Program-made: the position numbers and the translations under genes | Part shown: piece by piece, positions 1-64,000 of the stretch | Layout: every line of letters starts with the position of its first letter | Numbering within the stretch: position 1 is the stretch's first letter | Source of the DNA: a virus | Reading direction: 5' to 3' (one strand) | DNA: 64,000 nt | Virus genome (UHGV): UHGV-0277504 | Notes under the pieces: generated by a model | Databases searched by the model: none | The model's input: only the letters and a program-made list of their open reading frames with translations | What the model was told of the DNA's origin: nothing

Positions 1-157
1 AGTTTGAGCTAGTATATGATAATGCTATACCTGTTATAGCATATATAAGTACTGCTTGAGGTCTTAAACTAAATAATATTGAAAGTACATTTGCTATAGA
101 TAGTAGTAAAATCAACAAATCTAATACTATTAAAAACTTAAATATAAAATATTTCAT
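1..157 (-). CDS. partial CDS (N-terminal part; continues beyond left edge), hydrophobic membrane protein
   Basis: ATG at 155-157 on minus strand (MKYFIFKFLIVLDLLILLLSIANV...), open to window edge. Confidence 0.3.
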   Translation of the reverse strand, partial: MKYFIFKFLIVLDLLILLLSIANVLSILFSLRPQAVLIYAITGIALSYTSSN

Positions 158-287
158 GTTATTAGTCAAAATATTTGTCACTTCCTAATGTTAAAAAATG
201 TAATACATATACTAATCTAACAAAAAGGTCTTACTATGTTATATTATTGTTGTAATAAAAAATATAACTAATAGGGGTTGCTATATA

Positions 288-551
288 ATGTCAATATTAT
301 TATTAATAGTATCACTACCCCTTGTCTTTTTTTATTTTACATCAATATCAAGATTAAACTATAGGATAGCTAAAGATATAGTATATAAAAATAATATAAA
401 TTTACTAAAAAATATTATTTTTATTTTTTTTATATACTTACTATCTATATGTAATCTATATTTTATATTTACACATAAATTATTACCTATTGTATGTATG
501 AATTTAGTTATTTTATTATCTGTTGTTATTGTCTTCTTAACCCAGGATTAA
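288..551 (+). CDS. small hydrophobic membrane protein
   Basis: ORF track; very hydrophobic 87 aa; weak RBS. Confidence 0.35.
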   Translation: MSILLLIVSLPLVFFYFTSISRLNYRIAKDIVYKNNINLLKNIIFIFFIYLLSICNLYFIFTHKLLPIVCMNLVILLSVVIVFLTQD

Positions 552-579
552 ATAAAAAATTAAGGAGGGTTGTTTTGAA

Positions 580-903
580 GTGACAAAATACAAAGATATT
601 TTAAAAGTAGAATTTGTGGATGCGTTAGCTCACTTTGATACTAATAGAGAGTACTTCCATATTTATCGAATCACTAGGTTACTATCTAATGGCTCTATTA
701 TTTCATTCGATTATTATTACCTTCCTTCCGATGACCCTAATATAGTTAATATAGAGATAGATTTAAAAGAGTTCGGTAAATTAAGATTTGCTATTGATGT
801 TAAAACTTCTTATGGTAAAATAGTATCTGAAAAGCATAATAAAGTCATCCAGAATTTTATAGAAAATTATGATGTTCACTCTGTAGCCCCGTTGAAAGTT
901 TAG
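580..903 (+). CDS. hypothetical protein (GTG start)
   Basis: ORF track; AAGGAGGG SD 9 nt upstream of GTG. Confidence 0.5.
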   Translation: MTKYKDILKVEFVDALAHFDTNREYFHIYRITRLLSNGSIISFDYYYLPSDDPNIVNIEIDLKEFGKLRFAIDVKTSYGKIVSEKHNKVIQNFIENYDVHSVAPLKV

Positions 904-913
904 GTGAAAGAAA

Positions 914-1246
914 TTGGAAAACGACATTGATACACTATTAAATCAAATAGATAAAATAAGAAATCAAATACAAGAAAAAGGCTACATTGATAAAGATACT
1001 TATTCAAACCTAGAAAAAGAAGTTTCAGAATTACGTAGTATGATTCTTAACCTAGATAAAGATTTAGCTGTTACTAGTGAGAAGCAATCAACAATCTATA
1101 TACAATTAGAAAGATTAGATGAAAAAATAAAAGAATTATCTGAAAGTACAAAGGTAAAAGACGATAAGAAACGTGATACTACAGAAAAAGTATTACTTTT
1201 GATACTAGGTGCAATATTATCGTTTATATTCAATAAATTTAGTTAG
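914..1246 (+). CDS. coiled-coil protein with C-terminal TM helix (TTG start)
   Basis: ORF track; AGGTGA SD; heptad-like charged sequence then LLLILGAILSFIF. Confidence 0.45.
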   Translation: MENDIDTLLNQIDKIRNQIQEKGYIDKDTYSNLEKEVSELRSMILNLDKDLAVTSEKQSTIYIQLERLDEKIKELSESTKVKDDKKRDTTEKVLLLILGAILSFIFNKFS

Positions 1247-1256
1247 GAGAGTTTTT

Positions 1257-1466
1257 ATGGTAAAATCAATTGAATTAACAATGAATAGTGGTAAAACATT
1301 CTTTTTAATAAGTACTGAAGATGAAAAATACACTCATTCTTCTGTGAACGCAATGTTAAGAGGAAATAGTAATCCTTCTGTAAAAGTCCATACTAGTAAT
1401 GATATTAATTCTGATGTGGTTTATATTAACCCTTTCTTTATTGAATCATTTAAGATGAATTATTAA
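1257..1466 (+). CDS. hypothetical protein
   Basis: in-frame ATG at 1257 with GGAGAG SD; ORF track start 1209 overlaps upstream gene. Confidence 0.45.
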   Translation: MVKSIELTMNSGKTFFLISTEDEKYTHSSVNAMLRGNSNPSVKVHTSNDINSDVVYINPFFIESFKMNY

Positions 1467-1492
1467 AGGCTAACTTATGTTAGTCTTTTTTT
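1467..1492 (+). terminator. rho-independent terminator
   Basis: AGGCTAAC-ttat-GTTAGTCT hairpin followed by T7. Confidence 0.5.
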
Positions 1493-1572
1493 ATATATCT
1501 ATTATACCATAAACATCTTGAATATTAAAATTAAACTATCTCAATTTCCAACACTACTAAATATTAATTATT

Positions 1573-1775
1573 TATTGTTAATATATTGATTATTAATAAT
1601 TAATATATATAAATATATATATTAGAGTAATCCTTATTTTCCAAATATACAAATTACCTAAATATTCAGAATTCTTTTTCCTTATATATAAATATTGTTA
1701 ATATATTTGTTATTAATAATTAGTATTAGTATATATAAATAATAGTTATTAGAACTGGTCTTATTTGCCAAATAG
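1573..1775. repeat. two ~80-bp imperfect direct repeats (period ~120 bp) each containing palindromic ATTATTAATAAT core
   Basis: tattgttaatatattgattattaataattaat... (1573-1650) vs tattgttaatatatttgttattaataattag... (1693-1775); both end cttatttt(g)ccaaata. Confidence 0.7.
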
Positions 1776-1846
1776 TTAAAAAAACCTCTAAAACACTTGA
1801 TATTAAAGGATTTTAATCAAAAATTTAAAAAAGTTTATAAAAAGTG

Positions 1847-1875
1847 TTGACATTTATCAAAAATAAGATTATAAT
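1847..1875 (+). promoter_or_regulatory. sigma70-consensus promoter TTGACA-17-TATAAT with upstream A-tract element
   Basis: TTGACA 1847-1852, 17-nt spacer, TATAAT 1870-1875; aaaatttaaaaaagttt UP-like element upstream. Confidence 0.75.
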
Positions 1876-1914
1876 AAACTTAACAATAAAAAATTAAGAA
1901 AAGGATTGATATAA

Positions 1915-2796
1915 ATGGAATTAATCAAAAAATTTAATTATGAAGATAATAAAGTAAGAGTTGTTGAAAAGAATGGAGAAATTTACTTTGTTGGTAAAGA
2001 TATAGCAAATATCTTAGGGTATACAAATTCAAGAAAAGCATTATTAGACCATGTCGATGAAGAAGATAAGCTGGTGTCACGAATCGTTACGGCAGGTCAA
2101 AATAGAAATATGATAATTATTAATGAATCAGGATTATATAGTTTAATATTTTCTTCAAAATTAGATAAAGCTAAAGAATTTAAACGATGGGTAACTAAAG
2201 AAGTATTACCTGATATTAGAAAATATGGAATGTATATTGATGATTCTTTTATCAAAACAATTATAGATAATCCTCAAAGTGCAAGAGAAGAAATGCTTAA
2301 GTATTTTAATGAATCTCAAAGATTACAAAAAGTAGTAAAAGACTTAGAACAAGAAAATGATATGTTAAGAGAACTAGAAAACGAAGTAGGTGTTTTAGAG
2401 AGTAAAGTAGAATTACTTTCAAATAAACCAAATAACTCAGATTGGAAAAAAGAAGCAAATAAAAGAGTTAGACAATTAACACCAAAATTAACAAGTATTA
2501 TATATCCTAATTTTGGTAAAGCATGGAATGAAGTATACAGAGAAATGTTATATTCAGAAAACATTAATATTAAATCTAAACATACAAGAAGATTAAAAAG
2601 AATGGAAAACAATAATGTATCTCAAAGTGAGATTAATAACACAACAATTTTGGATACAATTGGAACTGATGTAGAATATATTGACAAAATGTTCAATGCA
2701 ATATCTAACTTAGAACAGAGAAATATTAACTCAGAAAATAATTTTAATGAAAAACCTTTTTATGATTCAGGTAATTTTAGTGGTTTACTTATTTAA
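1915..2796 (+). CDS. Bro-N / KilA-N-C family antirepressor-like protein
   Basis: N-terminal Bro-N-like pattern (FNY..NKVRVV.KNGEIYFVGKDIANILGY...ESGLYSLIFSSKL..AKEFKRWVTKEVLPDIRKYG), coiled-coil middle. Confidence 0.7.
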   Translation: MELIKKFNYEDNKVRVVEKNGEIYFVGKDIANILGYTNSRKALLDHVDEEDKLVSRIVTAGQNRNMIIINESGLYSLIFSSKLDKAKEFKRWVTKEVLPDIRKYGMYIDDSFIKTIIDNPQSAREEMLKYFNESQRLQKVVKDLEQENDMLRELENEVGVLESKVELLSNKPNNSDWKKEANKRVRQLTPKLTSIIYPNFGKAWNEVYREMLYSENINIKSKHTRRLKRMENNNVSQSEINNTTILDTIGTDVEYIDKMFNAISNLEQRNINSENNFNEKPFYDSGNFSGLLI

Positions 2797-2809
2797 TTTA
2801 AAAAAAGTA

Positions 2810-2838
2810 TTGACATTAACAATTAAACATGTTATGAT
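2810..2838 (+). promoter_or_regulatory. sigma70-consensus promoter TTGACA-17-TATGAT
   Basis: aaaaagtattgacat class; same leader (aaaattaagaaaaggatt) as preceding gene. Confidence 0.7.
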
Positions 2839-2875
2839 AAATATATCAAAAATTAAGAAAAGGATTTGATTAAGT

Positions 2876-3097
2876 ATGAGAAAACAAGTAATGGTATATT
2901 CAAAACTAAATTGTAAAGAATGTGGGAACCACTTTATGGTTCCTAGAAAAAGAGCAAAAAGAAGAGAAGAAGGTCATATCAAAGACTTATATTGTGTAAA
3001 ATGTAAAAAAACAACAAAACATATTGAGGATAACAGAAGTGAAACAGAAAAATTCTGGGATGAATTCCATTCAAATAGAAAATATCAAAAAAATTAA
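2876..3097 (+). CDS. small zinc-ribbon protein
   Basis: CKECGN...CVKCKK four-Cys motif; AAGGATTTGA SD. Confidence 0.55.
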   Translation: MRKQVMVYSKLNCKECGNHFMVPRKRAKRREEGHIKDLYCVKCKKTTKHIEDNRSETEKFWDEFHSNRKYQKN

Positions 3098-3127
3098 TAA
3101 AAAATTTAAAAAAGTTTTAAAATAAAC

Positions 3128-3156
3128 TTGACACAGGGTTATTTTTATGTTATGAT
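3128..3156 (+). promoter_or_regulatory. sigma70-consensus promoter TTGACA-17-(TGt)TATGAT driving non-coding transcript
   Basis: TTGACA 3128-3133, 17-nt spacer, extended -10 TGTTATGAT; shares aaaatttaaaaaagtttt upstream element with promoter at 1847. Confidence 0.7.
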
Positions 3157-3163
3157 ATATGTA

Positions 3164-3981
3164 TCAAATAAAACAAATCCCTTACACAACTGTTTTTTCA
3201 TTACGTTGTTTTCCAGTTCAAACAATAACAGCGTTTGCCTATAACTAATGATTAGACTATAAACAAATCAAGAGGAAATTAGTCTATTCCTCTAATATAA
3301 TTTTAATACAACTAAACATCTGAACATAGTGACTGAATAAGTGAGTGATGTCACTAAGGTGTAAGAATGTCTTAGGAAGCCTACTAAAGTGTGAGAACCT
3401 TTAGAGGTATCCTCAGAGGGATATTTATTCCGAAAGGATTGCTTAGCACTTGGATATAAGGATTATACGGTAGAGAGACTATCAGTGATGAATCACTAGT
3501 CAAGGTCTTAGCGGAATCTTGACTAGTTACGCTACTAAAATCATTTACGTGGTTGGAGCCTAGAAATAGGTTTGATAATGATTGTCTTTCGTACAAGTAG
3601 CACAAACCCACGATAAAGCTAAAGAAAACAAAAAATATATGTTATTTTAATTCTTCACATCGTGTGAAAGTTGGTAAGTAACTGTCCTTACCCCTATACT
3701 GTGGAAACACTCATAAAAGTGGACTATGGCTAGCTACCATATAGAACTTTCTATGACTAGGTTACCTAATAATAATTCTTGTATTTCAGGTTCCCCGTGA
3801 AAAGGGATATGTTTGGATGTTTAGTTGTATTATACAACTAACTTCTCTTTCATTTTAATATTCATATCAATGGTTTTTGACTCCTTTACCATTGATAGAG
3901 AGAAACCCCTTATAAGAACATATTCATTTGTACAAACAAACACCTCCTTATAAAAAACAAAAAAACTTATAAGGGGTTTTT
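3164..3981 (+). ncRNA. candidate large (~820 nt) structured non-coding RNA, class unknown
   Basis: no ORF on the transcribed strand, GC-richer than flanks, many perfect local hairpins (ACTAGTCAAG 3495-3504 / CTTGACTAGT 3519-3528), closing helix AAACCCCTTATAAG 3901-3914 / CTTATAAGGGGTTT 3966-3980 then T-tract. Confidence 0.45.
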
Positions 3982-4085
3982 ACATACACATAACCCTAAT
4001 AACCTGAATATAATTTGCTTGATATTTATATTCAAAAAAAATAAGGTAAGTACTTTTTAAAGGTTTTTGTCTCACCTATACATAA

Positions 4086-4451
4086 ATGAAAAAAGGAATT
4101 GTTATTGTGGCAAAGAAAAAAACATTAGCTCAAAAAACATATGAAGATACAGTAAAAGCTAGAAGATGGTTTGCAGGTACTCGAAATGAATTTAATACAG
4201 CAAGAGCAAAAAAGAAAAATACTGAATCTTTTTTAAAACAATCAAAAGAAGATATTAAAACAGCTAGTGAAAAAGGTAGATTTAGTTGTATATTGTATTA
4301 TAAAGTATTTAAGTTTAAAGAACCTGTAGAAGGGTATAATAAACAAGAAATATTATCAGCACTTAAAGAGTTGGATAAAGAAGGATTTAAAACAACATAT
4401 GAGGATACTCAAGATGGTGTATTAGTGAGTGCTAGATGGGATAACGAATAA
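4086..4451 (+). CDS. hypothetical basic protein
   Basis: ORF track; lysine-rich 121 aa. Confidence 0.5.
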   Translation: MKKGIVIVAKKKTLAQKTYEDTVKARRWFAGTRNEFNTARAKKKNTESFLKQSKEDIKTASEKGRFSCILYYKVFKFKEPVEGYNKQEILSALKELDKEGFKTTYEDTQDGVLVSARWDNE

Positions 4452-4665
4452 ACAAAAAGGAGTTTTTAATATCGCTACTCAAAAACAACTTTACTTTGTA
4501 AATGGACTAATAGGTAAAGCTATTGTTAATGACAAAGTATTAAATAAAAGAGATTTATGGAATCAGTTAGACTTATTAAATGATACTAAATTAGAAGACT
4601 TAGATAATAAACAAATGTCAAATGTTATTAGTAAATTAAATGAAATTAATAATGATATAGAATAA
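4429..4665 (+). CDS. hypothetical protein (start uncertain)
   Basis: ORF track; overlaps upstream gene by 23 nt; weak SD. Confidence 0.3.
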   Translation: MLDGITNKQKGVFNIATQKQLYFVNGLIGKAIVNDKVLNKRDLWNQLDLLNDTKLEDLDNKQMSNVISKLNEINNDIE

Positions 4666-4692
4666 CCACCTATTTATGTAGGTGGTTTTCTT
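4666..4692 (+). terminator. rho-independent terminator
   Basis: CCACCTA-tttatg-TAGGTGG + TTTT. Confidence 0.6.
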
Positions 4693-4763
4693 ATATTAAA
4701 ATAATTAACGCTTTTTTTGTTATATTAGTTAGTACAAAAATATAATAGAAAGGGCGTTTTTTA

Positions 4764-5324
4764 ATGTCTAATAAAGATATGAAAAAACCTACTGTTGTAG
4801 GTGGTGTAAACTTATCCACACGTGTACGCAGTAAGACTTTTTGGGTATCACTTGTAGGTATACTAGTTGGTGTAGTTACTCAAGTAGGTACACTTTTTGG
4901 TCTTGATTTAGAAGACCAAGTAGGACAATACTCTGAATTAGCTACAGGTATTATTACAGCTTTAGGTATTTTAGGTGTTTTACAAGACCCTAATACTAAA
5001 GGAATTAAAGATAGTGGTATTGCACAAACATACACTTCTCGTAGAGATAGTAAAGACCCTGAACAAGCAATAGATTGGCAAAATAATACAGAATTTGATT
5101 TAGGTGTAAAGAAACCTCAAGAGTTTGATACTTCTGAATCTTTCTCTGATGATAGTGATGAAGAAGAAGTAGATTTAGAAGAAGAAGTAGCTAAAGATGA
5201 TTCTGTACAAGAAGACACAAATAAACCCCTTGGAGCTGGAAAAGGAGAGTCTGTAGACTCTATGAAAAACACACCTCTAAATGTAGGTAGTCAATCAGCT
5301 AAATCAAAAGGCGGTGAAAAATAA
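4764..5324 (+). CDS. holin (phage_holin_1-like), acidic C-terminal tail
   Basis: hydrophobic N-terminal core WVSLVGILVGVVTQVGTLFGLD..., ITALGILGVL; directly upstream of endolysin. Confidence 0.7.
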   Translation: MSNKDMKKPTVVGGVNLSTRVRSKTFWVSLVGILVGVVTQVGTLFGLDLEDQVGQYSELATGIITALGILGVLQDPNTKGIKDSGIAQTYTSRRDSKDPEQAIDWQNNTEFDLGVKKPQEFDTSESFSDDSDEEEVDLEEEVAKDDSVQEDTNKPLGAGKGESVDSMKNTPLNVGSQSAKSKGGEK

Positions 5325-5326
5325 TA

Positions 5327-6058
5327 ATGAAAACTAAAAAACAAGCTTTAAAATGGATTTTAAATACTATAGGTCAAGGTATAGATTGGGATAAAATGTA
5401 TGGGTTTCAATGTATGGATTTAGTTGTTGCTTATTTATATTACGTTACTGATGGGAAAATAGCAATGTGGGGAAATGCTATTGATGCTCCTAAAAATAAT
5501 TTTAAAGGTACTGCTAAAGTAATTAAAAATTACCCTGCTTTTAGACCTGAAGCAGGAGATATAGTAGTTTGGTCTTATGGTAATTTTAGTACTTACGGAC
5601 ATATTGCTGTAGTTATAGATGGAGACCCTTACGGTGACTTGCAGTATATCACAGTAGCTGAGCAAAATTGGAATGGTTTAGGACTATACAAACAAGAAGT
5701 TACTACAAAACGTATTCATAATTACGATGGTGTATCTCATTTCATAAGACCTAAGTTCAAAAAAACAGTTAAAAAAGAAGATAACACTCTTACAAAAGAA
5801 AAAAACAACAAAAAAACAAAAGGAAAAAAATTAAAAGTATCAACACAAAGAATAAACTACACTATGGATAAAAGAGGTTATAAACCTAAATTTGTTGTAA
5901 TACACAATGATGCTGGTAGTTCTTCTGCACAACAGTATGAACAAGGATTAAAAAATGCAGGATACAGTAGATATGCTCAAGGAGTAGCACATGCATACGC
6001 TTCTGATGGTTATGTGTGGGAAGCAATATCAGAAGATAGAATAGCTTGGCATACGGGT
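5327..6058 (+). CDS. endolysin exon 1: CHAP peptidase domain + start of amidase_2 domain (ends ...AWHTG)
   Basis: CHAP motifs QCMDLV...WGNA...GDIVVW...GHIAVV...EQNWNG..HFI; amidase_2 begins YKPKFVVIHNDAGS...AWHTG; the in-frame K + TAG after 6058 belong to the intron. Confidence 0.8.
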
Positions 6059-6419
6059 AAATAGTTGCCCTGTTATATAGTAATGTATAATTAAAATTCT
6101 TTTAATTGACTGGGAGGCTAAGGCTATCAAGCTATGCTAATCAGCATCCAAGAATATTGTTTAAAAAAACTACTTGACAACATAATAACTTTTGGAAACA
6201 ATATTAAGGTTCAACGACTATCCTTATAGACGAGTGCCAATAAAAAATAAATCGTCAACAGGAGTAGGGCTCAAGTTAATGGAGTAGGTGAGAATCCTTT
6301 AAATCGAAATGGAGAACCCCTAAAATAATTAGGGTGAAGATATAGTCTAGACTTATAGGAAACTATGAGAAGTTCATAAGAGAACTGGTAGAGTGTTACG
6401 AACTCTATTGAATATATCG
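6059..6419 (+). mobile_element. ORF-less group I-type self-splicing intron interrupting endolysin (boundaries approximate)
   Basis: amidase_2 domain resumes in another frame at ~6420 (DGTNPGTGNFEGYGIEVCQS); exon 1 ends in U (6058) pairing as U-G with P1-like GGGU / GCCC (intron 6068-6071); intron ends in G (6419); no ORF inside. Confidence 0.55.
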
Positions 6420-7142
6420 GATGGAACAAATCCAGGAACAGGTAACTTTGAAGGATATGGAATTGAAGTTTGTCAATCTTTAGGAGATAGAAATACTTTC
6501 TTAAAAAATGAGCAAACTGTATTCCAATTTATTGCAGAAAAATTGCAAAAATGGAACTTACCTGCAAATAGAAATACCATCAGACTTCATAATGAATTTA
6601 TACAAACAGAATGTCCCCATGCTTCAGCATATTATCATGCAGGTATGAATACTAAAGTAGATGCTTATACAAAAGAAAGACAATTAAAAATAAAAGATTA
6701 TTTCATAAAACAAATTAGAGCATACATGAAAGGAAGTACACCTAAATCTACAGTAGTAAAATCTAGTAAAAGTAGTGGTTCTTTACCTAAGAAACAAGGT
6801 AAAAAACAAAAATTTAAATCAAATATTGGTAAAACATTCGACTTTAATGGATTAAATACCAATACTTGGGGTACTAAATGGTATTATGAAAATAATACAT
6901 TTACATGTAATGCTCGACAAGGTATCATAACAAGAGTAGGTAGTCCGTTTACAAACGCACCTCAAGCAGGTGTTTTATTCTACGGACAAACTGTAACATA
7001 TAATCAAGTAGCTGTTAATCCAAAAGAGCCATTTGTATGGATTTCATGGATTACAAATAATGGTACTGAAGTATGGATGCCTATTGAAGTCTTAGACAGT
7101 AATAATAAAATTATTGAGCAGTGGGGTACTTTTGGTTGGTAA
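6420..7142 (+). CDS. endolysin exon 2: rest of amidase_2 + SH3b (SH3_5) cell-wall binding domain
   Basis: GIEVCQS...FLKNEQTVFQF.AEK...NR.TIRLH.EF..TECPH; C-terminal SH3_5-like WYYENNTFTCN...VWMPIEV. Confidence 0.7.
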   Translation, partial: DGTNPGTGNFEGYGIEVCQSLGDRNTFLKNEQTVFQFIAEKLQKWNLPANRNTIRLHNEFIQTECPHASAYYHAGMNTKVDAYTKERQLKIKDYFIKQIRAYMKGSTPKSTVVKSSKSSGSLPKKQGKKQKFKSNIGKTFDFNGLNTNTWGTKWYYENNTFTCNARQGIITRVGSPFTNAPQAGVLFYGQTVTYNQVAVNPKEPFVWISWITNNGTEVWMPIEVLDSNNKIIEQWGTFGW

Positions 7143-7160
7143 AAATAATATTTATTTTTA

Positions 7161-7189
7161 GACTAGGATTAAATTCCTAGTCTTTTTTT
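7161..7189 (+). terminator. rho-independent terminator (GACTAGGA-TTAAAT-TCCTAGTC family)
   Basis: GACTAGGATTAAATTCCTAGTC + T7. Confidence 0.75.
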
Positions 7190-7251
7190 ATTGATTTATT
7201 TAAAACATTATGATAAAGTAATTATATAGACAAGAAAAGTTAAATATTTAG

Positions 7252-7280
7252 TTGACTTTTAAGTTTATATGTGTTATAAT
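7252..7280 (+). promoter_or_regulatory. sigma70-consensus promoter TTGACT-17-TATAAT
   Basis: TTGACT 7252-7257, TATAAT 7275-7280. Confidence 0.65.
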
Positions 7281-7312
7281 GTAATTAATAAATAAAAAAG
7301 GAGTGTAAAAAT

Positions 7313-7534
7313 ATGAATAGACTTAAACACTGGTTTAATAAAAGTGTTCTTAAAAAAGAAAAAGATAAGTATAAAGTATATTTTATTCATAAGAAGTTTG
7401 ATAGTAGAGTACCTGTAGTTATAGATGTTGAAGCTACAAGTAAAGTAGACGCAAAAAAGAAGACTTTAAAATTTATTAAAAAGTATGCTTCAGATTCTGG
7501 AAATTATAAATTTTTGAAAGTAGAATATAAATAG
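7313..7534 (+). CDS. hypothetical basic protein
   Basis: ORF track; GGAG SD. Confidence 0.5.
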   Translation: MNRLKHWFNKSVLKKEKDKYKVYFIHKKFDSRVPVVIDVEATSKVDAKKKTLKFIKKYASDSGNYKFLKVEYK

Positions 7535-7765
7535 GTGATGTTTATGGAAAAAGAGAATAAACCATTAGTATTAAAAAAAGTAAGAGAAGAAAAAGGATAC
7601 ACATTAAGAGAATTAGCTTCAGAATTAGGTGTTAATTATTCTGTAATATCATACTGGGAATATGGAAAGAAAAAACCTAGAACAAATAACCAATTAAAAT
7701 TAGAAAAAACATTAGGTGTTCCTTTCGAAGAATTATCAAAGGAGTGGGAAGAGCAAGATGAGTAA
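7535..7765 (+). CDS. XRE-family helix-turn-helix transcriptional regulator
   Basis: GYTLRELASELGVNYSVISYWEYGKKKP HTH_3 pattern. Confidence 0.65.
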   Translation: MMFMEKENKPLVLKKVREEKGYTLRELASELGVNYSVISYWEYGKKKPRTNNQLKLEKTLGVPFEELSKEWEEQDE

Positions 7766-8354
7766 ATTATCGAAATCAATATTAACAAACAAAAAAATAG
7801 AAGATTTAATAGATATGGTAGATTCTTTTGAATTACAACAAGTAAGAAAAGTAATCGGTGATGATAATTTTTCTAATATTATTACAATTGTAAATTCTTT
7901 AGATAATGATTACTCAAAAGTATTACTTGTCGGTGTATTAGATAAATTATTACATTCTACACCTTTAGTAGAGTATGATGACGTGTATACTACGTTACGT
8001 AAATACGATGAAGCAGAGCTAAAAGAAGAGACAGCTAATTTAATAGTTCAAAATACATTATATGATAATTGTACTATTATACCTGAAAAAGAATTACCTA
8101 ATATAGGTGATTTAGAATCAGTGCAGAATTTAATTAAAGTTATTAATGTACTATCAATTATAGAAACTCCTAGTACAAAAGATTTATTTTCTGTAAGTGA
8201 AGAATTTTTAAGTATAAAAGAATTAATGAATAACTATGACTTAAATGTAGAAGGTATTATAGATAAATTATATAATTTAGATAAAAATATTGAAGATAAA
8301 GATAGTTTACCTAAAGATTTAGAAGAATTAATAAAGTATGTAATTGAATATTAA
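7758..8354 (+). CDS. hypothetical protein
   Basis: ATGA overlap with upstream stop; AAGGAG SD; ORF track 7716 start overlaps previous gene. Confidence 0.5.
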   Translation: MSKLSKSILTNKKIEDLIDMVDSFELQQVRKVIGDDNFSNIITIVNSLDNDYSKVLLVGVLDKLLHSTPLVEYDDVYTTLRKYDEAELKEETANLIVQNTLYDNCTIIPEKELPNIGDLESVQNLIKVINVLSIIETPSTKDLFSVSEEFLSIKELMNNYDLNVEGIIDKLYNLDKNIEDKDSLPKDLEELIKYVIEY

Positions 8355-8377
8355 AATATAGGTGGTTATGTGTATTA

Positions 8378-8565
8378 TGAAAAATTTATTTAAAGTGTTT
8401 TTAGATAATTATGAAGTATTTGTGGTTGCTAATAATGATAAAGAAGCAGAAAACCATTGTTTTAAATTTTTAGATTTTAATAAAATTAGTATAAGTAAAG
8501 TAAAGCAAGTTAAAAGTGATGATATTTATCCTTATTTTGTTAGGGGTAAAAGTTATGCAAGCTAA
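8378..8565 (+). CDS. hypothetical protein
   Basis: TAGGTGG SD upstream of ATG 8378. Confidence 0.4.
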
Positions 8566-8971
8566 ATTATACACAGACGGTAGTTCTAACTATAAATTAG
8601 GTAAAGTTGGAACAGGTGCAGTAATTGTAGATAATAGTAATAACATTTTATCAGAAATAAGTAAGGAAGTTGACAAACCAGAACTCTTAAAGTATAATAA
8701 TGTTGCAGGTGAAATACTAGCTTGTTGTTACGGTATAGAAAAGTGTATAGAACTAGGTGTCAAACAAGTAGAAATACATGTAGATTATATCGGATTAATT
8801 AAGTGGTATGATGGAACATGGCGTACAAAAAATAATTTTACTAAATTATACGTTAATATGTTAAGAGAATATGGTAAATTTATTGATTTTAATTTTATTA
8901 AAGTTAAAGCACACTCAAACGATAAGTGGAATGAGTACGCTGATAAACTTGCAAAAAAATCTATAAAATAA
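8555..8971 (+). CDS. ribonuclease H (RNase HI-like)
   Basis: YTDGSS...GAVIV...H.D...NEYADKLAKK pattern; internal ATG 8555 more likely than track start 8516. Confidence 0.65.
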   Translation: MQAKLYTDGSSNYKLGKVGTGAVIVDNSNNILSEISKEVDKPELLKYNNVAGEILACCYGIEKCIELGVKQVEIHVDYIGLIKWYDGTWRTKNNFTKLYVNMLREYGKFIDFNFIKVKAHSNDKWNEYADKLAKKSIK

Positions 8972-8985
8972 AAGGAGAAAAAGTT

Positions 8986-9498
8986 ATGAGAAAAATTAAT
9001 CCAGTTGTTAAATTTGAAAAATTAATAAGAACGAGTGATGTAGAAAAGGTTAGTAATTACATTCAAAATAATAATTTACCATTAAATGTAGAAGATAATA
9101 ATGATATTAATGCTATTAATAGATATTTAGTTAGTGATGATGGTAAGTTTATTGCTAAATACAATAAAGATAAAAACGCAGTAGGTTTTTATAAAGAAGT
9201 AGGAGATACTGTTAAACATTTAACACATGTTACAAGAGAAGAGCTAGGTAATACTACTTTCACTATTAAAGAAAAAGAATATATTAATTTAGTAACAGAA
9301 GTATTACCTCAAGGAGATATTTTATTAAAAACAAGTTATGAAATAGTAACTATTGATAACGATTCTGTATTAGGTTTTATTTCAGATGTAATGTATGATG
9401 TAGATGATGTTGAAGAGATTATTTACACAGGATTGTCTAGAGGTAGAACTGAAAATGTTATTTTAGATTTTCAATTAGATAAATATTTAAGTAACTAA
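8986..9498 (+). CDS. hypothetical protein
   Basis: ORF track; AAGGAGA SD. Confidence 0.5.
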   Translation: MRKINPVVKFEKLIRTSDVEKVSNYIQNNNLPLNVEDNNDINAINRYLVSDDGKFIAKYNKDKNAVGFYKEVGDTVKHLTHVTREELGNTTFTIKEKEYINLVTEVLPQGDILLKTSYEIVTIDNDSVLGFISDVMYDVDDVEEIIYTGLSRGRTENVILDFQLDKYLSN

Positions 9499-9525
9499 AA
9501 AAATAATTTTTAAGGTGGAACTTCG

Positions 9526-10263
9526 ATGTCAAAAGAATTAGAATATAAATTAAGAGAGTATCCTAATGTTAGATATAATATGTTAGAACATACAGTATTT
9601 AATGAATTTTTAAATAAAGCTACACAAGAACAATTACAGTTTTGTGAGGACTTCTTTAATGATGAAGTAGAGATTTTATTTAACGAAAGTCCAGCGGGAA
9701 CAGGTAAAACTATGTGTAGTGTTGCATGTGCTTATGCAGATTGGTTAAATAAAGGAAAGAAATTAGTATTTATTATTGCTCCAGTTTCAGAAGATTTAGG
9801 TAGTAGACCAGGAAATCAAACAGAAAAAGAAATGGCATATTTTATGGGATTACACGATGCTATTACAGAACTAAATATGGTACCAGAACAAGTTATAACA
9901 GAAATGTTACTCATGGATGAAAACCATAAAGAAAACGACTTAGTAGAATGTTGGGTATCTCAAATCTCTCATTTATTCTTACGTGGTGGTAATTTGAAAA
10001 ATGTAACAGTAGTTATAAATGAAGCTCAAAACTTTAAACGTTCTGAATTAAAAAAAGTATTGACAAGACTACATTCTAATTCTAAATGTATTGTTGAAGG
10101 TAACTATAGACAAATTGATTTAAGACAAAATAATAAATCTGGATTTGAACCTTATGTAGATTACTTTAAATCAGAGAATTATCAAGGTGCAGTATATCAT
10201 CACTTTACAACTAATTTTAGAAGTAAAATAGCACAGTTTGCAGACAATTTTAATTGGAAATAA
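9526..10263 (+). CDS. PhoH-like ATPase
   Basis: P-loop SPAGTGKT, PhoH-like body. Confidence 0.7.
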   Translation: MSKELEYKLREYPNVRYNMLEHTVFNEFLNKATQEQLQFCEDFFNDEVEILFNESPAGTGKTMCSVACAYADWLNKGKKLVFIIAPVSEDLGSRPGNQTEKEMAYFMGLHDAITELNMVPEQVITEMLLMDENHKENDLVECWVSQISHLFLRGGNLKNVTVVINEAQNFKRSELKKVLTRLHSNSKCIVEGNYRQIDLRQNNKSGFEPYVDYFKSENYQGAVYHHFTTNFRSKIAQFADNFNWK

Positions 10264-10283
10264 AAAATATTAAAAAAAGTATA

Positions 10284-10312
10284 TTGACATTTATATCTCC
10301 CTGTTATACAAT
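10284..10312 (+). promoter_or_regulatory. sigma70-consensus promoter TTGACA-17-TACAAT followed by CCCTGT...ACAGGG leader hairpin
   Basis: aaaaagtatattgacat class. Confidence 0.65.
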
Positions 10313-10334
10313 ATATCATACAGGGAGGCTTTTT

Positions 10335-10433
10335 ATGAATAAACTAACAAAGGAAGAAGTCAAACAAATATATACAAGCACTAAGACACAAGATGACAAA
10401 TATAAAAAGAGTAGAAAGATTAAAAGAATATAA
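10335..10433 (+). CDS. possible 32-aa leader ORF
   Basis: GGGAGG SD 7 nt upstream of ATG; below track threshold. Confidence 0.2.
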   Translation: MNKLTKEEVKQIYTSTKTQDDKYKKSRKIKRI

Positions 10434-10447
10434 AGGAGAGTAAACTT

Positions 10448-11029
10448 ATGAGTGAAAAATATTTAACAGGAACATCTTTATCAGGAACATCAACTACAAG
10501 AGATAGGGTAGAGAATGATTATTATGCTACTCCACCAGAGAGCACTTTAAAATTATTAGAAGTAGAGGAATTTAAGGGGAATGTATTAGAACCCTGTTGT
10601 GGAGAAGGACATATATCAGAAGTATTAAAGAAAAAAGGGTTTGAAGTACACTCCAATGATTTAATAAACAGAGGTTATGGGGAAGATAACAAAGACTTTT
10701 TAAAAGAAGGTTTTAGAACTTATGACAATATTATTACAAATCCACCTTATAAGTATGCTAAGGAATTTATTGAAAAGGCATTAAAAATAACAACAGGAAA
10801 AGTAGCTATGTTTTGTAAGATTCAATTATTAGAAGGTGTATCTAGATATGATATGTTTCAAAATTCTCCTTTAAAAACAGTCTATGTATTTACTAAAAGA
10901 CAGAACCCTTGGCGTAATGGTAGTCCAGTAGATGAGAATGGTAAAAAATGGGCTAGTACAATGTGCTTTGCATGGTTTGTTTTTGAACATGGTTATGATG
11001 GAAAACCAACGATAGAATGGTTATTATAA
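10448..11029 (+). CDS. DNA N6-adenine methyltransferase (NPPY motif IV, small gamma-like)
   Basis: motif I-like EPCCGEGH, motif IV NPPY. Confidence 0.7.
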   Translation: MSEKYLTGTSLSGTSTTRDRVENDYYATPPESTLKLLEVEEFKGNVLEPCCGEGHISEVLKKKGFEVHSNDLINRGYGEDNKDFLKEGFRTYDNIITNPPYKYAKEFIEKALKITTGKVAMFCKIQLLEGVSRYDMFQNSPLKTVYVFTKRQNPWRNGSPVDENGKKWASTMCFAWFVFEHGYDGKPTIEWLL

Positions 11030-11037
11030 AAAAAGTA

Positions 11038-11066
11038 TTGACATTGATATAAAAATGATGTAAAAT
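11038..11066 (+). promoter_or_regulatory. sigma70-type promoter TTGACA-17-TAAAAT
   Basis: aaaaagtattgacat class. Confidence 0.55.
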
Positions 11067-11099
11067 AAAGATATAATAAAAATAAAGGAGATTTAAACT

Positions 11100-11789
11100 A
11101 TGATTAATTTATTACAAGGAGATTGTATAAAACTTATTGAAAAATTAGAGGACAACAGTGTTAATGCTATTATTACAGACCCACCGTATAACATTGCAAA
11201 AAAGAATAATTTTACTACTATGGGTAGAGCAGGTATTGATTTTGGAGATTGGGATAAAGAATTTGATGAAATTGCATGGATTGAAAAAGCAATTCCTAAA
11301 ATAAAAAAAGGTGGTAATATTGTAGTATTCTGTGATATGAGACAATTTACACCTATTATAGAAAAAATGGAAAGTTTAGGTTGTGAATTTAAAGATGTTA
11401 TCCGTATGGTTAAGTCAAATCCTATGCCTAGAAATAGGGATAGACGTTTTATTTTTGATACAGAATTTGCATTATATTTTATTAAAAAAGGCGCTAAATG
11501 GACTTTTAATAGATTAGATGAGAAATATGAAAGACCTTTAATTGAGACAACTGTTACACCTAAATCGCAAAAGGTCGATAAAGGACACCCAACACAGAAA
11601 CCTCTATATGCTATGGAATGGTTATTAGAGAGACTTACAAATGAAGGCGATACTATTCTTGACCCGTTTATGGGTAGTGGTACTACTGGAGTAGCTTGCC
11701 AAAAATTAAATCGTGATTTTATTGGTTGTGAATTATCCGATGAATATTTTAAAATGGCACAAAAGAGATTACAATATGGACTTAAATAG
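11100..11789 (+). CDS. DNA methyltransferase, beta-class N6A/N4C (DPPY before FxGxG)
   Basis: ITDPPYN motif IV near N-term, FMGSGTTGVAC motif I near C-term. Confidence 0.85.
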   Translation: MINLLQGDCIKLIEKLEDNSVNAIITDPPYNIAKKNNFTTMGRAGIDFGDWDKEFDEIAWIEKAIPKIKKGGNIVVFCDMRQFTPIIEKMESLGCEFKDVIRMVKSNPMPRNRDRRFIFDTEFALYFIKKGAKWTFNRLDEKYERPLIETTVTPKSQKVDKGHPTQKPLYAMEWLLERLTNEGDTILDPFMGSGTTGVACQKLNRDFIGCELSDEYFKMAQKRLQYGLK

Positions 11790-11802
11790 GAGGATAATTT
11801 AA

Positions 11803-12618
11803 ATGGAATTAAATAAAATTTATAATGAAGATTGTTTAGAGGGTATGAATAAAATACCTGATAAATCAGTAGATATGATACTTTGTGATTTACCCTATGA
11901 AGTTACTGCTTTAAAATGGGATAAGATTATACCTTTAGATAAATTATGGGAACAATATGAAAGAATTATTAAAGATAATGGTGCTATTGTTTTAACAGCT
12001 ACTCAACCCTTTACAAGTAAACTTGTAATGAGTAATTCTAAATTATTTAAACATGAATGGATTTGGGAAAAACAAAAAGCAAACAACTTCATGGGTGCTA
12101 AGTATCAACCATTAAAATATCATGAGAATATATTGGTTTTTGGTAAGGGTAAAGTAAATTATTATCCTCAGAAATATAAAGTGTTAGAAGTAGAAGAAAT
12201 AATTGAAATGAATAAAAAAGAATTAACAAACTTAATGAAAACTAGAGATTATGATAGATTTGGAAAAGTAGACAGACGTAAGACAATTAATAACTCTAAA
12301 AGTAATAAAGATTATTTAGGAACAAAAGTAACTAGAAATAGAACAAAAGATACAGGTTATAGAAATCCTAAAAGTGTTTTGAAAATTAATAAAGAGATTA
12401 ATGGTTTATTACACCCTACACAAAAACCAGTAGCTTTATTTGAATACTTAATTAAAACATACTCTAACGAGGGAGATACTGTTTTAGATAACTGTATGGG
12501 AAGTGGTACTACTGCTATTGCTTGTTTAAATACTAATAGAAATTATATAGGATTTGAATTAGATGAAGAATATTATAATAAATCTTTAGATAGAATAGAA
12601 GAACACAAAGGAGAATAA
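11803..12618 (+). CDS. DNA methyltransferase, beta-class (DLPY variant), paralog of previous
   Basis: ILCDLPYEV motif IV, NCMGSGTTAIAC motif I; KPVALFEYLI. Confidence 0.8.
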   Translation: MELNKIYNEDCLEGMNKIPDKSVDMILCDLPYEVTALKWDKIIPLDKLWEQYERIIKDNGAIVLTATQPFTSKLVMSNSKLFKHEWIWEKQKANNFMGAKYQPLKYHENILVFGKGKVNYYPQKYKVLEVEEIIEMNKKELTNLMKTRDYDRFGKVDRRKTINNSKSNKDYLGTKVTRNRTKDTGYRNPKSVLKINKEINGLLHPTQKPVALFEYLIKTYSNEGDTVLDNCMGSGTTAIACLNTNRNYIGFELDEEYYNKSLDRIEEHKGE

Positions 12619-12622
12619 AATT

Positions 12623-12883
12623 ATGAAAAAACTATCATACAGTTTTCAAAAAGGTAATTTTTGGAGTAAGTTGTTATGGATTGTTGGATTAACATTATCT
12701 CTAATTGTTGGTTGGTGCGTAATTGAGAGTATAGGTTTCTTCTTACAGACAACTGTAGGTACAATAGGATTGTTGTGTATTAGTCCTATTGTAGCTTTAG
12801 GTATTATTGCTTTCAGTATTGTAAAATATCCTAGAGTACGTGACCGAGATAGCTACTCTGACTATGTTAAAAAATACTTATAA
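12623..12883 (+). CDS. small membrane protein
   Basis: two TM helices. Confidence 0.45.
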   Translation: MKKLSYSFQKGNFWSKLLWIVGLTLSLIVGWCVIESIGFFLQTTVGTIGLLCISPIVALGIIAFSIVKYPRVRDRDSYSDYVKKYL

Positions 12884-12895
12884 AGGAGGCATACG

Positions 12896-13951
12896 ATGGA
12901 ATTACAAGAAGTAACTTTATTAACTCCTTTAGATAATTTTGTAGTGTATAAAAACGGAAGAAGGAGAGTTTATGTAAATTGTTTATGTATATGTGGTAAT
13001 AAAATATGTGTCAGAGAAGATTCTTTTAAAACAAAAACAATAAAGTCTTGTGGTTGCTATAAAAAATATATTTATAATAAAGTGAAAAACCAACCTTTTC
13101 CTATAAATATAAAACGTATAAAAAATAATATTTACTATCCTATATATGGTTTTATAGGTTATTATATATCTATGAATGGTAAAATATATAGTGAATTTAC
13201 AGACAGATTTATAAAAAGAAGAAAAAACAAGAAAAATTATGTTATAGTTTCTATAATGGAAAGTGATAAAACAAAGTCTGAGCCTGTATTGTTGCATAGG
13301 TTATTAGCAAAGACGTTTATACTTAATAAAGATAATAAAGAAACAGTAAATCATAAAGATTTTAACACGTTAAACTACTCTCTATCTAACTTAGAGTGGG
13401 CAACACAACAGGAAAATAACAGTCATAGGAATAACGCAAATTATAGTGGAGAAAGAAATAATAAATCCTTTAAATTAAAACCAGAAGATGTTAAAGAAAT
13501 TTACGAATCCACCCTACCATATGAGGAGTTAGAATCATATTACGGTGTTAAAAAACAAATGTTATACAAAATAAAAAATGGCAAGTGTTGGTATGAAGTA
13601 ACAAAAGATTTAAAAAAAGGAAATTCAGATAAAAACTACTTAGACAATGAAACAATTAAAAGAATTTATAAAGAAGAAGGAAAAATAAAAGATATTGCTA
13701 AAAAATACAACGTATCAAGAGAAACTGTATCAAAAATTAAGCAACGTAAAATACATTCCAATGTTACAAAAGACTTAGTAAAAGGAGAATCTACTCACAA
13801 TCATTTCACTAAAGAATTAGTTAAGAGTATATATCTGTGTGAAGGAACGCAAAAGTATATTGCAAATAAATTTAATATCAGTCAGTCAGCTGTATCAAAT
13901 ATAAAAAGTGGAAAAACATATAGTAATATTACAAAATATATTAAGAAATGA
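12896..13951 (+). CDS. free-standing HNH homing endonuclease with NUMOD-like C-terminal repeats
   Basis: HNH_3-like HRLLAKTF..NKDNKETVNHKDFNTLNYSLSNLEW..QQEN; three VSKIK..K.HSNVTK repeats. Confidence 0.7.
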   Translation: MELQEVTLLTPLDNFVVYKNGRRRVYVNCLCICGNKICVREDSFKTKTIKSCGCYKKYIYNKVKNQPFPINIKRIKNNIYYPIYGFIGYYISMNGKIYSEFTDRFIKRRKNKKNYVIVSIMESDKTKSEPVLLHRLLAKTFILNKDNKETVNHKDFNTLNYSLSNLEWATQQENNSHRNNANYSGERNNKSFKLKPEDVKEIYESTLPYEELESYYGVKKQMLYKIKNGKCWYEVTKDLKKGNSDKNYLDNETIKRIYKEEGKIKDIAKKYNVSRETVSKIKQRKIHSNVTKDLVKGESTHNHFTKELVKSIYLCEGTQKYIANKFNISQSAVSNIKSGKTYSNITKYIKK

Positions 13952-13995
13952 GTATTCAGAGTATACAAGAAAATATTTATAAAGGAGAATAAATT

Positions 13996-14589
13996 ATGGT
14001 AAATGAAATTAAAGACAAGAAAGTATATTTAGGAGGGCATCTACTTAACCAAGCAATGGTAGAATATAGACAAAAACAACATGATGAAGTGGAAGGTATT
14101 ATAGGTATAACACCTTATTCTCCTATTAATGATAAATCAATTAATGATAAGGAAAATGCTGTACAAGAAGGTCTTGCAGAAAGGATTCTTAACAATGATT
14201 TTAGAGCTATGCAAGAATCTGATATTTTTGTATTTGATGTATTAAATGAAGGTATTGGTACCATTGCTGAATTAAGTATTGTTCTAGGTATGAAACATCA
14301 AGCAGATAGAACCTTAGCATTAATTGAATCTCAATTACACTATGACCACCCAGAATATTATAATGTACATCAAATTGCATCTGAATCTAAAAAAATATTA
14401 GAGAAACCTGTTCTAATTTACTGTTCAGATATTCGTCAAGGACATGGTAAACCATATAGTGACCCAGACAGAGCTGAATTTAGTACGAACCAATTCGTTT
14501 ATGGCATGATTTTATCATTAACCAATGGCAAAGGATTTATGTCTTGGGAAGAGGTTAAAGAAGAATTAGAATATTTAGGAGGAAATTAA
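13996..14589 (+). CDS. nucleoside 2-deoxyribosyltransferase family protein
   Basis: VYLGG....DIFVFDV.NEG.GT..EL fold pattern. Confidence 0.6.
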   Translation: MVNEIKDKKVYLGGHLLNQAMVEYRQKQHDEVEGIIGITPYSPINDKSINDKENAVQEGLAERILNNDFRAMQESDIFVFDVLNEGIGTIAELSIVLGMKHQADRTLALIESQLHYDHPEYYNVHQIASESKKILEKPVLIYCSDIRQGHGKPYSDPDRAEFSTNQFVYGMILSLTNGKGFMSWEEVKEELEYLGGN

Positions 14590-14590
14590 T

Positions 14591-14893
14591 ATGGATAATG
14601 TATCTAATAATGTAATTGAAAAAGTATCCAATGCATTAGGGTATAGTTGGAGTACTTTAGTACATCAGCAAATATGGAATGGTATTCTATTTTTACTAGT
14701 GGGCTTAGTTGTAGCTTTTGTAATTTATTTACTATGGTATAAATTTAATTTGAAATTAACAACTTCAAATGTAATTATAACATACTTACTGTTAGGGGTA
14801 TTATGTGTATCTTTATCTATATATGGTTTAGCTCATATTGTAAATCCTAGTTACTTTGCACTACAAGAAGCTAAAACCATAATTGCAAAATAA
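14591..14893 (+). CDS. membrane protein
   Basis: two TM helices. Confidence 0.45.
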   Translation: MDNVSNNVIEKVSNALGYSWSTLVHQQIWNGILFLLVGLVVAFVIYLLWYKFNLKLTTSNVIITYLLLGVLCVSLSIYGLAHIVNPSYFALQEAKTIIAK

Positions 14894-14896
14894 GTC

Positions 14897-14930
14897 AAAA
14901 GAGTAATCATTTTGATTACTCTTTTATTAT
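14897..14930 (+). terminator. rho-independent terminator
   Basis: AAGAGTAATCA-tttt-TGATTACTCTT + T-rich. Confidence 0.6.
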
Positions 14931-14962
14931 ATTAAGAAATAAAAAAGAATAGAGGAGACGTT

Positions 14963-15598
14963 ATGATAGCTCAAATAATATACAAGGATATACCTATATT
15001 ACTTGCTATGCTATATGGTATTTTAGTAATTATAGGATATATACCAGCTTTAATATCGTTAGTAAAAGATAAAAATCTAAATGGAGTTAGTAGTAGTTTT
15101 TGGTACTTAATAAGTGTAACTGTAGGTATTAGTTTTTATAATATAATATTAACTGGAGGAACACGATTTCAAGTAGTATCAATATTCTTAAACTTTCTTT
15201 TAGGTGTTGTTTGCTTACTAGTACTTAATTATCGTAAATTTAAATTTCATGGTATAGTTTATACAGTTATATTCTTATTAGCATTATATTTATTTTTAGG
15301 ATTATTAACTAGTATAGAAATTACACAAACAGTAGCTAGTGTATCTATTGTACTAGCTTATGTAGGACAAATATATAAATTTGTTAAATCTAAATCTTCT
15401 AGTGGTACTAATAAATGGTTATACTTACTTATAGGTGTAGGTTTATTAAGTTTAGTTACAAGTATGGTTTTAACTGATGTGTCTAATCATATTATTATAA
15501 CAGAATTAATTAATTTTATTTTAATATTAATTTGTTATTTTATGTCTAATTATTACTATAAAAGTGGGGTAGATATAAGTGAAAGACGAAGTAAGTAA
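14963..15598 (+). CDS. polytopic membrane protein (6-7 TM; possible small-molecule transporter)
   Basis: hydropathy by eye. Confidence 0.5.
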   Translation: MIAQIIYKDIPILLAMLYGILVIIGYIPALISLVKDKNLNGVSSSFWYLISVTVGISFYNIILTGGTRFQVVSIFLNFLLGVVCLLVLNYRKFKFHGIVYTVIFLLALYLFLGLLTSIEITQTVASVSIVLAYVGQIYKFVKSKSSSGTNKWLYLLIGVGLLSLVTSMVLTDVSNHIIITELINFILILICYFMSNYYYKSGVDISERRSK

Positions 15599-15845
15599 AA
15601 CGGAAGTAATTTCAAATAATGAAATTATATTTTTAAGTACAATTAATAATATGTACATTAAAAGTGTAGATGAAGATAACATACCTATAGAATACACTAA
15701 AGATATTAAATATGCTCTATCTATGCCTAATACAATTAATTTTAAAAATTCAACTAAATATTTAACTTTAATAACAAATAAATCAGTAATACCTATAAAT
15801 AAAGTTACAGCTAAAACAACTACTATTACTACAGAAGAACTTTAA
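15579..15845 (+). CDS. hypothetical protein
   Basis: ORF track. Confidence 0.35.
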   Translation: MKDEVSKTEVISNNEIIFLSTINNMYIKSVDEDNIPIEYTKDIKYALSMPNTINFKNSTKYLTLITNKSVIPINKVTAKTTTITTEEL

Positions 15846-15862
15846 AAAGTTCTTCTTTTTTT
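15834..15862 (+). terminator. rho-independent terminator
   Basis: GAAGAACTTTAAAAAGTTCTTC + T7. Confidence 0.65.
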
Positions 15863-15923
15863 GTTGACAACTTTATAAGTAAATGTTATAGTAGATATAA
15901 GATAAATAAAGGAGGAATTTAAA

Positions 15924-16097
15924 TTGAAACCACTTATCACATTAACACAAGAAGAAACTAAGTTATTATTAGACTACTTAGAAACATTACAAGATGATAT
16001 GAGAAATTATGAAGGTATGAGAGAGTTGTATAACCATATACAATCAAAATACAAAATTTCTAAAGGTATTATAGTTGACAAAAATGAATATCTATGA
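15924..16097 (+). CDS. hypothetical 57-aa protein (TTG start)
   Basis: AAGGAGG SD 7 nt upstream of TTG; promoter-like TTGACA upstream at 15865. Confidence 0.35.
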   Translation: MKPLITLTQEETKLLLDYLETLQDDMRNYEGMRELYNHIQSKYKISKGIIVDKNEYL

Positions 16098-16136
16098 TAT
16101 ACTTAAAAAGTAATAAATAAAAAAGGAGATATAAAT

Positions 16137-16439
16137 ATGGATAAATTAGTTAAACTAGTAGAAGAATGGTCTAAAAATAAAGGATTAGATAAGTCTGATA
16201 GTTTTAGACAGTTAGCTAAAGTGCTCGAGGAAGTAGGAGAGGTAGCTTCAGCTTTAGCTAGAGCAGATAAGGAATTACTTGAAGATGGTATCGGAGATAC
16301 TATCGTAACCTTAATTATCTTAGCTCAACAGCAAGGACTAAAAATAGAAGATTGCTTAGCAACCGCTTATGGGGAGATTAAAGGCAGAACAGGTGAAATG
16401 AAAGACGGAATATTTGTTAAAAGTGAAGACCTTAAATAA
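16137..16439 (+). CDS. MazG-like nucleotide pyrophosphohydrolase
   Basis: EEVGEV..A......EE.GD..V.L..LA pattern. Confidence 0.7.
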   Translation: MDKLVKLVEEWSKNKGLDKSDSFRQLAKVLEEVGEVASALARADKELLEDGIGDTIVTLIILAQQQGLKIEDCLATAYGEIKGRTGEMKDGIFVKSEDLK

Positions 16440-16456
16440 GGTTAGATAAGGTAAAT

Positions 16457-16501
16457 ATTGTTATATTATGGGTGTATAAATTATTTATACATTCCATAAT
16501 A
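16457..16501. repeat. 45-bp nested palindrome ATATTATGG-gTGTATAAAT-tat-TTATACA-tt-CCATAATAT
   Basis: read directly. Confidence 0.6.
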
Positions 16502-16512
16502 TCTTTCCTTTT

Positions 16513-16547
16513 CCCTTATTACTTATGTAGTAAGGGTTTTATTTTTA
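16513..16547 (+). terminator. rho-independent terminator
   Basis: CCCTTATTACT-tatg-AGTAAGGG + T-tract. Confidence 0.6.
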
Positions 16548-16562
16548 TATTGGAGGTATATT

Positions 16563-16979
16563 ATGGATATTAAAGAATTTCTAGAAGGTCAACCTAAATC
16601 AGAGTATAAGGATAAACAGAAGTTAAAAGAAAGTATTATTAATACAAGTATTGAGATTACAAAAGTAAACCTAGATGATTTCAGAGAATTAGAAAAGTTA
16701 TTTGATGACTTAAAAGAATACATCCATATTTTAGAAATTAATTATGGTAAAGAAACAAATATAGAAATTCCTAGCCACTATTCAGGAACAAAAGATGTTA
16801 TATCATTTTTAGAAGAGCAATTTACAGCTGAAGCTTTTGTTAGTTCTATGGTGTTTAATATTGTTAAGTATACTACAAGATTAGGTAGAAAAGATGAAGA
16901 GGCAAAAGAAATCAGTAAAATTAAAAACTACTACTTAAGAATGCATAACTTTTTCTTAACAGGTGACTCACTTGGATAG
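16563..16979 (+). CDS. hypothetical protein
   Basis: ORF track; GGAGG SD. Confidence 0.5.
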   Translation: MDIKEFLEGQPKSEYKDKQKLKESIINTSIEITKVNLDDFRELEKLFDDLKEYIHILEINYGKETNIEIPSHYSGTKDVISFLEEQFTAEAFVSSMVFNIVKYTTRLGRKDEEAKEISKIKNYYLRMHNFFLTGDSLG

Positions 16980-17289
16980 CCAAACATTCAATAATTTAAT
17001 CTATCTATGTAAGTCTACCTTTAACAGTTTAAGTAGTTACGATGTAGTAGACCATAATGTTACAACACACGCCACTGACGAAGGAGTTAAAAACTTCTAT
17101 ATAGCTTATATAAGATTAGAAGGTCACTTTATTTCAGTTCAAATTGACTTAGAAAAGTTATTAAATAATGATTCTATAGAAAATATGTATAAATATATAA
17201 TTAAATGTATAAAAATAGAAATACAAAAACACTATTTTAAAACATTTAATCAAAAAATAGATATTGATAGAATGTTAGATGAGGTATAG
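16963..17289 (+). CDS. hypothetical protein
   Basis: ORF track. Confidence 0.4.
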   Translation: MTHLDSQTFNNLIYLCKSTFNSLSSYDVVDHNVTTHATDEGVKNFYIAYIRLEGHFISVQIDLEKLLNNDSIENMYKYIIKCIKIEIQKHYFKTFNQKIDIDRMLDEV

Positions 17290-17292
17290 TAT

Positions 17293-17445
17293 ATGAAAAA
17301 AATTATTATTTTATTGAGTGTGATTGTTTTAGGTTCTTTAGTATATAGACATTACTATAAATCTGTATTAGAACAAGATGATATAGATACTTATTCAGAT
17401 ATTGATTTTAATAAAAACGACCATATACATTTAAATAATTTATAA
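17293..17445 (+). CDS. possible 50-aa small membrane protein
   Basis: GAGGT SD; N-terminal TM. Confidence 0.3.
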   Translation: MKKIIILLSVIVLGSLVYRHYYKSVLEQDDIDTYSDIDFNKNDHIHLNNL

Positions 17446-17568
17446 AAGGACTATTAATTTAGTCCTTTAGTATTTAATAGACGCTTAATGTTTTTGTTAC
17501 TTCTTTGTAATAGTTTTATGTTATATTGGTACAGTAGAAAATTTGAAGAACGAAAGGATTTTTATTTT

Positions 17569-18231
17569 ATGTTTAAAAAATTAGTAGCTCCAATTGTAGT
17601 AGCAGGAGCATTATTTACAGTAGGACACTCAGCAGATGCTAGTGAAGTTAATTTTGAAGATTTAGCTAATAAAGCTCAACATAATAGCCCTGAATTAGTA
17701 CAACATCCAGTACATGCAGGAGCATACGATTATAATTTTACACGAGAAGGTATTAATTATCATTTTTATAGTGATGGTACTTACTTTGGATATGAATGGC
17801 ATAATACTTTAGTAGAAAATCCAACACAAGACCATTTAACACCTAATCCTAAAGCTACTAGTTCTAATACAGTAGCTAAACAAGAACAAGCACCTACAAA
17901 AGAAGTAGTTAAACGAGACGAAGTTGTTAAATCTTATAATACACCAGCTCAATCAACTTCATCAGTTAAATTAGCAAATGGTAACACACCAGGTGCTACT
18001 GGTTCAAGAGTAGCTCAAGAAATGGCTAAACGCACAGGCGTGTCAGCTTCAACTTGGGAGCACATCATTGCTAGAGAATCTAATGGAGACCCTAACGCAC
18101 ATAACCCTTCAGGAGCACATGGCGTGCTACAGACGATGCCAGGTTGGGGAGATACTTCAACAGTACAAGGACAAATTAACTCAGCAGTTAAAGCTTTCAA
18201 TGCTCAAGGTTTATCAGCTTGGGGTATGTAA
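17569..18231 (+). CDS. secreted transglycosylase-like protein (IsaA/SceD-like domain)
   Basis: signal peptide MFKKLVAPIVVAGALFTVGHSADA; C-terminal WEHIIARESNGDPNAHNPSGAHGVLQTMPGW transglycosylase-like motif. Confidence 0.65.
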   Translation: MFKKLVAPIVVAGALFTVGHSADASEVNFEDLANKAQHNSPELVQHPVHAGAYDYNFTREGINYHFYSDGTYFGYEWHNTLVENPTQDHLTPNPKATSSNTVAKQEQAPTKEVVKRDEVVKSYNTPAQSTSSVKLANGNTPGATGSRVAQEMAKRTGVSASTWEHIIARESNGDPNAHNPSGAHGVLQTMPGWGDTSTVQGQINSAVKAFNAQGLSAWGM

Positions 18232-18242
18232 TATAAGTATTT

Positions 18243-18283
18243 AGACTTATGTAATAACTAATTACATAGGTCTTTTTTTTTGT
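18243..18283 (+). terminator. rho-independent terminator
   Basis: AGACTTATGTAAT...ATTACATAGGTCT + T10. Confidence 0.7.
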
Positions 18284-18317
18284 TATATTAACCTTAGATA
18301 AACAATAGATTGGAGAC

Positions 18318-18665
18318 ATGATAATGGCAAAAGTTTTACGATTGTATGATAGTACAGATAAACTACTTGCAACGTCTGAAGAAGTCATTTCTAATTCAGC
18401 ATCTGTTCGTATTGATGACCTTAAACCTAATACATCTTATGAAGAAGGAAGTTTTAAAATTTCTTGGGTTATTAATGGTTCAGAATCAAGTAAAATAGAT
18501 GTTCCAGAATTCAAAACATTACCTACTACAAATGATAATTCAGATGATTCAGTAAGTCATACTTTAACATTTAACATGTTAAATTTTGATGATAATAACA
18601 TAACTATTAGTGAAGAAGAACCAGAAGATAAATCTAAAATTTGGTTTAAACCAGTAGAACAATAA
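18318..18665 (+). CDS. small Ig-like/FN3-like domain protein (paralog of 19720..20010)
   Basis: shared pattern L.P.T.Y..G......I.G.E....DVPEF.T. Confidence 0.5.
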   Translation: MIMAKVLRLYDSTDKLLATSEEVISNSASVRIDDLKPNTSYEEGSFKISWVINGSESSKIDVPEFKTLPTTNDNSDDSVSHTLTFNMLNFDDNNITISEEEPEDKSKIWFKPVEQ

Positions 18666-18684
18666 GTAAAGGGGATATAATTTA

Positions 18685-19263
18685 ATGGCAAATTTATTAC
18701 CAAGTGTGTTTAATAAAGAAACAGGTAAATGGGAAACAATCATTGCTCGACCTGTAGCACAAGAAGTATTTAAAATTATGAAAGAAGATTATTTAAGAAG
18801 TAAAGGTGAAATTGGATATATTTTTGTTTCACATGATGAAGGAGATATGCCTGTAAACCTAGTATTATTCTATGATACTTCTAAAACAGGAACTGAAATA
18901 GTAGATAACCCTGAACGTGTTAAAGAAAATATTAAGTTTAATCTAGACCAATACCTATTAACTAAAAATAATAATGCTAAGCAATTCCGTATATCAGAAT
19001 TCAGACAAAGAATTGAAGATTTACATTTAGTTGATATTGATTCTGAATTCTATGTAGAAGTTATAGATACTGAAGGAGAGAAACACGTTATACCTTCAAC
19101 AAAAGCATTAACAAATAACTTTGAAATCACAAACGCTCTCTTAGAGGCAGGGAATGAAATTAAAGTTAAATATTTCTACAATGGTAATCCTATAGATGAC
19201 TTCATGTTAGATAAGAAAGTAACAGAAGAAAATAGAGATAGATACCCTAGTGAATCACAATAA
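18685..19263 (+). CDS. hypothetical protein
   Basis: ORF track; AAGGGGA SD. Confidence 0.55.
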   Translation: MANLLPSVFNKETGKWETIIARPVAQEVFKIMKEDYLRSKGEIGYIFVSHDEGDMPVNLVLFYDTSKTGTEIVDNPERVKENIKFNLDQYLLTKNNNAKQFRISEFRQRIEDLHLVDIDSEFYVEVIDTEGEKHVIPSTKALTNNFEITNALLEAGNEIKVKYFYNGNPIDDFMLDKKVTEENRDRYPSESQ

Positions 19264-19286
19264 TAAATTATTTTTTTAAAATAAAC

Positions 19287-19315
19287 TTGTAAAAATAACA
19301 AATGTATGTTATAAT
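19287..19315 (+). promoter_or_regulatory. promoter TTGTAA-17-TATAAT
   Basis: drives ORF-free structured region. Confidence 0.5.
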
Positions 19316-19321
19316 GTGATT

Positions 19322-19670
19322 ATCAGTATCCTAACACCTCTTAATAATGTGAAACACAGGGTGCAGTTTTTACTTAAAACCTTTTAAGGTTTGACTTACT
19401 AGAGAGTACAGTAAGTTGCTTGCATATTGGCTTTGTAAATATGTGTTGGTTCCGACATGAAACTTCTTCATTGTCCGTACTCTATTGACCTATCTACCAT
19501 GTTGTAGAAAAGGACTACATTAACGTTAATAGAAAATGACCTTAAACCTGCAATTACTTATCATAGGAAAACTATGATAAGTCCCTGCTATATAGGTATA
19601 CTTTAATCAATGTAACCTAGGGACATACGATTGAGTATACTATTATATAGTATACATTGCAGGTTTTTTA
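19322..19670 (+). ncRNA. candidate ~350-nt structured non-coding RNA
   Basis: no ORF, GC-richer, perfect hairpins TTATCATAG/CTATGATAA (19558-19580), GTATACTAT/ATAGTATAC, GTCCCT/AGGGAC, closing helix CCTGCAAT (19547-19554)/ATTGCAGG (19656-19663) + T6. Confidence 0.4.
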
Positions 19671-19719
19671 TATAATTAATGTTATATTATCTAGTGTAAG
19701 AAAAAATATACGATAAGGG

Positions 19720-20010
19720 ATGAATAACAACATGGCAAAAAAACTAATAGCTTACAACAAACAAGGTGAGAAATTAGCAACAGGAGAACCAGTAGAATCA
19801 GGTAAAGCAACAGTACAATTAACAGGATTAACACCAGAAACTACTTATGCTAAAGGTGATTACCAAGTAGCAATTGATGTAGATGGTCGTGAAGGTAACA
19901 AAGTAGACGTACCTGAGTTTACAACACAAGCTACACCAGTAGCGGAGCCTGAAAATGTAGAAGCTGGAGAAACAACAGATACTACAGCTGACATTTCAGC
20001 AGATGTATAA
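19720..20010 (+). CDS. small Ig-like/FN3-like domain protein (paralog of 18318..18665)
   Basis: see paralog. Confidence 0.5.
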   Translation: MNNNMAKKLIAYNKQGEKLATGEPVESGKATVQLTGLTPETTYAKGDYQVAIDVDGREGNKVDVPEFTTQATPVAEPENVEAGETTDTTADISADV

Positions 20011-20032
20011 CTTAGAAAAAGTCGTTTAATGA

Positions 20033-20068
20033 CAAGTAATTACTAGGACTGGGATTTATTCCTAGTCC
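20033..20068 (+). terminator. rho-independent terminator
   Basis: AGGACTGGG-atttatt-CCTAGTCCT + T7. Confidence 0.6.
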
Positions 20069-20109
20069 TTATTTTTTTAAAAAGTTGAATATAATGTAAG
20101 AAAAATTAA

Positions 20110-20137
20110 AGACTAGTTTGTAACTAGTCTTTTTTTA
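20110..20137 (+). terminator. rho-independent terminator
   Basis: AGACTAGTTTGTAACTAGTCT + T7. Confidence 0.65.
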
Positions 20138-20144
20138 TTTGTAG

Positions 20145-20173
20145 TTGACAGATAAAGTTATCTATGGTATACT
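20145..20173 (+). promoter_or_regulatory. sigma70-consensus promoter TTGACA-17-TATACT
   Basis: read directly. Confidence 0.6.
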
Positions 20174-20204
20174 CTATTTAGTAACTAATAAGAGAGGTGT
20201 AGTA

Positions 20205-20513
20205 ATGAGTAATTTAGGTTATAAACTTAACCAAGTAACAAAAGAGAAGATAAGCAATCAATGTTTATCAGAATACAAAGATAAAATTTTAAAATTTATA
20301 ACTAACAAATTATATGAAGAAGCAAATGAAGGGAAATATAGTACAAATATAAGCTTATATCATGTTTATTCACATTTTGATATTCATCCTTCTAGTCAAT
20401 TTACATTTGATATTTTAAATTATTTTAGACGTAATGGTGTTAATGTTATTATGAAGTGTACAGATTCTGAATACCCTTACCCTATATATTATGAATTTAG
20501 TTGGGAAAAGTAA
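20205..20513 (+). CDS. hypothetical protein
   Basis: AGAGAGGTG SD; ORF-track start 20145 lies in promoter. Confidence 0.5.
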   Translation: MSNLGYKLNQVTKEKISNQCLSEYKDKILKFITNKLYEEANEGKYSTNISLYHVYSHFDIHPSSQFTFDILNYFRRNGVNVIMKCTDSEYPYPIYYEFSWEK

Positions 20514-20552
20514 CTTTAAATTAGTAAAAAATAATAGAAAGTAGGTATAGTA

Positions 20553-21137
20553 ATGTATATTATTGTAGGACAAGATTTTGATGTATTTGATTACCAAGAG
20601 GTTTATACTGATTATAATGTATGTTTAGCAAACACAGAAAATGAAGCAAAAAAAATTGTAGATTATTTAAATAAAAATAATTATGAAGAAGGTTTATTTA
20701 AGTATATTAAAATATCTAGTTATTCTTTAGAGGAATTAAAAAATAAACATAGATATTACCATGTTTATGGTTATGTTACTTTAGAACGTCAAAACCATGT
20801 ATTTAAAGTTAAAGATAGTTCAATTAATAATTTAGACTATTACCCTTGCTTAGAGTATTTAAATGAAGATGAAATTCTAGAAAATAATGAATACTATATG
20901 TATGAGTCTGGTGATGATAGGGTGCCATATAAAATACATTGTTACAGTGTAAGTAAAAATAAAATTGATGTTAATATTGAACTACCTTTATCTCAAGATA
21001 AAGAAAAAACAAATAAACAATTTAAATTACTAGAAAATAAAATAAAATCAATTGTAGATAATATAGCTAAAGAAGATATACGTTCATCAAACAAATATAA
21101 ACAAGATATTGAAAATTTAAGTAAGGGAGAATTATAA
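20553..21137 (+). CDS. hypothetical protein
   Basis: ORF track. Confidence 0.55.
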   Translation: MYIIVGQDFDVFDYQEVYTDYNVCLANTENEAKKIVDYLNKNNYEEGLFKYIKISSYSLEELKNKHRYYHVYGYVTLERQNHVFKVKDSSINNLDYYPCLEYLNEDEILENNEYYMYESGDDRVPYKIHCYSVSKNKIDVNIELPLSQDKEKTNKQFKLLENKIKSIVDNIAKEDIRSSNKYKQDIENLSKGEL

Positions 21138-21139
21138 TT

Positions 21140-21394
21140 ATGCGTTTATATCAAGCAGAACACGATAATTGTGAGCAATATGAAGACAATTATTCTTATA
21201 GAGAAAATAAAGCTTATACAAATAAGGATAACTTAATTAAACGTATTAAAGAAGAAGGGTACGAAGAAAAAAGAAGCGGTTACCTTCAAGATGGGTACAT
21301 TTATTACCATAAAGATAATATAGAAGATGTACCTCTTTTTAAGGAAGATATGATTATAATCCATGAATTAGAAATTGTTAAAGAAAATACTTAA
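21140..21394 (+). CDS. hypothetical protein
   Basis: ORF track; GGGAGA SD. Confidence 0.5.
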   Translation: MRLYQAEHDNCEQYEDNYSYRENKAYTNKDNLIKRIKEEGYEEKRSGYLQDGYIYYHKDNIEDVPLFKEDMIIIHELEIVKENT

Positions 21395-21452
21395 CATAAA
21401 GATATTTTTTATAGTATAATAAAGGAAAAGATACTAGAAGGAGAGAATTATA

Positions 21453-21926
21453 ATGAGTAAATATGAAAAAGAAATAGAACAATTTTTAGAATCAGAAAGT
21501 GTAAAAATAGATTATGGTACTTTTGAATTAGAATTTGAAAAAGGTAAATCTCCATTTATTCATTTACTATATAAAGGATTACCAATTGATACACTAGAAA
21601 ATTATCTTATTATTACAGAAGAGTATTTACAACAACTATTTGAAAAATATGAATATTATCCTAAGGAATACTTTGAAGATAAGTTAACTAAAACAGATAA
21701 AAGAATTAAAAAAAGAAAAATAGGAAATGAAATACTAAATAAAACTAAAGACCTACATGAATTATCTTCAGAAATAGAAAAAATTATTAAGCTTTATGAA
21801 GAAGCATTTAATACAAAAGAAGAATATTTATTTAAAGAATATGAAATAGGTTTATATATTACACACTTAGATGAAGTTATCCAAAAGTTAAATAAGTATA
21901 CAGAATATAATAATAATGACTTTTAA
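21453..21926 (+). CDS. hypothetical protein
   Basis: ORF track; GGAGAG SD. Confidence 0.55.
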   Translation: MSKYEKEIEQFLESESVKIDYGTFELEFEKGKSPFIHLLYKGLPIDTLENYLIITEEYLQQLFEKYEYYPKEYFEDKLTKTDKRIKKRKIGNEILNKTKDLHELSSEIEKIIKLYEEAFNTKEEYLFKEYEIGLYITHLDEVIQKLNKYTEYNNNDF

Positions 21927-21945
21927 TACTTATATTTTATAAATA

Positions 21946-21976
21946 AAAGCAAGAGTTTTTATCTCTTGCTTTTTAA
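21946..21976. terminator. bidirectional rho-independent terminator at convergence of + and - blocks
   Basis: AAAAGCAAGAG-tttttat-CTCTTGCTTTTT, A-tract on one side and T-tract on the other. Confidence 0.7.
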
Positions 21977-23437
21977 ATTATCTATTTTATTTTTCAATAT
22001 ATCTATTTCTTTTTGATAATCTCTTATTTCAAATTCATAAGCTTCATATTCTATCTGATTTAATTTTTTTAATTTATTTACATATTCTCTTACAATTTTT
22101 TTATTTAATTTAGATTCTATAGATATTTCTTTTAAAGTTAAATTTTTTTCATATAATTTTTTAACTAATAAAATATTATCTATATCATAAAAAGAATTTT
22201 TAAAAACGTTAAACCAATTAACATTAGGATTATATAAAGAGGAATTCTTAATACTAGTTTTAATGTATTCAAAGTCAGAAAGCTCAGCATTTATTTCTAT
22301 ATAGTTAATACCATTATTAATAACCGCTTCTTTTTTCTCTTTATCTACTCTTTGTTGTTCTTCTAAAGTTAGTTTAAATCTAGCACCTTCTCTTAACTCT
22401 TTATAATGTTGAGCACCATGAACTTCTATCACACAATTTAAATTTGGTAAATAGAAATCATACCTTCTTCTTTTTAAGAAATCAAAAGTTTTTTCTTGTA
22501 TATAAAAAATACCTAATTCATCTAAGTAAGCTTTAACGACTTTTTCTGGATAACTTCTTTTTATATTAAATTTACTTTTGTTTTCTTTATTTTTACTTTT
22601 TAATTCCGCACAATAACCACAATTTTTTTGTACTCCATTTAAAAAATGGTCTACTCTAACCTTCTTAACTGTACCGCAAGTTAAACACTTAACTTTAAAC
22701 ATATTTCTTGTATTTATAGTACCATCCTTATTTATAAACTCTTCATTAAAATAATCAACTATCTCATAGTTATTATTTACTTCACCTATTAAATTTTTAT
22801 TAGCATCAGAATCTTTATTAGCTAAATAAGATATATTACAAGTAAAGAAATTATACTCATTATATAATCTATTTTTATTATCATGTTCTAATCTTATATA
22901 ACCAATTTCTTTACCTTTATTATTGTACTTAGTAAAATAGTCTAAGATAGTGACGTAACCCTTATAGTTATTAAATTCAAAGTAAACATCACAACCAATA
23001 CTATTTTTTAAATCTACTTTACCATTATTTTTTAGCGGTAAACTTTCATAATACATCTTTCTTTTAGTTGATTCTTTACTGTGTTTTAATTTATCACCTA
23101 CTATACTTTTAAGTGATACATTTAAAAAACTTTCTTTATTTATAACATAATAGTTATTATCATACTTTAATTTTAAACGAGCTTTTTTATTATCTTTAGT
23201 ACTAGGTAAATATTCTTCTATTACTATATAACCTTTAACACTTATATACTCAAAAGGAACTTCTGTATTATTACATTTTTTAAAATCATATACTTCTTTT
23301 CCTGATGGCTGTGTTTTAGTAGGTACATTAGTTAAGTCTATGTAACAAGGTTTATTATTTTTATATACTTTAATTATTTTATCCATTAAATATTTCTCCT
23401 TACTATTTTTTATCCTAGGTACACTATAATATAACAA
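21959..23437 (-). CDS. large DNA-binding protein with DUF559/Vsr-like PD-(D/E)xK-type motif and zinc-ribbon; possible homing-endonuclease-like
   Basis: N-terminal tandem GY.I....Y repeats; CLTCG...CGYC; FDFLKRRRYDFYLPNLNCVIEVHGAQHY resembles DUF559/Vsr-like core; AAGGAGA SD. Confidence 0.45.
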   Translation of the reverse strand: MLYYSVPRIKNSKEKYLMDKIIKVYKNNKPCYIDLTNVPTKTQPSGKEVYDFKKCNNTEVPFEYISVKGYIVIEEYLPSTKDNKKARLKLKYDNNYYVINKESFLNVSLKSIVGDKLKHSKESTKRKMYYESLPLKNNGKVDLKNSIGCDVYFEFNNYKGYVTILDYFTKYNNKGKEIGYIRLEHDNKNRLYNEYNFFTCNISYLANKDSDANKNLIGEVNNNYEIVDYFNEEFINKDGTINTRNMFKVKCLTCGTVKKVRVDHFLNGVQKNCGYCAELKSKNKENKSKFNIKRSYPEKVVKAYLDELGIFYIQEKTFDFLKRRRYDFYLPNLNCVIEVHGAQHYKELREGARFKLTLEEQQRVDKEKKEAVINNGINYIEINAELSDFEYIKTSIKNSSLYNPNVNWFNVFKNSFYDIDNILLVKKLYEKNLTLKEISIESKLNKKIVREYVNKLKKLNQIEYEAYEFEIRDYQKEIDILKNKIDNLKSKR

Positions 23438-23702
23438 AAATTAACGGGGCGGGGTATGAGTACATAAGAAAGTTATTTATTATTATTTTGTTGACTTTTG
23501 TAGATTATAGTTTATTTTTAAGGTGGTTTATAGGGAACCTGAGGTAGGTATACTAGGGTATTATTACACCCCCTGTTTATGGCAATTTATAACGGGGCGT
23601 ATATATAAAAAAATTATACAATATAATAATAACATTATATCATTGTTTATTTATTTCTTTTTATTTATTTTCTTAATTTTTTTATTTATTTTTTTATATT
23701 TT

Positions 23703-23742
23703 TAAAAACAAAAAAATACAAAGGGAATTATTCCACTTTGTA
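23703..23742 (-). terminator. rho-independent terminator (minus strand)
   Basis: TACAAAG...CTTTGTA hairpin followed on minus strand by T-tract. Confidence 0.55.
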
Positions 23743-24006
23743 CTCTCTTACTAATATCTCTAGTTCTTCATCTTCTATTGTTTCTAAGTCTTCTAGTTGT
23801 TCATCTATTGAAGCATTTTCAATGCTTAACGCTTCTGTTAGCTCTTCATATGTTAAGCTCTCATTGATAGCTTCTAATCGTTCTGTAGCAAGTTCTTTTA
23901 GTTCTTCTAATAGTTCTTGTTGTCTTCTTTCTTCCTCTCTGTCCTGTTCCTCCTGTTCTCTCTCAGATTGTAAATATTCGATTTCGTATTGGTTTAATGT
24001 TTTCAT
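23728..24006 (-). CDS. extremely acidic coiled-coil small protein
   Basis: EREQEEQDREEERRQQELLEELKELATERLEAINE... Confidence 0.5.
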   Translation of the reverse strand: MKTLNQYEIEYLQSEREQEEQDREEERRQQELLEELKELATERLEAINESLTYEELTEALSIENASIDEQLEDLETIEDEELEILVREYKVE

Positions 24007-24273
24007 AATTAAGCAACTCCTTTGATTTGTTAATTATATTATAGCATTATAACATAGAAACTGTCAACAGGTTTTTTAATCTTTTTTAATAACATATTTA
24101 ACAATGTTATCATCGAGTTTGTTCTCAATATCTACCATTGAACAGTTAGGAGTTACCTCTTCACGTGTGACTCTCACAGCCTCGACAAGAGCTTTTTTTG
24201 TTTCCTCGTTCATTTATATGTTTTCCTTCCTTCTTTCTTTAATATGAAGCTATAAGGTGCCTTATAACTAATA

Positions 24274-24621
24274 CTAGAATTCTTCTACCTCTTCAACCAT
24301 TTCAAAATATTGTTCTTGCTCTGCTGTTGGTTCTTGTCCTTGTTTTACTAAAATCCAACCACTCTCTGGCACATGTTGAATCATTCCTGTTCTTTCATGT
24401 GCTTGTTTCCAAAAGTCTTCTGTGTATCTGTCTATATCGTCAAACAATACCTCAATTATACGATGGTCTTCTGTACGACAACCGTCATAAAACATGCCAC
24501 TGATTAAAGTACCATCATCTAAGATGTAAATTGCTTCATCTAAATTCTCTGTAGTTTCTACGCCTTCCGCTTCAAATAGTTCAATAATTTCTTCATTTGT
24601 TAATGTTCTCATTACTAACAA
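24274..24621 (-). CDS. acidic small protein (DNA-mimic-like composition)
   Basis: ORF track; own TTGACA promoter at ~24665 on minus strand. Confidence 0.5.
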   Translation of the reverse strand: MLVMRTLTNEEIIELFEAEGVETTENLDEAIYILDDGTLISGMFYDGCRTEDHRIIEVLFDDIDRYTEDFWKQAHERTGMIQHVPESGWILVKQGQEPTAEQEQYFEMVEEVEEF

Positions 24622-24701
24622 CTCCCTTTTCTTTATATATCTATAATAACATGATATATAAATGTTGTCAACACTTTTTTATTTAAAATATGAAACGGAA
24701 A

Positions 24702-24986
24702 TTATTCCGCTTCTTCTTGCATAGCAATAAAATCATTATATTTTTCTTCATTATCTGTATAAGTAATTATCAAATCTGAAGACCATTCATTTAAATAAAC
24801 CTCTTCAATAATTGCATATTTACGAACGATACGACCAAATTTTATTTTTTCTTGGCTATTGTCTATTGTGAATTCATCCGCAAGTGAGCCGATGAATCTA
24901 TTAACCTCTAACCCCCAATCTGAACATTGTTCAACTAAATTTTCCGCAATTTCTAGTGTAATTTGTTTCTTAATATCTTTTTTCAT
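24702..24986 (-). CDS. hypothetical acidic protein
   Basis: ORF track; promoter tgtcaa ~25044. Confidence 0.5.
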   Translation of the reverse strand: MKKDIKKQITLEIAENLVEQCSDWGLEVNRFIGSLADEFTIDNSQEKIKFGRIVRKYAIIEEVYLNEWSSDLIITYTDNEEKYNDFIAMQEEAE

Positions 24987-25057
24987 TTGTAATAATTCCT
25001 TTCTTAACTTTCTATAATTATAATATCATGTTATAGTTACGTTGTCAATAGTTTTTT

Positions 25058-25321
25058 TTAAATTTCTAAATATCTTTTTTTGTCTGTATCTGGGTTGTGA
25101 ATTTCAATTTTTAAAGTTGTATCATTATTAAATACTGAGCAAATTGTTTCATTATCTAAATTCATTAATTTGTTGTTAATTACATAATCAAAAATTTCAT
25201 CCATTAGTTTATCTTCTTTTTCAGTGTTTGGCTTATCTTCATATAAATCCTTACCATCGTTAAAGTTTTCAATATCCATAAAGTTATAGTTTGATAAAAA
25301 TTTATTTTTGAAATTTGTCAT
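25058..25321 (-). CDS. hypothetical protein
   Basis: ATG at 25321 with GAGAGGAA SD; track TTG start 25387 is the -35 box itself. Confidence 0.5.
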   Translation of the reverse strand: MTNFKNKFLSNYNFMDIENFNDGKDLYEDKPNTEKEDKLMDEIFDYVINNKLMNLDNETICSVFNNDTTLKIEIHNPDTDKKRYLEI

Positions 25322-25352
25322 AGTAATCAATTCCTCTCTTGTTTTAATTTCT

Positions 25353-25387
25353 ATATTTATATTAACATGTATTATGTAAGGTGTCAA
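25353..25387 (-). promoter_or_regulatory. sigma70-consensus promoter TTGACA-17-TAATAT (minus strand)
   Basis: rc of 25353-25387. Confidence 0.65.
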
Positions 25388-25407
25388 TACCTTTTTTTAT
25401 TTTTTTC

Positions 25408-25445
25408 TGTAAGGTGTGGGAGTTTTCCGCTCCCTTAACCTTACA
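25408..25445 (-). other. conserved 5-prime leader hairpin TGTAAGGTTAAGG...CCTTACA (family member)
   Basis: copies at 25931-25955, 26846-26882, 27038-27066, 27831-27843. Confidence 0.55.
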
Positions 25446-25450
25446 TCTTT

Positions 25451-25479
25451 ATATTATCATAGTTTCAAATTATTGTCAA
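25451..25479 (-). promoter_or_regulatory. second tandem promoter TTGACA-17-TAATAT producing conserved leader hairpin
   Basis: rc; followed by hairpin 25408-25445. Confidence 0.6.
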
Positions 25480-25495
25480 TAGTTTTTTTTAAAAT

Positions 25496-25834
25496 TTATT
25501 CTACAAATTCTATAGGCTCAATTTCCCCGTCTTCTAGTAGTTCATTGTAGCGTTCTACAATTTCATTGTAATTGTCTTTCAATAGTTCTTTATAGTCTAG
25601 GTTGTCTAAGCTGTCTAAGTTACCGTAAACGTTAATCGTGAAATAATCATCATTCCAATCAAACTCTCCAAAGTGTGCCATTCTTAAAATTTCTGTAACT
25701 GATATGCCTACTAAAATCTCGTCTAGTTCATCCATTGGATTATAGTCAAATTCTTCTAAACTGTCATCCCATGCGTTAACCTCTCTTACGATTTCTTTTA
25801 ATTGTTCTACTGTGTATTTTTTCATTCTAATCAA
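25496..25834 (-). CDS. hypothetical acidic protein
   Basis: ORF track; promoter at ~25872-25900 (minus). Confidence 0.55.
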   Translation of the reverse strand: MIRMKKYTVEQLKEIVREVNAWDDSLEEFDYNPMDELDEILVGISVTEILRMAHFGEFDWNDDYFTINVYGNLDSLDNLDYKELLKDNYNEIVERYNELLEDGEIEPIEFVE

Positions 25835-25960
25835 TTCCTTTTCTTTGTTTTGTTTTTCTTTCTATAATTATAATACCATGTGCTTTAGTTTCTGTCAATA
25901 CTTTTTTTAAAGTTTTTTTTTATTTTTTTCTGTAAGGTGTTTCCTTAACCTTACAACTAT

Positions 25961-25989
25961 ATAATATCAAATAGTGAAGAGATTGTCAA
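25961..25989 (-). promoter_or_regulatory. promoter TTGACA-17-TATTAT (minus) with leader hairpin 25931-25955
   Basis: rc. Confidence 0.6.
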
Positions 25990-25991
25990 CA

Positions 25992-26138
25992 CTATTTGAT
26001 AAAAATATTTATACTATCTTGAATACTAATCAAGTAATCAAGAACAGTAATAACTGTTGTACCACCTACTAAGGTAGCCAAAGCGTCAGTTAATTCTGTG
26101 CTTTTATATGATTTGTTTTTATATTTAAATTTAATCAT
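25992..26138 (-). CDS. small 48-aa protein
   Basis: AAAAAGGAGC SD; below track threshold. Confidence 0.35.
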   Translation of the reverse strand: MIKFKYKNKSYKSTELTDALATLVGGTTVITVLDYLISIQDSINIFIK

Positions 26139-26141
26139 TTT

Positions 26142-26390
26142 TTAAGCTCCTTTTTTTATATATTTTGTTTTATTATCATTAAGAATAAGTTTAACACATT
26201 TAGGAGTAGTTGAGATTTCTTTTGCTCCTGTGCCATATAGATTTAAACATGATAAATTTATTTTATAGAACAAGTCATCACATTCTTCAATGTTAGACCA
26301 TTGAGAAACATCAGGTGTTATAGTTCCCTGCTCTTTAATTCTTTCGTATGTGTCGGCTATATAGTTTTTATATTCTTTCATTTGTAACAA
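26142..26390 (-). CDS. hypothetical protein
   Basis: ORF track. Confidence 0.5.
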   Translation of the reverse strand: MLQMKEYKNYIADTYERIKEQGTITPDVSQWSNIEECDDLFYKINLSCLNLYGTGAKEISTTPKCVKLILNDNKTKYIKKGA

Positions 26391-26460
26391 TTCCTTTCTT
26401 TATTTGTTAAGTTAATAATAACATGTGTAGGGGTTGATTGTCAACCCCTTTATTTAATTT

Positions 26461-26601
26461 TTATTTTTGTAACTCTTCTAGTTCTTTTTTAGCTTTCTTA
26501 ATCTCTCTTCTTGCTTCCGCTTCTTCTTTCTTAGTAAGGTCTTGGAATTCCAATTCCATTTCTAAGTTCTCGATAATGCTTTCTAGTTCTAATTCTCTCA
26601 T
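26461..26601 (-). CDS. small 46-aa acidic coiled-coil protein
   Basis: ATG 26601; below track threshold. Confidence 0.3.
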   Translation of the reverse strand: MRELELESIIENLEMELEFQDLTKKEEAEARREIKKAKKELEELQK

Positions 26602-26666
26602 TTGTAACAATTCCTTTCCTTATTTGTTAACTCTATAATAACATGTTGTGTTTAAGTTGTCAATAG

Positions 26667-26798
26667 TTATTTTGAATATTTTACAATTTTATTTGCTTTC
26701 AAAAATGTAACATCTTGACGGTAGCTTTTTAATTCTTCTGCAAAATTTTCATTATTTTTCATACCGATTAATTTTAAAGTTGTTGTAATTTTTTTCAT
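26667..26798 (-). CDS. small 43-aa protein
   Basis: GAAGGGAA SD. Confidence 0.3.
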   Translation of the reverse strand: MKKITTTLKLIGMKNNENFAEELKSYRQDVTFLKANKIVKYSK

Positions 26799-27411
26799 TT
26801 AAATCAATTCCCTTCAAATTCTATAATTTTTTTATTTAATTTCTTTAGGTTAGAAGCGGTTGACCGCTTCCTTAACCTTACAATTATATAATATCATAGT
26901 TTCAAGTGACTGTCAACACTTTTTAAAAAATTAATTCTTTTTCTTTTTTACTATCCATATACATTTTTATTTCACAACATAACCAAAGTGTTATCATTTG
27001 TAACAACCCCTAATTAATAATTTTTTTATATAATTCTTGTAAGGTTTGTTATTGCTTTCCCTTACAACTATTATATTACTACACATTAAAAACAATTGCA
27101 ACCCCTAAATGCAAATTTTTTTAAGAAAAAAAAATAAAAAAAATTTGTAAAACCCCTTTACAAATACCGTAGAATTTGTTATTCTATATATATAGAAAGA
27201 AAGCGGTGACCTGCATCCATGTCCGCTATATAAATGAAGTTGTAGGGGGAAAGACTAGCCCTAAACCTTTTAATATAAAAAAGTTATTTAATTTTATTTT
27301 TATATTAAAAAAAGATTCCCACTCTATTATAGCATTTTTAATATAATATTGTCAAGTACCAATTTTACACCCTTTTATTTATTATATAATTTTTTTATAT
27401 AAATATAAAAC

Positions 27412-27441
27412 AAATAAAAAACCTAGGAATTTAATCCTAGG
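27412..27441 (-). terminator. rho-independent terminator (CCTAGGAATTTAATCCTAGG family, minus)
   Basis: hairpin then T-tract on minus strand. Confidence 0.6.
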
Positions 27442-27487
27442 TAAATTATTATTTAATATAATTTTTTTATTTAATTCAGAAGCGGTT

Positions 27488-27769
27488 TTATTTAACCGCT
27501 TCTTTTTCTTTAACTGTTTCTAGTGCCCATTTGATAGTTTCTTCAATGTTGTAGCTTTGGAATACTACACCGCCACCGAACCATTTAGCAGTGTACTTTT
27601 TAAAACCATATAGCTTATTAATCTCATCATAATCCCAAAGGCTAATACCTAGGTCGCTAAAGTGTACTACATATCTAGGGTTTCCGTTATTATCATTTTC
27701 AATTCTGAAAGCTGTAATCTCGTTTCCATTTACTGTCACTGTTTCTTCATATTTAAAATTCTTTTTCAT
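27488..27769 (-). CDS. hypothetical protein
   Basis: ORF track. Confidence 0.5.
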   Translation of the reverse strand: MKKNFKYEETVTVNGNEITAFRIENDNNGNPRYVVHFSDLGISLWDYDEINKLYGFKKYTAKWFGGGVVFQSYNIEETIKWALETVKEKEAVK

Positions 27770-27979
27770 TTAAATCAAATCCTTTTCTATATATTTTTTA
27801 TTAAATTTCCTTATTTGCTTTAAGTTATTTCCTTAACCTTACATCTTTATATTAACATGTTTCTTATAAGCTGTCAACACCTTTTTAAAACTTTTTTTTT
27901 AATTTTTTTCTTGCTGTTGTTTCCTTTCCCTTACAAGTATTATTATAGCAAAAAGGGGCTATGATTACAACCCCTATTT

Positions 27980-28297
27980 TTAAATAATTTCATCTAAAAC
28001 AATTTCCCCGTTATCAATAACGATAACACCACCTTGAATAATAAAGAAAATCAATCCTTTATATTCCCGTGCTATTCCGTAATCATAAGGCGTTTTACCA
28101 AATAGTTTGTTACGTTTATAGAATGTAATATCTTCACTGTGTAAACCACCAGGTACGTGTACAGTTAGTTCAGGATGCCAACCTGTGCCCCCTAAATCAT
28201 TTCTGTATAAGTTTTTGGACTTATACCCATCATAACCAAATGTTTCCATTATATTATTTGCAATTAATTCTATATTATTTTTATACAATATTATCAA
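27980..28297 (-). CDS. hypothetical protein
   Basis: ORF track. Confidence 0.5.
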   Translation of the reverse strand: MIILYKNNIELIANNIMETFGYDGYKSKNLYRNDLGGTGWHPELTVHVPGGLHSEDITFYKRNKLFGKTPYDYGIAREYKGLIFFIIQGGVIVIDNGEIVLDEII

Positions 28298-28526
28298 TTC
28301 CCTTCTGTGAATTACTGTAATTATATATTATCATTTATCTTATGATTAATCAATAGATTTACATAAATTTATTTAACTTTTTTCGTTGGTCTATTTTCTA
28401 CTATTATATGAAGAAACTGGAAAATAGGTTAAAATAAAATTAGATTGTGTACAACAAGATCTCACCATAAAAAAATTATTATATAAAAAAATTATAGTTA
28501 TGCTAAATAATAAAATAAATAAGCAG

Positions 28527-28747
28527 GTGTAAAATTGACTATTGATTTTGAACATGGTTTATTATATAATGGAAGTGATGACTATCTTTAAGTTAATAAA
28601 TATATTATATAAAAAAATTATATAATACCCTTTTTTTATAACCCACCCACCACTCCAATTATTATGTTAAGGCATTTTTGCCAATTTGTCAAGAGGTAAA
28701 TTTTACACTTTTTTCTTTTGTAAATAGTGTAAAATTGCCCTAAAAAC
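28527..28747. promoter_or_regulatory. three copies of operator-like GTGTAAAATT (28527-28537 +, 28696-28708 inverted, 28727-28737 +) flanking promoters
   Basis: read directly; plus thrice-repeated attatataaaaaaattata. Confidence 0.4.
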
Positions 28748-28760
28748 TTTTAAAATTATA

Positions 28761-28789
28761 TTTACAAATACGGTAATATGCTGTAATAT
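28761..28789 (+). promoter_or_regulatory. promoter TTTACA-17-TAATAT for + strand island
   Basis: read directly. Confidence 0.55.
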
Positions 28790-28858
28790 ATTAAGTGTAG
28801 TAAGCAAGGGAAACAAATTCCCACTACAAATATTATATAAAAAAGGAATTGATTAAAA

Positions 28859-29080
28859 ATGAAAAACGTTAAAAATTTAAAAAATTGGTTAAAAAGAAAC
28901 AATTATGATTTTGAAGAATACAACACGCCAGACGGTTGTGGGAGCACATTGAAAGGGATTATTATTCATAACATTGAATTTGCTACTGAGAATGATGAAC
29001 TAGTTGCTCTATTCCCTGATGGTGATTATGAACACATGACAAACAGACAAGCTTATAACTTTATTAGAAAAAACATTTAA
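28859..29080 (+). CDS. hypothetical protein
   Basis: ORF track; AAGGAATTGA SD. Confidence 0.5.
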   Translation: MKNVKNLKNWLKRNNYDFEEYNTPDGCGSTLKGIIIHNIEFATENDELVALFPDGDYEHMTNRQAYNFIRKNI

Positions 29081-29112
29081 TAAAAAAATTAATTAAAAAG
29101 GAATGAATTAGA

Positions 29113-29313
29113 ATGACACATATTAAAGTAGATAAAAGAAAATCATTAAATAAAAATATAAAAGAAAATGGATTAAAAAAAGAATTAAATAAAAATAGTG
29201 GAAAAATAAAAATAAAAGAAAGTTTATTAAGAAAAGCAAAAAGAAATAATGATATAGAAAAAATTAATAAACTAGAAAATGAATTAAAAAAATTATATAA
29301 TCAATTAGACTAG
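29113..29313 (+). CDS. lysine-rich small protein
   Basis: ORF track; AAGGAATGA SD. Confidence 0.45.
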   Translation: MTHIKVDKRKSLNKNIKENGLKKELNKNSGKIKIKESLLRKAKRNNDIEKINKLENELKKLYNQLD

Positions 29314-29333
29314 GGAAAACCCTAGTCTTTTTA
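29308..29333 (+). terminator. rho-independent terminator
   Basis: GACTAGGGAAAACCCTAGTC + T5. Confidence 0.7.
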
Positions 29334-29353
29334 TGTTCTATATCTTATATCTT

Positions 29354-29540
29354 TTTTAGGGGAAATCCGTACGATACTACTTGCTATTTTTAGGGGAAAA
29401 TCGACACCAGACTACTTGAAACAACTAGCCTTTTTCATACAATACTACTTACTAATTATGTATATTTATAAGAATATTTGAATAAAATTCATACAATACT
29501 ACTTACATTATATAGGTAAAATATAGACAATACTACTTGA
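29354..29540. repeat. five iteron-like direct repeats (C)AATACTACTT(G/A) at 29373, 29409, 29441, 29494, 29528 plus duplicated ttttaggggaaa
   Basis: read directly. Confidence 0.7.
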
Positions 29541-29582
29541 ATATATAATAGTATTCAGGAAGGTAGTGGGTAGATTAACCCC

Positions 29583-29610
29583 CTAGTATTAAAAAAGATA
29601 TTAATACTAG
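29583..29610. repeat. perfect palindrome CTAGTATTAA-aaaagata-TTAATACTAG
   Basis: read directly. Confidence 0.7.
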
Positions 29611-29943
29611 AGCTAAATCATATTTCAGTTTAGGCTAGGTCTAGTTTCATTTTTGTTAATATTTTTACACGCACTCTTATCCACGCAACCTAAATTAATA
29701 GGTTAATACTACCCCGTTCATATTGAACCTAAGAGTCCTCCCTGTCCTTTATTGCTTGGTAGACATCACCAACTATGGTAGAAGGTATAGTGTATCTATA
29801 CCTACAAAGTATAAGCATTGCATATCTTATACCCGCCCTGTGAGTTTTATGCAGGTGCTCGTGGCTCACTACCACCACATCGTTGTCGCTATTCCTATAG
29901 GTTCCTATGCATGACCTATACTCATCAGCTCTTTATCTTATTG
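29583..29943 (-). ncRNA. candidate minus-strand structured transcript from GC-richer ORF-free core
   Basis: minus-strand promoter TTGACC-17-TATAGT (rc of 29951-29979); no credible ORF; GC-richer than flanks. Confidence 0.3.
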
Positions 29944-29950
29944 TACTTAT

Positions 29951-29979
29951 ACTATACCATACTTTTAATATCAGGTCAA
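29951..29979 (-). promoter_or_regulatory. promoter TTGACC-17-TATAGT (minus)
   Basis: rc. Confidence 0.45.
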
Positions 29980-30045
29980 GTAAAAAATGATAACTTTTAC
30001 TTATTATTTGATATAAGTTTATCTTATTATAAATAAAACTTTTTT

Positions 30046-30121
30046 GAAATTTTTAAGCAACCTATCGTAAAAATTTTTAAGGGGGTATCATCCTAAATTT
30101 TTTAAGGTCTTCATCCTAAAA
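30046..30121. repeat. ~27-bp tandem direct repeat x2.5 (TTTTTAAGG-n6-ATCCTAAA)
   Basis: read directly. Confidence 0.65.
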
Positions 30122-30123
30122 TA

Positions 30124-30160
30124 ACAAACCGCTTCGAGAATTTAATCTGAAGCGGTTTGT
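30124..30160 (-). terminator. terminator hairpin ACAAACCGCTTC...GAAGCGGTTTGT (minus)
   Basis: GAAGCGG-family stem. Confidence 0.5.
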
Positions 30161-30162
30161 TA

Positions 30163-30363
30163 TTATAAAGTATTGTTAACTTCTTTAAGTAATTTTAATA
30201 ATTCATCATATTTTTCATCTGTCAATCTACTATTTTCTTTTAAAGTTTTATCTAAGAAGTTAGGTAATTCTTCATCAGAATAAGATGTTCCTTTACCTAA
30301 TTCTTCTAAATAACGTTTTACTATATACTCTACTGTTTCTAATTCTTTTAGTGATTCTCTCAT
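30163..30363 (-). CDS. hypothetical protein
   Basis: ORF track. Confidence 0.5.
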   Translation of the reverse strand: MRESLKELETVEYIVKRYLEELGKGTSYSDEELPNFLDKTLKENSRLTDEKYDELLKLLKEVNNTL

Positions 30364-30387
30364 ATAAACACTCCTTAATTATAAACA

Positions 30388-30723
30388 TTACTTCATACCT
30401 TTAAAAAATTTATTTAATTTAATCTTTTCTTTTTCTTCTTTTTCAAGTCTTTCTTTATTTTTTTCATCATAGAAATCAATTAATTCGTAAATAGTATCAA
30501 ACTTAGTTAATTTCTTTTTAAAATTTCTACCTTTAAGTGTGTTTAATTCAAACATTTCAACATAGTTACCCTTTGATATAGTAACAATACCTCCTTCTTT
30601 ATCAAAAACACACTCTACACCATACTCATCATTAGTTATAGTATAATAAGTATTATACCCTACATAACTTTTTCTTCCATGTTCTTTAATATAATTTTTA
30701 AATCCAAGAATATCAATATCCAT
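30388..30723 (-). CDS. member of 4-gene paralog family (~113 aa, KNYI..G...L.D.Y..)
   Basis: paralogs 30864..31205, 31207..31554, 31847..32185. Confidence 0.55.
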   Translation of the reverse strand: MDIDILGFKNYIKEHGRKSYVGYNTYYTITNDEYGVECVFDKEGGIVTISKGNYVEMFELNTLKGRNFKKKLTKFDTIYELIDFYDEKNKERLEKEEKEKIKLNKFFKGMK

Positions 30724-30863
30724 TTGTATAATCTCCTTTATATTTAATACCCTTAGCTTAAGGACTTTAAAAGTCTATATGAAGCGGTAATATTTTTCTA
30801 GTACTATTTATCCTAGAAACAATACCGCTTCTATATAAGGCTCTAAATAGCTTTAGAATTAAT

Positions 30864-31205
30864 CTAGCTTAAAAAGTCTTTAACACTTGATTCAATTCTT
30901 CTTTGTTTTCTCTTTTTTTCATTTTCTTTTCTAGTAAGGTCTTCATGTAATTCATCAATTAAATCAAATACACTAGAGTGTAATTCAATATCTTTGTTAA
31001 GTTGTTCTAATTTATTTAAATCACTAAGTTCTACCTCTAATACAGTTTTTCCATTTTTACAAAATAGTAAATAATTAGAAAAAACATTTGGTTTTTTATA
31101 TTGTATCTCATAACCTTTACCTAAGTCAATATTTTTAATTCCTTTATCATTCATTCTACCATACTTATCAATGTAATTTTTTAAGTCTATACTATCAAAT
31201 CTCAT
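30864..31205 (-). CDS. paralog family member
   Basis: ~60% identical to 31207..31554. Confidence 0.55.
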   Translation of the reverse strand: MRFDSIDLKNYIDKYGRMNDKGIKNIDLGKGYEIQYKKPNVFSNYLLFCKNGKTVLEVELSDLNKLEQLNKDIELHSSVFDLIDELHEDLTRKENEKKRKQRRIESSVKDFLS

Positions 31206-31206
31206 C

Positions 31207-31554
31207 TTATAAACCTCCTAAAAAGTCTTTAACTTTTGATTCAACTTTTCTTTGTCTTCTCTCTTCTTCACTTTCTTTTTTAGTACATTCTTCATATAAA
31301 TCATCAATTAAATTAAATACATTAGGGTATATTAAAATATTTTTATCAAGACATGTTACTTCAACCATATTATCAAGGTCTACCTTTAATACTTCTTTTC
31401 CATTTTTACAGAATAATAAATGGTTGGAAAAAATAATTGGTTCAAGATATTGTATTTCATACCCTTTTCCTAAATCAATAGTTTTAATTCCTTCATCATT
31501 TACTCTACCATACTTATCAATATAATTCTTTAAGTCTATACTATCAAATTCCAT
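31207..31554 (-). CDS. paralog family member
   Basis: tandem duplicate. Confidence 0.55.
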   Translation of the reverse strand: MEFDSIDLKNYIDKYGRVNDEGIKTIDLGKGYEIQYLEPIIFSNHLLFCKNGKEVLKVDLDNMVEVTCLDKNILIYPNVFNLIDDLYEECTKKESEEERRQRKVESKVKDFLGGL

Positions 31555-31787
31555 AATATAATCTCTCCTTTAAACTTTATACTTAAATTGTACTATAATA
31601 CTTATATTTTGTCAACACTTTTATTTAAACCGCTTCTATAAAAACACTAATTTAAGTAATTTTTACACAATGTTCGTGTTTAATGCAAAATTAAGTACTT
31701 TTTCTCTAGAGAAAAGTTACATTAATTACCTATAAAAGTGAACGATACATACTACAATTATGTATAAATATTCGTATAAAAATATAC

Positions 31788-31816
31788 TTGACAACTAATA
31801 TTACTTATGCTATAAT
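31788..31816 (+). promoter_or_regulatory. sigma70-consensus promoter TTGACA-17-TATAAT
   Basis: read directly. Confidence 0.7.
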
Positions 31817-31846
31817 AGTAGTATAATCAATAAGGAGGAATAATAA

Positions 31847-32185
31847 ATGGAATTTACATTAGATGATTTTGTACAATACATTCAACTTAAAGGAAATGAA
31901 GGAACTAAAGAAAAAAATGGAGTTACGTCAATAACATACCTAGTAAGTGAACACTATAGTGTAACTTATAATAGTTTTAATAAAGGTATATTGCTATTAT
32001 ACAGAGATAATATTCAAGTAGAAGTAGTAGATTTAAGTAAAAAGGAAGAAAGAAATGAATTTGAAAAAGTTTTATTCTCTCAAGATAATATCTATGATTT
32101 AATTGATGTATACTATTTTAAGTACATTGAAGCGGAAGAAGAAAGAGAAAACACACTTGAAAAAATAGAAAAATATTTTGAATAA
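31847..32185 (+). CDS. paralog family member (inverted copy)
   Basis: AAGGAGGAATAATA SD. Confidence 0.55.
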   Translation: MEFTLDDFVQYIQLKGNEGTKEKNGVTSITYLVSEHYSVTYNSFNKGILLLYRDNIQVEVVDLSKKEERNEFEKVLFSQDNIYDLIDVYYFKYIEAEEERENTLEKIEKYFE

Positions 32186-32260
32186 TAATTACTAGACCTC
32201 TTGACAGGAGGTCTTTTCTATGATATACTAATAGTATAATAAATAAGGAGGAGTTACATA

Positions 32261-32521
32261 ATGATTGAACTTAATAAAGTTACAGGAGAAGAAAGTGTTA
32301 ATGTAGGGGATTTAGTGCAAGACGATTATACAGGTGATATAGGTATTGTAATTAAACAAGACTTTAATAGTACTTCAAGTATTTATAATGTACTAATACT
32401 AGATACAATAAATGAAGAACACAGTTTACTATACCTAGAACCTAAAACATTATATGATATATCAAAAGACTTTACTGTAATACAAAAGAAAAATAACTAT
32501 AAACTTAATATAGAGTATTAA
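32261..32521 (+). CDS. hypothetical protein (paralog of next)
   Basis: AAGGAGGAG SD. Confidence 0.5.
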   Translation: MIELNKVTGEESVNVGDLVQDDYTGDIGIVIKQDFNSTSSIYNVLILDTINEEHSLLYLEPKTLYDISKDFTVIQKKNNYKLNIEY

Positions 32522-32538
32522 TATAAGGAGGATAAATA

Positions 32539-32805
32539 ATGATTGAAGTAGTAAAAAAGAAAAGTACTATACCATTACAAGATGGAGACTTATTATATGA
32601 AAGTGATTTAGATATGTATGGCTTTATAATTAAAGAAGATACCAGTAATTATGAAAGCATATATAATGTACTGTTACTTGATACTAACTCAAAAAAGCCT
32701 GAATTATATTTCTCTGAGCCTATAACACTAGAAGAAATAGAAGAGTTTGGATTTAATCTAGTAAGTAAAAAAGGTAACTATAATATTAAGATAGAATACA
32801 GTTAA
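32539..32805 (+). CDS. hypothetical protein (paralog of previous)
   Basis: AAGGAGGA SD; shared SIYNVL.LDT motif. Confidence 0.5.
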   Translation: MIEVVKKKSTIPLQDGDLLYESDLDMYGFIIKEDTSNYESIYNVLLLDTNSKKPELYFSEPITLEEIEEFGFNLVSKKGNYNIKIEYS

Positions 32806-32877
32806 TACTACATGGACTATACATTAGAATAGTTTAACTATATATTAGAACAATTGAATAGTATATCAGAATAGTTG

Positions 32878-32914
32878 AGTACCGCTTCAGTAATATAGAA
32901 GCGGTACTTTTTTG
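32878..32914 (+). terminator. rho-independent terminator AGTACCGCTTC...GAAGCGGTACT + T6
   Basis: read directly. Confidence 0.7.
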
Positions 32915-33644
32915 TTTATTATTAAGTTGTATACAATAGTAATTTAATGTTTAAGTATATTGTAGTAGTAATATAAATAAATTATAGTAAACAGGTAACG
33001 TCAAAACAGGTCAAGACAACGAATAGGACAGACAAAAAAATCCTAGGGTATTTCTGTTGGGTTGTTTCTTCTGTTATCCATTTTTACTGTATTTTCTTAC
33101 TCTTAGTATTCTATATCATATAAAAAACTTAGTGATGTTCTATTGTCAATTATAAAATTCTTAAGGTATTTATTTTATTTCTCTTTCCTTACTATTACTA
33201 ATTATATGTAATTGTAAGGTAGTTCTTATGTTACTTCTATTTTTTCTTATTCTTTATTAATATATATATATATAATAGACAAATCTTTTCTTATTTCCTT
33301 TTATTCTTACTCTTACATATTACTTTATTACTACCTCTATTACCTACTACCTATTATTTTTTTATTATTATATTACTTATTAATAAATCCTCTATATTGT
33401 TTATACACATATATAGAGGGCTTTACTTATGTTATTTTTTATTGTTATTATTAATTTTACTTATTATTTGATTTACGTACAATGACTTCTAATATATTAT
33501 ATTCTTCGTTATAGTTAACTCTCTGATAACTATTATCTTCTACACCTTCATTTGCAGTATCAAACCATTTTTCTTCTCCTGTATTATATATTAACCCAAT
33601 ACTAGTTAGGGAATATTCTTGGCGTTATCTTAACAGCTCCTTTT

Positions 33645-34037
33645 TTAACTATCTATAAAGTTATTCAATTTTATTTCTCTATCTATAGCTTCTATTCTTT
33701 CTTTTCTATCTCTTTCTTTCTCACGTTTTTCAATTCTTTTTTGAGTATCTAAATGTTCTTTTAGGCAATAATGTAAAAAATCCATTAACGTTTCACAATG
33801 TTTATATTTTTCATAATCAGTATTCATTTTATGACTAAGAACACCTGCATAATGACCATGTGTGATAAATGCAATAACCTCACCTTTATAGAGGACATTA
33901 ATCCCAGAGGGGAGTATGTCACCTAGCTGGCAATCTCGATATTTAATTTTAAATCCTTGTTCACGCATTGTTTCAGTTTGTATATTACCTAACTCTTTAA
34001 CCTTATCTACTAAAGCGTCAAACACTTTAAATTCCAT
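33645..34037 (-). CDS. hypothetical protein
   Basis: ORF track. Confidence 0.5.
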   Translation of the reverse strand: MEFKVFDALVDKVKELGNIQTETMREQGFKIKYRDCQLGDILPSGINVLYKGEVIAFITHGHYAGVLSHKMNTDYEKYKHCETLMDFLHYCLKEHLDTQKRIEKREKERDRKERIEAIDREIKLNNFIDS

Positions 34038-34050
34038 TACTACCTCTCCT

Positions 34051-34494
34051 TTAGCTTAAATACATACCAATCTTAGGTTCTGATAGTTTATTTCTATATT
34101 CTAGGAAACTAATACTTATATGTTCTATATTATATTCATGATGTTTTACTTTAAAGAAAAGGTAAAAGGCATCTGCAATATCGTTATCGTAATTTGAAAA
34201 GAAATCTTCAATTTCAAAAGTTGCACCATCTATGTTTATAGACATAATAGTACTTATATCAGACTTGTTAAACAAATGTAATCTCTCTACTAATGCTTTA
34301 TACTTCTGAATTAAATGCTTATCATTAATAGTTGCACGAAGTCTATTAGTAAAACTATAGCTGTAATCATTATTTTTCAACGCTTCACGTATACTAAAAT
34401 CTAAATCTGACACAAATAGAGATAATAGTTCTCTTGTATGCTCTAATTCTTCCTTTTTGTTTTTATTTATTAATTCTTTAATATCAATAGTCAT
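34051..34494 (-). CDS. hypothetical protein
   Basis: ORF track. Confidence 0.5.
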   Translation of the reverse strand: MTIDIKELINKNKKEELEHTRELLSLFVSDLDFSIREALKNNDYSYSFTNRLRATINDKHLIQKYKALVERLHLFNKSDISTIMSINIDGATFEIEDFFSNYDNDIADAFYLFFKVKHHEYNIEHISISFLEYRNKLSEPKIGMYLS

Positions 34495-34514
34495 TATCCA
34501 TTCTCCTTTACTTT

Positions 34515-34853
34515 TTATCTATTTGCCACTTTAATCAGTTCATCTATTAAATTGCTTACTTTTTTAATTTCTTCTAAACCAGAAAATTCAAGACAAATTC
34601 TTTCAAATTCTCTATGGTTTACGATAGGTTCTGCATTATTATAAACTACATCTCTACTATTCTCATATCCATTTTCAATGATAAGTGCTAAATAACCATC
34701 TTCAGTTTTTGCTGTTTTAAGTATATTCTTATTTTTTTCTATGATGATAGAAGAAGTCATTACATCATCATATTTAATTATTTTTTTATTATCTTCCTTT
34801 GTTTCATCTTCAGTTAAAGTATCGTAAATAACTTCTTTCCAAACATTAGTCAT
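34515..34853 (-). CDS. hypothetical protein
   Basis: ORF track. Confidence 0.5.
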   Translation of the reverse strand: MTNVWKEVIYDTLTEDETKEDNKKIIKYDDVMTSSIIIEKNKNILKTAKTEDGYLALIIENGYENSRDVVYNNAEPIVNHREFERICLEFSGLEEIKKVSNLIDELIKVANR

Positions 34854-34871
34854 TATTCATTCTCCTTTATG

Positions 34872-35327
34872 TTACTTCCTTTTATTTTTTACATAATCCA
34901 TTTGTTTTTGGTATAACCCATCGTCTTTTTCTTTTTCCATTAATAAAGGTAATACAGTATTATAAGCATAATCATTTATTTTTCTTCTATTTTTAGATAA
35001 TTTAATTCTATTGCCTACACTATTACCATATTTTACTCTTAAATCATCGCACTTATCAGCTAGAAAAACGAATGGTAGAGCTATAATGTTGAAAATAGTA
35101 TAAATGCCTTCTAATATATACTCAGGAATTTTTAAAAAGAAAGCTTTAATACTATGAATACATCTTTCTCTCTTCCATTTTTTAATTAGCTTTTTTAAAT
35201 AAGGACTATGTTCTTTAGCAATTTCTAATTGTTCTTCGTTTAAGAAATCAGGATTACCATTAACGATATACTCTCCAAAAGCACTATAAACTTCATTTTT
35301 AATTCTTTTTACCATAATACTATTCAC
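34872..35327 (-). CDS. hypothetical protein with TM segment
   Basis: ORF track. Confidence 0.5.
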   Translation of the reverse strand: MNSIMVKRIKNEVYSAFGEYIVNGNPDFLNEEQLEIAKEHSPYLKKLIKKWKRERCIHSIKAFFLKIPEYILEGIYTIFNIIALPFVFLADKCDDLRVKYGNSVGNRIKLSKNRRKINDYAYNTVLPLLMEKEKDDGLYQKQMDYVKNKRK

Positions 35328-35330
35328 TCC

Positions 35331-35567
35331 TTAGTTTTTATCATCTCCAACAGTAGCAAACGCAATTCTTAAAGCTAATCTTTCCATAATATGTGATAGT
35401 GATTTATCTAGAAATTTGTCAAATTCATCTCTATATTCTTCTATTACATCTAAAACTTCTTCATCTTCTTTACTATCAAACTCAGTCATAATATCCCAAA
35501 TATTTATATCATACTTACTATTTTTTAATACTTGCATAACTTTATCATAATCAATTCTATTACTCAT
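35331..35567 (-). CDS. hypothetical protein
   Basis: ORF track. Confidence 0.5.
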   Translation of the reverse strand: MSNRIDYDKVMQVLKNSKYDINIWDIMTEFDSKEDEEVLDVIEEYRDEFDKFLDKSLSHIMERLALRIAFATVGDDKN

Positions 35568-35569
35568 AA

Positions 35570-35989
35570 CTACTTCTCCTCCTCTTCTTTTATATTAATA
35601 ATTAATTCGTCAAAACCATGTATATAGGTATATGATTGATAATTATTATTATCACCGTATCCCTCTTCATAAGGAACAGCTATTGTTTGTCTTGATTCGT
35701 CAGAATATACTAATGTAACATGAGTAATATCATCAAATTCAGTAAGTCTATTGAATATTACTTCCTCATTTTCAAAATTAAAAGGGTTATATCGTAATTT
35801 TGTCGATTTTTTTACAATAAAGTAAATATCTTGTGCACTTTTATACGTTTCTACTTCCTCGTCTTCATAATTTAAATGCTCAATACTATCAGAAATACCT
35901 TTAATATGAAGACCTCTAATATATTTTGATTGTATTTCCATACTATCGCAATTTTCAAATGTTAAAATAATACTTTTTAATTTACTCAT
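35570..35989 (-). CDS. hypothetical protein
   Basis: ORF track. Confidence 0.5.
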   Translation of the reverse strand: MSKLKSIILTFENCDSMEIQSKYIRGLHIKGISDSIEHLNYEDEEVETYKSAQDIYFIVKKSTKLRYNPFNFENEEVIFNRLTEFDDITHVTLVYSDESRQTIAVPYEEGYGDNNNYQSYTYIHGFDELIINIKEEEEK

Positions 35990-36020
35990 ACTATATTCTC
36001 CTTAATTTTTTAAATATCAA

Positions 36021-36221
36021 CTAAATTATTTTATTAGCTTTCTCTAATGCTAACATTAGTTCAGTCATTACATCCCTTTTTTCAGAATTAGAAACGGGTA
36101 AATCAAGATACTCTTTAATAATTTTATGTGCCTGAACATAACTTAAGTCATCAATATTTTCTGATTTACTTACTACTTTATTTGCTTTATCATGTAAATT
36201 TTTAATTTGTTTATTATTCAT
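36021..36221 (-). CDS. hypothetical protein
   Basis: ORF track. Confidence 0.45.
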   Translation of the reverse strand: MNNKQIKNLHDKANKVVSKSENIDDLSYVQAHKIIKEYLDLPVSNSEKRDVMTELMLALEKANKII

Positions 36222-36233
36222 AATTACCTCTCC

Positions 36234-36635
36234 TTAATTTATATTAACATATCTACGAACGAATTTCTTAATATTTACTTTTGTAGAATGTTTATACCAT
36301 TTCTTTAAATGAATGTCATAACCTTGAAGTATAAAGTACTTAATACCATTTCCTAAATGTATTTCTGTTTCAATAGCCTGGTCTTTAAACCTTGACTTTG
36401 CATAACCATTTTTAATACTAAATATTCTAGTCGTGTCTTGCCAACGTTTAGGAGTTTCTTCAAACATGTATTCTAAGATAGGATAACGGTTTTTATTATC
36501 AAAACTTAAAGTGTTTTTATATAAATATGCTTTCCTATTCTCAATTTCTATTGGAATAGTGTTTTGAGAAAACCAAGCACACTTATCATTATTCTCTTTT
36601 TTAATAACAAGAACACCATAATCTAAACTAGCCAT
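36234..36635 (-). CDS. hypothetical protein
   Basis: ATG 36635 with AAGGTGA SD; track start 36680 sits in promoter. Confidence 0.5.
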   Translation of the reverse strand: MASLDYGVLVIKKENNDKCAWFSQNTIPIEIENRKAYLYKNTLSFDNKNRYPILEYMFEETPKRWQDTTRIFSIKNGYAKSRFKDQAIETEIHLGNGIKYFILQGYDIHLKKWYKHSTKVNIKKFVRRYVNIN

Positions 36636-36866
36636 TCTAATCACCTTTTCCTTTATATTAAGTATATTTATAATATACACTATATTTATACAGTTGTCAA
36701 TAGTTATTTTTAAGTGTTTTTAGAGCTTTATAGCGTTGTTTTATTATTTAGGTACATTTATACCTAAAATTTATTAGATATTCTGTATGCTTCTTATATA
36801 AGCTTTGTGTAGGTATAAAAATAACCTTTACATATTAGTAAAGGTTATTTGTTATTTAAACATTAT

Positions 36867-37271
36867 TTATTTTACCAATTCTCCATCTTTCCAAATGAGT
36901 GTCATTGTGTCATCTTCATTAACTAAATATATACATTTAGTAACAATACGGTTAGAAGTGTACCCTAGAATATCATTAATACTTACAGATTTATGAATAT
37001 CCGGAAATTTTGATTTTGTGTAATCTAAATTTGTATATATTTCTAAGACAGAATCTAGTTTTGTGTTTTCTGTAATTTCTTCTTCAACTTCAACTGTGAA
37101 AGTTTCATCTTTATTAATTGGGTCATCTATAAATACTGTTTGAAAACGATTAAACCCCACACAACTATTATCAAGGTTGCTATAAAATGTTTTTTCTTTA
37201 ATATTGTTCTTCCAAACATATTCAATCAATTCTGGTAATGCCATTTCTATTTTTCTTTTAATTTTAACCAT
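36867..37271 (-). CDS. hypothetical protein (paralog of 37542..37958)
   Basis: shared MVKIK...L.ELI...NI start. Confidence 0.5.
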   Translation of the reverse strand: MVKIKRKIEMALPELIEYVWKNNIKEKTFYSNLDNSCVGFNRFQTVFIDDPINKDETFTVEVEEEITENTKLDSVLEIYTNLDYTKSKFPDIHKSVSINDILGYTSNRIVTKCIYLVNEDDTMTLIWKDGELVK

Positions 37272-37282
37272 AATATCTCTCC

Positions 37283-37549
37283 TTAGTCTATAAAATCATA
37301 CATTTGTTTAAAAATATCTGGTTTAACCGCATAAAACTCACCTTGTACACCTTTCACAACATAGTCTCCTTCAGATACTCCTAGAGTTCCTTCTAATGTA
37401 TCAATACCGAAAAGAATATCAAAATTAACCTCATCATAAAAAGGATGAGCTTTACCATTAGTCCAGTCACAAATTTCTTGTTTGTTTTCATCTCCATTAT
37501 ACTGAATATATTCAACTTCTACTGGTTTCTTTTTTGCTTTTTTAATCAT
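37283..37549 (-). CDS. hypothetical protein
   Basis: ORF track. Confidence 0.5.
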   Translation of the reverse strand: MIKKAKKKPVEVEYIQYNGDENKQEICDWTNGKAHPFYDEVNFDILFGIDTLEGTLGVSEGDYVVKGVQGEFYAVKPDIFKQMYDFID

Positions 37550-37958
37550 TGTTTATATCTCCTTTACTATCACATACATTCATGTAAATCAATGACATTG
37601 ACATATCTTCTTGTACTAAATACAAACATTTAGTCTTAAATTCATCTTGGTTATTTGTAAGAATTTCATTAATACTTCTATTACGGTGTATAGTAGAACA
37701 AACTTCTCCTGAATAAGTATTATAATATAATTCTAATATAACTTCTAACTTTGTTCCTTCAGTAATTTCTTCTTCAATCTCTACAGATATGTTACTATCT
37801 ATATTAAAGCAACCACTAACTGATATGTCTCCAAACATATCAAAACTAACTATATCTCCAAAATTATTTTTATAATCTTTTGAAGTTATATTATTTTCTT
37901 TTGCCCATTTAATTAGTTCATCTAAACTCATTGTAATTTCTTTTTTAATTTTAACCAC
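37542..37958 (-). CDS. hypothetical protein (paralog)
   Basis: ORF track. Confidence 0.5.
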   Translation of the reverse strand: MVKIKKEITMSLDELIKWAKENNITSKDYKNNFGDIVSFDMFGDISVSGCFNIDSNISVEIEEEITEGTKLEVILELYYNTYSGEVCSTIHRNRSINEILTNNQDEFKTKCLYLVQEDMSMSLIYMNVCDSKGDINND

Positions 37959-37982
37959 GGGTTATACCTCCTATATTTTTTA

Positions 37983-38159
37983 TTACCAACTTACTCTTTC
38001 TAATCGTTTTTGATAATATGGTAACTCATCATAGAATTCTCTAGCTTCTGTCTTCCAATAAAATCTTTTACCGTGTGACTTACCTTCATCATCAATCCAA
38101 ATTACATTCCATTCACTCATACTAAATGTATCTGTTAATTCTTTAATAATACCAAACAT
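37983..38159 (-). CDS. small 58-aa protein
   Basis: AAAGAGGTG SD; promoter just upstream. Confidence 0.35.
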   Translation of the reverse strand: MFGIIKELTDTFSMSEWNVIWIDDEGKSHGKRFYWKTEAREFYDELPYYQKRLERVSW

Positions 38160-38199
38160 TTTATTAACACCTCTTTATTAAGTTTTTGTTGTTAAGTTT

Positions 38200-38228
38200 A
38201 TTATAATATTAATATTGATAGATGTCAA
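38200..38228 (-). promoter_or_regulatory. sigma70-consensus promoter TTGACA-17-TATAAT (minus)
   Basis: rc. Confidence 0.65.
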
Positions 38229-38274
38229 CACTTTCTATAAATTTCTTTAAATTTTTGAAAAAATAAGAGTTATT

Positions 38275-38478
38275 TTAATCCTTCTTTTTAAACTTTAAAG
38301 TCACTACATCTCTAAAATGATTATTTCTTGTATGCGTTTCTGAAAGTTTATAATTAGTTATCATTTCAATAACTTCATAATCTACTAGGTTCAGACGAGA
38401 TATATGAATATTAGTTTCATCTTTTCCGTCAAATAATCTTTTTAATATTTTTATTGTTGGTTGCTCAAAGTTTTTCAC
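38275..38478 (-). CDS. hypothetical protein
   Basis: ORF track. Confidence 0.45.
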   Translation of the reverse strand: MKNFEQPTIKILKRLFDGKDETNIHISRLNLVDYEVIEMITNYKLSETHTRNNHFRDVVTLKFKKKD

Positions 38479-38531
38479 CTTTTAAAACCTCTTTCTTTTG
38501 ATAATTGATTTAAAATTCTATTTATAGTTTA

Positions 38532-38930
38532 TTAATGTTTCACCACTGGATAATGAATATCTTTTATTTTTAACGAGCATATACTGTAATAAAAATCACC
38601 ATTACCTGCATCTGCATAACATTCACCTTGTGCTATAGGGTTTTGGTTATGATATAAAACAACAGTAGCCAGACTTTCTGATTCAACACTCCATGTATCA
38701 AACTTTTGTTGTTCTCTCTCATTCTCTATTTTCACATTTGTAATAACTGCATCTAGTTTTACATTAGTCCATTCTCCACCAGCACTTGCACAACAATCTT
38801 GTTCACTTTCCACTATTTCTACAAGAGTGCCATCATCTAAAGTCAATGTTTTATCAGTCCATTCCTTGACTTTTTTATATAACAATTGTTTTTTTATTTC
38901 CTTAAATTCTTTATAATTAATTTTATACAT
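38532..38930 (-). CDS. hypothetical protein
   Basis: ORF track. Confidence 0.5.
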   Translation of the reverse strand: MYKINYKEFKEIKKQLLYKKVKEWTDKTLTLDDGTLVEIVESEQDCCASAGGEWTNVKLDAVITNVKIENEREQQKFDTWSVESESLATVVLYHNQNPIAQGECYADAGNGDFYYSICSLKIKDIHYPVVKH

Positions 38931-38958
38931 CTATATTCACTCCATACTTAGTATTTAT

Positions 38959-39312
38959 TTAGTGTTCTTCTATTTTTTCACTCATTGATTGAATAATGTG
39001 TAATACCGTAGTTGCTAAATCGTTTTTTACATCATCACCAGTATAAACATTAGCTAGTGTGTCGCAAAGCGGACATGTACCATAAAAATCCGATGTCGTT
39101 ATATCCGGAACACCATCTACTTTAGATTTGAAAGTACAAAATATTTGTCCTTGATAATCTCCTAAATATCTAACAATAGGTGTAGTATTATGTGTATCTT
39201 TTAAAACCAGTTCTCCTGCTAATTGATGTAAATCTTCATAATAATAATGATTATTAGTATCTATGTGCTTTTTAATTTCTTTTGTAGTGATTCCTTTAGC
39301 ATTTTCAATCAT
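38959..39312 (-). CDS. hypothetical protein
   Basis: ORF track. Confidence 0.5.
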   Translation of the reverse strand: MIENAKGITTKEIKKHIDTNNHYYYEDLHQLAGELVLKDTHNTTPIVRYLGDYQGQIFCTFKSKVDGVPDITTSDFYGTCPLCDTLANVYTGDDVKNDLATTVLHIIQSMSEKIEEH

Positions 39313-39315
39313 TTA

Positions 39316-39534
39316 TTATTCCTCCATGTTTTTTATAATATTAATTATATCTAAGTACATATTAATATATTTATCCATTAATTTTAATTGTTTTTGGTAT
39401 AAATCTGTATCTATAGTTGAATCTATACTACAACATTGAGCTATAAAATCTTCTTTATAATTAACAATATTGGAAAGTTCCTTAAGTAATACTTCTATCG
39501 GTTCTCTTACATACGTTAATTTACTTTCGACCAT
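39316..39534 (-). CDS. hypothetical protein
   Basis: ORF track. Confidence 0.45.
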   Translation of the reverse strand: MVESKLTYVREPIEVLLKELSNIVNYKEDFIAQCCSIDSTIDTDLYQKQLKLMDKYINMYLDIINIIKNMEE

Positions 39535-39554
39535 AATTGTGTTACTAACACTCC

Positions 39555-39848
39555 TTATTCAACTTCAAATCCATTTTTAACTAGTTCTTTTCTGAAATAC
39601 TTAACTGCTTCTACTGCTTCATTATAAGTATTTATATGTTCTTCCATTTCTTCTAATGCAAGAACACAAGGACTACTTGTTCCAATTTTGAAATATGTTT
39701 CTACATCCATATCACTTTTACCATAACCGTGAATATCTGTATGAGGTTTTGTTCTATCAATAGGTGTTACTTTAAGGATTCTAATATACTCACTCCCTAA
39801 TACTGTTAATTTATAGTTACCAAATTCCGTTTCAAATTGTTTTTCCAT
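39555..39848 (-). CDS. hypothetical protein
   Basis: ORF track. Confidence 0.5.
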   Translation of the reverse strand: MEKQFETEFGNYKLTVLGSEYIRILKVTPIDRTKPHTDIHGYGKSDMDVETYFKIGTSSPCVLALEEMEEHINTYNEAVEAVKYFRKELVKNGFEVE

Positions 39849-39936
39849 AATATCAATCTCCTTTTTACTTGTTAAATCAATCTTAACATATAAAAATTAT
39901 AATGTCAACAGCTAAATAAAAAAAGGAGTAGTTTTT

Positions 39937-40437
39937 CTACTTCTTTATTATACTAATATCTAAAAAATCATTATCTCTTATTTTATGGTTTTTAATATTA
40001 ATATTTTTATTATTTTCAAGACTAATTTTATCTCCTGATTCTATGTTTTTACTGTGTCTAGAATTAATAACATACAATTCATTTTTTGCATCTTTAAAGT
40101 ATATTTTTTGCTCTATTGCATCTCTATCATCTACTTTTGGTTCAAAGTTTTCTACTTCTGTTACTTTAGTATAACCTTTTGTTTCATAAATTTTATCTTT
40201 TACAAGTAAATAATTCATTGTTAAACCAAAGATAATAACACCAAATACTAATGGAGGTACAACTATAGAATGAAGTATAAAAGATGAAGATAATTTTATT
40301 TTTTCTACACTTAAAAAGAATATTGAAAAAACAATAATAGCAAATATAGATATAGTAATACCTTCTATAATAAGGTCAGTATTAAAGTTTTCTTTTAAAA
40401 ACTCAAAATAACCTATATCTACTTTATTTATATCCAT
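39937..40437 (-). CDS. membrane protein (2 TM)
   Basis: ORF track. Confidence 0.5.
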   Translation of the reverse strand: MDINKVDIGYFEFLKENFNTDLIIEGITISIFAIIVFSIFFLSVEKIKLSSSFILHSIVVPPLVFGVIIFGLTMNYLLVKDKIYETKGYTKVTEVENFEPKVDDRDAIEQKIYFKDAKNELYVINSRHSKNIESGDKISLENNKNINIKNHKIRDNDFLDISIIKK

Positions 40438-40438
40438 A

Positions 40439-40696
40439 TTAAATCCTCCTTATACTTTTTAGTAACTCATTATACTCATAAGCATTCCCTTTAACTTTTG
40501 AATGTTCTAATAACGATACAATAGAATTTGAACTAGACTCACTTTCAAAGTCTTCTGTTGAAACATCTGTATGCTTAATTCTAAAATCAGATAAGTAGAT
40601 ACGCTCTTTTCCACCTACTAAATCAACATTAACTACAGCACAATAATCAATGAATTCTTTGTTTATTGTATTCCAAACTATATATTTAAAAGTCAT
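40439..40696 (-). CDS. hypothetical protein
   Basis: ORF track. Confidence 0.45.
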   Translation of the reverse strand: MTFKYIVWNTINKEFIDYCAVVNVDLVGGKERIYLSDFRIKHTDVSTEDFESESSSNSIVSLLEHSKVKGNAYEYNELLKSIRRI

Positions 40697-40721
40697 TTAT
40701 ATTTAACTCCTTTTTTAATTA

Positions 40722-40922
40722 CTACTGATTAGGTAAACCAGCTTCTAGACATTCATTGTATGCTCTTTCGTTATCAATTTCTGTTCTATAATAATCAATA
40801 ATTTGTCCTATTTCAAGATGTGTCATTCTATTAATTTCACTCGCTTTATATATTTCCTCATTTCTTAAACCATATTCTTTTTGTAATCCTTGTACATACT
40901 TAATTTGTTTCTTTGTAGCCAT
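40722..40922 (-). CDS. hypothetical protein
   Basis: ORF track. Confidence 0.45.
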   Translation of the reverse strand: MATKKQIKYVQGLQKEYGLRNEEIYKASEINRMTHLEIGQIIDYYRTEIDNERAYNECLEAGLPNQ

Positions 40923-40937
40923 TATAAACTAACTCCT

Positions 40938-41483
40938 TTACAAATTTAATTTTTTCATAAGTTTTTCAAAATCATTTAAACCATCTAATTCATCCATATT
41001 CTTAATATCTTGTTTTAAAATACTTAATGTTCGTTCTATTGGTTGAGCTACATAACTAAAATCTTCAACTTCTTTTAACTTCTCATAACCATATTTATAA
41101 GCACTTATTTTTTCTTCTTTGTATTTAAACCATATATCTTTATACCTATTATTTTCTTCCTTATCGATATCCTTTTTATATACTAGTTCTTTAATGATTT
41201 GTGTATAATCTAAAACTGAATCATCACTTGAAAAACTAGTTAAAGAATCATTGTTAATTTCATCAACATCTATGTTTTTTGTTATTTTTGACCAATCTTC
41301 CTTACTCAATGTTGTTGTATATTCTCTGCTTTTATCTCCCATAGAATTAGGTGGTTCTACAATATGAGCAAATCGACAATCTTTATTCATACATACCAAA
41401 TACGTTACACTTGTTGTTACACTTTCTACTTTATTACGCCCGCAATTAGGACAGTAATTATAATATCTTACCATTTTCATCAT
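40938..41483 (-). CDS. zinc-ribbon protein
   Basis: CPNCG...C..C. Confidence 0.5.
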   Translation of the reverse strand: MMKMVRYYNYCPNCGRNKVESVTTSVTYLVCMNKDCRFAHIVEPPNSMGDKSREYTTTLSKEDWSKITKNIDVDEINNDSLTSFSSDDSVLDYTQIIKELVYKKDIDKEENNRYKDIWFKYKEEKISAYKYGYEKLKEVEDFSYVAQPIERTLSILKQDIKNMDELDGLNDFEKLMKKLNL

Positions 41484-41890
41484 TCCTTTATTGTTTTAAT
41501 TATTATTACTATAACAGCTATTACAATAATTGTCAAGATAATGTATAGAAATAATATTGGATGAATAATACATAAAGATAATATTGAAAATGCACAACCA
41601 CATAATACATCATACAACAATAATTTATACCATTTAACTTTTTCTTCCTCATTAAAATAACCAAGAAAAACAATAGGTATACCAAAGACAGAAAAAAACC
41701 AAACCATAGCTGGTATGGTTAAAAAATATGATTGAATATTGAAATGATTTAATAGTAAACTAGGGAGTATTGCAATAAAGGATATTACACCAATTGTAAT
41801 GGCAAGTATAATCAAAACTAATAATACTAATATTAAAGGTAATAGTAAGTATTCCCACAAATTTTTAAATAATCTTTTAATAAAATTCAT
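41480..41890 (-). CDS. polytopic membrane protein
   Basis: ORF track. Confidence 0.5.
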   Translation of the reverse strand: MNFIKRLFKNLWEYLLLPLILVLLVLIILAITIGVISFIAILPSLLLNHFNIQSYFLTIPAMVWFFSVFGIPIVFLGYFNEEEKVKWYKLLLYDVLCGCAFSILSLCIIHPILFLYIILTIIVIAVIVIIIKTIKE

Positions 41891-41913
41891 ATTTTCCTCC
41901 TATAATGTGTATC

Positions 41914-42150
41914 TTACCCTGCATCATAATGATTATCATTTAAATCATAATCGGCATCTTTAGGTCTAACCCTATCCCAATTTACACTTGCTTTAAACTT
42001 AGGTCGAAAATCCCCATTCCCATCAGCATATATAGAAACTGTTCTTGATGCGCCTAAGTCACCTAAATACTCCATCTTATCTAGCATTGACATAAATTCA
42101 TTAACCCATCTTTCTTCCATTTCAACTTCAATTGTAAATTTCTTTTTCAT
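41914..42150 (-). CDS. hypothetical protein
   Basis: ORF track. Confidence 0.45.
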   Translation of the reverse strand: MKKKFTIEVEMEERWVNEFMSMLDKMEYLGDLGASRTVSIYADGNGDFRPKFKASVNWDRVRPKDADYDLNDNHYDAG

Positions 42151-42176
42151 AATTATTTCCTCCTATAAAATGTATG

Positions 42177-42683
42177 TTATTCCCAGAAACCCCACTCATT
42201 ACTTTCTTTTTCTTTTATGGTATAGTCATAACTAACCTCAAAATTCTCACTATCAAGAAATTCTTTTAGCCTTTTCTTCCGATTTATTAAAACATGTAGA
42301 TTTCCATTCTTAGCAATTTGCGTGTCTTGATAACTATTTAAGTACTCGTTATCCCAATTCCAATCTACAAAATACTCCTCTTTTGAATTATCATCATATG
42401 CAACTTCTACACTTGCTATATCTGCATGTTGAATTAGTCTTTTAGAACAACTAAGGCTTTCTTCATCTTCTTCATCAAATAGACCTAAAGTTTTAATCGT
42501 TTCTGGATTAATAATATCAAAATAGATACTATTAGCAGTTTGGAGCTTAGCAATGCTATTGATTGCATTTCGTCTTACACTTATATCTATATCCGCAATA
42601 ATTATATTTGCTAAATGCTTGGTTGGAATCTTGATGTACTCACAATTTTCTAAAACTAATACTATTTCTTTTACTTTTGTCAT
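42177..42683 (-). CDS. hypothetical protein
   Basis: ORF track. Confidence 0.5.
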   Translation of the reverse strand: MTKVKEIVLVLENCEYIKIPTKHLANIIIADIDISVRRNAINSIAKLQTANSIYFDIINPETIKTLGLFDEEDEESLSCSKRLIQHADIASVEVAYDDNSKEEYFVDWNWDNEYLNSYQDTQIAKNGNLHVLINRKKRLKEFLDSENFEVSYDYTIKEKESNEWGFWE

Positions 42684-42698
42684 ATTTTATTCTACTCC

Positions 42699-42860
42699 TT
42701 ATAAAATGTGTGTTTTAACGCCACTCTTTTCTTCAAAAAGTATCAATATATCTAAGTCTCCTATCGCACTAAACATTAAATTTCTAAAATGTTTCTTTTC
42801 ATCTGTTGACATATTTTCAACATCTCTCATCAGTTCTTTAAATATTTTTTCATAATCCAT
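42699..42860 (-). CDS. small ~53-aa protein
   Basis: GGAGGAG SD. Confidence 0.3.
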   Translation of the reverse strand: MDYEKIFKELMRDVENMSTDEKKHFRNLMFSAIGDLDILILFEEKSGVKTHIL

Positions 42861-42886
42861 AATTACTCCTCCTAAAAGTTTTCTAG

Positions 42887-43195
42887 TTAAGTTAAATCAA
42901 TTTTATATAACTTCTTATTAATTTTATGTTCTTCAAATTTAAAACCTACACCCTTCTCGTAAAATCCCTCTAACTTAACTTCTACTGTCTTAGGGCTTAA
43001 AACATATCTAGTGCCTAAAGAATCTTCATAACTACCTTTAGTTTCAAGTAGTATTGTTCCTTTTTTTAGTAGGGTATGACAACCATGATTAGAGTATATA
43101 TCTTCTTTAACTACTTTATATTCTTCTATTTTGTTATCTAATAACCAACTATACATACTTTCTAGCACAATAGAATCTACATTTTTAACTATCAT
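42887..43195 (-). CDS. hypothetical protein
   Basis: ORF track. Confidence 0.5.
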   Translation of the reverse strand: MIVKNVDSIVLESMYSWLLDNKIEEYKVVKEDIYSNHGCHTLLKKGTILLETKGSYEDSLGTRYVLSPKTVEVKLEGFYEKGVGFKFEEHKINKKLYKIDLT

Positions 43196-43329
43196 AACTA
43201 GCTCCTCCTATAAAATAATTCTTTTAATTAATTTTTTAATTTTATTAGTGTATCTAAATACTGTTTTAATCTATTAAAATAAATATCTTCTACATAATGT
43301 GCAGGAAGTGTCAAAGTTACTTTACTTCA

Positions 43330-43497
43330 TTACGTTATCACATATGTGCTACCTGAATGATTTAAACCTATTACCTTATCTTCAAATTTCTCAATGATTA
43401 ACAAAGGTAATTCTCCACCGATTTCATTACCTTTAAAAAATACTGATACAAAATCTCTTATTTCTAAATTATTAATATCTTTAATTTTCTCATTCAT
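43330..43497 (-). CDS. small 55-aa protein
   Basis: AAGGATG SD. Confidence 0.25.
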   Translation of the reverse strand: MNEKIKDINNLEIRDFVSVFFKGNEIGGELPLLIIEKFEDKVIGLNHSGSTYVIT

Positions 43498-43526
43498 AAC
43501 ATTTTCATCCTTATAAAATGTATGTT

Positions 43527-44036
43527 TTAAATTCTTTCAATTGTATCAGTGTTTAAATTCAAACAATATTTTACCTTTTTATCTAGTCCTCCTTTAGTGA
43601 AACCCTCGGATGTTCCTTGCCCTTGCATATAAAAATACTTAAACAGTTCATTATTGTATCGTAAGTATATATCCATACCGAAATATGTTTCAATATAAAA
43701 TGGAGGATATTCCATCACATTATCATTGTAAAAGTTATTGATATACTTACAAATAGATTCTAACTCTTGATGCATAAACTCTTCACTTGAATATAGATGT
43801 TTATACTTATCTTTATAGAGATACAGAATATCTTCTGTTGAGATACTTCCGAGTATCTCAATTGTCTCAGTAAACATTTTATTTAAATCAAAATCTTTGT
43901 TTTTAGCTTTCTTTAAAATTAAATTTCTTCTATTTTCTTTTTCTTTTAATCCATTATTAATGCTTTCTATTTGTTCATCAGTCATATTTGATATATTTTT
44001 CAATATTTTATCAAATTTGTCATCTATATTACTCAT
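43527..44036 (-). CDS. hypothetical protein
   Basis: ORF track. Confidence 0.5.
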   Translation of the reverse strand: MSNIDDKFDKILKNISNMTDEQIESINNGLKEKENRRNLILKKAKNKDFDLNKMFTETIEILGSISTEDILYLYKDKYKHLYSSEEFMHQELESICKYINNFYNDNVMEYPPFYIETYFGMDIYLRYNNELFKYFYMQGQGTSEGFTKGGLDKKVKYCLNLNTDTIERI

Positions 44037-44068
44037 ATAGTATCGCTCCTTATAAAATGATTCTTTTA

Positions 44069-44263
44069 TTACCTCATATATTTATTCCTATTTACTGTAC
44101 TTGGTTTTGGTAGCTTATCAATGTCATATTGCTTTACATCTTCATGCATATATGTTTTTAATAATTTATCATTCTTTATAATGTATTTGCTATAATCTTT
44201 ACTACTATTAAATTCTAAATGGCTTTTATCTTTTAAATTTTCTTTTTTCTTACCTTTTTCCAT
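44069..44263 (-). CDS. hypothetical basic protein
   Basis: ORF track. Confidence 0.45.
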   Translation of the reverse strand: MEKGKKKENLKDKSHLEFNSSKDYSKYIIKNDKLLKTYMHEDVKQYDIDKLPKPSTVNRNKYMR

Positions 44264-44338
44264 ATTTAAAACTCCTTTACTTTATTGTAGTCTAAGTATA
44301 TAACAAAAAACACCCAGTGTCAAGGGTGTTTTTATAAT

Positions 44339-45448
44339 TTATTCAATATATTCAATATTATCTTTAGTTTCTAATATACCTTTTGCTGTATTATATACTA
44401 ACTCAGGTTTATCTTCGACATCAAATGGAACAATGTTTTTACTTTTATCAAGTTCAAACTTTATTTTACTCATTAAGTCTTTAAAACCTACAAAATAACC
44501 TTTTCTTTCATCTAGATTATTCTTTTGATACGTGTATGTTCTATCAAAAGGTTTAACAAAGAATCTATAAGTATTTCTGCCTTTAACATAGTTAAATGAT
44601 ATTGCGTGACTTTCATAATATCTAATACTTGTTTCTTGTAAGATATAACCATTAATAGGTATTTTTGTAATACTATCAAAAGCATCTTGGAAATCAGATA
44701 AATCATATAATAAGTCATTTGTATAAGATTTAATAGTTTCTAATACATTATTTTCAGTAACAAATACGTATTTTAAATCACGAGTAGTAAAACTAGGAAT
44801 ACATATAGCTTCTTTAACATCTCTAAAATTCCCTTTAGAAGATAATATTATTTCATTTATTTTTTGTTCTCTATCAGGAACTAATCCTATAATTAAAGGT
44901 ATATTATTATATTTCAATTCTACATTAATACTCTGACTTTCTATAATATATGGTTTAACTATTTCTTTAATTTTTTGAAAACTTTTGATTTTATTCTCTA
45001 CAGAAGTTATATTATAGTTTATTTCTTTAAAAATAGAACTTAATGCTTTATGTGCTTTATAACCATCTAAAGTATAATCCAAATCATAAATACTCATTAA
45101 AAAATAAGATAAAACTTTTTTGTTTAAGCTATTATAAATTTCTAGATTTAAACTAGGATTTTTATACGAACAATCTAGTTTTAGTAAAAATTTAAAATTT
45201 TCATGTCCGTATTTACGTGTACGTTCAAGACTATACTTAGAGTAGTCACTAACTTCTACTAAATCAAAGTCCAAATCTTCTTTGATTTTATTTACTAAAC
45301 TTTTAGCAATATCATACTTGGAAAATAGGAACATATCATCTTTTTTCTTTATTGTTGGTTCTGGTTTAGACTCGAGAAATGCAAAAATTACACTAAAAAT
45401 AACTAAAAAAACTACGAAAACTATCATCATACCTAATACAATTTTCAT
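44339..45448 (-). CDS. membrane-anchored protein (N-terminal TM)
   Basis: ORF track. Confidence 0.55.
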   Translation of the reverse strand: MKIVLGMMIVFVVFLVIFSVIFAFLESKPEPTIKKKDDMFLFSKYDIAKSLVNKIKEDLDFDLVEVSDYSKYSLERTRKYGHENFKFLLKLDCSYKNPSLNLEIYNSLNKKVLSYFLMSIYDLDYTLDGYKAHKALSSIFKEINYNITSVENKIKSFQKIKEIVKPYIIESQSINVELKYNNIPLIIGLVPDREQKINEIILSSKGNFRDVKEAICIPSFTTRDLKYVFVTENNVLETIKSYTNDLLYDLSDFQDAFDSITKIPINGYILQETSIRYYESHAISFNYVKGRNTYRFFVKPFDRTYTYQKNNLDERKGYFVGFKDLMSKIKFELDKSKNIVPFDVEDKPELVYNTAKGILETKDNIEYIE

Positions 45449-45501
45449 TATTTATACACTCCTTTGTAATTATTTTCATTAGTATCTTCTCCTTTTATTT
45501 T

Positions 45502-46011
45502 TTATGAAAATACATCTTTCATTTTGTTATAAGCATCTAATAGTTTATTATATTTTTGTTTAGAAATAGTTACTTTTTCTTGTATACTTGATTTTTTAAA
45601 ATGTTCTTCATAATCTCGTTTACAAGGTCTAACAATATAATCAATTTGTTTCTTTGGAAAGAGGTGTTTTTCTACGGGTTTATTTCCTTTACCATCTCTA
45701 TTTTGAGTAATAACAGCTACGTTATCAAAATTATGGTTGTAAACAATGATACCATTGAATCCAAATATAGATATTTTTTCTGATACAAATATATCCCCTT
45801 CTCTATAATCGTCAGTTTTTAATAATTCTTTGGACTTAATGATTTTCCAAGAATTAGGTAATTTCTCGTATTTCATTCTACTAGCATTTAACTTAGTTGT
45901 ATATTTATTTAAAGTTAATCGTTTTACATAATTAGATACTAGATTTGTGGATTGGTACCCATTAATATTGTTACTTTTTATAAATTTTCCTACGTAATCA
46001 TTTAAATACAT
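45502..46011 (-). CDS. hypothetical protein
   Basis: ORF track. Confidence 0.5.
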   Translation of the reverse strand: MYLNDYVGKFIKSNNINGYQSTNLVSNYVKRLTLNKYTTKLNASRMKYEKLPNSWKIIKSKELLKTDDYREGDIFVSEKISIFGFNGIIVYNHNFDNVAVITQNRDGKGNKPVEKHLFPKKQIDYIVRPCKRDYEEHFKKSSIQEKVTISKQKYNKLLDAYNKMKDVFS

Positions 46012-46217
46012 GTTTTATTTTCTCCTTTATAAATTTTCTAAATGGTATTTGTAAGAACGTTTTACTTTGTTTAGCTCTTCTAATGCTTTATTTAAACATA
46101 CAGTATTGATAAGACCATTAGTGTCTAATTTTAAGTACTCTACATCAGTAATAATTCTTTCTAAAGAATTCACATACTCCTTTAATTGCTCTTCACTTTC
46201 CATTATATAACTCCTTT

Positions 46218-46406
46218 CTATATACCTAATGCTATTAAGATAAGGCTTACTAAGATAAGCACTACCATAATTAACATTATTAATAGAGGTATGGCTTCTT
46301 CTTTATTTCCATCTTTAAATAGTTTAATTACTTCTACTAAAACACTAAAACAAATAGCTAAGTAAAATAAAGCTAATACACTTGCTAAAATAATAAAACC
46401 TATCAC
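46218..46406 (-). CDS. small membrane protein (GTG start)
   Basis: AAGGAGG SD. Confidence 0.45.
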   Translation of the reverse strand: MIGFIILASVLALFYLAICFSVLVEVIKLFKDGNKEEAIPLLIMLIMVVLILVSLILIALGI

Positions 46407-46435
46407 TTTTACTCCTCCTTATTTATTATATATAA

Positions 46436-46464
46436 ACTATAACATAAAAAAAGACCCCTGTCAA
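46436..46464 (-). promoter_or_regulatory. promoter TTGACA-17-TATAGT whose -35 lies inside upstream terminator hairpin; heads the 46406->33645 gene train
   Basis: rc. Confidence 0.5.
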
Positions 46465-46472
46465 TAGGGGTC
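46444..46472 (-). terminator. rho-independent terminator GACCCCTATTGACAGGGGTC + T7 (minus)
   Basis: read directly. Confidence 0.65.
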
Positions 46473-46523
46473 AGTAAAAAATTTTAATACTATTTTAGAT
46501 TAACAATCGGTTCTTTATCTATA

Positions 46524-47336
46524 TTATTTATGTCTCATATCTAATATAGCATTTCCTGAATCTGGTAATGTGATAGGTGTATCACCTTTCCATTTTTCAA
46601 TAAGTTGTTTTTGTAGTAACTCATCTGTTAATGATTCTTCTACAATTTCATTTGCTTTCTTAGTACCTTTTGCTTCAATTTCTTTACGTTCAGCTTCTTC
46701 TTTAGCAATTTGTTTGTCAACTTTCTTTCTCTCTAATTCTTGATTTGCTTTAACACGACTGTCAATTGCTTTTTGAGTATTTTTATCTGCTTTTGGAGAA
46801 CTTAAAGCAATATCTTCAACAATAAAACCTTGACCTTTAAGATTTTCTTCAAGTTTATCTAAAGTAGATTTTTTAATTTCACTTGTTTTAACACCGAAAG
46901 CATCAATTACTGAGTATTTAGAAACAGATTGACGTACGTTATCTTGTACTCTTGAACGTAAATAACCTTTTTCTAGCTGTTCAATATCTGCACTACCAAA
47001 ACGATTAAATAATTCAACTGCTTTTGAGCTATCAACTTTATAGTTTACATCAATATCTAAATTAAGGTTTTTACCATCTGACGTTGATACATTCATATCT
47101 TTGTAGCTGATAGTTTGTGTTCTTGTAGGATATTCATTTACTCTGTTCATAGGTGCTACTAAGTGCCAGCCAGGACTTAGAGTATTATCCTTAACACCTT
47201 TAGGTGAGTATACAACACCTACTGTTCCTTGCGGTACTCTTTCAATACTTAGAAACGCAATTATAATTGCTACAACAATAATAATACCGCCTATAGTTAA
47301 TCCTAAACCTGCTTTTACTTTACTTTCCATAATCAT
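46524..47336 (-). CDS. SPFH/band-7 (prohibitin/stomatin-like) domain membrane protein
   Basis: N-terminal TM then ERVPQGTVGVVYSP...GWHLVAP...V.EYPTRTQT SPFH pattern; coiled-coil tail. Confidence 0.65.
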   Translation of the reverse strand: MIMESKVKAGLGLTIGGIIIVVAIIIAFLSIERVPQGTVGVVYSPKGVKDNTLSPGWHLVAPMNRVNEYPTRTQTISYKDMNVSTSDGKNLNLDIDVNYKVDSSKAVELFNRFGSADIEQLEKGYLRSRVQDNVRQSVSKYSVIDAFGVKTSEIKKSTLDKLEENLKGQGFIVEDIALSSPKADKNTQKAIDSRVKANQELERKKVDKQIAKEEAERKEIEAKGTKKANEIVEESLTDELLQKQLIEKWKGDTPITLPDSGNAILDMRHK

Positions 47337-47605
47337 TCTCCTTTTTTAATATCTTTATGAAGTTTTTTTAACTCCGATATTTCTTCTTCAAGTTCTTTAA
47401 TTTGAGATACACTCGATGTTGATGATTCTAATGCTTCTTTTTCATGGTTTTTTAATTCAATCTCATAGTCAACCATTTTTAATCTCTTATTAATTTCTCT
47501 TTTCTCTATTTCTTTCCTTACATACTCAAATAGCTTAGTTGCTCCAATAATTATACCTAGTATGATTACTACAAAAATTAAAGCAACTAATAGTAACCAA
47601 GCCAT
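47333..47605 (-). CDS. small membrane-anchored coiled-coil protein (possible SPFH partner)
   Basis: overlapping start/stop with SPFH gene. Confidence 0.45.
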   Translation of the reverse strand: MAWLLLVALIFVVIILGIIIGATKLFEYVRKEIEKREINKRLKMVDYEIELKNHEKEALESSTSSVSQIKELEEEISELKKLHKDIKKGE

Positions 47606-47673
47606 ATACCTAACCTACTTTCTTCTCTTTAACTATTCTTGTTTAAGTTTATCTTTTTGTTCAGGTGTTAACA

Positions 47674-50010
47674 TTAACTATCTCTCCAAACTTGATTTAT
47701 TTCATTATGAGTTCTTCCTGTTTCATTTTTTGCAAATTCTTCTTGCATTTTTCTTAAAGTGATAATATCTGTATTCTTAAGTTCTTTTCTAGTTAAATTA
47801 GAATAATCACGAACCCAGTAATAAAAAGCTCTTAAACTTTCGTTTTCTTGTAAAATTCTTTGAATAGGTCGTCTATCATTACCTTTAGCTAAGCTTTCTA
47901 CGATACCTCTCATGTATTTCCAGTCATTATAGTACTTAGATTTATACTTAAACATAAAACCATTTGAATCTTCAAATACATATCCTTCATGTTTAATATC
48001 TAAAGAGTTATGATTATTCTTATACCAATCATAAAACTCTACCCAAGTATCGAACATAAGAGACCATGATTTAAAAGGTACTCCGATAGATAAAGCAAAT
48101 GTATAAGTATTGGAATAACTTTCTTTTTTGAATTCTAAAGTATTATGAATAATATCTAATAAAACGATATGACTTTTATCATATTCAATGATATGTGGGT
48201 CGTTTTCAATATCAATAACTTCAAACACTAAAGTTCTATCATGTTCTTTAAGATACTTAACGATTGTTTCTACTTGAATATCATCAAACTGCTTATCAAA
48301 TAAATCTTTAAACCATAGAGCATAATCATTATTATGCTTACTTAAATGTGTTTTTGATTTACTACAAAAGACTAAATCATCAATGTTAGAATCAAAGTAA
48401 ACTAAACCTAAATAACCATTCTCTTTTTTATAACCATATAACGGAAATTTAATAATATCAGGTAATGCATCTAATTTTGTCTCAGGTCTTTCATTAATAT
48501 TGAAAAATTTATTATAACCTCTACCTAAAATTTTATTTACTAGAGTATCAATAAATAATCCTCTAGCACTTACTGTTAATTGGTTCCATCTTTTTTTATC
48601 AAATGCTTTTTTAGTAAAGTTAACAGATACTACATAATTGTACTGTTCAATGACTTTGATAGATTTTTTCTCTTCTTTAGCTAAATTTAAATATTTATCT
48701 ACTGTTAAATCTTTATCAATTGATTTTAAATAGTCTTCATTAACTAAGAACTTATGATTAAATTTTTCATTTTTAATTAATACAGGGTCGATACTATTAT
48801 TACTGTTAATCGTTACTGCTCTTAAGTAACCACCTTTTTCGACTCTACCTTCTAGATTAATAGAATTTTTTGTTAAATCTAAACGTTCACGATATAAATT
48901 TCTATGACCGTGAATCTGAATAACTGAACTATCTTTCCATTTACTGTCTACATCAAATTCATAACTACCTACACCATTAATAAGTTGATGTGTTGATACT
49001 TTATTTAAATTATCTAACATATTAGGTAAGATACCACCATGATTAATAACATAGTATTGTCCTCTATAATTAAAGTATAGAACTTGTTGTAAGTTTCTTA
49101 AAATAGCACGTACTCGTTTAGGTGTAATACCATTATCAAGGAAAGATTTTAACGTGTAAACAAAACCTCTAGCTTTAAATACATCTAAGACTAATTTAAA
49201 TAACTTACTAAAGTCATCACTCACTTTATGAAGCTCTTCATACGTATCTGTATCTAAGTGAGCATACCTACGTAAATGTCTTTCATGATTACCTTCTAAT
49301 AATTCTACATTGTCTAAGTTATGGATAAGTTCTAAATAATCAAAAGTTTCTTTAGGTTCTAAACCTCTATCAAAATAATCTCCTACAAAAATAAATAATT
49401 CATTAGGGTGGTCTACAATGTAGTTGTAACTAGCAAATTCATTTAAAGCTGTGAAACAAGAATGTACATCACCGATAACATGAATTTTATCATAATGATT
49501 TACTTCCATAAAATCTTTATCCCACTCAAGAGAACTTAATACTTCTTCAGGTTTTAATTCTTTTGCAACACTAGGAATATGTTCATGTTGTAGTCTTTCA
49601 TAAATATTCTCAATAACTTCTACAGGAACTTGTTTTAATTTTTCCCTTTGGTTATTACGTTCAATTAATGTATCTAAGTCTTCTTCTAAGGTTACTACAT
49701 AAACACGATAACCGTATACTTTAGCTAACTTCTCATATCGTTTAATTAACTTACCTGTAGAGTGTGTAGCATCAATTACAGTAAATTCACCATTACTCAT
49801 ACGATTTTCTAAAATTTCAAATAATGTTTTCCAAACTAGATTATCTTTATCTTGAGTAATCGCTATTCTACCTTCTTCATTATAGATAGGTGAACCGAAT
49901 TGTAATCTTAAAGTGTCTGGACTTAATGTGTAATTTTCTAGTCCTTTCTCTTTAATAAAAGTAGATTTACCTACACCTGGTACACCTCTCATTAATAATA
50001 ATTGTTTCAT
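47674..50010 (-). CDS. polynucleotide kinase - metallophosphoesterase - ligase fusion (bacterial Pnkp-like RNA repair enzyme)
   Basis: P-loop GVPGVGKST; calcineurin-like GDVHSC / GDYFDRG / GNHE; C-terminal nucleotidyltransferase motifs KENGYLG (I), LVFEVID (III), HEGYVFED (IV), FKYKSK (V). Confidence 0.7.
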   Translation of the reverse strand: MKQLLLMRGVPGVGKSTFIKEKGLENYTLSPDTLRLQFGSPIYNEEGRIAITQDKDNLVWKTLFEILENRMSNGEFTVIDATHSTGKLIKRYEKLAKVYGYRVYVVTLEEDLDTLIERNNQREKLKQVPVEVIENIYERLQHEHIPSVAKELKPEEVLSSLEWDKDFMEVNHYDKIHVIGDVHSCFTALNEFASYNYIVDHPNELFIFVGDYFDRGLEPKETFDYLELIHNLDNVELLEGNHERHLRRYAHLDTDTYEELHKVSDDFSKLFKLVLDVFKARGFVYTLKSFLDNGITPKRVRAILRNLQQVLYFNYRGQYYVINHGGILPNMLDNLNKVSTHQLINGVGSYEFDVDSKWKDSSVIQIHGHRNLYRERLDLTKNSINLEGRVEKGGYLRAVTINSNNSIDPVLIKNEKFNHKFLVNEDYLKSIDKDLTVDKYLNLAKEEKKSIKVIEQYNYVVSVNFTKKAFDKKRWNQLTVSARGLFIDTLVNKILGRGYNKFFNINERPETKLDALPDIIKFPLYGYKKENGYLGLVYFDSNIDDLVFCSKSKTHLSKHNNDYALWFKDLFDKQFDDIQVETIVKYLKEHDRTLVFEVIDIENDPHIIEYDKSHIVLLDIIHNTLEFKKESYSNTYTFALSIGVPFKSWSLMFDTWVEFYDWYKNNHNSLDIKHEGYVFEDSNGFMFKYKSKYYNDWKYMRGIVESLAKGNDRRPIQRILQENESLRAFYYWVRDYSNLTRKELKNTDIITLRKMQEEFAKNETGRTHNEINQVWRDS

Positions 50011-50027
50011 AATTACCTCTCCTTTTA

Positions 50028-50291
50028 TTATTTAATACTAATAAATTCTATACTGTTTAAAGGTACCCAAACATCGTCTTCTGTTGAATTACTTGCAAAA
50101 AATAGTGAAAATGTATCAGCGTCACAGTTTTTTAACAACTTAATAAGACTATCTCTCTCTTCAATTGAAACATTAATATCCATATATTTCCCACTTTTTA
50201 GAGCTACTGTGACTTTATATTGTTTTTCTTCTTTAAAATTTTCCATATTATTCATTGAAATATCTCCTTTATTTTTTGATATATACATCAT
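50028..50291 (-). CDS. hypothetical protein
   Basis: ORF track. Confidence 0.45.
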   Translation of the reverse strand: MMYISKNKGDISMNNMENFKEEKQYKVTVALKSGKYMDINVSIEERDSLIKLLKNCDADTFSLFFASNSTEDDVWVPLNSIEFISIK

Positions 50292-50616
50292 ATTTAGTGT
50301 CTAATTCTCTATGACCTGTTATGAAATAAATTTTACTTTTCTTTGATACTGTATATGTTGTTTTCTTTATATAACTTTTATTACTCTCATGTGCTTTTAC
50401 GTCAACAGAAGATACTGATGCTATTTCATTGAATTGTTCTGCTGAAATTACTGATACATTTTTATCTTTTAAAGCTACTTCTTTAGGTAAAATAATAGTT
50501 ACTCCTATTAGTAAAATACCTATAAATCCTAAAAATTCAAAACTTTTTTTTCTCTTTTTTATCCCTACGTACCATGATACTACTGTTAGAACTAAAATAA
50601 TAAAATAAAAAATCAT
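50269..50616 (-). CDS. membrane protein
   Basis: ORF track. Confidence 0.45.
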   Translation of the reverse strand: MIFYFIILVLTVVSWYVGIKKRKKSFEFLGFIGILLIGVTIILPKEVALKDKNVSVISAEQFNEIASVSSVDVKAHESNKSYIKKTTYTVSKKSKIYFITGHRELDTKYDVYIKK

Positions 50617-50669
50617 AATTTACCTCCTTTAACTTAACTATAAACTATAATAACTTTTTTGTCAAGTAA

Positions 50670-51239
50670 TTATTTAAATTCTGATAAATCTTTATGTACT
50701 TCGGTAGGTTCTAGGTAGTATTTTTTAGCTGTTTTAGTTATGCCTATTAGTTTATCATTTGTGTTATCTTTATCTACAATCAAACTATTAATTTGCTCTT
50801 GTATAATATTTTTCGTATTAGGGTTCTTTGTTTTAATTTTACTTATTTCTTTTTCATAAATTTTAATTTGAATATCATTACGTTTTTTGATTAAAGGTCT
50901 AACTTCTTTATTTAACTTACGTTTAATAAAATCACTAATATCATCTCTAGTATCCTTTATAGATTCCCAATCAGCTTCATTATCACTCATAATAGTAATA
51001 ATATTTAAGTGTTTATCAATAACAAGTTTATGCTCTTTAAATACATAAACTTCTCGACCCTTTTCTTGTTGTGTGACATAAGTAGCTTTATTTAAAGCTT
51101 TGGCTACCCACTCTTTTGCTTTTTCACGTGATGAATTTTCTACCCTCATTAAAAATCTTTCATAAGCATGGTTAGTTATATTCACATGCTTACTAAGTAT
51201 AGGTTTTTTTCTTTCCACTATATTTAGCATGTTTAACAT
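50670..51239 (-). CDS. hypothetical protein
   Basis: ORF track. Confidence 0.5.
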   Translation of the reverse strand: MLNMLNIVERKKPILSKHVNITNHAYERFLMRVENSSREKAKEWVAKALNKATYVTQQEKGREVYVFKEHKLVIDKHLNIITIMSDNEADWESIKDTRDDISDFIKRKLNKEVRPLIKKRNDIQIKIYEKEISKIKTKNPNTKNIIQEQINSLIVDKDNTNDKLIGITKTAKKYYLEPTEVHKDLSEFK

Positions 51240-51322
51240 CTCCTTATTTGTTATGTCTTAATGATACTATAATTTATATTAGATGTCAATACTTTTTATA
51301 AAAAAAGAAGTGTAGTTTTATA

Positions 51323-51646
51323 CTACACTTCATCTACTACGTTTTGTGCTTCTTTAAACATTGTATCTTCTAAGTTATAAATCTCACTTAAAGTAAATTG
51401 CAATGTGTCACTAATTCTAGATAGTGCAATTCTTTCAGTAACTTTAATATTTAATTTAGTAAAATGTTGTTTTACTAGTCCGTTATCTGTTTCTAATACC
51501 GTATCTCCATTAACTTTAATTACAAATTCGTTATTATCTTTGAGTAGTCGTAATGAACCTACATCAAAAGATTCTAACAATTTAACAATACTATTTAAAA
51601 TACTTAATTCTGATTCTTTTAATACTGATAATTTTTCATTATTCAT
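51323..51646 (-). CDS. hypothetical protein
   Basis: ORF track. Confidence 0.5.
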   Translation of the reverse strand: MNNEKLSVLKESELSILNSIVKLLESFDVGSLRLLKDNNEFVIKVNGDTVLETDNGLVKQHFTKLNIKVTERIALSRISDTLQFTLSEIYNLEDTMFKEAQNVVDEV

Positions 51647-51649
51647 ATA

Positions 51650-52150
51650 TTAATTCACTCCTTCTTTGTAATGAATTGAATAGCCTTCTACTTGAGATAA
51701 TAAGAATTCTAAATCTACAGTTGAGTCATGTTCTTTAAACTCGATTAAAAATGTATTATTTCTATCACTTTTAAATGCATGTTTGAATTTATTAATCTCA
51801 TTTTCTAAACTATAAACATCATTTTTATTTACTTTAATAACTTTACCACTCTTCAAGTTGATAACGAGTTCGGTTGGTCTTTTAATGATGTCAGCATATG
51901 TTTCTATTTCTCTCTTTTGTTTTTCGTGATACTGAATTACTAACGTTAAATCAGAACCTTTTAGACCTTCCTTATTAAAGTTAGCATTTAAGTCATTACC
52001 ATTAGATAATGTGACATGATTGTCTAGTTTTCTACTTTCTCTAATAATTAAGTCCTCATCTTGTAAATGAATAATGATACTTCCTTTACGTACTTCATAA
52101 TTATATCCATACTGGCTTAACTTATCTTCAATTAAATCTTGATACAACAT
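51650..52150 (-). CDS. hypothetical protein
   Basis: ORF track. Confidence 0.5.
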   Translation of the reverse strand: MLYQDLIEDKLSQYGYNYEVRKGSIIIHLQDEDLIIRESRKLDNHVTLSNGNDLNANFNKEGLKGSDLTLVIQYHEKQKREIETYADIIKRPTELVINLKSGKVIKVNKNDVYSLENEINKFKHAFKSDRNNTFLIEFKEHDSTVDLEFLLSQVEGYSIHYKEGVN

Positions 52151-52210
52151 TATTTTTTCAGTTCCTTTCTTATAAGAAAAACAAGAAAGGTTTATATTAA
52201 GGTTGATAAA

Positions 52211-53443
52211 CTATATGTTTACCCTTATTAATAATGGTTTACTACAAACCTCTACAAGGTTTGAGAATAACTTCTCATTCCATGCTTCTTGTTTTTCTAA
52301 ATATTTTCTTAATATATTTAAACTACCATTTAAGTCTGCATTAATTAACTTTCCTTCTTTACTCTTATACAATCCTCTTTTAACTCTTTTACCAGAGAAT
52401 GTAACTATATTCTTTTTAGAATCCCATATAGGTATTTCATCTAAATCAAGAAAACTAGATTTACTAGTATAAGATTCTTCCTGTAGAATGATATTGATTC
52501 CTTTTTCTTTACATTTATAAGTAAGTATTTGTATAAGTGTATAAAATGGAATTTGAATAAAAGTCTGTTTACTAGATTTTCTCATTGTTGTGTCTTGTTT
52601 CCACCCTTTGTTATAGCCTATGACTAAGGTATTAACTTGGTTTGAAACTAGTTGATTCACAACATAATGAGTAGACTTATGAAAGTAATCTTTTACTTTA
52701 TTCATTCTTTTCCTGTGAATACTACATAGTCTATGACTAGACTTTTGTCTATTCAATTTCCAAAGCAACTTTTTGTTTCTTGCTAATAACTTATTATAAT
52801 AAACATTCATGCTTTTAATTGGTTTACCATTAATAATAAATGGAGTAAATACGTTAGATGATACAGTCATTAAGTTATTAATTCCTAAATCTATACTAGC
52901 ATATCTACCATTATCTTTTTTCTTTTCTTTTATAAGTTTATTATACCCTATCTCAAAAACAATATGATTACCTTTAGGAATAATCCTAACAAATTGAACT
53001 TCTTCTTTAGTTAAGTTTGTTTTAATAAAAATATTTGTTTTTGATAAGTGGATATAGCCTTTACGTTTAACAAAAGAAATAGCTTTCTTTTCGTAATGTA
53101 CAATTTGTTTTCCATTCTCAGTATCTAAATATTTAGGTATTCTTGCAAAATACCCTTTCCTTCTTAAATTGAAAAAAGATTTAAAATTTTTATCTACTAA
53201 CCTTTGTGTACATTTAGATACTTTAGCAGGCAAAGCTCTATAGTCTGTATTATTAGAATGAGTAAACTGTTTATTAACATCATAATACCTTAGATACTTT
53301 TTATTTTTAAAGTAATACTGTCTTACTGCATAAAGTGTAGCATTATAAAGGTTTTTACTTAAAAAACATAAGTTATCTGCTTCTTTATATCTATTATCTT
53401 GTGTTGTTATTTGATGTTGTTCTACTCTAGTTTCATACTTCAT
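52211..53443 (-). CDS. TnpB-like (IS605 OrfB / RuvC-fold) protein without zinc-finger cysteines; no flanking IS ends or TnpA
   Basis: RuvC-I IDLGINN; EESYTSK box (normally precedes CxxC, here followed by SSF, no Cys); RuvC-III-like NADLNGSLNILRK; typical N-terminal region; ATGA-coupled 16-codon upstream ORF. Confidence 0.65.
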   Translation of the reverse strand: MKYETRVEQHQITTQDNRYKEADNLCFLSKNLYNATLYAVRQYYFKNKKYLRYYDVNKQFTHSNNTDYRALPAKVSKCTQRLVDKNFKSFFNLRRKGYFARIPKYLDTENGKQIVHYEKKAISFVKRKGYIHLSKTNIFIKTNLTKEEVQFVRIIPKGNHIVFEIGYNKLIKEKKKDNGRYASIDLGINNLMTVSSNVFTPFIINGKPIKSMNVYYNKLLARNKKLLWKLNRQKSSHRLCSIHRKRMNKVKDYFHKSTHYVVNQLVSNQVNTLVIGYNKGWKQDTTMRKSSKQTFIQIPFYTLIQILTYKCKEKGINIILQEESYTSKSSFLDLDEIPIWDSKKNIVTFSGKRVKRGLYKSKEGKLINADLNGSLNILRKYLEKQEAWNEKLFSNLVEVCSKPLLIRVNI

Positions 53444-53568
53444 TTTTCTAAATTTTTACTTTCCTTATTTAATTCAGACTTTTTTAACATAATACTTATC
53501 TCCTTTCTTATTTATAGTATAGCATAAACTAAGAAAAAAGACAAGTATTTATTTGTTTTTTTTACAGT

Positions 53569-53931
53569 TTATTTAAACTGATTTTCCACCTTTTTCTTTA
53601 TTAAATTATCTATATCAGGTTCATTAAATGATTTAATAATGTATCTACCTTTTTTGTTAAAAATAACATCAAAGAAACCATCATCTTGTAACCTAATAAC
53701 TGCTTCAATATTAAACTGCTTTAACTTCTTAAATATTTCTGTTGTCATAGGAGCCTCAAAAACAAAAACTACATCTTTATTTTTTTGTTTATTAACATGT
53801 TTTTTATTGAAGTTTGTAATACTACCATAACATAATTTATTTTTCTTGTCAATACCTTTAAAGTATTTTTTCATAGAATCATTTAAGTATGGTTCTTCTT
53901 GTTTTTTATACGGAAATGCTACTATAATCAT
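53569..53931 (-). CDS. hypothetical protein
   Basis: ORF track. Confidence 0.5.
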   Translation of the reverse strand: MIIVAFPYKKQEEPYLNDSMKKYFKGIDKKNKLCYGSITNFNKKHVNKQKNKDVVFVFEAPMTTEIFKKLKQFNIEAVIRLQDDGFFDVIFNKKGRYIIKSFNEPDIDNLIKKKVENQFK

Positions 53932-54209
53932 CTTCTATATCCTTTCAAATATAATATCTTATGAAAATACTCTATTGCTCTGTGTGCTTTAGCTATTGTT
54001 GTAGCGTACTCTAATAATTCATTTTCTGATAGAGGTTTTTCTGTATCTCTTTTTATATCTGCTACTAAGTTTACTTTATCTAAACCATCATCATAAATAA
54101 CAGGAGCATATTCTAAATCACAATCTACTGTAGCTATTATTTGCTCTCCTGCTTTTTCTACTTTCAATCTAAACTCTCTATAGTAATCTTCAAACACAAC
54201 TTCACTCAT
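53928..54209 (-). CDS. hypothetical protein
   Basis: ORF track. Confidence 0.45.
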   Translation of the reverse strand: MSEVVFEDYYREFRLKVEKAGEQIIATVDCDLEYAPVIYDDGLDKVNLVADIKRDTEKPLSENELLEYATTIAKAHRAIEYFHKILYLKGYRR

Positions 54210-54384
54210 CTGTATACCTTCTCCTTAAATCAATATATCCTGACTTTTCTCTAATATGTTTTAATCGTTGTAGTTTCTGTTCTCTTGTCAGGTTAGACCT
54301 ATACGGTTCTGATTTTTTGTTTTTAAATCTTTTTTTAGTATTCGTATCTTTACTTTCTTGTTGCATCTTCTCTAAGAAATTCAT
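54202..54384 (-). CDS. small basic protein
   Basis: ORF track. Confidence 0.4.
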   Translation of the reverse strand: MNFLEKMQQESKDTNTKKRFKNKKSEPYRSNLTREQKLQRLKHIREKSGYIDLRRRYTDE

Positions 54385-54412
54385 AACAAACCTCCTCTTT
54401 TGTTATAGTAAC

Positions 54413-54452
54413 ATAAAAGCAAAAAACAGTCAATACTTTTTAGTATCGACTG
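54413..54452 (-). terminator. rho-independent terminator (minus)
   Basis: CAGTCGATACT...AGTATTGACTG + T-tract on minus. Confidence 0.5.
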
Positions 54453-54520
54453 CTTAAAAAAAGGATAATTCCTATAGCTATGAATATAACTACTACCAAA
54501 AAACTCACGGTATCCCTCCT

Positions 54521-54904
54521 CTATTTTACTTTTTCTCCTTTAGGTACGAATCTATATATGTGTACTCGGTTACCGTCATCATCTTTTGAGTATACTCTAA
54601 TGAGTGTAAATTCTTTAGCTTCTTTAAATCTACTAGTTTTAAACACGGTTGTATCTACACTATTATCTGTTGTTCTCCCAGGAATATACGTAGGTAAGTC
54701 TTCTGTGAAATAGACTTTATTGTCTTTAATATGGTCTTTTGTGAAATCACCTATTTCTTCTACTTTCTCTCCTTTAACTTCTGAAGACTGTTTTGTAAAG
54801 TGTTCCGTATCTTTACCTTGAATGTTAATTGTTGTAATGTAAATACTCATAGAAAGAATTAAAATAATAATAGCTACAATATAACCTTTATTTAATCTAT
54901 CCAT
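54521..54904 (-). CDS. membrane-anchored protein
   Basis: ORF track. Confidence 0.5.
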   Translation of the reverse strand: MDRLNKGYIVAIIILILSMSIYITTINIQGKDTEHFTKQSSEVKGEKVEEIGDFTKDHIKDNKVYFTEDLPTYIPGRTTDNSVDTTVFKTSRFKEAKEFTLIRVYSKDDDGNRVHIYRFVPKGEKVK

Positions 54905-54968
54905 TTCTACTTATTCCCTTCTATAATAAAATAGCTTTCTCTTATGTAATATAAGAGAAAGCACAAAC

Positions 54969-55670
54969 TTAAATACTATTCATAATAAATACACATTTAT
55001 CTACAAGAGGACAATAAACCATACTCTCAGAATCATCTAACATATCTTTTAATTTAAGATAATGCTTAAGATAACTATCAGGATTAGCTAAATCTTTATA
55101 CCTAACTAAGCAATCATCAATTTTAAGTTCTATATCTTTTTTACTTACGATTTCTAATTGAGTTACTTCTTCACTAGAAGTTAATATATAACCTTTCTCT
55201 ATAACTTCATCTGATACATCTTCAACTTTTACATTATTTTTAATATCTTCCACTAGTTGATACTGGTCGTAATTGTAATCATCAGATTTAATTCTAAATA
55301 AAGGTTCTATTACCCTAGCTCTTTCAAGAATACTAATTGGTGCACTGTTTTTATGTTTATTATATAGGTACTCATTTTCTGTTATTCTTTCTTTTGATAA
55401 CCCAATATAATGACCTGTTGGTGTTCCAAATTTCTCTTCTAAATCTGGAGTTACAGTAGCAATCATAAGCGTATCATAATTAACTTCAGTACCTATTACT
55501 TTGTAATTACTTACTACATTTTCTAAACCTTCTAAATCTAATAAGGAATGTTTAAGCTCTTCTAATGTATAACCTGATTCTATATTCTTTATTTGTGTAT
55601 TTTCTTCATTATTAGGAGAACCATAATGTTCTTTATTCCTCATCTCATTTAATTTATCTGAAAAACTCAT
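54969..55670 (-). CDS. hypothetical protein
   Basis: ORF track. Confidence 0.5.
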   Translation of the reverse strand: MSFSDKLNEMRNKEHYGSPNNEENTQIKNIESGYTLEELKHSLLDLEGLENVVSNYKVIGTEVNYDTLMIATVTPDLEEKFGTPTGHYIGLSKERITENEYLYNKHKNSAPISILERARVIEPLFRIKSDDYNYDQYQLVEDIKNNVKVEDVSDEVIEKGYILTSSEEVTQLEIVSKKDIELKIDDCLVRYKDLANPDSYLKHYLKLKDMLDDSESMVYCPLVDKCVFIMNSI

Positions 55671-55702
55671 ATGTTACACACCTACAATTCTACTACAATT
55701 TC

Positions 55703-56143
55703 TTATTCCTCTTGTTCATCATTAAGTGCTTCTTCTTTAGAACCTGTTTTTCTCTCTACATTATATAAGTCTAAAATATAGTACAAACCATTTTTATGAA
55801 TATTATACTTCTTATAAATATCTTCTACATTCATAAAATGATAATCTTTGATAAGTTGTTTTGTTTTTTCTACATCATTTAATACGTGAGCTACTCTCTC
55901 AGAAACTCTAGATTTCTTGTTTCTTTTCTCTACTTTATAACTGTTAATTACTGAGTAAATCATACCTGTACTTACTTTAACTGCTTTTGAGATTTCTTTA
56001 AACGGTGCTCCTTCTTCATATAAAGTAACGATTTGTTGCTCTTTAATTGTGTTGAATCTTTTATCTTTCTTTAAAGGTGTAAATTCTTTTTTATTTTCTG
56101 TACCTAAAATCTTCTCTTCTTCTTTATTTAATGAAATAAACAT
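55703..56143 (-). CDS. HTH-containing protein (possible regulator or terminase small-subunit-like)
   Basis: EQQIVTLYEEGAPFKEISKAVKVSTGMIYSVIN HTH-like. Confidence 0.45.
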   Translation of the reverse strand: MFISLNKEEEKILGTENKKEFTPLKKDKRFNTIKEQQIVTLYEEGAPFKEISKAVKVSTGMIYSVINSYKVEKRNKKSRVSERVAHVLNDVEKTKQLIKDYHFMNVEDIYKKYNIHKNGLYYILDLYNVERKTGSKEEALNDEQEE

Positions 56144-56185
56144 ATAAAAAACTCCTTTTGTTTTGATACTTATATTATACTACAC

Positions 56186-56674
56186 TTAATCATTATTGTC
56201 AATATCTTTTACTAAAGTTAACTCACTTTCTTTAAATACCTTATCGTATTCACCTGTTAGCTTATAAAAGTAACTGTTGTTATCAGTTAGTACTTCTGTA
56301 ATCCTAGCAACATCTTTACTTGAATTTTCATTTAATAGATTAAATCGTTCATACTCTACAATATCATTAACTTTAAATTTATTGTCTGTTACATTAAATT
56401 CTTCATCTAAGTAAACATTAAATGTAATAAGAGCATTAATAGAAATATTATAAGGCACCCAATACCTATTATAAAAAGTTGTTTCTTTTCTAATATCTCT
56501 TGATATTTCTGTCATCTGGTGTCTACCAGGATTAAGTCTTACAAGGATTGTTCCTTGGTCTCCTTGTTCTAGTCTTAATACTTTACCATCTACTAGGTAA
56601 TGAATAATATCTGTTAAATTTTCAATTGGTAGTGCTTCTTTTACTGGTTGTATATTAATCGGATTGACTTCCAT
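56186..56674 (-). CDS. hypothetical protein
   Basis: ORF track. Confidence 0.5.
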   Translation of the reverse strand: MEVNPINIQPVKEALPIENLTDIIHYLVDGKVLRLEQGDQGTILVRLNPGRHQMTEISRDIRKETTFYNRYWVPYNISINALITFNVYLDEEFNVTDNKFKVNDIVEYERFNLLNENSSKDVARITEVLTDNNSYFYKLTGEYDKVFKESELTLVKDIDNND

Positions 56675-56698
56675 AATTTACCTCACTCACTTTACACA

Positions 56699-57424
56699 TT
56701 AAATAGATATTCCAGCTTGTTCCATAGCTTCTTTAAATTTTTTGTCTTCTTCATTTAAATCTAGACTTTGATAGAATTCTTTTTCCTTTTCTTCTAATCT
56801 TTGTAGTACTTGTTCGTGTTGCTCCTCAGGAATAAATTCTAATAATACTTCTGTCATAGCTGATTCTCTAGCTGTTTGTTTAAGCATAAGCTCTTTTAAC
56901 CCAATATAACTTAAGCCTTTTAATTCCCCATTAGTTATCTTATTCTTTGTTTCTATTGCTCTTATCATTAAAGCTGGGTCTAATGTATCTACCCATTTTA
57001 AACCTTCTCTACCTTTATAAATAATTTCATCTAATATCTGAGCGTCATTATATATTTTCTCAGTATAACTTTTAGCTTCTTCAAAACTAGGTGCAATTTC
57101 TTGACCTTTATAACTCACCTCTTTATCAGATATATCATCTACAGAGGTTTTCTTTCTCTTATCTATAAGCTCTCCTAAATCCCAACCATTTTGAATAGCT
57201 TCTCTTCTTTTGTTTTTATATCTTGATAAAGATGGTTTAGATATGTCTAAGTCATACTCTTTACATATATCTATAATATCATCGAAACTCATATCTTCAT
57301 CTAAAGCATTATCTACTTTAGTTCTTAATAATTTATTGTGATATAGCTTAGAGAGTATACTCTCTTTTTTTTCAACAACTTTAATAGTGTCTTTTTTATT
57401 TTTTAAATTTTTCTTTCTAGCCAT
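56699..57424 (-). CDS. hypothetical basic/HTH-like protein
   Basis: ORF track. Confidence 0.5.
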   Translation of the reverse strand: MARKKNLKNKKDTIKVVEKKESILSKLYHNKLLRTKVDNALDEDMSFDDIIDICKEYDLDISKPSLSRYKNKRREAIQNGWDLGELIDKRKKTSVDDISDKEVSYKGQEIAPSFEEAKSYTEKIYNDAQILDEIIYKGREGLKWVDTLDPALMIRAIETKNKITNGELKGLSYIGLKELMLKQTARESAMTEVLLEFIPEEQHEQVLQRLEEKEKEFYQSLDLNEEDKKFKEAMEQAGISI

Positions 57425-57761
57425 AATATAATATTTCCTTTCTAATGTAAAAGTATGTAATTAGTTACATATATGAAACGTAGTTACAATTAATAAAACA
57501 ATCCCTTTACATCAACTTATTTCAGTCCACATTATATAATATATCACAATTTCTGTTATTATTTTATATCATTATAAGTATTTATAAAAAATATATACAA
57601 TTTTGTAGTAAATTTTATTTGTAAAACACTTTAATTTAGCTATATTTAATTGAAATACAGAGTTGTTTTTCATAAAAATTCATTTTATGAATATTATTTA
57701 CCTGCATTTTTTACTACTACTTACTTTACTTTTTAATAAAAGAAACTATTTAAATATACAC

Positions 57762-58262
57762 TTATTCTGCATAAATTCTCTCTGCTTCTGCTTTCATTTC
57801 CTCTACAAATGAATCATCTTCATAAGCTTCTTTAGTAAAGAAAACGATTGGCTCTTCAGCTACACCATTTTGATATTCATAAACATCATCCATAGCTACT
57901 TTAGAATACTTTTGATAGTAGTTAACCATGAATGTAGGTAAGTTAGCTAAAACATTATCTCCAAATAGACCAAATAAAACTACAATAAGACTATTCCCTA
58001 ATAAAGGAAAAGCAAAAATTAAATTATAAAGTGCATAAATAAATACAAAAAACCCAATAACTCTAAGGAATGGAATACTAAATACAATTCCTGAAATCAT
58101 AAACCAGTTAATAAATCTTACTCCTGCATCTACTGAAGCTGTTCTCAATGCTTCAGTTCCTTCAAACGCTTCTTTACCATTCAACATTAATGAATCTAAT
58201 ACTCTTAATCCTTTAATGCCTAAAAACCAAATTACTCCTAAAATAATAATTCCTAATAACAT
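57762..58262 (-). CDS. polytopic membrane protein
   Basis: ORF track. Confidence 0.5.
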   Translation of the reverse strand: MLLGIIILGVIWFLGIKGLRVLDSLMLNGKEAFEGTEALRTASVDAGVRFINWFMISGIVFSIPFLRVIGFFVFIYALYNLIFAFPLLGNSLIVVLFGLFGDNVLANLPTFMVNYYQKYSKVAMDDVYEYQNGVAEEPIVFFTKEAYEDDSFVEEMKAEAERIYAE

Positions 58263-58345
58263 AATAACAAAATCCCTTCTCTTTTTTTATTTATTGTTTC
58301 TATAGTTATACTATAATACAAAGAGAGGGGATTGTCAACAGTTTT

Positions 58346-59191
58346 TTAGAAAAAAATTGATAATTTTTTATTATTTTTTAAGGTAATTTCAAAAGTGTAC
58401 CTGTTATCTTCTTTAATAACTTTAGAATAAGATATATCATTAGTTTTAAATGATAAAAATGATTGACCGCAAGCTATAGAATATCTACTAGTATTATCTG
58501 ATACAATAAATATTCCTGTTTCATTGGTATTATATAAATTATAAGTAATAGAGCCATCATCAAAGAATACACAAGGTATTTCTTTATTGATAATTCTTCT
58601 CTCTAATAGGAAATCAAGTAGTTTTTCCGTATCTACTTTTGTTAATTTATCTTTCTTTGATAGCATACCTAATAATGTTTGTCCTTCATACTCTTTAAGT
58701 GTTGTCAATAAGTAAACCTCGTGTTTAAAGTCTATAATTTCTTCTTCAATTTTATATAATTTTAATTTAATATCTTTAGCAAGTGTAATTGTAGCTTCTG
58801 AAATTTCAGGCTCAATAAATAAGTTTTCTACATCAATAGCTTTAACTTGACTTACTTGAGTTCCTTTTAAAATCATATCTGTAAGAAGTCCAGGGTCTTT
58901 TACACCTTGGTCTATTTGGTCTACTTTAACACTTCCTAATCCTGAAGATTCTAATGATTTATTGTATCTAATAATATTAGGTTTATCGTTATCATGAACA
59001 ATTAATCTATTGATAAATTCAAATCTATTACCTTTTTCAAATGTTACGTCTTCAATGTAAGGCTCAGGTATAACACCAATAGGATAATCTTTATCATGAT
59101 AAGTAATACCTAGTAGTTCAATTTCTCCGTTTTTCATTTTATTATATAATGTCTCAGGTTTAATCTTTTTAAATGTGTTGGTTGTTAACAT
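58346..59191 (-). CDS. hypothetical protein
   Basis: ORF track. Confidence 0.5.
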   Translation of the reverse strand: MLTTNTFKKIKPETLYNKMKNGEIELLGITYHDKDYPIGVIPEPYIEDVTFEKGNRFEFINRLIVHDNDKPNIIRYNKSLESSGLGSVKVDQIDQGVKDPGLLTDMILKGTQVSQVKAIDVENLFIEPEISEATITLAKDIKLKLYKIEEEIIDFKHEVYLLTTLKEYEGQTLLGMLSKKDKLTKVDTEKLLDFLLERRIINKEIPCVFFDDGSITYNLYNTNETGIFIVSDNTSRYSIACGQSFLSFKTNDISYSKVIKEDNRYTFEITLKNNKKLSIFF

Positions 59192-59622
59192 TAAGAATCC
59201 TTCCTTTTATTTGTTTGTTTTCTAATTTTAAATATAAAAATTAGATGTGTACTTTTAAATGTTCTTTGCTCTCTAATACTTAGTTTTCCTATTAGTAAAC
59301 CACCTTTATGAACATAATAAAGTCTATCAGTATGTGTTATTTCTTGGTTTTTATATTTCTGTTTTAAGCTTAACATATTTTCATTTATACCTGTGGCTTT
59401 ACTAATTAAATCAATACCATATTTTTTTTGTAATTTAACATCAGTTGAAGATATATTATTAAACTGTTTAGTAAATAGTAATTTATACATAGTTGTTGAT
59501 TTATCTTTGTTAGGGTCTCTATGATTGTAAAACTTTGTATTCCCTGGTGATGGTGTAGGTGCAAAGTTAACTGGCATAAGTTTTGCTTTTCTTCTTTTAT
59601 TCATTGATAGACTCAACTCCAT
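59191..59622 (-). CDS. hypothetical basic protein
   Basis: ORF track. Confidence 0.45.
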   Translation of the reverse strand: MELSLSMNKRRKAKLMPVNFAPTPSPGNTKFYNHRDPNKDKSTTMYKLLFTKQFNNISSTDVKLQKKYGIDLISKATGINENMLSLKQKYKNQEITHTDRLYYVHKGGLLIGKLSIREQRTFKSTHLIFIFKIRKQTNKRKDS

Positions 59623-60346
59623 TTTTTACTACATTAAAGAAGTCTTCTTCAATAACTTTCCATCTATCATTATAACCATAAATAACTACCCTTGTAAATA
59701 ATTTATAGGTATTTTCTTCTCCTAAGTATTTTATTATTTGATTAATAACTGAGAATTTTTTCATTCTTTTAGATTGTGTTGTTTGAGAGAAGTTACCTGC
59801 TCCGCCTGTGTATCTACCATTCTTATTATAGTTATATCCTGAACGGAAAGTAAAAGGGTCTCTTATTTGTTTTAACATTATTAATAAGTTATGTTTCCAT
59901 AGAATATTAAGTGTATGGTATGGGCTTCTCTGAGGTGATATAGTTGCCTTTTTGTATTTACCTACAATAGGTTTACCTTTAACATTTATATAGCTTATAA
60001 TACCTACATGGTGGTGTTTATATCGTTTTAGTATTTGTTCTACTTTAGGTACATGCTTATCATGACACATAATATATACGTATTTACATACTTGACTATA
60101 ATAATGTAGTTGTTTATTAAGTCGTTGTGTAGAATCTCTCTCTGTTTTTATCTCGATACCCATTACAGTACCATTTCTATCTAATACTAGACAATCAGTT
60201 CTACATTTACCTTGACAGATTACTTTCTCATTAAATATAGCAATGTCCTTAACATCACTTGTAATATCATCATCATAAAAAAGGTGTTGTTTAGTTTTTA
60301 TTAGGTCTTTTATATCTTTCTCATAAAATTTAACTTCAGAAGACAT
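59597..60346 (-). CDS. possible PD-(D/E)xK nuclease-fold protein
   Basis: TDCLVLDRNGTVMGIEIK D...EIK core; weak. Confidence 0.4.
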   Translation of the reverse strand: MSSEVKFYEKDIKDLIKTKQHLFYDDDITSDVKDIAIFNEKVICQGKCRTDCLVLDRNGTVMGIEIKTERDSTQRLNKQLHYYSQVCKYVYIMCHDKHVPKVEQILKRYKHHHVGIISYINVKGKPIVGKYKKATISPQRSPYHTLNILWKHNLLIMLKQIRDPFTFRSGYNYNKNGRYTGGAGNFSQTTQSKRMKKFSVINQIIKYLGEENTYKLFTRVVIYGYNDRWKVIEEDFFNVVKNGVESINE

Positions 60347-60875
60347 TTAATCTATCCTCTTTCGTTTTTTTATAATATTCTACTACACTCTCTAAAGGTG
60401 TATAGGAATTAAACCATTTAATGTTAGATAAGCCAATAAAAACACCTGTATATTTACCATGCTCAACAACTATACCATCTTTTTGTGTCATTTTTTTATT
60501 ATCTGGTTGTCTTTCAAAGAACCCTTTTCCAGTCTCACCTGTTACTGTGTCTCTACCTAACGGAATCACAGTAGCTATGAATATAGGTTCTTCTTCTACT
60601 TTCTTAGGTGTAACTTTCTTAGGTAATCTGCTTTTAATAATATTACTAATTGTTGTTCCTCCAGGTATTGTTTTTCTATATTCTTCAATTCTATATTTTT
60701 TAACTGGATTATCTATATTATTAACATCATGTACATTATATACAATAACATATTCTGATAAATCTTCTTCTATGTGTTCTACTATATAAACAGGTTTACC
60801 ATCAAAATAATAAGCTCCTATACTTACCCTCATTTTTATTGATGGACTATCAAATGCACTAAAATTAAAATCCAT
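60336..60875 (-). CDS. hypothetical protein
   Basis: ORF track. Confidence 0.5.
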   Translation of the reverse strand: MDFNFSAFDSPSIKMRVSIGAYYFDGKPVYIVEHIEEDLSEYVIVYNVHDVNNIDNPVKKYRIEEYRKTIPGGTTISNIIKSRLPKKVTPKKVEEEPIFIATVIPLGRDTVTGETGKGFFERQPDNKKMTQKDGIVVEHGKYTGVFIGLSNIKWFNSYTPLESVVEYYKKTKEDRLNVF

Positions 60876-60939
60876 TCTTCATCAGTTCCTTCTTTTCTTT
60901 TTATTATACCATATAATTAAAGTAGAAGCAAATATGCCT

Positions 60940-61278
60940 CTACTTTTTCTTAATTAACTTAGCTTGAATAAAAGACATAATCAAGGTAGTAATTAATCCT
61001 ACAATAAGGTATCCTACTATAAATATAACACAATATAGTATTAAGAACCAAATATTAGTAGGTTGAATAAAATTATCAGAAAAAAAGCTAATTACTAATA
61101 AAAATATAAAACCAAGTAACCAATTAAGTAACGGGTAGTAATAATCAAAGTTATTAAAAGCTGGATAGCCAGCTTTTACTCTTTCTTTTTCAACCGACCA
61201 TTGTTGAAATAAAGTAGCGACTGTATTTATTGTAACTAATATCATAGTAGATATTAGTATAGATAAAACATAATTCAA
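60940..61278 (-). CDS. polytopic membrane protein
   Basis: ORF track. Confidence 0.5.
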   Translation of the reverse strand: MNYVLSILISTMILVTINTVATLFQQWSVEKERVKAGYPAFNNFDYYYPLLNWLLGFIFLLVISFFSDNFIQPTNIWFLILYCVIFIVGYLIVGLITTLIMSFIQAKLIKKK

Positions 61279-61290
61279 AATTAATCACTC

Positions 61291-62556
61291 CTAATCTAAG
61301 AACACTGTTTTAATGTCTATATTCTTAGTCCCCTCTTCTAACACTAATATTTGTTGAGAAGGTTTTGTCTTACTTAAGTGTAATTCTTTAGCATAGTTAT
61401 TATAGCCCATTGGAGAGCTGGCAACAATATGAAATCTGTTATAATCTTCTTGTGTTATTCTATGATGATGTACATGTCCTGTAATAAGCAAATCAATATG
61501 TGAATCTGTAATAAATTTAGGAATATGATTACCTTTTCCTTTAAGTCCATCACCATGATTAACTACAATTTTTTTACCTAAAATTGTATCTCTAATATTA
61601 TAAATATCTTCCCTATTATCAATAAGCTCAATATCTTTTAATACGCCTTGTTGTTTTAACATAAGTAGCATATCTAGTACTACAAACGCTACATTATCAT
61701 TATAAACTTTTTGATTTTTATTACCTTGCATACGGTCATGATTACCACCAATAATACCGAATGTTAATTTACCTGGTACATATTGTCTAATATTATTTAA
61801 AATATCTATAATTAATCTAGTTCCTTTAGAAATTTGTTCAGCTAAAGTAAATTCTGTCTCAAATGCTTGGTTAACATCTCTCATAGATATATGTTCTACT
61901 AAATCACCTACAAAGTATACTGTAACATCTGTAATATCTTTACTTTCAATATCTTCAATAACTGTCTCTAAAAATTGGTTAAGTCTACGTTTTAGTATAT
62001 TAAAGTCGTAACCACCATTAGTATAATCAGATGTCAAAGCACCAATATGAAAATCTGACAGTAAAACTACCATTGATTTTTCTTTTTCTGTATTTACATA
62101 ATTATAAAACTGACTTTCTAATAATGTATTCATAGGTTGTAAATCTCTAATTATAGATTTCTTTAAATCTTCCATTAAGATATTAATATGTGCACCTTGT
62201 TTAGCATACTTACGAAATTCTCTTTGTTGTGATAGTGTACGCTCATTCTCAGTAACATATGTTGAAACAGTTTTAAAATAATCGTTACCTGTAAATACTT
62301 TTCTATCATCTACACTTCTTAAGTCACCTAAACCAAGTTCTCCAGATAAAGCTGAGTTTTTAAGACTGTTTAAATACTCATTCTCTCTAACTGTGTCTAC
62401 AATATCAACAAATTCTGAAGAATTTACTTTATCTAATCCTAATTCTTTAATAATTTTATTAAATTTAGTTAAAACTATTTTACCTTCTTCTTTTCCTAGA
62501 ACTCCGATAACAATAGCATATAACTCTTCTACTGTATTAAATCTACTTTCTGTCAT
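61291..62556 (-). CDS. calcineurin-like metallophosphoesterase (SbcD/Mre11-like motif set)
   Basis: LLSDFHIG, GDLVEH, GGNHD, GHVHH. Confidence 0.6.
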   Translation of the reverse strand: MTESRFNTVEELYAIVIGVLGKEEGKIVLTKFNKIIKELGLDKVNSSEFVDIVDTVRENEYLNSLKNSALSGELGLGDLRSVDDRKVFTGNDYFKTVSTYVTENERTLSQQREFRKYAKQGAHINILMEDLKKSIIRDLQPMNTLLESQFYNYVNTEKEKSMVVLLSDFHIGALTSDYTNGGYDFNILKRRLNQFLETVIEDIESKDITDVTVYFVGDLVEHISMRDVNQAFETEFTLAEQISKGTRLIIDILNNIRQYVPGKLTFGIIGGNHDRMQGNKNQKVYNDNVAFVVLDMLLMLKQQGVLKDIELIDNREDIYNIRDTILGKKIVVNHGDGLKGKGNHIPKFITDSHIDLLITGHVHHHRITQEDYNRFHIVASSPMGYNNYAKELHLSKTKPSQQILVLEEGTKNIDIKTVFLD

Positions 62557-62558
62557 AA

Positions 62559-63308
62559 TTAATTCCCTTCTTTAATAAATTTCATTGTATTTTTTGCTAG
62601 TCGATTGACTGAACTAGGTATAAATGTACTAAACACATTTGTCTTATCATTATAACGTATATCAAACACTTCTGTCAAGTAATTTTTATCAACATTTTTA
62701 CAATGAAATGTTATTAAGTCATTAGTTGACCGTGTTTGAGATGTTATAACAACCACACCAGTATTTCTTTTCCTTAAAATTCTATGAGCTAATACATATT
62801 TATAGATAACATCATTCTCGTTTAAGAAAAAGAAATTATTACCACCATCAACAACCCTATCTAACATCATTGAAATATAAACTTCATCTATATTAAGTTC
62901 TTTTTCTACTTGTGTGTAATTTATTTCTTCTAAGTTAATAAAGTTAAAATAGTTAGTAAAATCTCTAGCTATACTTAACCACTTATCATCTTTTATATCT
63001 AATAAAATCATAAGTTGTTTTAATAGACTTAAGTGCTGTTCTTCTTTAGTTACAGTAATAAAATTATCTGGGAATAATCCTATGTTACTTACATAATAGA
63101 TACTACCTTTTAAGTATTGAGTATCTATATTTTTATAAATATAACCTACAAAAATAACATCTTCATCTTCTACACTTTCAAAAGAAACACGATTTATGTC
63201 TGTTTCATACTTTATCTTACTAATACCTTGAATATTTTCTTTGAAAAACTTATCTACTATATCCTTCTCAAGTATTAAAGGGTTAATAAAAATATACACT
63301 CTTACCAC
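62559..63308 (-). CDS. hypothetical protein
   Basis: ORF track. Confidence 0.5.
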   Translation of the reverse strand: MVRVYIFINPLILEKDIVDKFFKENIQGISKIKYETDINRVSFESVEDEDVIFVGYIYKNIDTQYLKGSIYYVSNIGLFPDNFITVTKEEQHLSLLKQLMILLDIKDDKWLSIARDFTNYFNFINLEEINYTQVEKELNIDEVYISMMLDRVVDGGNNFFFLNENDVIYKYVLAHRILRKRNTGVVVITSQTRSTNDLITFHCKNVDKNYLTEVFDIRYNDKTNVFSTFIPSSVNRLAKNTMKFIKEGN

Positions 63309-63565
63309 TCCATTCTAGCATATAAATATCCTTTTGATTCTTTATCTAGTCCTAAATTATCTTTACCATATTCTAGTACTCTATAACCATAAATATTTAG
63401 ATAGTTTTGTATTGCGTTCATTTGACTTTGCACATTAACAGTAGCTACTGAAACTGTATCAAACTTAACAGCTACAAACTCTTCTTTATTTTCCATAAGT
63501 CTTTTTACTTTAACATGGTCGTCTGGGTTTCTAAGTAGAATAATATTCTCTTCTTTTATCATCAT
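63302..63565 (-). CDS. hypothetical protein
   Basis: ORF track. Confidence 0.45.
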   Translation of the reverse strand: MMIKEENIILLRNPDDHVKVKRLMENKEEFVAVKFDTVSVATVNVQSQMNAIQNYLNIYGYRVLEYGKDNLGLDKESKGYLYARMEW

Positions 63566-63623
63566 TTACACCTCTCTATATTTATTACAATTAATACTAT
63601 AACATATATGTATATATTTGTCA

Positions 63624-63654
63624 ATAAAAAAAGACTAGGAATTTAATCCTAGTC
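63624..63654 (-). terminator. rho-independent terminator GACTAGGATTAAATTCCTAGTC + T-tract (minus)
   Basis: same hairpin family as 7161 and 27422. Confidence 0.65.
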
Positions 63655-63667
63655 TAAAAAGCGGTAT

Positions 63668-64000
63668 ATTATTGAGGTTTTTCTTCTGCATTAACATCTG
63701 CTGTTGTATCTTTAGGGTCTACAGATACGTCTACATCTACGTCTGAACGTGACTCAGAAGGTTCTGAAGTATCTCCTTGCCCTTCACTTTGGTCGTTATG
63801 ACGTACGTCTTCACGAGCATTTCCTGTTGGATAACTTGAAATTAAATCTTCGTTTGCACGACCTTTTTTATCTTCTGTTTTATCAGCATCTGATTGTTCT
63901 ACGTCTTTAACTTCAAGTACGTCTTCTTTCTCATTAGTAATAAAGACGTTATATACTCCTAAACAGAATCTATCTTCAATAAATGCTAAGAACGCTTGTA
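63668..64000 (-). CDS. partial CDS (C-terminal part; gene continues beyond right edge), acidic tail ...DVDVDVSVDPKDTTADVNAEEKPQ
   Basis: open minus-strand frame from window edge to TAA at 63668-63670; higher GC and non-AT-biased codons. Confidence 0.45.

Follow-up and report, generated by a model that had tools for sequence, protein, structure and literature searches.

ROOL RNAs are among the largest protein-free RNA assemblies known, and we know of no function that has been found for them. The family (Rfam RF03087; Weinberg et al. 2017, PMC5737381; Kretsch et al. 2025, PMC12286853; review PMC12990946) includes the very abundant and stable lncRNA of an L. salivarius megaplasmid (Cousin et al. 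2017, PMC5643018). With its ultrashort apical stem and hexameric assembly, this RNA is the closest precedent for a ROOL without an apex; it differs from the RNA considered here in being a canonical Rfam member, plasmid-borne and constitutive in a bacterium. GOLLD (RF01998) resembles the latter as a large, ornate, phage-associated, abundant and cage-forming RNA with no assigned function, and is set apart by a different fold. A separate literature concerns lncRNA2 of the Kayviruses, which has been mapped by RNA-seq to 38,024-38,566 in phage K (PMC11598898) and placed at 38,000-38,525 in vB_SauM-515A1 (PMC7698491). It is made from an early promoter, is present from 2 minutes post infection and builds up through infection as a stable species of ~540 nt that is among the most abundant phage RNAs (PMC11598898, PMC7698491): together with one other RNA it makes up 27% of the reads in phage K (PMC11598898), and in vB_SauM-515A1 it accounts for 8.4% of counts (PMC7698491). 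From its context alone, it has been likened to ROOL/GOLLD (PMC9241854).

We analysed a 64-kb stretch of Sepunavirus DNA (henceforth the window) in which a non-coding transcript had been proposed upstream of the lysis genes. Sequence and structural comparisons make it very likely that positions 3304-3832 on the plus strand encode a divergent ROOL-family RNA, the Sepunavirus orthologue of the abundant Kayvirus lncRNA2. It thus belongs, as a divergent member, to a family already described and founds no new class of RNA. The original prediction had described a large, structured, promoter-driven non-coding RNA that is neither an intron nor a gene, and this description holds. Its further claim of a single unit of ~820 nt does not, as the region resolves into three parts, namely a leader element, a ROOL core of 529 nt (3304-3832) and a Sepunavirus-specific 3' tail. 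By analogy with the Kayvirus RNA, the core is probably the stable RNA species.

The three parts lie downstream of a strong sigma-A-type early promoter on the plus strand (3128-3156), with a -35 box TTGACA at 3128-3133, a 17-nt spacer, a TG at 3148-3149 and a -10 box TATGAT at 3151-3156. A promoter scan rates it 11/12 with an extended -10 (TG-t-TATGAT). Sites of the form TTGACA-N14-TGnTAnnnT, this one included, occur 21 times in the window versus 0.07 expected by chance, which makes it a member of the strong sigma-A-type promoter class of this phage and agrees with the earlier description of it as near-perfect. The promoter is kept in every genus that carries the leader, and its Kayvirus counterpart is a typical early promoter (PMC7698491). 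Transcription would start near 3163. Upstream lies an A/T-rich, UP-like element, AAAATTTAAAAAAGTTTT (3101-3118, plus strand), a copy of which with one mismatch is found at 1820-1837, 5' of the promoter of the Bro-N gene. Both copies are 27-28 nt from a TTGACA box, and the A-tract is thus indeed common to the two promoters, as had been proposed.

The assignment of the core was obtained with scans of no more than 2 kb of sequence each. In these, ROOL was the sole significant Rfam family at the locus, with RF03087 matching 3310-3823 over model positions 1-574 at 67.7 bits (E = 3.6e-13), in an alignment that carries 15.9 bits of composition bias. Since this score falls below the curated gathering cut-off of 99.1 bits, a scan of the whole window at that threshold returned no Rfam matches, including none to GOLLD, introns, RNase P or tmRNA. 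The Rfam check put forward with the original prediction is thus negative at the gathering cut-off and positive, below threshold, in a focused scan. Likewise, when 14 loci (54 kb) were scanned together at high sensitivity, only tRNAs and no ROOL were recovered, because the speed filters drop these matches at that search size. Focused searches of six other Twortvirinae phages, which represent at least five genera, gave a sub-threshold ROOL match in every one (Twillingate, 90.4 bits; CF5, 62.5; SscM-1, 62.1; Twort, 60.4; BS1, 55.8; K, 36.5). The E-values range from 1e-5 to 1e-18 over the seven sequences, and the match runs end to end through the model in the window and five of the six relatives, that of BS1 covering model positions 182-526. 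A control stretch of equal size gave no ROOL match, and models of GOLLD, group I/II introns and RNase P had no match at E up to 10 in 3050-4100; ARAGORN found no tmRNA in the window.

The Twortvirinae scores of 36-90 bits nevertheless stand well apart from the 190-360 bits of canonical ROOLs. Of the 159 pairs of RF03087, 123 are present in the window, 99 of them canonical, and the window agrees with the consensus at 96/191 (50%) of its well-conserved positions. A sequence-only profile built from 17 canonical ROOLs had no match in the window, and in a small database its matches were weak and confined to the centre; hence, the RNA is recognised only with the structure term of the covariance model. 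Rfam-threshold and filter-based searches overlook an entire ROOL clade. The comparison with ROOL/GOLLD made in the original prediction was the right one. Its suggestion that the RNA might be undescribed is not upheld, given the full-length RF03087 match, its recurrence in six relatives and the orthology to the published and abundant Kayvirus RNA.

The fold bears out this assignment. At ~530-600 nt in both, the RNA and canonical ROOLs have a long closing helix, and junctions and hairpins follow in the same order along the entire model. Here the closing helix P1 (3304-3329 with 3807-3832, plus strand) comprises 24 pairs, most of which show compensatory changes in Baoshanvirus-type sequences. A de novo consensus fold of 21 distinct homologues (RNAalifold) contains 126 pairs, 82 of them with compensatory changes, in line with the covariation among related phages that the original prediction had looked to. 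When the ROOL structure is projected on the same 21 homologues, 73% of cells are paired and 61 pairs are changed on both sides; slid controls reach 38-44% and 17-26, respectively. A few helices are one register out against the model alignment. A hairpin singled out earlier, ACTAGTCAAG/CTTGACTAGT, was located at 3495-3504/3518-3527 and belongs to P8 (Kretsch numbering; 3495-3527, plus strand; 14 pairs), in whose stem 11/12 pairs covary.

Several motifs typical of ROOL are also present. The conserved motifs GUACAAGUAGC (3591-3601, plus strand) and GUGAAAGUU (3664-3672, plus strand) match the Rfam consensus exactly; together with UGAAnAAG and the GAAA hairpin, which are exact or nearly so in the window, they are invariant or nearly so across the 21 homologues. 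A joint search with GUACAAGUAGC and GUGAAAGUU retrieved 91 viral contigs; of 20 scanned, 19 have a ROOL above the Rfam cut-off. These canonical ROOLs include that of Brochothrix phage A9, which also belongs to the Herelleviridae. A ROOL pseudoknot is formed by CGUGG (3548-3552) with CCACG (3608-3612) on the plus strand, one strand lying 5' of the GAAA hairpin and the other 3' of GUACAAGUAGC. It covaries among the homologues (CGUGG:CCACG, UGUAG:CUACA and UGUGG:CCACA, with flanking extensions), and the two corresponding sites of canonical ROOLs also pair with covariation. Between the pseudoknot and GUGAAAGUU lies an A-rich, hypervariable linker (3613-3653, plus strand), unalignable between genera and subject to large indels, whose position is that of the disordered internal linker of ROOL.

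Two further complementarities correspond to contacts that hold the ROOL cage together in the cryo-EM structures. On the plus strand, AGCG (3510-3513) in the P8 loop can pair with CGCU (3530-3533) in the junction that follows. This pairing covaries (AGCG:CGCU; AGUG:CACU in Twort; GGUG:CACC in CF5), and canonical ROOLs have a complementary loop and junction at the same places; its counterpart in the cage is the intermolecular bridge B4 (L8 with J6/8), and here too it may form between molecules. The hairpin L18 (Kretsch numbering; L15 in Wang; 3725-3741, plus strand) presents the self-complementary loop CUAGCUA (3730-3736). Across the homologues the loop keeps a self-complementary core (UAGCUA, UUGCAA, AGCU, and CG in Twort), the Twort loop being the Rfam consensus GGUCGCUCC, and the loop of the Brochothrix phage A9 ROOL, GUAGCUC, being that of Kayvirus. 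Its counterpart in the cage is B6, the symmetric kissing loop between the two halves, an equivalence based on few independent changes. In a cryo-EM study of ROOL this loop was too conserved to test, and the Twortvirinae clade adds fresh covariation there.

The RNA also departs from canonical ROOLs in several respects. RF03087 positions 109-134 (one hairpin) and 210-232 (the apical stem) are absent from the window. The latter loss removes the apical stem P7 (Kretsch; P10 in Wang) with its AAUAGAC junction, a sequence present in 17/17 canonical ROOLs examined. The cryo-EM literature describes the apical stem as not always conserved and, in the L. salivarius ROOL with its six copies, as ultrashort (PMC12286853, PMC12990946); the Twortvirinae clade is a natural apex-less variant, bearing on what sets the copy number of the cage. 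Moreover, most Twortvirinae genera have a longer self-complementary loop, of 4-6 nt. The 64-kb window also contains no tRNA gene, whereas ROOLs are often found beside one. While both are phage-borne, the host replicon here is a 140-kb virulent myovirus rather than a prophage or a megaplasmid.

Comparison with the Kayviruses supports orthology of the core to lncRNA2. The whole core aligns to its lncRNA2 counterparts (blastn; nhmmer E about 1e-136), the orthologous segment in phage K being 38,019-38,584, and the published limits of lncRNA2 coincide with the P1-closed core. The promoter class is the same, as is the gene order, in which a Zn-ribbon gene is followed by the RNA and then by the holin and endolysin genes, the latter two 1-2 kb or less downstream in all genera. 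No Zn-ribbon gene was found beside canonical ROOLs, implying that its pairing with the RNA is specific to Twortvirinae. The basic Zn-ribbon protein, encoded at 2876-3097 in the window, is annotated as 'ribosome associated inhibitor A'. The two lineages differ in detail. Kayvirus lncRNA2 has its own perfect promoter 10 nt 5' of P1, whereas the window phage has a strong promoter only further upstream; here the best ROOL-proximal candidate, AGGAAA-17-TATAAT (3273-3301), matches the -35 box at 3/6 positions and is under the scan threshold. In Kayvirus the leader is a separate unit with a terminator, and the RNA has an extra insertion of ~35 nt and three downstream tRNA genes, instead of which Sepunavirus has its unique 3' tail. 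We also considered lncRNA1 of phage K as a ROOL/GOLLD candidate and rejected it: it yields only a near-threshold DUF3800-I match, and it has no blastn counterpart in the window.

On this basis, we propose that transcription would run from the promoter at 3128-3156 through the leader and core and end at the T-run hairpin near 3981. The core would then be trimmed to P1, or might merely outlast its flanks. By analogy with ROOL, it would self-assemble, protein-free, and close into a homo-oligomeric shell that holds the A-rich linker in its interior. Given the missing apical stem, this shell may comprise six copies, the number found for the L. salivarius ROOL, and not eight. As a working guess, the shell could sequester or scaffold a host or phage macromolecule, perhaps ribosome- or tRNA-related, during takeover. 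A more specific version, which we regard as speculative and rather unlikely as a whole, is that the Twortvirinae RNA is a streamlined ROOL, with no apical ring and a longer self-complementary loop, that forms a cage of different copy number and acts with the leader RNA and/or the Zn-ribbon protein in capturing ribosomal or tRNA-related host components in early takeover. Were it true, phage K and SEP1 would be the first systems for a genetic proof of ROOL function. More generally, the analysis identifies the extremely abundant lncRNA2 of the therapeutic Staphylococcus myoviruses, a group that includes phage K, SEP1-like phages and Twort, as very likely a divergent ROOL. This link joins two literatures and opens the function of ROOL to tests in a virulent phage and host that are genetically tractable and for which RNA-seq time courses are available.

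A ROOL homologue could also act in cis or as a processing scaffold, and not as a free cage, for instance by stabilising or timing co-transcribed downstream tRNAs or lysis genes. The surroundings of the RNA lend this some weight, as tRNA genes lie directly 3' of it in the sister genera (in K, PSC1, CF5 and O1-102), in Kayvirus, Silviavirus and O1-102 with no obvious terminator between, and the lysis genes are close by in every genus. We nonetheless judge it distinctly unlikely: there is no tRNA gene within the 64-kb window, and still this phage keeps the RNA, with a strong hairpin and a T run between it and the next gene. Furthermore, the downstream tRNAs of phage K have far fewer reads than the RNA (PMC11598898), and the motifs for intermolecular contacts are conserved.

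Very unlikely, in our assessment, is that the sub-threshold match is misleading and that this is a separate, unnamed class of RNA resembling ROOL by convergence or composition. Such a reading could draw on the scores, all under the curated cut-off, on the composition bias of the alignment, on the failure of the sequence-only profile and on the loss of two ROOL modules. It sits poorly with significant matches in seven sequences, six of them end to end, to ROOL and no other family, and with long motifs identical to those of ROOL. In particular, the pseudoknot and both kissing contacts, to which the covariance model is blind, are placed as in canonical ROOLs, and a canonical ROOL exists in another phage of the Herelleviridae.

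The evidence for an RNA as such is of several kinds. G+C content is raised to 0.32-0.38 over 3200-3900 versus 0.19-0.27 in the flanks, as had been claimed, and the folding energy is -208.9 kcal/mol versus -165.5 +/- 6.9 for shuffles (z = -6.27). In the homologue alignment there are 319 G-U cells versus 19 A-C cells, indicating that the plus strand is the RNA. The ~820 nt downstream of the promoter had been thought to lack a credible ORF, and we found no conserved one: the only plus-strand ORFs are TTG-started, of 38 and 42 aa, with starts within the -35 box and within helix P1. An antisense ORF of 75 aa (3384-3611) was rejected as a gene because stop codons break its frame in most other genera. 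A conserved protein-coding frame, the observation against which the original prediction had itself warned, was looked for in the 21 homologues and not found, no ORF having a common position, strand or length among them, and substitutions lack a 3-nt periodicity (0.24/0.21/0.21).

These results make it highly improbable that the region codes for small proteins, as several GenBank records have it. Small CDSs are annotated at the locus in Twort, Twillingate, Quidividi, MSShimriz1 and BE24/25, labelled as hypothetical proteins and in one case as a 'putative membrane protein'; yet their place and strand vary by record, none is kept across genera, for which reason we rejected them as genes, and codon periodicity is absent. 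Indels, moreover, are not multiples of three and the substitutions are compensatory in pairs. Spurious small ORFs overlie the RNA in many GenBank records. That the locus acts at the DNA level, for example as an origin of replication or in packaging, rather than through an RNA, is barely credible: a proposed origin of phage K does lie nearby, between gp190 and gp191, but it is 5' of the Zn-ribbon gene and transcriptionally silent, whereas the ROOL region is the most highly transcribed region of phage K and the excess of G-U over A-C cells points to selection on one RNA strand.

Upstream of the core, the conserved leader element of ~55 nt (3180-3234, plus strand) is defined by its conservation across genera, at ~80% identity and above that of the core, and by support for its pairing. 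It begins with the single-stranded segment CCUUACAC (3180-3187, plus strand), followed by a plus-strand hairpin (3206-3211/3220-3225) that is extended by 3203-3205/3232-3234. In the homologues, 91% of the cells of this structure are paired versus 36-64% in slid controls, and three pairs are changed on both sides. ACUG (3189-3192) is complementary to CAGU in the hairpin loop (3214-3217), possibly as a pseudoknot or an alternative stem. The leader matches no Rfam family and occurs as a single copy in the window, and on these grounds we rejected the ideas that it belongs to a described family or is a repeat; among viral contigs it was found in Twortvirinae only. In Kayvirus PSC1 the leader stands by itself, between its own 12/12 promoter and a terminator, after which come a second 12/12 promoter and the ROOL; the small RNA of this unit is predicted at ~120-130 nt in Kayvirus.

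At the other end, the 3' tail (3833-3985, plus strand; fold of -32 kcal/mol) is nearly invariant within Sepunavirus and was not found outside it. It contains two plus-strand hairpins, the second of which (3901-3916/3966-3981) is terminator-like, with a 48-nt loop and a 3' arm that ends in five T (3977-3981). A simple terminator scan makes no call for it because of the loop size. The long-range helix AAACCCCTTATAAG/CTTATAAGGGGTTT described earlier was found here, at 3903-3916/3966-3979 with the T run ending at 3981; it belongs to this terminator-like hairpin and is not the closing helix of the RNA, which is P1. The first hairpin (3865-3874/3888-3897) shows one compensatory change in PG-2021_23, from CAATGG/CCATTG to CATTGG/CCAATG.

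The promoter-driven structured feature of this phage, a Sepunavirus (myovirus) of Staphylococcus epidermidis that shares 99.9% identity in the region with vB_SepM_BE04 and others, is real. The predicted promoter, TTGACA-17-TGtTATGAT, stands at 3128-3156 (+) with a score of 11/12 and an extended -10; it is one of 21 TTGACA-N14-TGnTAnnnT sites in the window versus 0.07 expected, which places it in the strong sigma-A-type promoter class of the phage. The A-tract upstream of it (3101-3118) indeed recurs, with one mismatch, at 1820-1837 ahead of the Bro-N gene promoter. Also borne out were the raised G+C content (0.32-0.38 across 3200-3900 versus 0.19-0.27 in the flanks), a perfect hairpin quoted in the original prediction (3495-3504/3518-3527) and the lack of a credible ORF, the plus strand offering ORFs of 38 aa and 42 aa whose starts fall in the -35 box and within a helix, respectively. 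Folding of the 828-nt transcript yields -208.9 kcal/mol versus -165.5 +/- 6.9 for shuffles (z = -6.27).

An Rfam scan of the window at curated thresholds gave no match. A sensitive scan of 3050-4100 returned ROOL (RF03087), which the original prediction had named for comparison, as the sole significant family; the match at 3310-3823 (+) spans model positions 1-574 at 67.7 bits (E = 3.6e-13; curated cut-off 99.1 bits). Homologous DNA was found in 271 phage records, every one from the Twortvirinae, and outside Sepunavirus conservation ends at ~3833. When short loci from six more phages of at least five genera were scanned, ROOL was again the sole significant match in each: Twillingate (90.4 bits), the Silviavirus CF5 (62.5), the Sciuriunavirus SscM-1 (62.1), Twort (60.4), the Baoshanvirus BS1 (55.8) and the Kayvirus K (36.5). 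Every Twortvirinae sequence scanned thus scores under the cut-off; an equal-length control stretch elsewhere in the window had no ROOL match. A single scan of 54 kb recovered tRNAs only, with ROOL matches absent, indicating that search filters lose the Twortvirinae clade at ordinary search sizes, and a sequence-only profile of canonical ROOLs (those above the cut-off) did not match the window. Filter loss, the failure of this profile and the sub-threshold scores may account for the clade being missing from annotation. Given the ROOL match and a published counterpart in sister phages (lncRNA2, see below), the suggestion that this might be an undescribed RNA falls away: it belongs to the ROOL family as a new, divergent member.

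Several lines of evidence bear on this assignment. The motifs GUACAAGUAGC and GUGAAAGUU are both exact in the window, and a joint search with them recovered 91 viral contigs; 19 of the 20 scanned contain ROOLs at 190-360 bits, including that of Brochothrix phage A9, also of the Herelleviridae. The window has 123 of the 159 RF03087 base pairs, 99 of them canonical. Projected on an alignment of 21 distinct Twortvirinae sequences, the ROOL structure gives 73% paired cells (38-44% with slid partners), both-side changes in 61 pairs (17-26 slid) and a covariation score of 0.39 (at most 0.17 slid). RNAalifold, run on this alignment without knowledge of ROOL, predicted 126 pairs, 82 with compensatory changes. 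The original prediction had proposed a closing helix followed by a T-tract: the inverted repeat (3903-3916/3966-3979, enclosing 48 nt and not called by a terminator scan) and its T run are present, but the helix that closes the RNA is P1 (3304-3329/3807-3832 (+)), most pairs of which are rewritten in Baoshanvirus-type sequences.

Beyond the nested fold, a separate scan picked up two further covarying pairings: a pseudoknot-type pairing of CGUGG (3548-3552) with CCACG (3608-3612) (+), with the variants UGUAG:CUACA and UGUGG:CCACA elsewhere, and a loop-junction pairing of AGCG (3510-3513) with CGCU (3530-3533) (+), which is AGUG:CACU in Twort and GGUG:CACC in CF5. Canonical ROOLs show covarying complementarity at both sites and, since such pairings are invisible to the covariance model, they constitute evidence independent of the score. 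In the hairpin loop at 3730-3736, a self-complementary core persists through change (UAGCUA, UUGCAA, AGCU and, in Twort, CG); the Twort version is the Rfam consensus, and the A9 loop is the Kayvirus loop. The A-rich stretch 3613-3653, unalignable across genera, sits at the position of ROOL's disordered linker. G-U pairs (319) versus A-C mismatches (19) identify the plus strand as the functional RNA. The analysis thus establishes homology to ROOL, the fold, and the conservation of two contacts that link separate molecules in the solved ROOL cages.

Experimental work on sister phages has already described counterparts of this RNA as an abundant lncRNA of unexplained nature. The ROOL match in phage K lies at 38,019-38,584, and a 2024 RNA-seq study mapped its "lncRNA2" to 38,024-38,566, with reads from 2 minutes that climb throughout infection; together with lncRNA1 it makes up 27% of reads, the downstream tRNAs having far fewer, and its function was reported as unknown (PMC11598898). 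The counterpart in vB_SauM-515A1 (38,000-38,525) is driven by a typical early promoter and contributes 8.4% of counts (PMC7698491). As the published limits are those of the P1-closed core, the stable species in the window is probably 3304-3832 and not the whole 820 nt. According to a 2022 paper, the lncRNAs of phage K "resemble GOLLD and ROOL" in their nearness to tRNAs and their abundance (PMC9241854), and a 2023 review restated this as sequence similarity, with no analysis given. A cryo-EM study that applied the Rfam model across phage genomes does not mention Staphylococcus in its text or in the supplements examined, and our literature search found no paper demonstrating lncRNA2-ROOL homology. 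The 3' part of lncRNA1 (phage K 13,632-13,768; 233-369 (-) of our locus L124) falls just short of the Rfam threshold for DUF3800-I RNA (43.4 bits versus a cut-off of 44.2, E = 4.8e-5); blastn finds no counterpart of lncRNA1 in the window.

A function in cis or in processing, serving downstream tRNAs or lysis genes, could be considered, as one to three tRNA genes directly follow the RNA in Kayvirus (K, PSC1), Silviavirus (CF5) and O1-102. However, a tRNA/tmRNA gene search of the 64-kb window found none, and tRNA read counts are low in K, which weakens this explanation. The lack of tRNA genes in the window and the sub-threshold scores also fit ROOL less well, and the window RNA departs from canonical ROOLs in structure and sequence: a hairpin (model positions 109-134) is missing, as is the apical stem (210-232), whose AAUAGAC junction motif is present in 17 of 17 canonical ROOLs examined, and identity at well-conserved consensus positions is only half. 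A separate RNA class that is ROOL-like by convergence is nevertheless hard to reconcile with the pseudoknot and kissing contacts common to both. A protein-coding region is rejected, as annotated small ORFs vary between records, an antisense 75-aa frame is stop-broken in most other genera and codon periodicity is absent, and strand asymmetry and transcript abundance rule out a DNA element.

Judging from the literature on its orthologues, the RNA would be expressed early, at a very high and rising level; as a ROOL, it would assemble into a closed shell without protein, with the linker inside. The apical stem is reported not to be invariably conserved, and the L. salivarius ROOL, with an ultrashort one, is a hexamer, not an octamer; the absent apex in the window RNA makes six copies possible. 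Ideas in the ROOL/GOLLD literature and a conserved neighbor lead us to guess that it might sequester ribosome- or tRNA-related components. This upstream neighbor (2876-3097 (+)) encodes a 73-aa basic Zn-ribbon protein (PHROG 1257, putative "ribosome associated inhibitor A; zinc finger") with no Pfam family above cut-off; the gene precedes ROOL in all Twortvirinae loci examined and was not found at the canonical ROOL loci examined. These observations provide a link between ROOL and a tractable phage system, along with a variant that lacks the apex and has a covarying self-complementary loop.

The first ~70 nt past the promoter show ~80% identity between genera, above that of the core. This leader (3180-3234 (+)) matches no known Rfam family. 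Within it are CCUUACAC, which is invariant, a hairpin formed by 3206-3211/3220-3225 (+) with an extension at 3203-3205/3232-3234, and a possible pseudoknot between ACUG (3189-3192) and the complementary hairpin-loop CAGU (3214-3217) (+). In Twort, both stems have new sequences at unchanged positions (CUAGG/CCUAG and UUUUUU/AAAAAA), and in a further alignment (A3) the leader pairs give 91% paired cells versus 36-64% slid, with three pairs altered on both sides. In Kayvirus PSC1 (locus L013), the leader (1785-1950) has its own 12/12 promoter (1785-1813) and terminator (1914-1941), and a second 12/12 promoter (1962-1990) lies ~10 nt ahead of P1; Twort likewise has two promoters. With a perfect promoter and a terminator to itself in Kayvirus, the leader there is probably made as a small RNA in its own right (~120-130 nt), beside ROOL; in the window, with the upstream promoter alone retained, the two probably form one primary transcript. 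The tail (3833-3985) is confined to Sepunavirus and nearly invariant there; one compensatory change supports its hairpin 3865-3874/3888-3897, and a 16-pair hairpin with a T run is likely the terminator. Within the tail, CACCUCCUU at 3941-3949 (+) resembles the 3' end of 16S rRNA (the anti-Shine-Dalgarno sequence); it falls in the loop (48 nt) of the terminator-like hairpin and does not vary within Sepunavirus. Its opposite strand forms a perfect ribosome-binding site ahead of an ORF of just 5 codons.

Another apparent promoter-to-terminator unit without a gene lies at 19286-19672 (+), with TTGTAA-17-TGtTATAAT, ~350 nt without an ORF of at least 40 aa, a hairpin (CCTGC...GCAGG) and a T run. Its folding z-score is -3.85, and Rfam gave no family for it at E up to 10. 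Conservation is 93-100% within Sepunavirus; in phages Alsa_1-4 and PG-2021_27 most of the unit is 90-95% conserved, and its counterparts there are unannotated or lie under "hypothetical proteins". Annotated CDSs over the ROOL RNAs themselves are probably spurious, namely A9 gp60 (L123 3974-4396, opposite strand), Twort ORF073-076 (L002 1811-2295) and Twillingate 065-067 (L001 1553-2334), the latter including a "putative membrane protein".

Follow-up and report, generated by a model that had tools for sequence, protein, structure and literature searches.

The staphylococcal phages of the Herelleviridae family are leading candidates for phage therapy, and their most abundant early RNAs (lnc001 and lnc002 of phage K) are without known structure, family or function. 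In the phage genome UHGV-0277504, a stretch without open reading frames, flanked by Ig-like genes, was predicted to encode a stand-alone structured RNA. The question is whether this stretch is a genuine RNA gene and, if so, how its product acts. The window (the whole 64,000-nt stretch of DNA that was analyzed) is Sepunavirus DNA, with 100% identity to phages Quidividi, Twillingate and Terranova, and the carrier of the ORF-free stretch is a Staphylococcus epidermidis phage. The analysis confirmed it as a genuine non-coding RNA gene with strong conservation. The best overall explanation, held with about even confidence, is a stand-alone RNA gene acting in trans; no transcript ends have been mapped and no binding partner is known.

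Locus, coding content and transcription

The element is a promoter-to-terminator unit of ~348 nt (19287-19669) without a conserved ORF. The predicted features of the element and its 3' flank are listed below.

19287-19315, + strand: sigma-A type promoter TTGTAA-17-(TG)TTATAAT, preceded by AAACTTG; 10/12 consensus matches plus TG
19326-19364, + strand: 5' hairpin with outer stem GUAUCCU/AGGGUGC, internal loop AA/AAACAC, inner stem CAC/GUG (3 bp) and 11-nt loop CUCUUAAUAAU
19377-19392, + strand: small hairpin AAACCUU-UU-AAGGUUU
19394-19416, + strand: hairpin H-a, stem ACUUAC/GUAAGU, 11-nt loop UAGAGAGUACA
19422-19444, + strand: hairpin H-b, 9-nt loop GGCUUUGUA at 19429-19437
19454-19475, + strand: hairpin H-c (GACAUGAA...UUCAUUGUC), variable in sequence
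19477-19483, + strand: pseudoknot 3' strand GUACUCU, pairing with AGAGUAC of the H-a loop (7 bp in the window)
19484-19517, + strand: 34-nt hairpin motif P1-A-UCUAC-CAUGUU-GUAGA-AA-P1' (covariance model R1); P1 19489-19491 with 19511-19513, P2 (UCUAC/GUAGA) 19493-19497 with 19504-19508
19519-19530, + strand: perfect 12-nt palindrome AUUAACGUUAAU at the P3 position (minimal hairpin or possible dimerization site)
19544-19669, + strand: branched 3' domain closed by AAACCUGCAAU/AUUGCAGGUUU (19544-19554 with 19656-19666); interior fold ambiguous
19556-19582, + strand: hairpin inside the 3' domain, kept with a U-A/U-G change
19664-19669, + strand: U-run, entered directly from the closing helix of the 3' domain
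19680-19688, + strand: TGTTATATT, which may be an extended -10 promoter of the Ig-like gene that follows; read from the sequence

The original description of the locus was largely accurate. The two Ig-like genes are paralogs, with 41% identity (E 4e-18), and no ORF of at least 25 aa was found on the + strand between 19264 and 19719. The GC content, said to be higher than in the flanks, is indeed higher than upstream (0.34-0.345 at 19300-19600 against 0.26-0.30) but not higher than in the downstream gene (0.35-0.40). A 192-aa gene sits between the first Ig-like gene and the element. A Pfam search of 10 proteins flanking the element in the window gave only an SLT transglycosylase and no DUF3800.

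The element was matched over its full length at 93-100% in 20 Sepunavirus records; Alsa_1 to Alsa_4 and PG-2021_27 contain its core only, with 89.5-94.6% identity. Sequence comparison shows that its conservation is far above that of the neighboring genes: the core is ~94% identical in the Alsa phages, and the adjoining transglycosylases of the window phage and Alsa_3 share 59% protein identity. The conserved stretch begins with the hairpin just 3' of the promoter and ends with the terminator. The folding energy of the element corresponds to z = -3.97, and none of 100 shuffled sequences folded as well. Among 90 predicted pairs in nine close relatives, four were changed on both sides; variation is low and most pairs are invariant.

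Such a stretch could also contain the remains of a protein gene, or small ORFs that escaped annotation, which we regard as hardly credible. The only ORF there (33 aa, minus strand, 19370-19471) has no visible Shine-Dalgarno sequence, and substitutions in relatives wreck it (MKKFHV to MWELHV): the changes at its start are non-conservative and preserve pairing, and those in stems are compensatory. Hypothetical proteins are annotated in Alsa_1 to Alsa_4 and BE25, and the Alsa records list three small minus-strand ORFs, but the ORF boundaries differ among Alsa_1, Alsa_2 and Alsa_3.

The proposed TTGTAA-17-TATAAT promoter was found as described. Promoter-like matches are not enriched in the AT-rich window (43 found, 35 expected), so the weight of this promoter comes from its conservation in relatives. 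It is kept in the Sepunavirus relatives and Alsa_2, the AAACTTG ahead of it also occurs in other Twortvirinae early promoters, and the AACTTGACA...TGnTATAAT style recurs at 3125-3160 of the window and in phage K. Every relative has its own promoter and terminator, including the Alsa phages with their different flanking genes. These signals and the compensatory changes in stems support the claim of a stand-alone structured RNA, as do the homology to K lnc001 and the early promoter activity in phage SEP1 described below.

According to published RNA-seq data (PMC11265418, Table S1), the SEP1 gene upstream of the gap, gp163, is expressed at 37.6, 160 and 7266 RPKM at 5, 15 and 30 min, and the downstream gene, gp162, at 1735, 11154 and 40890 RPKM. 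At 5 min, expression thus rises 46-fold from one side of the gap to the other, which shows that a promoter inside it is active at that time in SEP1 but is only indirect evidence of an abundant early transcript; transcript ends have not been mapped for any Sepunavirus. The rise could come from the extended -10 promoter after the terminator instead of the predicted RNA promoter; TGTTATATT is conserved in Sepunavirus and was missed by the consensus promoter scan. High expression of the downstream gene fits read-through of the element's terminator, i.e., a leader role, equally well.

The main rival explanation, which we consider a real but rather unlikely possibility, is that the element acts in cis, as a leader or a processive antiterminator comparable to HK022 put, B. 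subtilis EAR or Tn916 canT. While still being made, the RNA (chiefly its two-hairpin motif) would bind the elongating RNA polymerase, which would then read through the element's own terminator and the many others of the early region, or resist Rho on untranslated RNA. The SEP1 data are compatible with this explanation, as are the position of the element, which has a promoter directly before it and terminators after it, and the absence of a clear -35 after the terminator in Sepunavirus. On the other hand, in the Alsa phages a strong separate promoter (TTGACT-17-TGGTAATAT) directly follows the terminator, with different genes downstream, and K lnc001 is reported to be a separate, abundant transcript that stops at its own terminator (PMC9241854).

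The Alsa arrangement also bears on a gene-specific cis-regulator (riboswitch or attenuator) of the downstream Ig-like gene. Such a regulator would suit a structured RNA followed by a terminator and a highly expressed gene, and in Sepunavirus as in Kayvirus the gene after the RNA is Ig-like. We nevertheless find it very improbable: in the Alsa phages the element is followed by unrelated small genes with their own promoter, the motif stands upstream of many unrelated genes, no alternative pairing was seen between the modules and the terminator helix, and no Rfam riboswitch matched at E up to 10.

Modular structure and relation to phage K lnc001

Under the preferred explanation, a stand-alone RNA acting in trans, an RNA of ~348 nt would be transcribed from ~19322 to 19669 on the + strand, starting from a host sigma-A type early promoter and ending in a helix plus U-run. 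It is predicted to be a chain of independently folding modules, namely a 5' hairpin, a pseudoknotted three-hairpin module, the 34-nt motif and the branched 3' domain.

The outer stem of the 5' hairpin is GGUUACCU/AGGUAACC in Alsa_1, Alsa_3 and PG-2021_27 and UAACU/AGUUA in K and Remus; its inner stem occurs as CAC/GUG, CGC/GCG and AGC/GCU (all read directly). Alsa_2 lacks this hairpin. The small hairpin at 19377-19392 becomes AACC-UAUAU-GGUU in Alsa_1, Alsa_3 and PG-2021_27. Covariation supports the pseudoknot module. All alignment cells of H-a are paired, and its stem is found as AUGUAC/GUAUGU in K and ACAUAU/GUAUGU in the second copy of Alsa_3. The H-b stem is 93.6% paired, with four of its six pairs changed on both sides, and its loop GGCUUUGUA is identical in all Sepunavirus-type copies except PG-2021_1 and PG-2021_23 (GGCUUUAUA), and likewise in K and the Alsa second copies. 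The AUGAA/UUCAU pairing of H-c is replaced by AUGU.A/.ACAU in Alsa_2 and PG-2021_27 and by GGAUGG/CCAUUC in K. The pseudoknot, whose 5' strand lies at 19403-19409, is kept in three divergent versions: it reads AGAGUGC (A-U to G.U) in Alsa_3 and PG-2021_27, AGAUAC/GUAUCU in K and UAGAUAC/GUAUCUA in the second copy of Alsa_3, one base being lost on both strands together. This pairing was read from the sequences, as the alignment column count is out of register for K. When IMG/VR was searched for the GGCUUUGUA module, the matches listed were due to chance only; within this scope, the module was seen solely in Twortvirinae.

Elsewhere, a stable hairpin, P3, lies 0-9 nt (in most cases 2-6 nt) downstream of the motif, and a C-G/G-C/U.G core is frequent in it (28 of 104 motif instances against 3.7 in shuffles). 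In the window, the P3 position retains AACGU of the K P3 (GGUAACGU...GCGUUAC) without the GCG strand, and ACATTAACGTTAATAG at this position is invariant in 9/9 aligned relatives.

All four helices named in the original prediction are present in the sequence, but two of them are not conserved. The TTATCATAG/CTATGATAA hairpin is conserved, with U-A to U-G changes. The domain-closing helix followed by a T-run also held, and it extends to AAACCTGCAAT/ATTGCAGGTTT; helix and T-run (T6-T9) are kept in nine aligned relatives, with 11/11 closing pairs save for one A-to-C change in Alsa_2. A simple terminator scan misses this 3' end because the enclosed "loop" is 100 nt long. In contrast, the GTCCCT/AGGGAC hairpin is not conserved (GTAATT in SEP1, AGGAAC in most relatives), and the GTATACTAT/ATAGTATAC hairpin is lost through a 7-nt deletion in PG-2021_1 and 80A.

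Phage K lnc001 is an abundant early RNA of unknown function, made from a promoter upstream of tRNA-Met (PMC9241854, Finstrlova et al. 2022). The K unit and the window element have in common an early sigma-A promoter with AACTTGACA, the 5' hairpin (a likeness judged by eye), the hairpin motif and the H-a/H-b/H-c pseudoknot module with GGCUUUGUA. In both, an Ig-like gene of the gp032 type lies downstream (the product of window 19720-20010 and K gp032 share 33% identity, E 6e-16). The order differs: in K, the motif is followed by a tRNA-like sequence, tRNA-Met and then the pseudoknot module, whereas in the window the pseudoknot module precedes the motif and there is no tRNA. After the motif, K has P3 and the window has the palindrome at the same position. 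The 3' part of the K RNA resembles a DUF3800-I RNA (43.4 bits, cut-off 44.2), and the 3' domain of the window has no counterpart in K. With blastn, only 44 nt (84%) were found in common between the element and K. The window RNA is the tRNA-less Sepunavirus counterpart of the Kayvirus promoter/motif/tRNA-like/tRNA-Met/lnc001 unit. A second structured RNA had been proposed at 3.1-4.0 kb, and this proposal holds as well: 3105-3834 of the window is homologous to K lnc002.

The 34-nt hairpin motif in other phages

The consensus of model R1, built in this analysis, is P1(3-4 bp)-A-UCURC-C(C)AWGU-GUAGA-AA-P1'. The window copy scored 45.5 bits (E 5e-9) and is the only one in the window. In a control of 824 kb of loosely pattern-chosen contigs, only six true instances exceeded 34 bits. 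Over 88 distinct instances, P1 covaries and P2 alternates between A-U and G.U (53 against 35). The loop-free pattern TATCTRC-N4-7-GTAGAAAA found almost only chance matches in coding DNA; therefore, the loop sequence of the motif matters. No consistent complement of the loop, which could form a pseudoknot, was seen by eye in the downstream sequence.

Among the matches listed, at least 120 viral contigs carry the motif, against 15 matches in 185,579 bacterial genomes; per contig, it is several orders of magnitude commoner in viral contigs than in bacterial genomes. The carriers include Staphylococcus Twortvirinae, P1/P7, phi3T-like Bacillus phages, Geobacillus and Vibrio phages and many uncultured phages. 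When the ORFs lying up to 4 kb from 86 motif loci were compared with each other by BLAST, no consistent protein family emerged; the largest neighbor cluster covers 11/86 loci and reflects related phages. Searches of Rfam at the gathering score and at E up to 10 with motif copies from 20 other loci gave no family for the motif. We found no description of it in the literature; a bulk catalogue with 10,006 candidate RNAs from viruses may contain it but names no such element.

Unrelated temperate phages of S. epidermidis carry the stretch 19487-19517 (31 nt) with 100% identity. A CRISPR spacer was considered for the identity with "phage HOB 14.1.R1" (type III was suspected) and rejected: flanking repeats are missing, and the identity sits in a homologous promoter-to-terminator RNA unit instead. 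The same identity, the excess of nucleotide over neighboring protein conservation and homing-endonuclease-like genes nearby would also fit an element that works as DNA or is selfish (origin, recombination site or recently transferred mobile cassette) and whose RNA structure is incidental. There is little to recommend this explanation, since the P2 alternation works only on the transcribed strand, the conserved edges coincide with RNA landmarks, and homologous modules are abundantly transcribed in K (PMC9241854). Furthermore, the motif has the same orientation as the tRNAs in all cases seen, and as the flanking genes in ~90% of loci.

A tRNA lies within ~250 nt at ~18 of 60 scanned motif loci, always on the same strand and often abutting. 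In tRNA arrays, the motif occupies a slot between same-strand tRNAs, a few nucleotides from each; in one contig, it lies 3 nt ahead of an ARAGORN-predicted permuted tmRNA, and in Remus, as in K, a tRNA-like sequence directly follows it. The motif could thus serve as a cassette for processing or recognition, or imitate a tRNA, and the Sepunavirus RNA could be a remnant after tRNA loss; theta ribozymes are a precedent for small RNAs serving phage tRNAs (PMC10879173). We judge this improbable. ARAGORN found no tRNA or tmRNA gene in the whole 64-kb window, where the motif is nevertheless unchanged; about two thirds of the 60 loci have no tRNA nearby, each array has one motif copy and not one per junction, and an HDV-like fold does not fit.

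The antiterminator explanation gains from the same survey. The motif is found in tRNA arrays and beside long untranslated RNAs; a place in a tRNA array or next to GOLLD and DUF3800 RNAs is frequent. It also lies in ORF-free stretches, one upstream of yonK in phi3T and one of 600 nt in Geobacillus phage PK5.1. The co-orientation of flanking genes suits it too, and RNA polymerase as the target would explain the near-constant sequence across phyla. It is weakened by P1 and BE20, in which the motif with its terminator stands at the end of an operon and faces a convergent gene.

Proposed function and comparison with known RNAs

In the trans-acting explanation that we prefer, a stable, compact RNA would serve as a decoy or scaffold. 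This mechanism is inferred, with no binding partner known, and our confidence in it falls slightly short of even. The invariant single-stranded loops (C-C-A-W-G-U of the motif and GGCUUUGUA) would be recognition surfaces for a highly conserved partner, presumably a host protein or RNA bound during early infection. The constancy of the hairpin sequence across phyla argues for a universal host target and not a fast-evolving phage protein. That the motif by itself is a free-standing RNA is supported by its slot between the tRNAs of arrays, by its place with a terminator at an operon end in P1 and BE20, and by its restriction largely to phages. We propose, more tentatively, that the 34-nt hairpin and the hairpin downstream of it form an undescribed, phage-specific RNA class with one job against a universal host machine. 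It might modify RNA polymerase or Rho directly, allowing phage RNAs that are not translated (tRNA arrays, GOLLD, lnc001) to be finished, or act as a decoy for a conserved RNA-directed defense or nuclease. The Sepunavirus RNA would be an "ornate" elaboration of this class, which may self-associate through the 12-nt palindrome.

New here are the module-level anatomy of the Sepunavirus RNA with its link to K lnc001, and a short hairpin that hardly varies between Staphylococcus phages, coliphage P1 and the Bacillus phage phi3T and is missing from Rfam. The function of the motif is directly testable, because it occurs in genetically tractable phages (P1, phi3T and K). If the proposal is true, phages would take over their hosts by a principle not seen before, with a conserved RNA directed at a universal host component, and this could explain the clustering of GOLLD, ROOL and DUF3800-type RNAs with tRNAs in phages.

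No Rfam family applies to the element: Rfam 15 gave no match for the whole window at the gathering score, nor for 19100-19850 at E up to 10, including GOLLD, ROOL, DUF3800 motifs, riboswitches, small ribozymes, 6S RNA and tmRNA. A group I intron was rejected, as the upstream ORF stops at 19263, the downstream gene starts from an RBS and ATG of its own, and RF00028 did not match. An HDV-like (theta) or other small ribozyme was also rejected on helix order and the lack of an Rfam match; the motif cannot hold an HDV-like nested double pseudoknot because P1 has only 3-4 bp and P2 follows directly. What theta ribozymes, which are minimal HDV-like RNAs, share with it is that they are small, phage-specific and abut tRNA 3' ends.

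The 5-bp stem UCUAC/GUAGA with a loop of 4-6 nt is presumably the same as that of the Cas12a crRNA repeat hairpin (UCUAC-loop-GUAGA-U). However, in the motif the P1 helix encloses the hairpin, and there is neither an AAUU 5' handle nor a spacer. We know of no Cas12a in hosts such as Staphylococcus and E. coli (the host of P1).

Like GOLLD and ROOL, the element is phage-borne, ORF-free, highly structured and presumably abundant, its relatives lie near tRNAs, and its function is unknown. It has no match to RF02032, the GOLLD family; GOLLD exceeds ROOL by several hundred nucleotides. With its 348 nt, the element is much smaller than ROOL (~580 nt, PMC5737381). In one contig, a motif-bearing RNA unit lies ~130 nt upstream of the apparent start of GOLLD and ~640 nt upstream of the Rfam GOLLD match. 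Motifs of the DUF3800-I, DUF3800-VIII, drum and skipping-rope type are, like the element, compact and highly conserved, with an intrinsic terminator after them (Weinberg et al. 2017, PMC5737381). RNAs of this type are rarely found in 5' UTRs, are not self-cleaving and have no known function. None of them matches the element in sequence or structure. They are phage-linked in our data and co-occur with the hairpin motif: a DUF3800-VIII RNA lies 100 nt after it in phi3T, and the DUF3800-I-like sequence forms the end of K lnc001.

The antiterminators share with the element a promoter-proximal structured RNA upstream of terminators. They differ in that the element has no similarity to an Rfam family (the presence of an EAR model in Rfam is unconfirmed) and that some motif copies face convergent genes. 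The canT RNA is complex and 340-450 nt long, and put has ~70 nt and two stem-loops (PMC9378689, PMC11658703). In its size and its two hairpins, put resembles the motif plus P3.

Structure and conservation of the element

The window comes from a Sepunavirus. On its plus strand the element, a promoter-to-terminator unit (19287-19669), lies in a 456-nt gap (19264-19719) that Staphylococcus phages Quidividi, Twillingate and Terranova share at 100% identity. The predicted TTGTAA-17-TATAAT promoter was found at 19287-19315, with a TG upstream. As also predicted, the gap contains no plus-strand ORF of at least 25 aa; its sole ORF (33 aa) is on the minus strand. The flanking Ig-like genes, described as paralogous, share 41% identity, and a 192-aa gene stands between the first of them and the element. 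The claim of raised GC content held against the upstream side (0.34 vs. 0.26-0.30) but not against the downstream gene. The predicted RNA fold was better than 100 of 100 shuffles (z = -3.97). The element matched no Rfam family at gathering score, nor any when hits up to E = 10 were allowed. ARAGORN found neither tRNA nor tmRNA in the window.

Features of the element RNA and its downstream flank (window positions)
19326-19364, +: 5' hairpin
19377-19392, +: small hairpin
H-a, first hairpin of the pseudoknot module (19394-19483): loop UAGAGAGUACA; 100% paired in the module alignment
H-b, second hairpin of the module: invariant loop GGCUUUGUA; 93.6% paired in the same alignment
H-c, third hairpin of the module: variable
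19484-19517, +: hairpin motif (helices P1 and P2), followed by the palindrome
19519-19530: perfect 12-nt palindrome ATTAACGTTAAT, invariant in 9/9 aligned relatives
3' branched domain: closed by an 11-bp helix and ending in a U-run, both retained by every aligned relative except for one base in Alsa_2
19680-19688: possible extended -10 element

Four hairpins had been proposed from the sequence. Two of these, TTATCATAG/CTATGATAA and the closing helix, are conserved in the aligned relatives; the other two, GTCCCT/AGGGAC and GTATACTAT/ATAGTATAC, are not. In the module alignment, four of the six H-b pairs changed on both sides. Read by eye, the 7 nt directly 3' of H-c (GUACUCU) pair with AGAGUAC of the H-a loop to form a pseudoknot, which has an equivalent in phage K (AGAUAC/GUAUCU). 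Alsa_1, Alsa_3 and PG-2021_27 carry the module twice; their second copy is K-like, with UAGAUAC/GUAUCUA as its pseudoknot. Since MAFFT placed the K strand one column out of register, the K helix was checked by hand. Comparison of the 5' hairpin by eye revealed that its outer and inner stems are swapped for other complementary sequences, with loops unchanged, in the Alsa phages, PG-2021_27, K and Remus; it is absent from Alsa_2. Base pairing between the palindromes of two RNA molecules is conceivable, and dimers might result; GOLLD and ROOL RNAs, which are oligomeric, offer an analogy.

The entire gap is present in 20 Sepunavirus records (93-100% identity), and variation is low among close relatives. 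In five other Twortvirinae, Alsa_1 to Alsa_4 and PG-2021_27, the match is restricted to window positions 19375-19673 (89.5-94.6% identity). There, a transglycosylase gene directly precedes the RNA, which keeps its own promoter, and a TTGACT promoter and unrelated small genes come after it. The transglycosylase proteins of the window phage and Alsa_3 share only 59% identity. Judged from these sequences, the RNA is either much more constrained than the neighbouring genes or recently exchanged.

GenBank lists small "hypothetical proteins" antisense to the RNA, two or three per record, in Alsa_3, Alsa_1 and Alsa_2 (~2997-3325). Their boundaries vary from record to record, and so they are probably mis-annotations. 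Furthermore, the start of the 33-aa window ORF changes from MKKFHV to MWELHV in relatives by substitutions that preserve a stem. These two observations ruled out a protein gene, and a protein-coding reading was ranked among the less likely ones. The reading of the element as a genuine RNA gene, structured and stand-alone, is well supported.

Related RNA units in phage K and Remus

RNA-seq of phage K (NC_005880) identified two abundant RNAs of unknown function, lnc001 and lnc002, the latter at 37679-38832 (PMC9241854). The K locus carries, in the direction of transcription, an early promoter, a homologue of the 5' hairpin, a weak Teg147-like stretch, the hairpin motif with the hairpin that follows it (P3), an unannotated tRNA-like sequence (by eye), tRNA-Met and lnc001. 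The H-a/H-b/H-c module sits inside lnc001, whose 3' end (L131 2133-2269, minus strand of K) gave a full-length, near-threshold match to DUF3800-I RNA (43.4 bits; cut-off 44.2). The stretch just 5' of the motif (L131 2938-2997, minus strand) weakly matches the S. aureus sRNA Teg147 (41 vs. 56.1 bits), as does Remus. Directly downstream of the lnc001 locus, gp032 is a homologue of the window's downstream Ig-like gene. The Silviavirus Remus has a promoter, 5' hairpin, degenerate motif, tRNA-like sequence and terminator, and lacks the H-a/H-b/H-c module. These genera thus recombine RNA modules from a shared repertoire, in which the hairpin motif is the only part found in all of them.

The tRNA-like sequence (K, L131 ~2875-2805, minus strand; Remus, L264 1367-1432) has the acceptor UCCUGAG/CUCAGGA and the T-arm GAGGUUCGAGUCCUC, and in K stands between the motif and tRNA-Met. 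Neither ARAGORN nor the Rfam tRNA model called it in K or Remus.

A second ORF-free unit, with promoter AAACTTGACA...TGTTATGAT, occupies window positions 3105-3990, where Rfam gave no match at gathering score. Its segments 3105-3230, 3304-3340 and 3764-3834 match K 38828-38008, within lnc002, which bears out the prediction of at least two stand-alone non-coding RNAs.

Distribution and contexts of the hairpin motif

Positions 19487-19517 are 100% identical in the unrelated temperate S. epidermidis phages HOB 14.1.R1 and BE20, inside a different promoter-to-terminator unit at a moron position between lysis genes and integrase. A strict pattern matched at least 120 viral contigs, with one copy per contig, and gave only 15 matches in 185,579 bacterial and archaeal species (one genome per species). 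The search patterns fixed most motif positions, so conservation there is partly built in. Among the matches listed, covariation links the base preceding UAUCU to the one that follows AAAA (CC/GG, n = 55; CU/AG, n = 25; one exception). P1 reads CUC/GAG in phage P1, GCUG/CAGC and CAC/GUG in a Geobacillus phage, and GCUC/GAGU in phi3T. Of the cells in 88 distinct instances, 94.9% pair, and the observed covariation was not reached in any shuffle. The fourth P2 pair is A-U in 53 and G.U in 35 of these, an alternation which means that only the transcribed strand can form the structure; a DNA-level element was considered less likely. The second HOB copy shows a compensatory change within P2 (UCCAC/GUGGA). 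Our covariance model of the motif found a single copy in the window (45.5 bits) and, on control contigs totalling 824 kb, rejected ~94 decoys. A stable hairpin lies 0-9 nt (usually 2-6) 3' of the motif (median -12.6 kcal/mol); it is followed by a U-run in 20/97 cases and has a C-G/G-C/U.G core in 28/104, compared with 3.7 in shuffles. The motif also resembles the Cas12a repeat.

Same-strand tRNAs were found within ~250 nt of the motif at ~18 of 60 loci, often abutting; a tRNA-linked role was graded less likely. Flanking genes are co-oriented at ~90% of motif loci. No protein family accompanies the motif in the neighbourhoods of its loci, no Rfam family overlaps any copy checked, and a gene-specific riboswitch was also placed among the less likely readings. 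In phage P1, the motif, accompanied by a terminator, is flanked by pmgF and rlfB. In phi3T (KY030782), it lies at ~2495-2530 within the yonK leader, which is free of ORFs over 700 nt (2229-2944), with an above-threshold DUF3800-VIII RNA (2623-2688) 100 nt 3' of it.

Several other loci are described here. The stretch ACTTATAGTTTGT.G.CT..CAAAGGTTT is common to the phi3T leader and Geobacillus phage PK5.1, and a shorter CA(A/G)(A/G)GGTTTTACAC reappears in the staphylococcal HOB and L060 (viral contig) units. PK5.1 carries two tandem copies of the motif (1493-1525 and 1556-1588), unlike in their P1 helices (GCUG/CAGC and CAC/GUG), in a 600-nt ORF-free region (1216-1827) after RinA-family and HTH genes. 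In L060 (1925-3115), a ~280-nt motif-bearing unit homologous to that of HOB/BE20, a short hairpin unit and a GOLLD RNA (261 bits) stand head to tail and form an island of RNA genes. In L041 (12641-13142), a 91.6-kb viral contig, an array of 21 tRNAs has at its end a permuted tmRNA predicted by ARAGORN (tag ANDNIYALVA), and the motif precedes this tmRNA by 3 nt. A 492-aa window ORF (21959-23437, minus strand), whose protein had no Pfam match, and a 308-aa ORF adjoining the HOB unit (L010 330-1256) share C..C zinc-finger-like and F(Y/D)FYLP....IE.HG.QHY motifs; compared by eye only, they look like homing-endonuclease-like proteins.

Expression and possible function

We found no Sepunavirus study in the literature that addressed non-coding RNA. 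In SEP1, RPKM values at 5, 15 and 30 min were 37.6, 160 and 7266 for gp163 (the 192-aa gene upstream of the gap) and 1735, 11154 and 40890 for gp162 (the Ig-like gene downstream) (PMC11265418, Table S1). The gap therefore contains a promoter that is already active at 5 min; on the evidence of the table, this could be the RNA promoter, with read-through, or the possible extended -10 at 19680-19688.

This step-up would be explained by a cis-acting antiterminator of the put/EAR/canT type, the main rival, which we regard as unlikely. RNA polymerase as its target would also account for how little the motif differs between phyla, and such a role for its placement before terminators and in long leaders. 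We tentatively favour, at somewhat under even chances, an RNA that would act in trans by binding a factor; the function is not known for any relative. This preference for a trans-acting RNA rests on the occurrence of the motif in self-contained units, in tRNA-array slots, at moron positions and at operon ends facing convergent genes. It also rests on K lnc001, a discrete, abundant RNA, whose locus has in common with the window the 5' hairpin, the hairpin motif, the H-a/H-b/H-c module and the downstream Ig-like gene.

Follow-up and report, generated by a model that had tools for sequence, protein, structure and literature searches.

The window analyzed in this work, a 64,000-nucleotide stretch of a virus genome, comes from a Sepunavirus (Herelleviridae, Twortvirinae), a Staphylococcus epidermidis phage, and contains a wide gap between genes whose role is the question raised here. 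An earlier note described this gap as a single repeat-rich hub of about 800 bp without credible ORFs and read it as a replication origin or a partition/packaging site, offering a structured non-coding RNA in its GC-richer core as the alternative. The lack of coding sequence was upheld, as a six-frame check found no credible ORF in the gap (29314-30162) and at least 5 stops in all six frames of the core, and every feature listed was recovered except for details of a 27-bp repeat (Table 1). The notion of one element was not borne out: phage K and SEP1 retain the iterons without the RNA gene, thus the two are separable and the hub is not one functional unit. The gap is instead a composite of three separable parts, namely an RNA gene, an iteron array and the DNA upstream of the RNA promoter. 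We consider it probable that this composite, an RNA gene beside an older iteron cis-element and its upstream DNA, explains the whole region.

The DNA of the gap is 99% identical to that of phages phiIPLA-C1C and 110, and it is bordered by two terminators. The left hairpin terminates the plus-strand genes 28859-29313, its T-run being good on the plus strand and poor on the minus strand; going downstream from the RNA gene on the minus strand, it is also the first hairpin resembling a terminator, and the Twillingate record annotates its counterpart as a terminator on both strands. The right hairpin terminates the minus-strand genes 30163-31554 and gave weak Rfam matches, to hairpin families only.

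Table 1. Features of the non-coding gap, with positions in the 64,000-nucleotide window.
Feature	Position	Strand	Description or basis
Bidirectional terminator hairpin	29307..29328	both	9-bp stem, 5 G-C pairs
Two 35-bp units, TTTTT(T)AGGGGAAA-N10-12-ACTACTTG	29352..29421	+	repeat search, TRF
Five direct iterons, (A)TACTACTTR	29374..29539	+	spaced 35/33/54/34 bp
Structured non-coding RNA, ~390 nt (predicted ends)	29943 to ~29556	minus	promoter, covariation, no ORF
RNA 3' module	29565..29612	minus	CUAG-closed hairpin 29583-29610, then conserved GGGGGUUAAUCUACCC
RNA 5' domain	29726..29936	minus	several helices; covariance model R1
Sigma-70-type promoter, TTGACC-17-TATAGT, TG extended -10	29951..29979	minus	motif scan and conservation
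Inverted repeat, CTTAT-N8-ATAAG	30000..30017		~25-40 bp upstream of the -35 box
Three degenerate repeats, A/T tract AAATTTTTAAG and ATC[CG]TA	30047..30118	+	period 24-26 bp
19-bp hairpin terminator	30117..30167		right border of gap; 95% complementary inverted repeat

One gene, for an RNA of ~390 nt that was previously undescribed and matches no Rfam family, accounts for the GC-richer core together with the leftward promoter and the palindrome. The core does stand out in composition, with 38.7% GC over 29620-29945 against 26.3% for the window, and is predicted to form the multi-helix 5' domain of the RNA. The promoter noticed earlier is present and has in addition a TG extended -10. A promoter scan of the window alone was not above chance (8 sites vs 6.0 expected); the promoter was kept as TTGACA, TTGACT or TTTACA-17-TGnTATA(G/C/T)T in CF5, L011, PG-2021_10, BS1 and Golestan, and the weight of the call comes from this conservation among relatives and not from the scan score. 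Judging from the position of the -10 box, the 5' end of the RNA should lie near 29943, and the point where conservation with CF5-type phages ends (29542-29556) suggests a 3' end near 29556.

The core recurs in four Twortvirinae lineages, being 74-82% conserved in CF5-type, PG-2021_10-type and Baoshanvirus phages and lying in unannotated DNA in each. An alignment of six sequences, representing about four independent lineages, was folded with RNAalifold, giving a consensus of 69 predicted pairs. Pairing was possible in 94.2% of the paired cells compared with 41-45% in slid controls, 23 pairs showed compensatory changes compared with 2-5 in the controls, and none of 500 shuffles reached the observed pairing values; helices 10 and 11 and the 3' region are backed by invariant or one-sided changes. 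Six pairs are G-U in every aligned sequence, which fixes the minus strand, since they would be C-A on the opposite one. The single-sequence fold has an MFE of -104 kcal/mol and a z of -2.8 on the minus strand vs -1.7 on the plus strand. Moreover, the covariance model R1 scored 227.9 bits on the 5' domain and 219-234 bits in CF5, L011, PG-2021_10, BS1/BS2 and Golestan101, with nothing above 10 bits elsewhere. Within this domain an internal loop, A(U/A)GAG opposite GGAA, is almost invariant and sits in the context CUGA(U/A)GAG-stem-GGAAUAG.

Searches for a known identity were negative. Rfam 15 (4227 models) gave 0 matches at the gathering threshold over the whole window, and relaxing E to 10 added only weak matches of hairpin type at the two terminators and the palindrome, with none in 29634-30034; ARAGORN found no tRNA or tmRNA. 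Scans of IMG/VR and a single metagenome scan for more divergent homologues returned only Sepunavirus, a CF5-like contig and BS2. The conserved promoter, the covariation, the strand-specific G-U pairs and the lack of a conserved ORF together strongly support the reading of the core as a structured non-coding RNA, which the earlier note had kept as its second choice.

Several GenBank records annotate CDSs in the core (Twillingate_011, a "putative membrane protein", and hypothetical proteins in Terranova, BE24 and BE25), and ORFs of 49-72 codons can be drawn in the window; small protein genes are nevertheless highly improbable here. The core is unannotated in most records, the RNA-core homologues share no conserved ORF, as the longest open stretches, in a core where every frame has at least 5 stops, change frame between relatives, and the substitutions are compensatory in helices and not codon-like. 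Twillingate_011 itself is a low-complexity sequence overlying the promoter, antisense to the 5' end of the RNA. Some records thus mis-annotate the RNA locus as a membrane or hypothetical protein.

The perfect palindrome (CTAGTATTAA/TTAATACTAG, at 29583-29592 and 29601-29610) was recovered exactly as described; it is not an origin element, being instead the 3' hairpin of the RNA. Single-sequence folds form this hairpin in all four lineages with differing stem sequences, and in the alignment the segment CTAGGGG-TAA-TCTACC of the 3' module is invariant or nearly so in all lineages. A G5 run, uncommon for a genome of 26% GC, closes the module immediately before the iteron array. We rejected an intrinsic terminator at this place: the stem is A/U-rich and the RNA strand continues as GGGGGUUAAUC, so that no U-tract follows the hairpin. 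A terminator scan placed terminator-like sites at 29307-29328 only.

Resemblances to known RNA elements were followed and dropped. The hammerhead ribozyme is built round a three-way junction at which the catalytic residues C3-A9 and G12-A14 (CUGAUGA ... GAAA) stay unpaired and an A15.1-U16.1 pair is formed, and the almost invariant loop and its flanks are partially alike. In the RNA, however, the position that would be C3 forms a Watson-Crick pair that covaries (columns 41-44 with 79-82), and a covarying helix takes up both the C and the U of CUGA (CG/GC/GU and CG/UA, respectively); on the 3' strand GGAAU stands in place of GAAA and the A15.1-U16.1 pair, and Rfam gave no hammerhead match. A K-turn or box C/D motif for the A(U/A)GAG/GGAA loop, fitted by hand, did not agree with standard geometry. 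The type III-A tag is ACGAGAAC; mimicry of CRISPR repeats (ACGAGCAC) and a T-box (GGUGGUA) were both discarded, as only GAGCA is invariant and Rfam lends no support, and for the former AcrIIIA1 (gp17) alone explains the anti-CRISPR activity. Two long-range helices proposed by hand or by MFE, GGGUAG..AUUAACC with GGUUAAUCUACCC and CAGGGAGG with CCUUCCUG, were not consistently supported in CF5 or PG-2021_10.

A relic of a mobile element, that is a decaying group I intron or a homing-endonuclease-associated RNA with no present function, could be imagined because Twort-like phages are rich in group I introns (PMC6597688) and SEP1 has an HNH gene in the same slot. We hold it very improbable: the Intron_gpI, group II and HEARO models gave no match at E values as high as 10, the RNA lies outside any host gene and carries a conserved promoter of its own, and compensatory changes maintain its structure across four lineages, which argues for ongoing selection on the RNA.

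A parallel is offered by the abundant promoter-driven RNAs of Herelleviridae, lncRNA1 and lncRNA2 of phage K (PMC9241854, PMC11598898) and the three ncRNA loci of Listeria phage CKA15 (PMC12282133), which share with our RNA the lack of ORFs, a host-type promoter of their own and a SPO1-like or Twort-like phage as carrier. They differ in being located beside tRNA genes and not in a terminal repeat, and in being abundant transcripts, while the RNA described here is predicted from sequence and has a covariation-supported structure. No sequence or profile similarity to the lncRNA regions of phage K was detected (nhmmer; BLAST against the window matched only 3105-3340; R1 reached at most 10 bits in K).

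Upstream of the promoter, the 2.5 copies of a 27-bp tandem repeat described earlier stood only in part. Three repeat copies are present, with a period of 24-25 bp and no TRF report at score 30; in the repeat search they share a core of 11-13 nt, AAATTTTTAAG(G), that starts at 30047, 30071 and 30095, with ATC[CG]TA boxes at 30064, 30090 and 30113. Such boxes are also clustered in SEP1 (six, L008 5761-5846) and PG-2021_10 (five, L004 2794-2901), and they are absent from CF5 and BS1. The CTTAT-N8-ATAAG inverted repeat, a possible operator, has counterparts in CF5 (CTTATAACTAATGATAAG) and PG-2021_10 (CTTATCATAAATGATAAC) and was not found in BS1. The "27-bp repeats" are boxes upstream of the RNA promoter and, like the inverted repeat, possibly regulatory.

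The five iterons were confirmed, all on the plus strand (ATACTACTTG at 29374 and 29530, AGACTACTTG at 29409, ATACTACTTA at 29442 and 29496), and are putative binding sites of a sequence-specific DNA-binding protein. ACTACTTR occurs 17 times in the 64 kb on both strands, 5 of these inside the 166 bp of the array. The duplicated motif reported beside them, TTTAGGGGAAA, has just two copies in the window, at 29355 and 29389; these and the first two iterons make up the two 35-bp units (TRF period 35, 1.9 copies). Conservation among relatives, the lack of which would have told against the earlier note, was observed in SEP1 (4 copies, L008 5096-5204), in PG-2021_10 (4-5 copies, L004 2085-2260) and, as GAGCTACTTAG, in phage K and ~200 Kayvirus records, and a metagenome variant (L017) carries 4 tandem 22-bp copies. 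A clear ACTACTTR array was not found in CF5-type and Baoshanvirus phages, though the RNA is present there, so the link between RNA and iterons is loose and the iterons are not universal. On the composite reading, the array is an older and more widely conserved cis-element than the RNA gene, and TACTTA boxes related to the iterons also mark the terminal-repeat boundaries of K.

The counterpart in phage K consists of four unannotated GAGCTACTTAG repeats on the reverse strand (CTAAGTAGCTC x4, NC_005880.2 2953-3040, between gp008 and gp009), some 3 kb inside the 8.5-kb terminal repeat, at the meeting point of early and non-early genes; the array region is present twice in records holding both terminal repeats. 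The window is reversed relative to K, as tblastn matched K gp010 and gp011 to 27980-28297 and 27488-27769. Both arrays occupy the same syntenic slot, from the terminator on the gp009 side to the next leftward gene, and share polarity, the CTACTT core, direct repeats at ~2-3 helical turns and convergent transcription, so that by position and orientation the window iterons are homologous to those of K, which a four-way alignment also supports. They differ in number and spacing (4 copies at 22-25 bp in K vs 5 at 33-54 bp), and the K array lacks the TTTAGGGGAAA units and the RNA gene and adjoins the gp008 stop codon. PG-2021_10 bridges the two, its flank being near-identical to that of K and its iterons reading ACTACTTAGTGA. 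In K, gp010-021 are early genes (PMC11598898), and in SEP1, gp142-154 are "very early" (PMC11265418), gp142 abutting the iteron array. The array marks the border between the very-early gene block and the rest, and in both the window and K it sits where convergent transcription units meet. By the same homology the hub would lie inside the long terminal repeat, whose limits in Sepunavirus may be near 23.5 kb and 33.0 kb, as suggested by similarity to K.

How far do these data support the replication origin or the partition/packaging site proposed in the earlier note? Neither was demonstrated: among the adjacent genes scanned, none had a match in a family whose function is known. An origin in the terminal repeat, in which the iterons bind an initiator, the AT-rich DNA melts and the incoming transcript (the RNA here, the HNH mRNA in SEP1, the gp001-008 operon in K) activates or primes replication via an R-loop, is in our view unlikely. 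An iteron origin calls for at least three direct repeats in one orientation at helical-turn spacing, and the window has five, 33-54 bp apart; several intervals are near whole helical turns (33-35 bp here, 22-25 bp in K and L017), and the inter-iteron DNA is AT-rich, its 26-28% GC forming no distinct trough against 26.3% for the genome. In the window as in K and SEP1, the promoter or operon upstream of the array is directed into it from one and the same side, the G5 run ending the 3' module falls just upstream of the array, and a place in the terminal repeat would mean two copies per chromosome. A promoter firing towards an AT-rich or repeat region, and a structured transcript with a G-rich 3' part, are also shared with transcript-primed origins (T4 oriF/oriG, the T7 primary origin, ColE1 RNA II); unlike these, the RNA here is dispensable for repeat conservation, and neither an RNase H site nor an initiator was identified. 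Indeed, the flanking ORFs are small and have their matches among PHROGs of unknown function, with none in Pfam, so no initiator gene could be named. The CACA of DnaA boxes is missing from the ATC(C/G)TA boxes, iteron copy number differs among strains, K and SEP1 show the RNA to be dispensable for whatever the iterons do, and covariation over the whole RNA argues for a folded-RNA function beyond priming. Transcriptome studies of Kayvirus and P100-like phages put the putative origins at other low-GC sites (PMC8952766, PMC12282133).

A signal for terminal-repeat processing, packaging or ejection, with TACTTR boxes read by the machinery that defines the ends or pausing ejection, seems quite unlikely as well. 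The internal array would then be either a repeat boundary, secondary or ancestral, or an injection stop of the T5 kind separating the first-entering very-early genes from the remainder. In K, TACTTA boxes occur in 12-bp boundary inverted repeats (TAAGTACCTGGG / CCCAGGTACTTA) and, immediately beyond the left boundary, in a variable 35-bp tandem repeat (PMC6022877, PMC6445280). A period of 35 bp is also that of the first two units of the hub. The junction between these units, TACTTG-cta-TTTTTAGGGGAAAAT, is similar to the right-boundary junction of K, TACTTA-TTTTTTGGGGAAAAT, matching K 8495-8511 at 16/17 positions with a motif unique in the window and in the compared K sequence; in the form TACTTR plus TTTTTnGGGGAAAAT it is nearly identical. 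Also in favor, the window has TTACTTAT boxes of the same orientation immediately past its putative left boundary, the array is exactly at the early/non-early border, the GenBank record of BE25 breaks inside it, and phage 812 ejects its right end first, for which its authors propose sequence-encoded pauses (PMC12886913). The Kayvirus boundary is, however, the edge of the repeat, whereas the hub lies inside it by homology: the K boundaries are better matched at about 23.5 kb and 33.0 kb, leaving the array ~3 kb from the nearest inferred end. Neither 12-mer was found anywhere in the window at up to 2 mismatches, local alignment of the K ends to the hub gave noise-level scores, and, apart from AT-rich noise, a search for boundary-type inverted repeats gave a single 15-nt match, at 43043-43057 and within an ORF. 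Phage 812h1, moreover, dispenses with the 35-bp repeat. We had considered the hub as a boundary in its own right, based on the K boundary motif and the 35-bp repeat, and downgraded this because tblastn synteny and the internal K array place it inside the repeat.

In phage T5, first-step transfer ends at the injection stop signal, a non-coding and repeat-rich stretch of the terminal repeat. The hub likewise is non-coding DNA rich in repeats, and by homology it lies in a long terminal repeat where the earliest-expressed genes have their distal edge. The phage 812 authors invoke T5-like pausing, but the hub has no sequence relationship to the T5 signal. To our knowledge, two-step transfer has not been shown for Twort-like phages. 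As a long shot, the TACTTR array and the G-tract units could split the terminal repeat of Twort-like staphylococcal phages functionally, as an ejection pause, a first-step stop or an ancestral boundary, the slot behind it holding interchangeable cargo, here a structured RNA that would inhibit a host protein of defence or RNA processing, or serve as its decoy. If the pause reading were true, the 5-6 kb very-early block alone would enter and be expressed first, and the cargo would be expressed once transfer resumes.

Returning to the composite reading, the RNA gene itself is variable. Neither nhmmer nor the covariance model found a copy in 65 kb of phage K, in SEP1 or in the rest of the window. 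The slot is taken in SEP1 by an HNH endonuclease gene with its own TTGACA-17-TATATT promoter; the same region is "gap 1" (gp11) between Twillingate and SEP1 (PMC11662646). As phage K lacks the RNA gene and SEP1 has the HNH gene in its place, the RNA gene looks like accessory cargo. From this genomic context, namely a host-takeover island in the terminal repeat, the absence in K and the replacement in SEP1, we infer an accessory role of host-takeover or anti-defence type rather than an essential part in replication. The promoter is near-consensus host-type (sigma-A, extended -10), of the type used by early genes of Twort-like terminal repeats; host RNA polymerase would thus transcribe the RNA gene soon after the terminal repeat enters the cell, and the RNA would then act in trans as a folded molecule, probably binding a host or phage protein.

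These results describe a new RNA family, conserved, promoter-driven and covariation-supported, within an island of host-takeover and anti-defence genes such as Sepunavirus-type terminal repeats carry, and they caution that a "repeat-rich hub" can be unrelated modules standing side by side. The iteron array is a cis-element at the very-early gene border common to several genera including that of phage K, and bears on where replication starts in Herelleviridae, on how long terminal repeats are defined and on staged genome entry. Sepunaviruses and their relatives are therapy candidates against S. epidermidis biofilm infections, and since C1C and Twillingate have the RNA gene and SEP1 does not, the RNA could contribute to differences in host range or defence evasion among them.

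The window derives from a Sepunavirus (Herelleviridae, Twortvirinae), a myophage of Staphylococcus epidermidis, and its 871-bp hub, an ORF-free gap flanked on both sides by convergent transcription units, shares 99% identity with phiIPLA-C1C and phage 110 and 96-98% with Twillingate, Terranova, 80A/B and the BE phages. The five iterons (direct ACTACTTR copies), the duplicated TTTAGGGGAAA, the 10/10 palindrome, the GC-richer core (38.7% GC vs 26.3%) and the minus-strand promoter TTGACC-17-TATAGT described there earlier were all found in place, the promoter having in addition a TG extended -10. Of the 17 ACTACTTR sites in 64 kb, five fall within 166 bp, all five on the same strand. The 27-bp tandem repeat also claimed is weaker than described: TRF detected none, but three 11-13-nt A/T cores with a period of 24-25 bp are present, accompanied by three ATC[CG]TA boxes.

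Core, promoter and palindrome together would constitute one RNA gene on the minus strand. By BLAST, the core (window ~29731-29997) has matches of 74-82% identity in Twortvirinae of three other lineages, namely CF5 (filed as Silviavirus), ~15 PG-2021 phages of S. xylosus and relatives, and the Baoshanvirus phages phiSA_BS1/BS2 and Golestan101; its flanks showed no conservation in them. The match is unannotated DNA in every annotated record, and an extra CF5-like copy was found in IMG/VR. Moreover, the promoter is kept in the minus-strand alignment (TTGACA/TTGACT/TTTACA, 17 nt, TGnTATA(G/C/T)T), the RNA sequence after it is likewise conserved, and no conserved reading frame was seen in the core among the homologues compared. 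The 3' limit of the predicted RNA was placed at 29556 because conservation with CF5-type phages stops at 29542-29556, and transcription reading through to the terminator of the plus-strand genes is possible. Twillingate_011, annotated as a "putative membrane protein" of 41 aa, has its counterpart on the plus strand, over the promoter and the 5' end of the RNA; the annotation is almost certainly wrong.

RNAalifold predicted 69 pairs in 13 helices from six sequences. Pair counts in this alignment gave 94.2% of cells paired, vs 41-45% when partners were slid by 1-3 columns, and changes on both sides at 23 pairs (slid controls, 2-5); these values were not reached in any of 500 shuffles. Compensatory changes fall mostly in helices 2, 3, 4, 7 and 8. 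Six pairs, G-U in every sequence, would become C-A if the other strand were transcribed, in agreement with the direction of the promoter, and the minus strand folds at -104 kcal/mol (z -2.8), the plus strand less well (z -1.7). The perfect palindrome would be the 3' hairpin of this RNA: a CUAG-closed hairpin is kept across all lineages with differing stem sequences, and the conserved CUAGGGG(G/A)U(U)AA(U/G)UCUACC comes after it. A role of the palindrome as terminator was rejected because no U-tract follows. For the core, covariation, promoter and the lack of a conserved frame thus strongly favor the non-coding RNA that the earlier note had offered as its alternative, while its origin or packaging idea is unproven and would apply at most to the iterons.

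The RNA lies outside every described family. Rfam 15 gave zero matches in the whole window at gathering thresholds, and nothing inside 29634-30034 at E up to 10. A hammerhead, suggested by CUGA(U/A)GAG...GGAAUAG, was rejected, the C and U of the motif being in a covarying helix. When the 5' domain was searched with a profile HMM and a calibrated covariance model, all known copies scored 219-234 bits and everything else ≤10 bits; no copy was found in SEP1, in the rest of the window or in phage K (65 kb searched, including the lncRNA1/2 loci).

Comparison with the close relative SEP1 suggests that the RNA gene is accessory. SEP1 retains both flanking genes and four iterons, and at 5209-5900 of its sequence the RNA gene is replaced by SEP1_141, encoding a 192-aa HNH endonuclease with its own promoter (TTGACA-17-TATATT), and a small membrane-protein gene. 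The 5' UTR of SEP1_141 contains six ATC[CG]TA boxes, the same as those upstream of the window's RNA promoter. BLAST did not match the hub in Quidividi or BE04. Chou-Zheng et al. (PMC11662646) compared Twillingate with SEP1, and the locus is their "gap 1"; its 41-codon ORF gp11, which is spurious, was an anti-CRISPR candidate. No homologue of AcrIIIA1 (Twillingate gp17) was found anywhere in the window.

The iterons appear to be older and more widely shared than the RNA gene. The window runs in reversed order relative to phage K, and from this tblastn synteny the hub corresponds to the K gp008-gp009 intergenic region, which has CTAAGTAGCTC four times at 2953-3040; in the sense of the window's + strand these repeats are GAGCTACTTAG. 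PG-2021_10 links the two phages: it is almost identical to K in its left flank, and its iterons are AACTACTTG, GTACTACTTA, AACTACTTAG and TCTACTTAG, the first preceded, as in the window, by GGGGAAAAT. The K array region is conserved in ~210 phage records and found twice in those with both terminal repeats, and is therefore inside the terminal repeat. CF5-type and Baoshanvirus phages have no clear ACTACTTR array at the equivalent place, where other AT-rich repeats are found. Copy number differs between strains. A metagenomic Sepunavirus variant (VNIU01001504.1) carries ATTCAAGTAGTATTGTTTATAT as four tandem copies of 22 bp at ~5620-5710, and the BE25 GenBank record (OQ355703.1) breaks within the array, its two ends overlapping by 77 nt.

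Features of the hub and its surroundings in the window
Feature	Position	Strand	Remark
Similar to K 40.4 kb down to 8.7 kb	580-21394		tblastn
Homologous to 3' part of K lncRNA2 region	3105-3340		81-95% identity; probably another of the non-coding RNA loci to which the earlier reading alluded
492-aa ORF	21959-23437	-	Matches HNH/homing-endonuclease PHROGs; adjoins the putative repeat boundary on its outer side; no counterpart in K
Probable Sepunavirus terminal-repeat boundary	23446-23640		G/C tracts and blocks align with reverse complement of K right boundary (K 8385-8525)
Similar to K terminal-repeat genes gp010, 011, 014, 015	25992-28297		tblastn
End of plus-strand genes	29313	+	Hairpin terminator 29307-29328
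Predicted RNA	~29943 to 29556	-	~390 nt
Twillingate_011 counterpart	29911-30033	+	
End of minus-strand genes	30163	-	19-bp hairpin 30117-30167
Three tandem phrog_9163 paralogues	30388-31554	-	Immediately right of hub; 111-115 aa; family without assigned function
Non-coding gap	32806-33644		840 bp; contains ~33045
TTACTTAT boxes	~33326, 33372, 33423, 33458		Same orientation as hub iterons
Similar to K right arm	42.7 kb onward		tblastn
Inverted copy of iteron 5 and flanks (ACAATACTACTTGAA)	43043-43057		Perfect, 15 nt; inside ORF 42887-43195; E ~0.01 within window, may be chance

Both K terminal-repeat boundaries carry TACTTA boxes. On the left, TAAGTACCTGGG comes after the 35-bp tandem repeat, which is variable, and on the right, TTTTTTGGGGAAAAT comes after CCCAGGTACTTA. 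The hub junction TACTTG-cta-TTTTTAGGGGAAAAT is nearly the same as the K right junction, and GGGGAAA is found once in the window and once in the K sequence searched; this likeness first suggested that the hub was itself a boundary, against which stands the absence of the K 12-mer from the window. The best match to the K right boundary, G/C-tract cluster included, is at 23495-23640. A weaker match to the left boundary lies at ~33045, where the GenBank records of three independently assembled CPT genomes (Twillingate, Terranova and Quidividi) start; the place of the TTACTTAT boxes is taken in K by the 35-bp tandem repeat. From these two matches we infer a terminal repeat of ~9.5 kb (~23.5-33.0 kb), whose left (K-sense) end would be 3-3.7 kb away from the hub, as in K.

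The array is placed exactly between the very-early block (K gp010-021, SEP1 gp142-154; PMC11598898, PMC11265418) and the other terminal-repeat genes, and the gene or operon next to it on the upstream side is directed into it from the same side in all three phages (window, K, SEP1). The minimal reading, which we rank first, is that the array would be a cis-element of the terminal repeat to which a protein binds. We rank three other possibilities below it, each on its own: an origin, a site of end processing or packaging, and a pause in ejection; in phage 812 the right end is ejected first, and sequence-encoded pauses were proposed by the authors (PMC12886913). The hub would be a conserved terminal-repeat cis-element juxtaposed with a swappable cargo slot, which in this phage appears to hold a new structured RNA gene.
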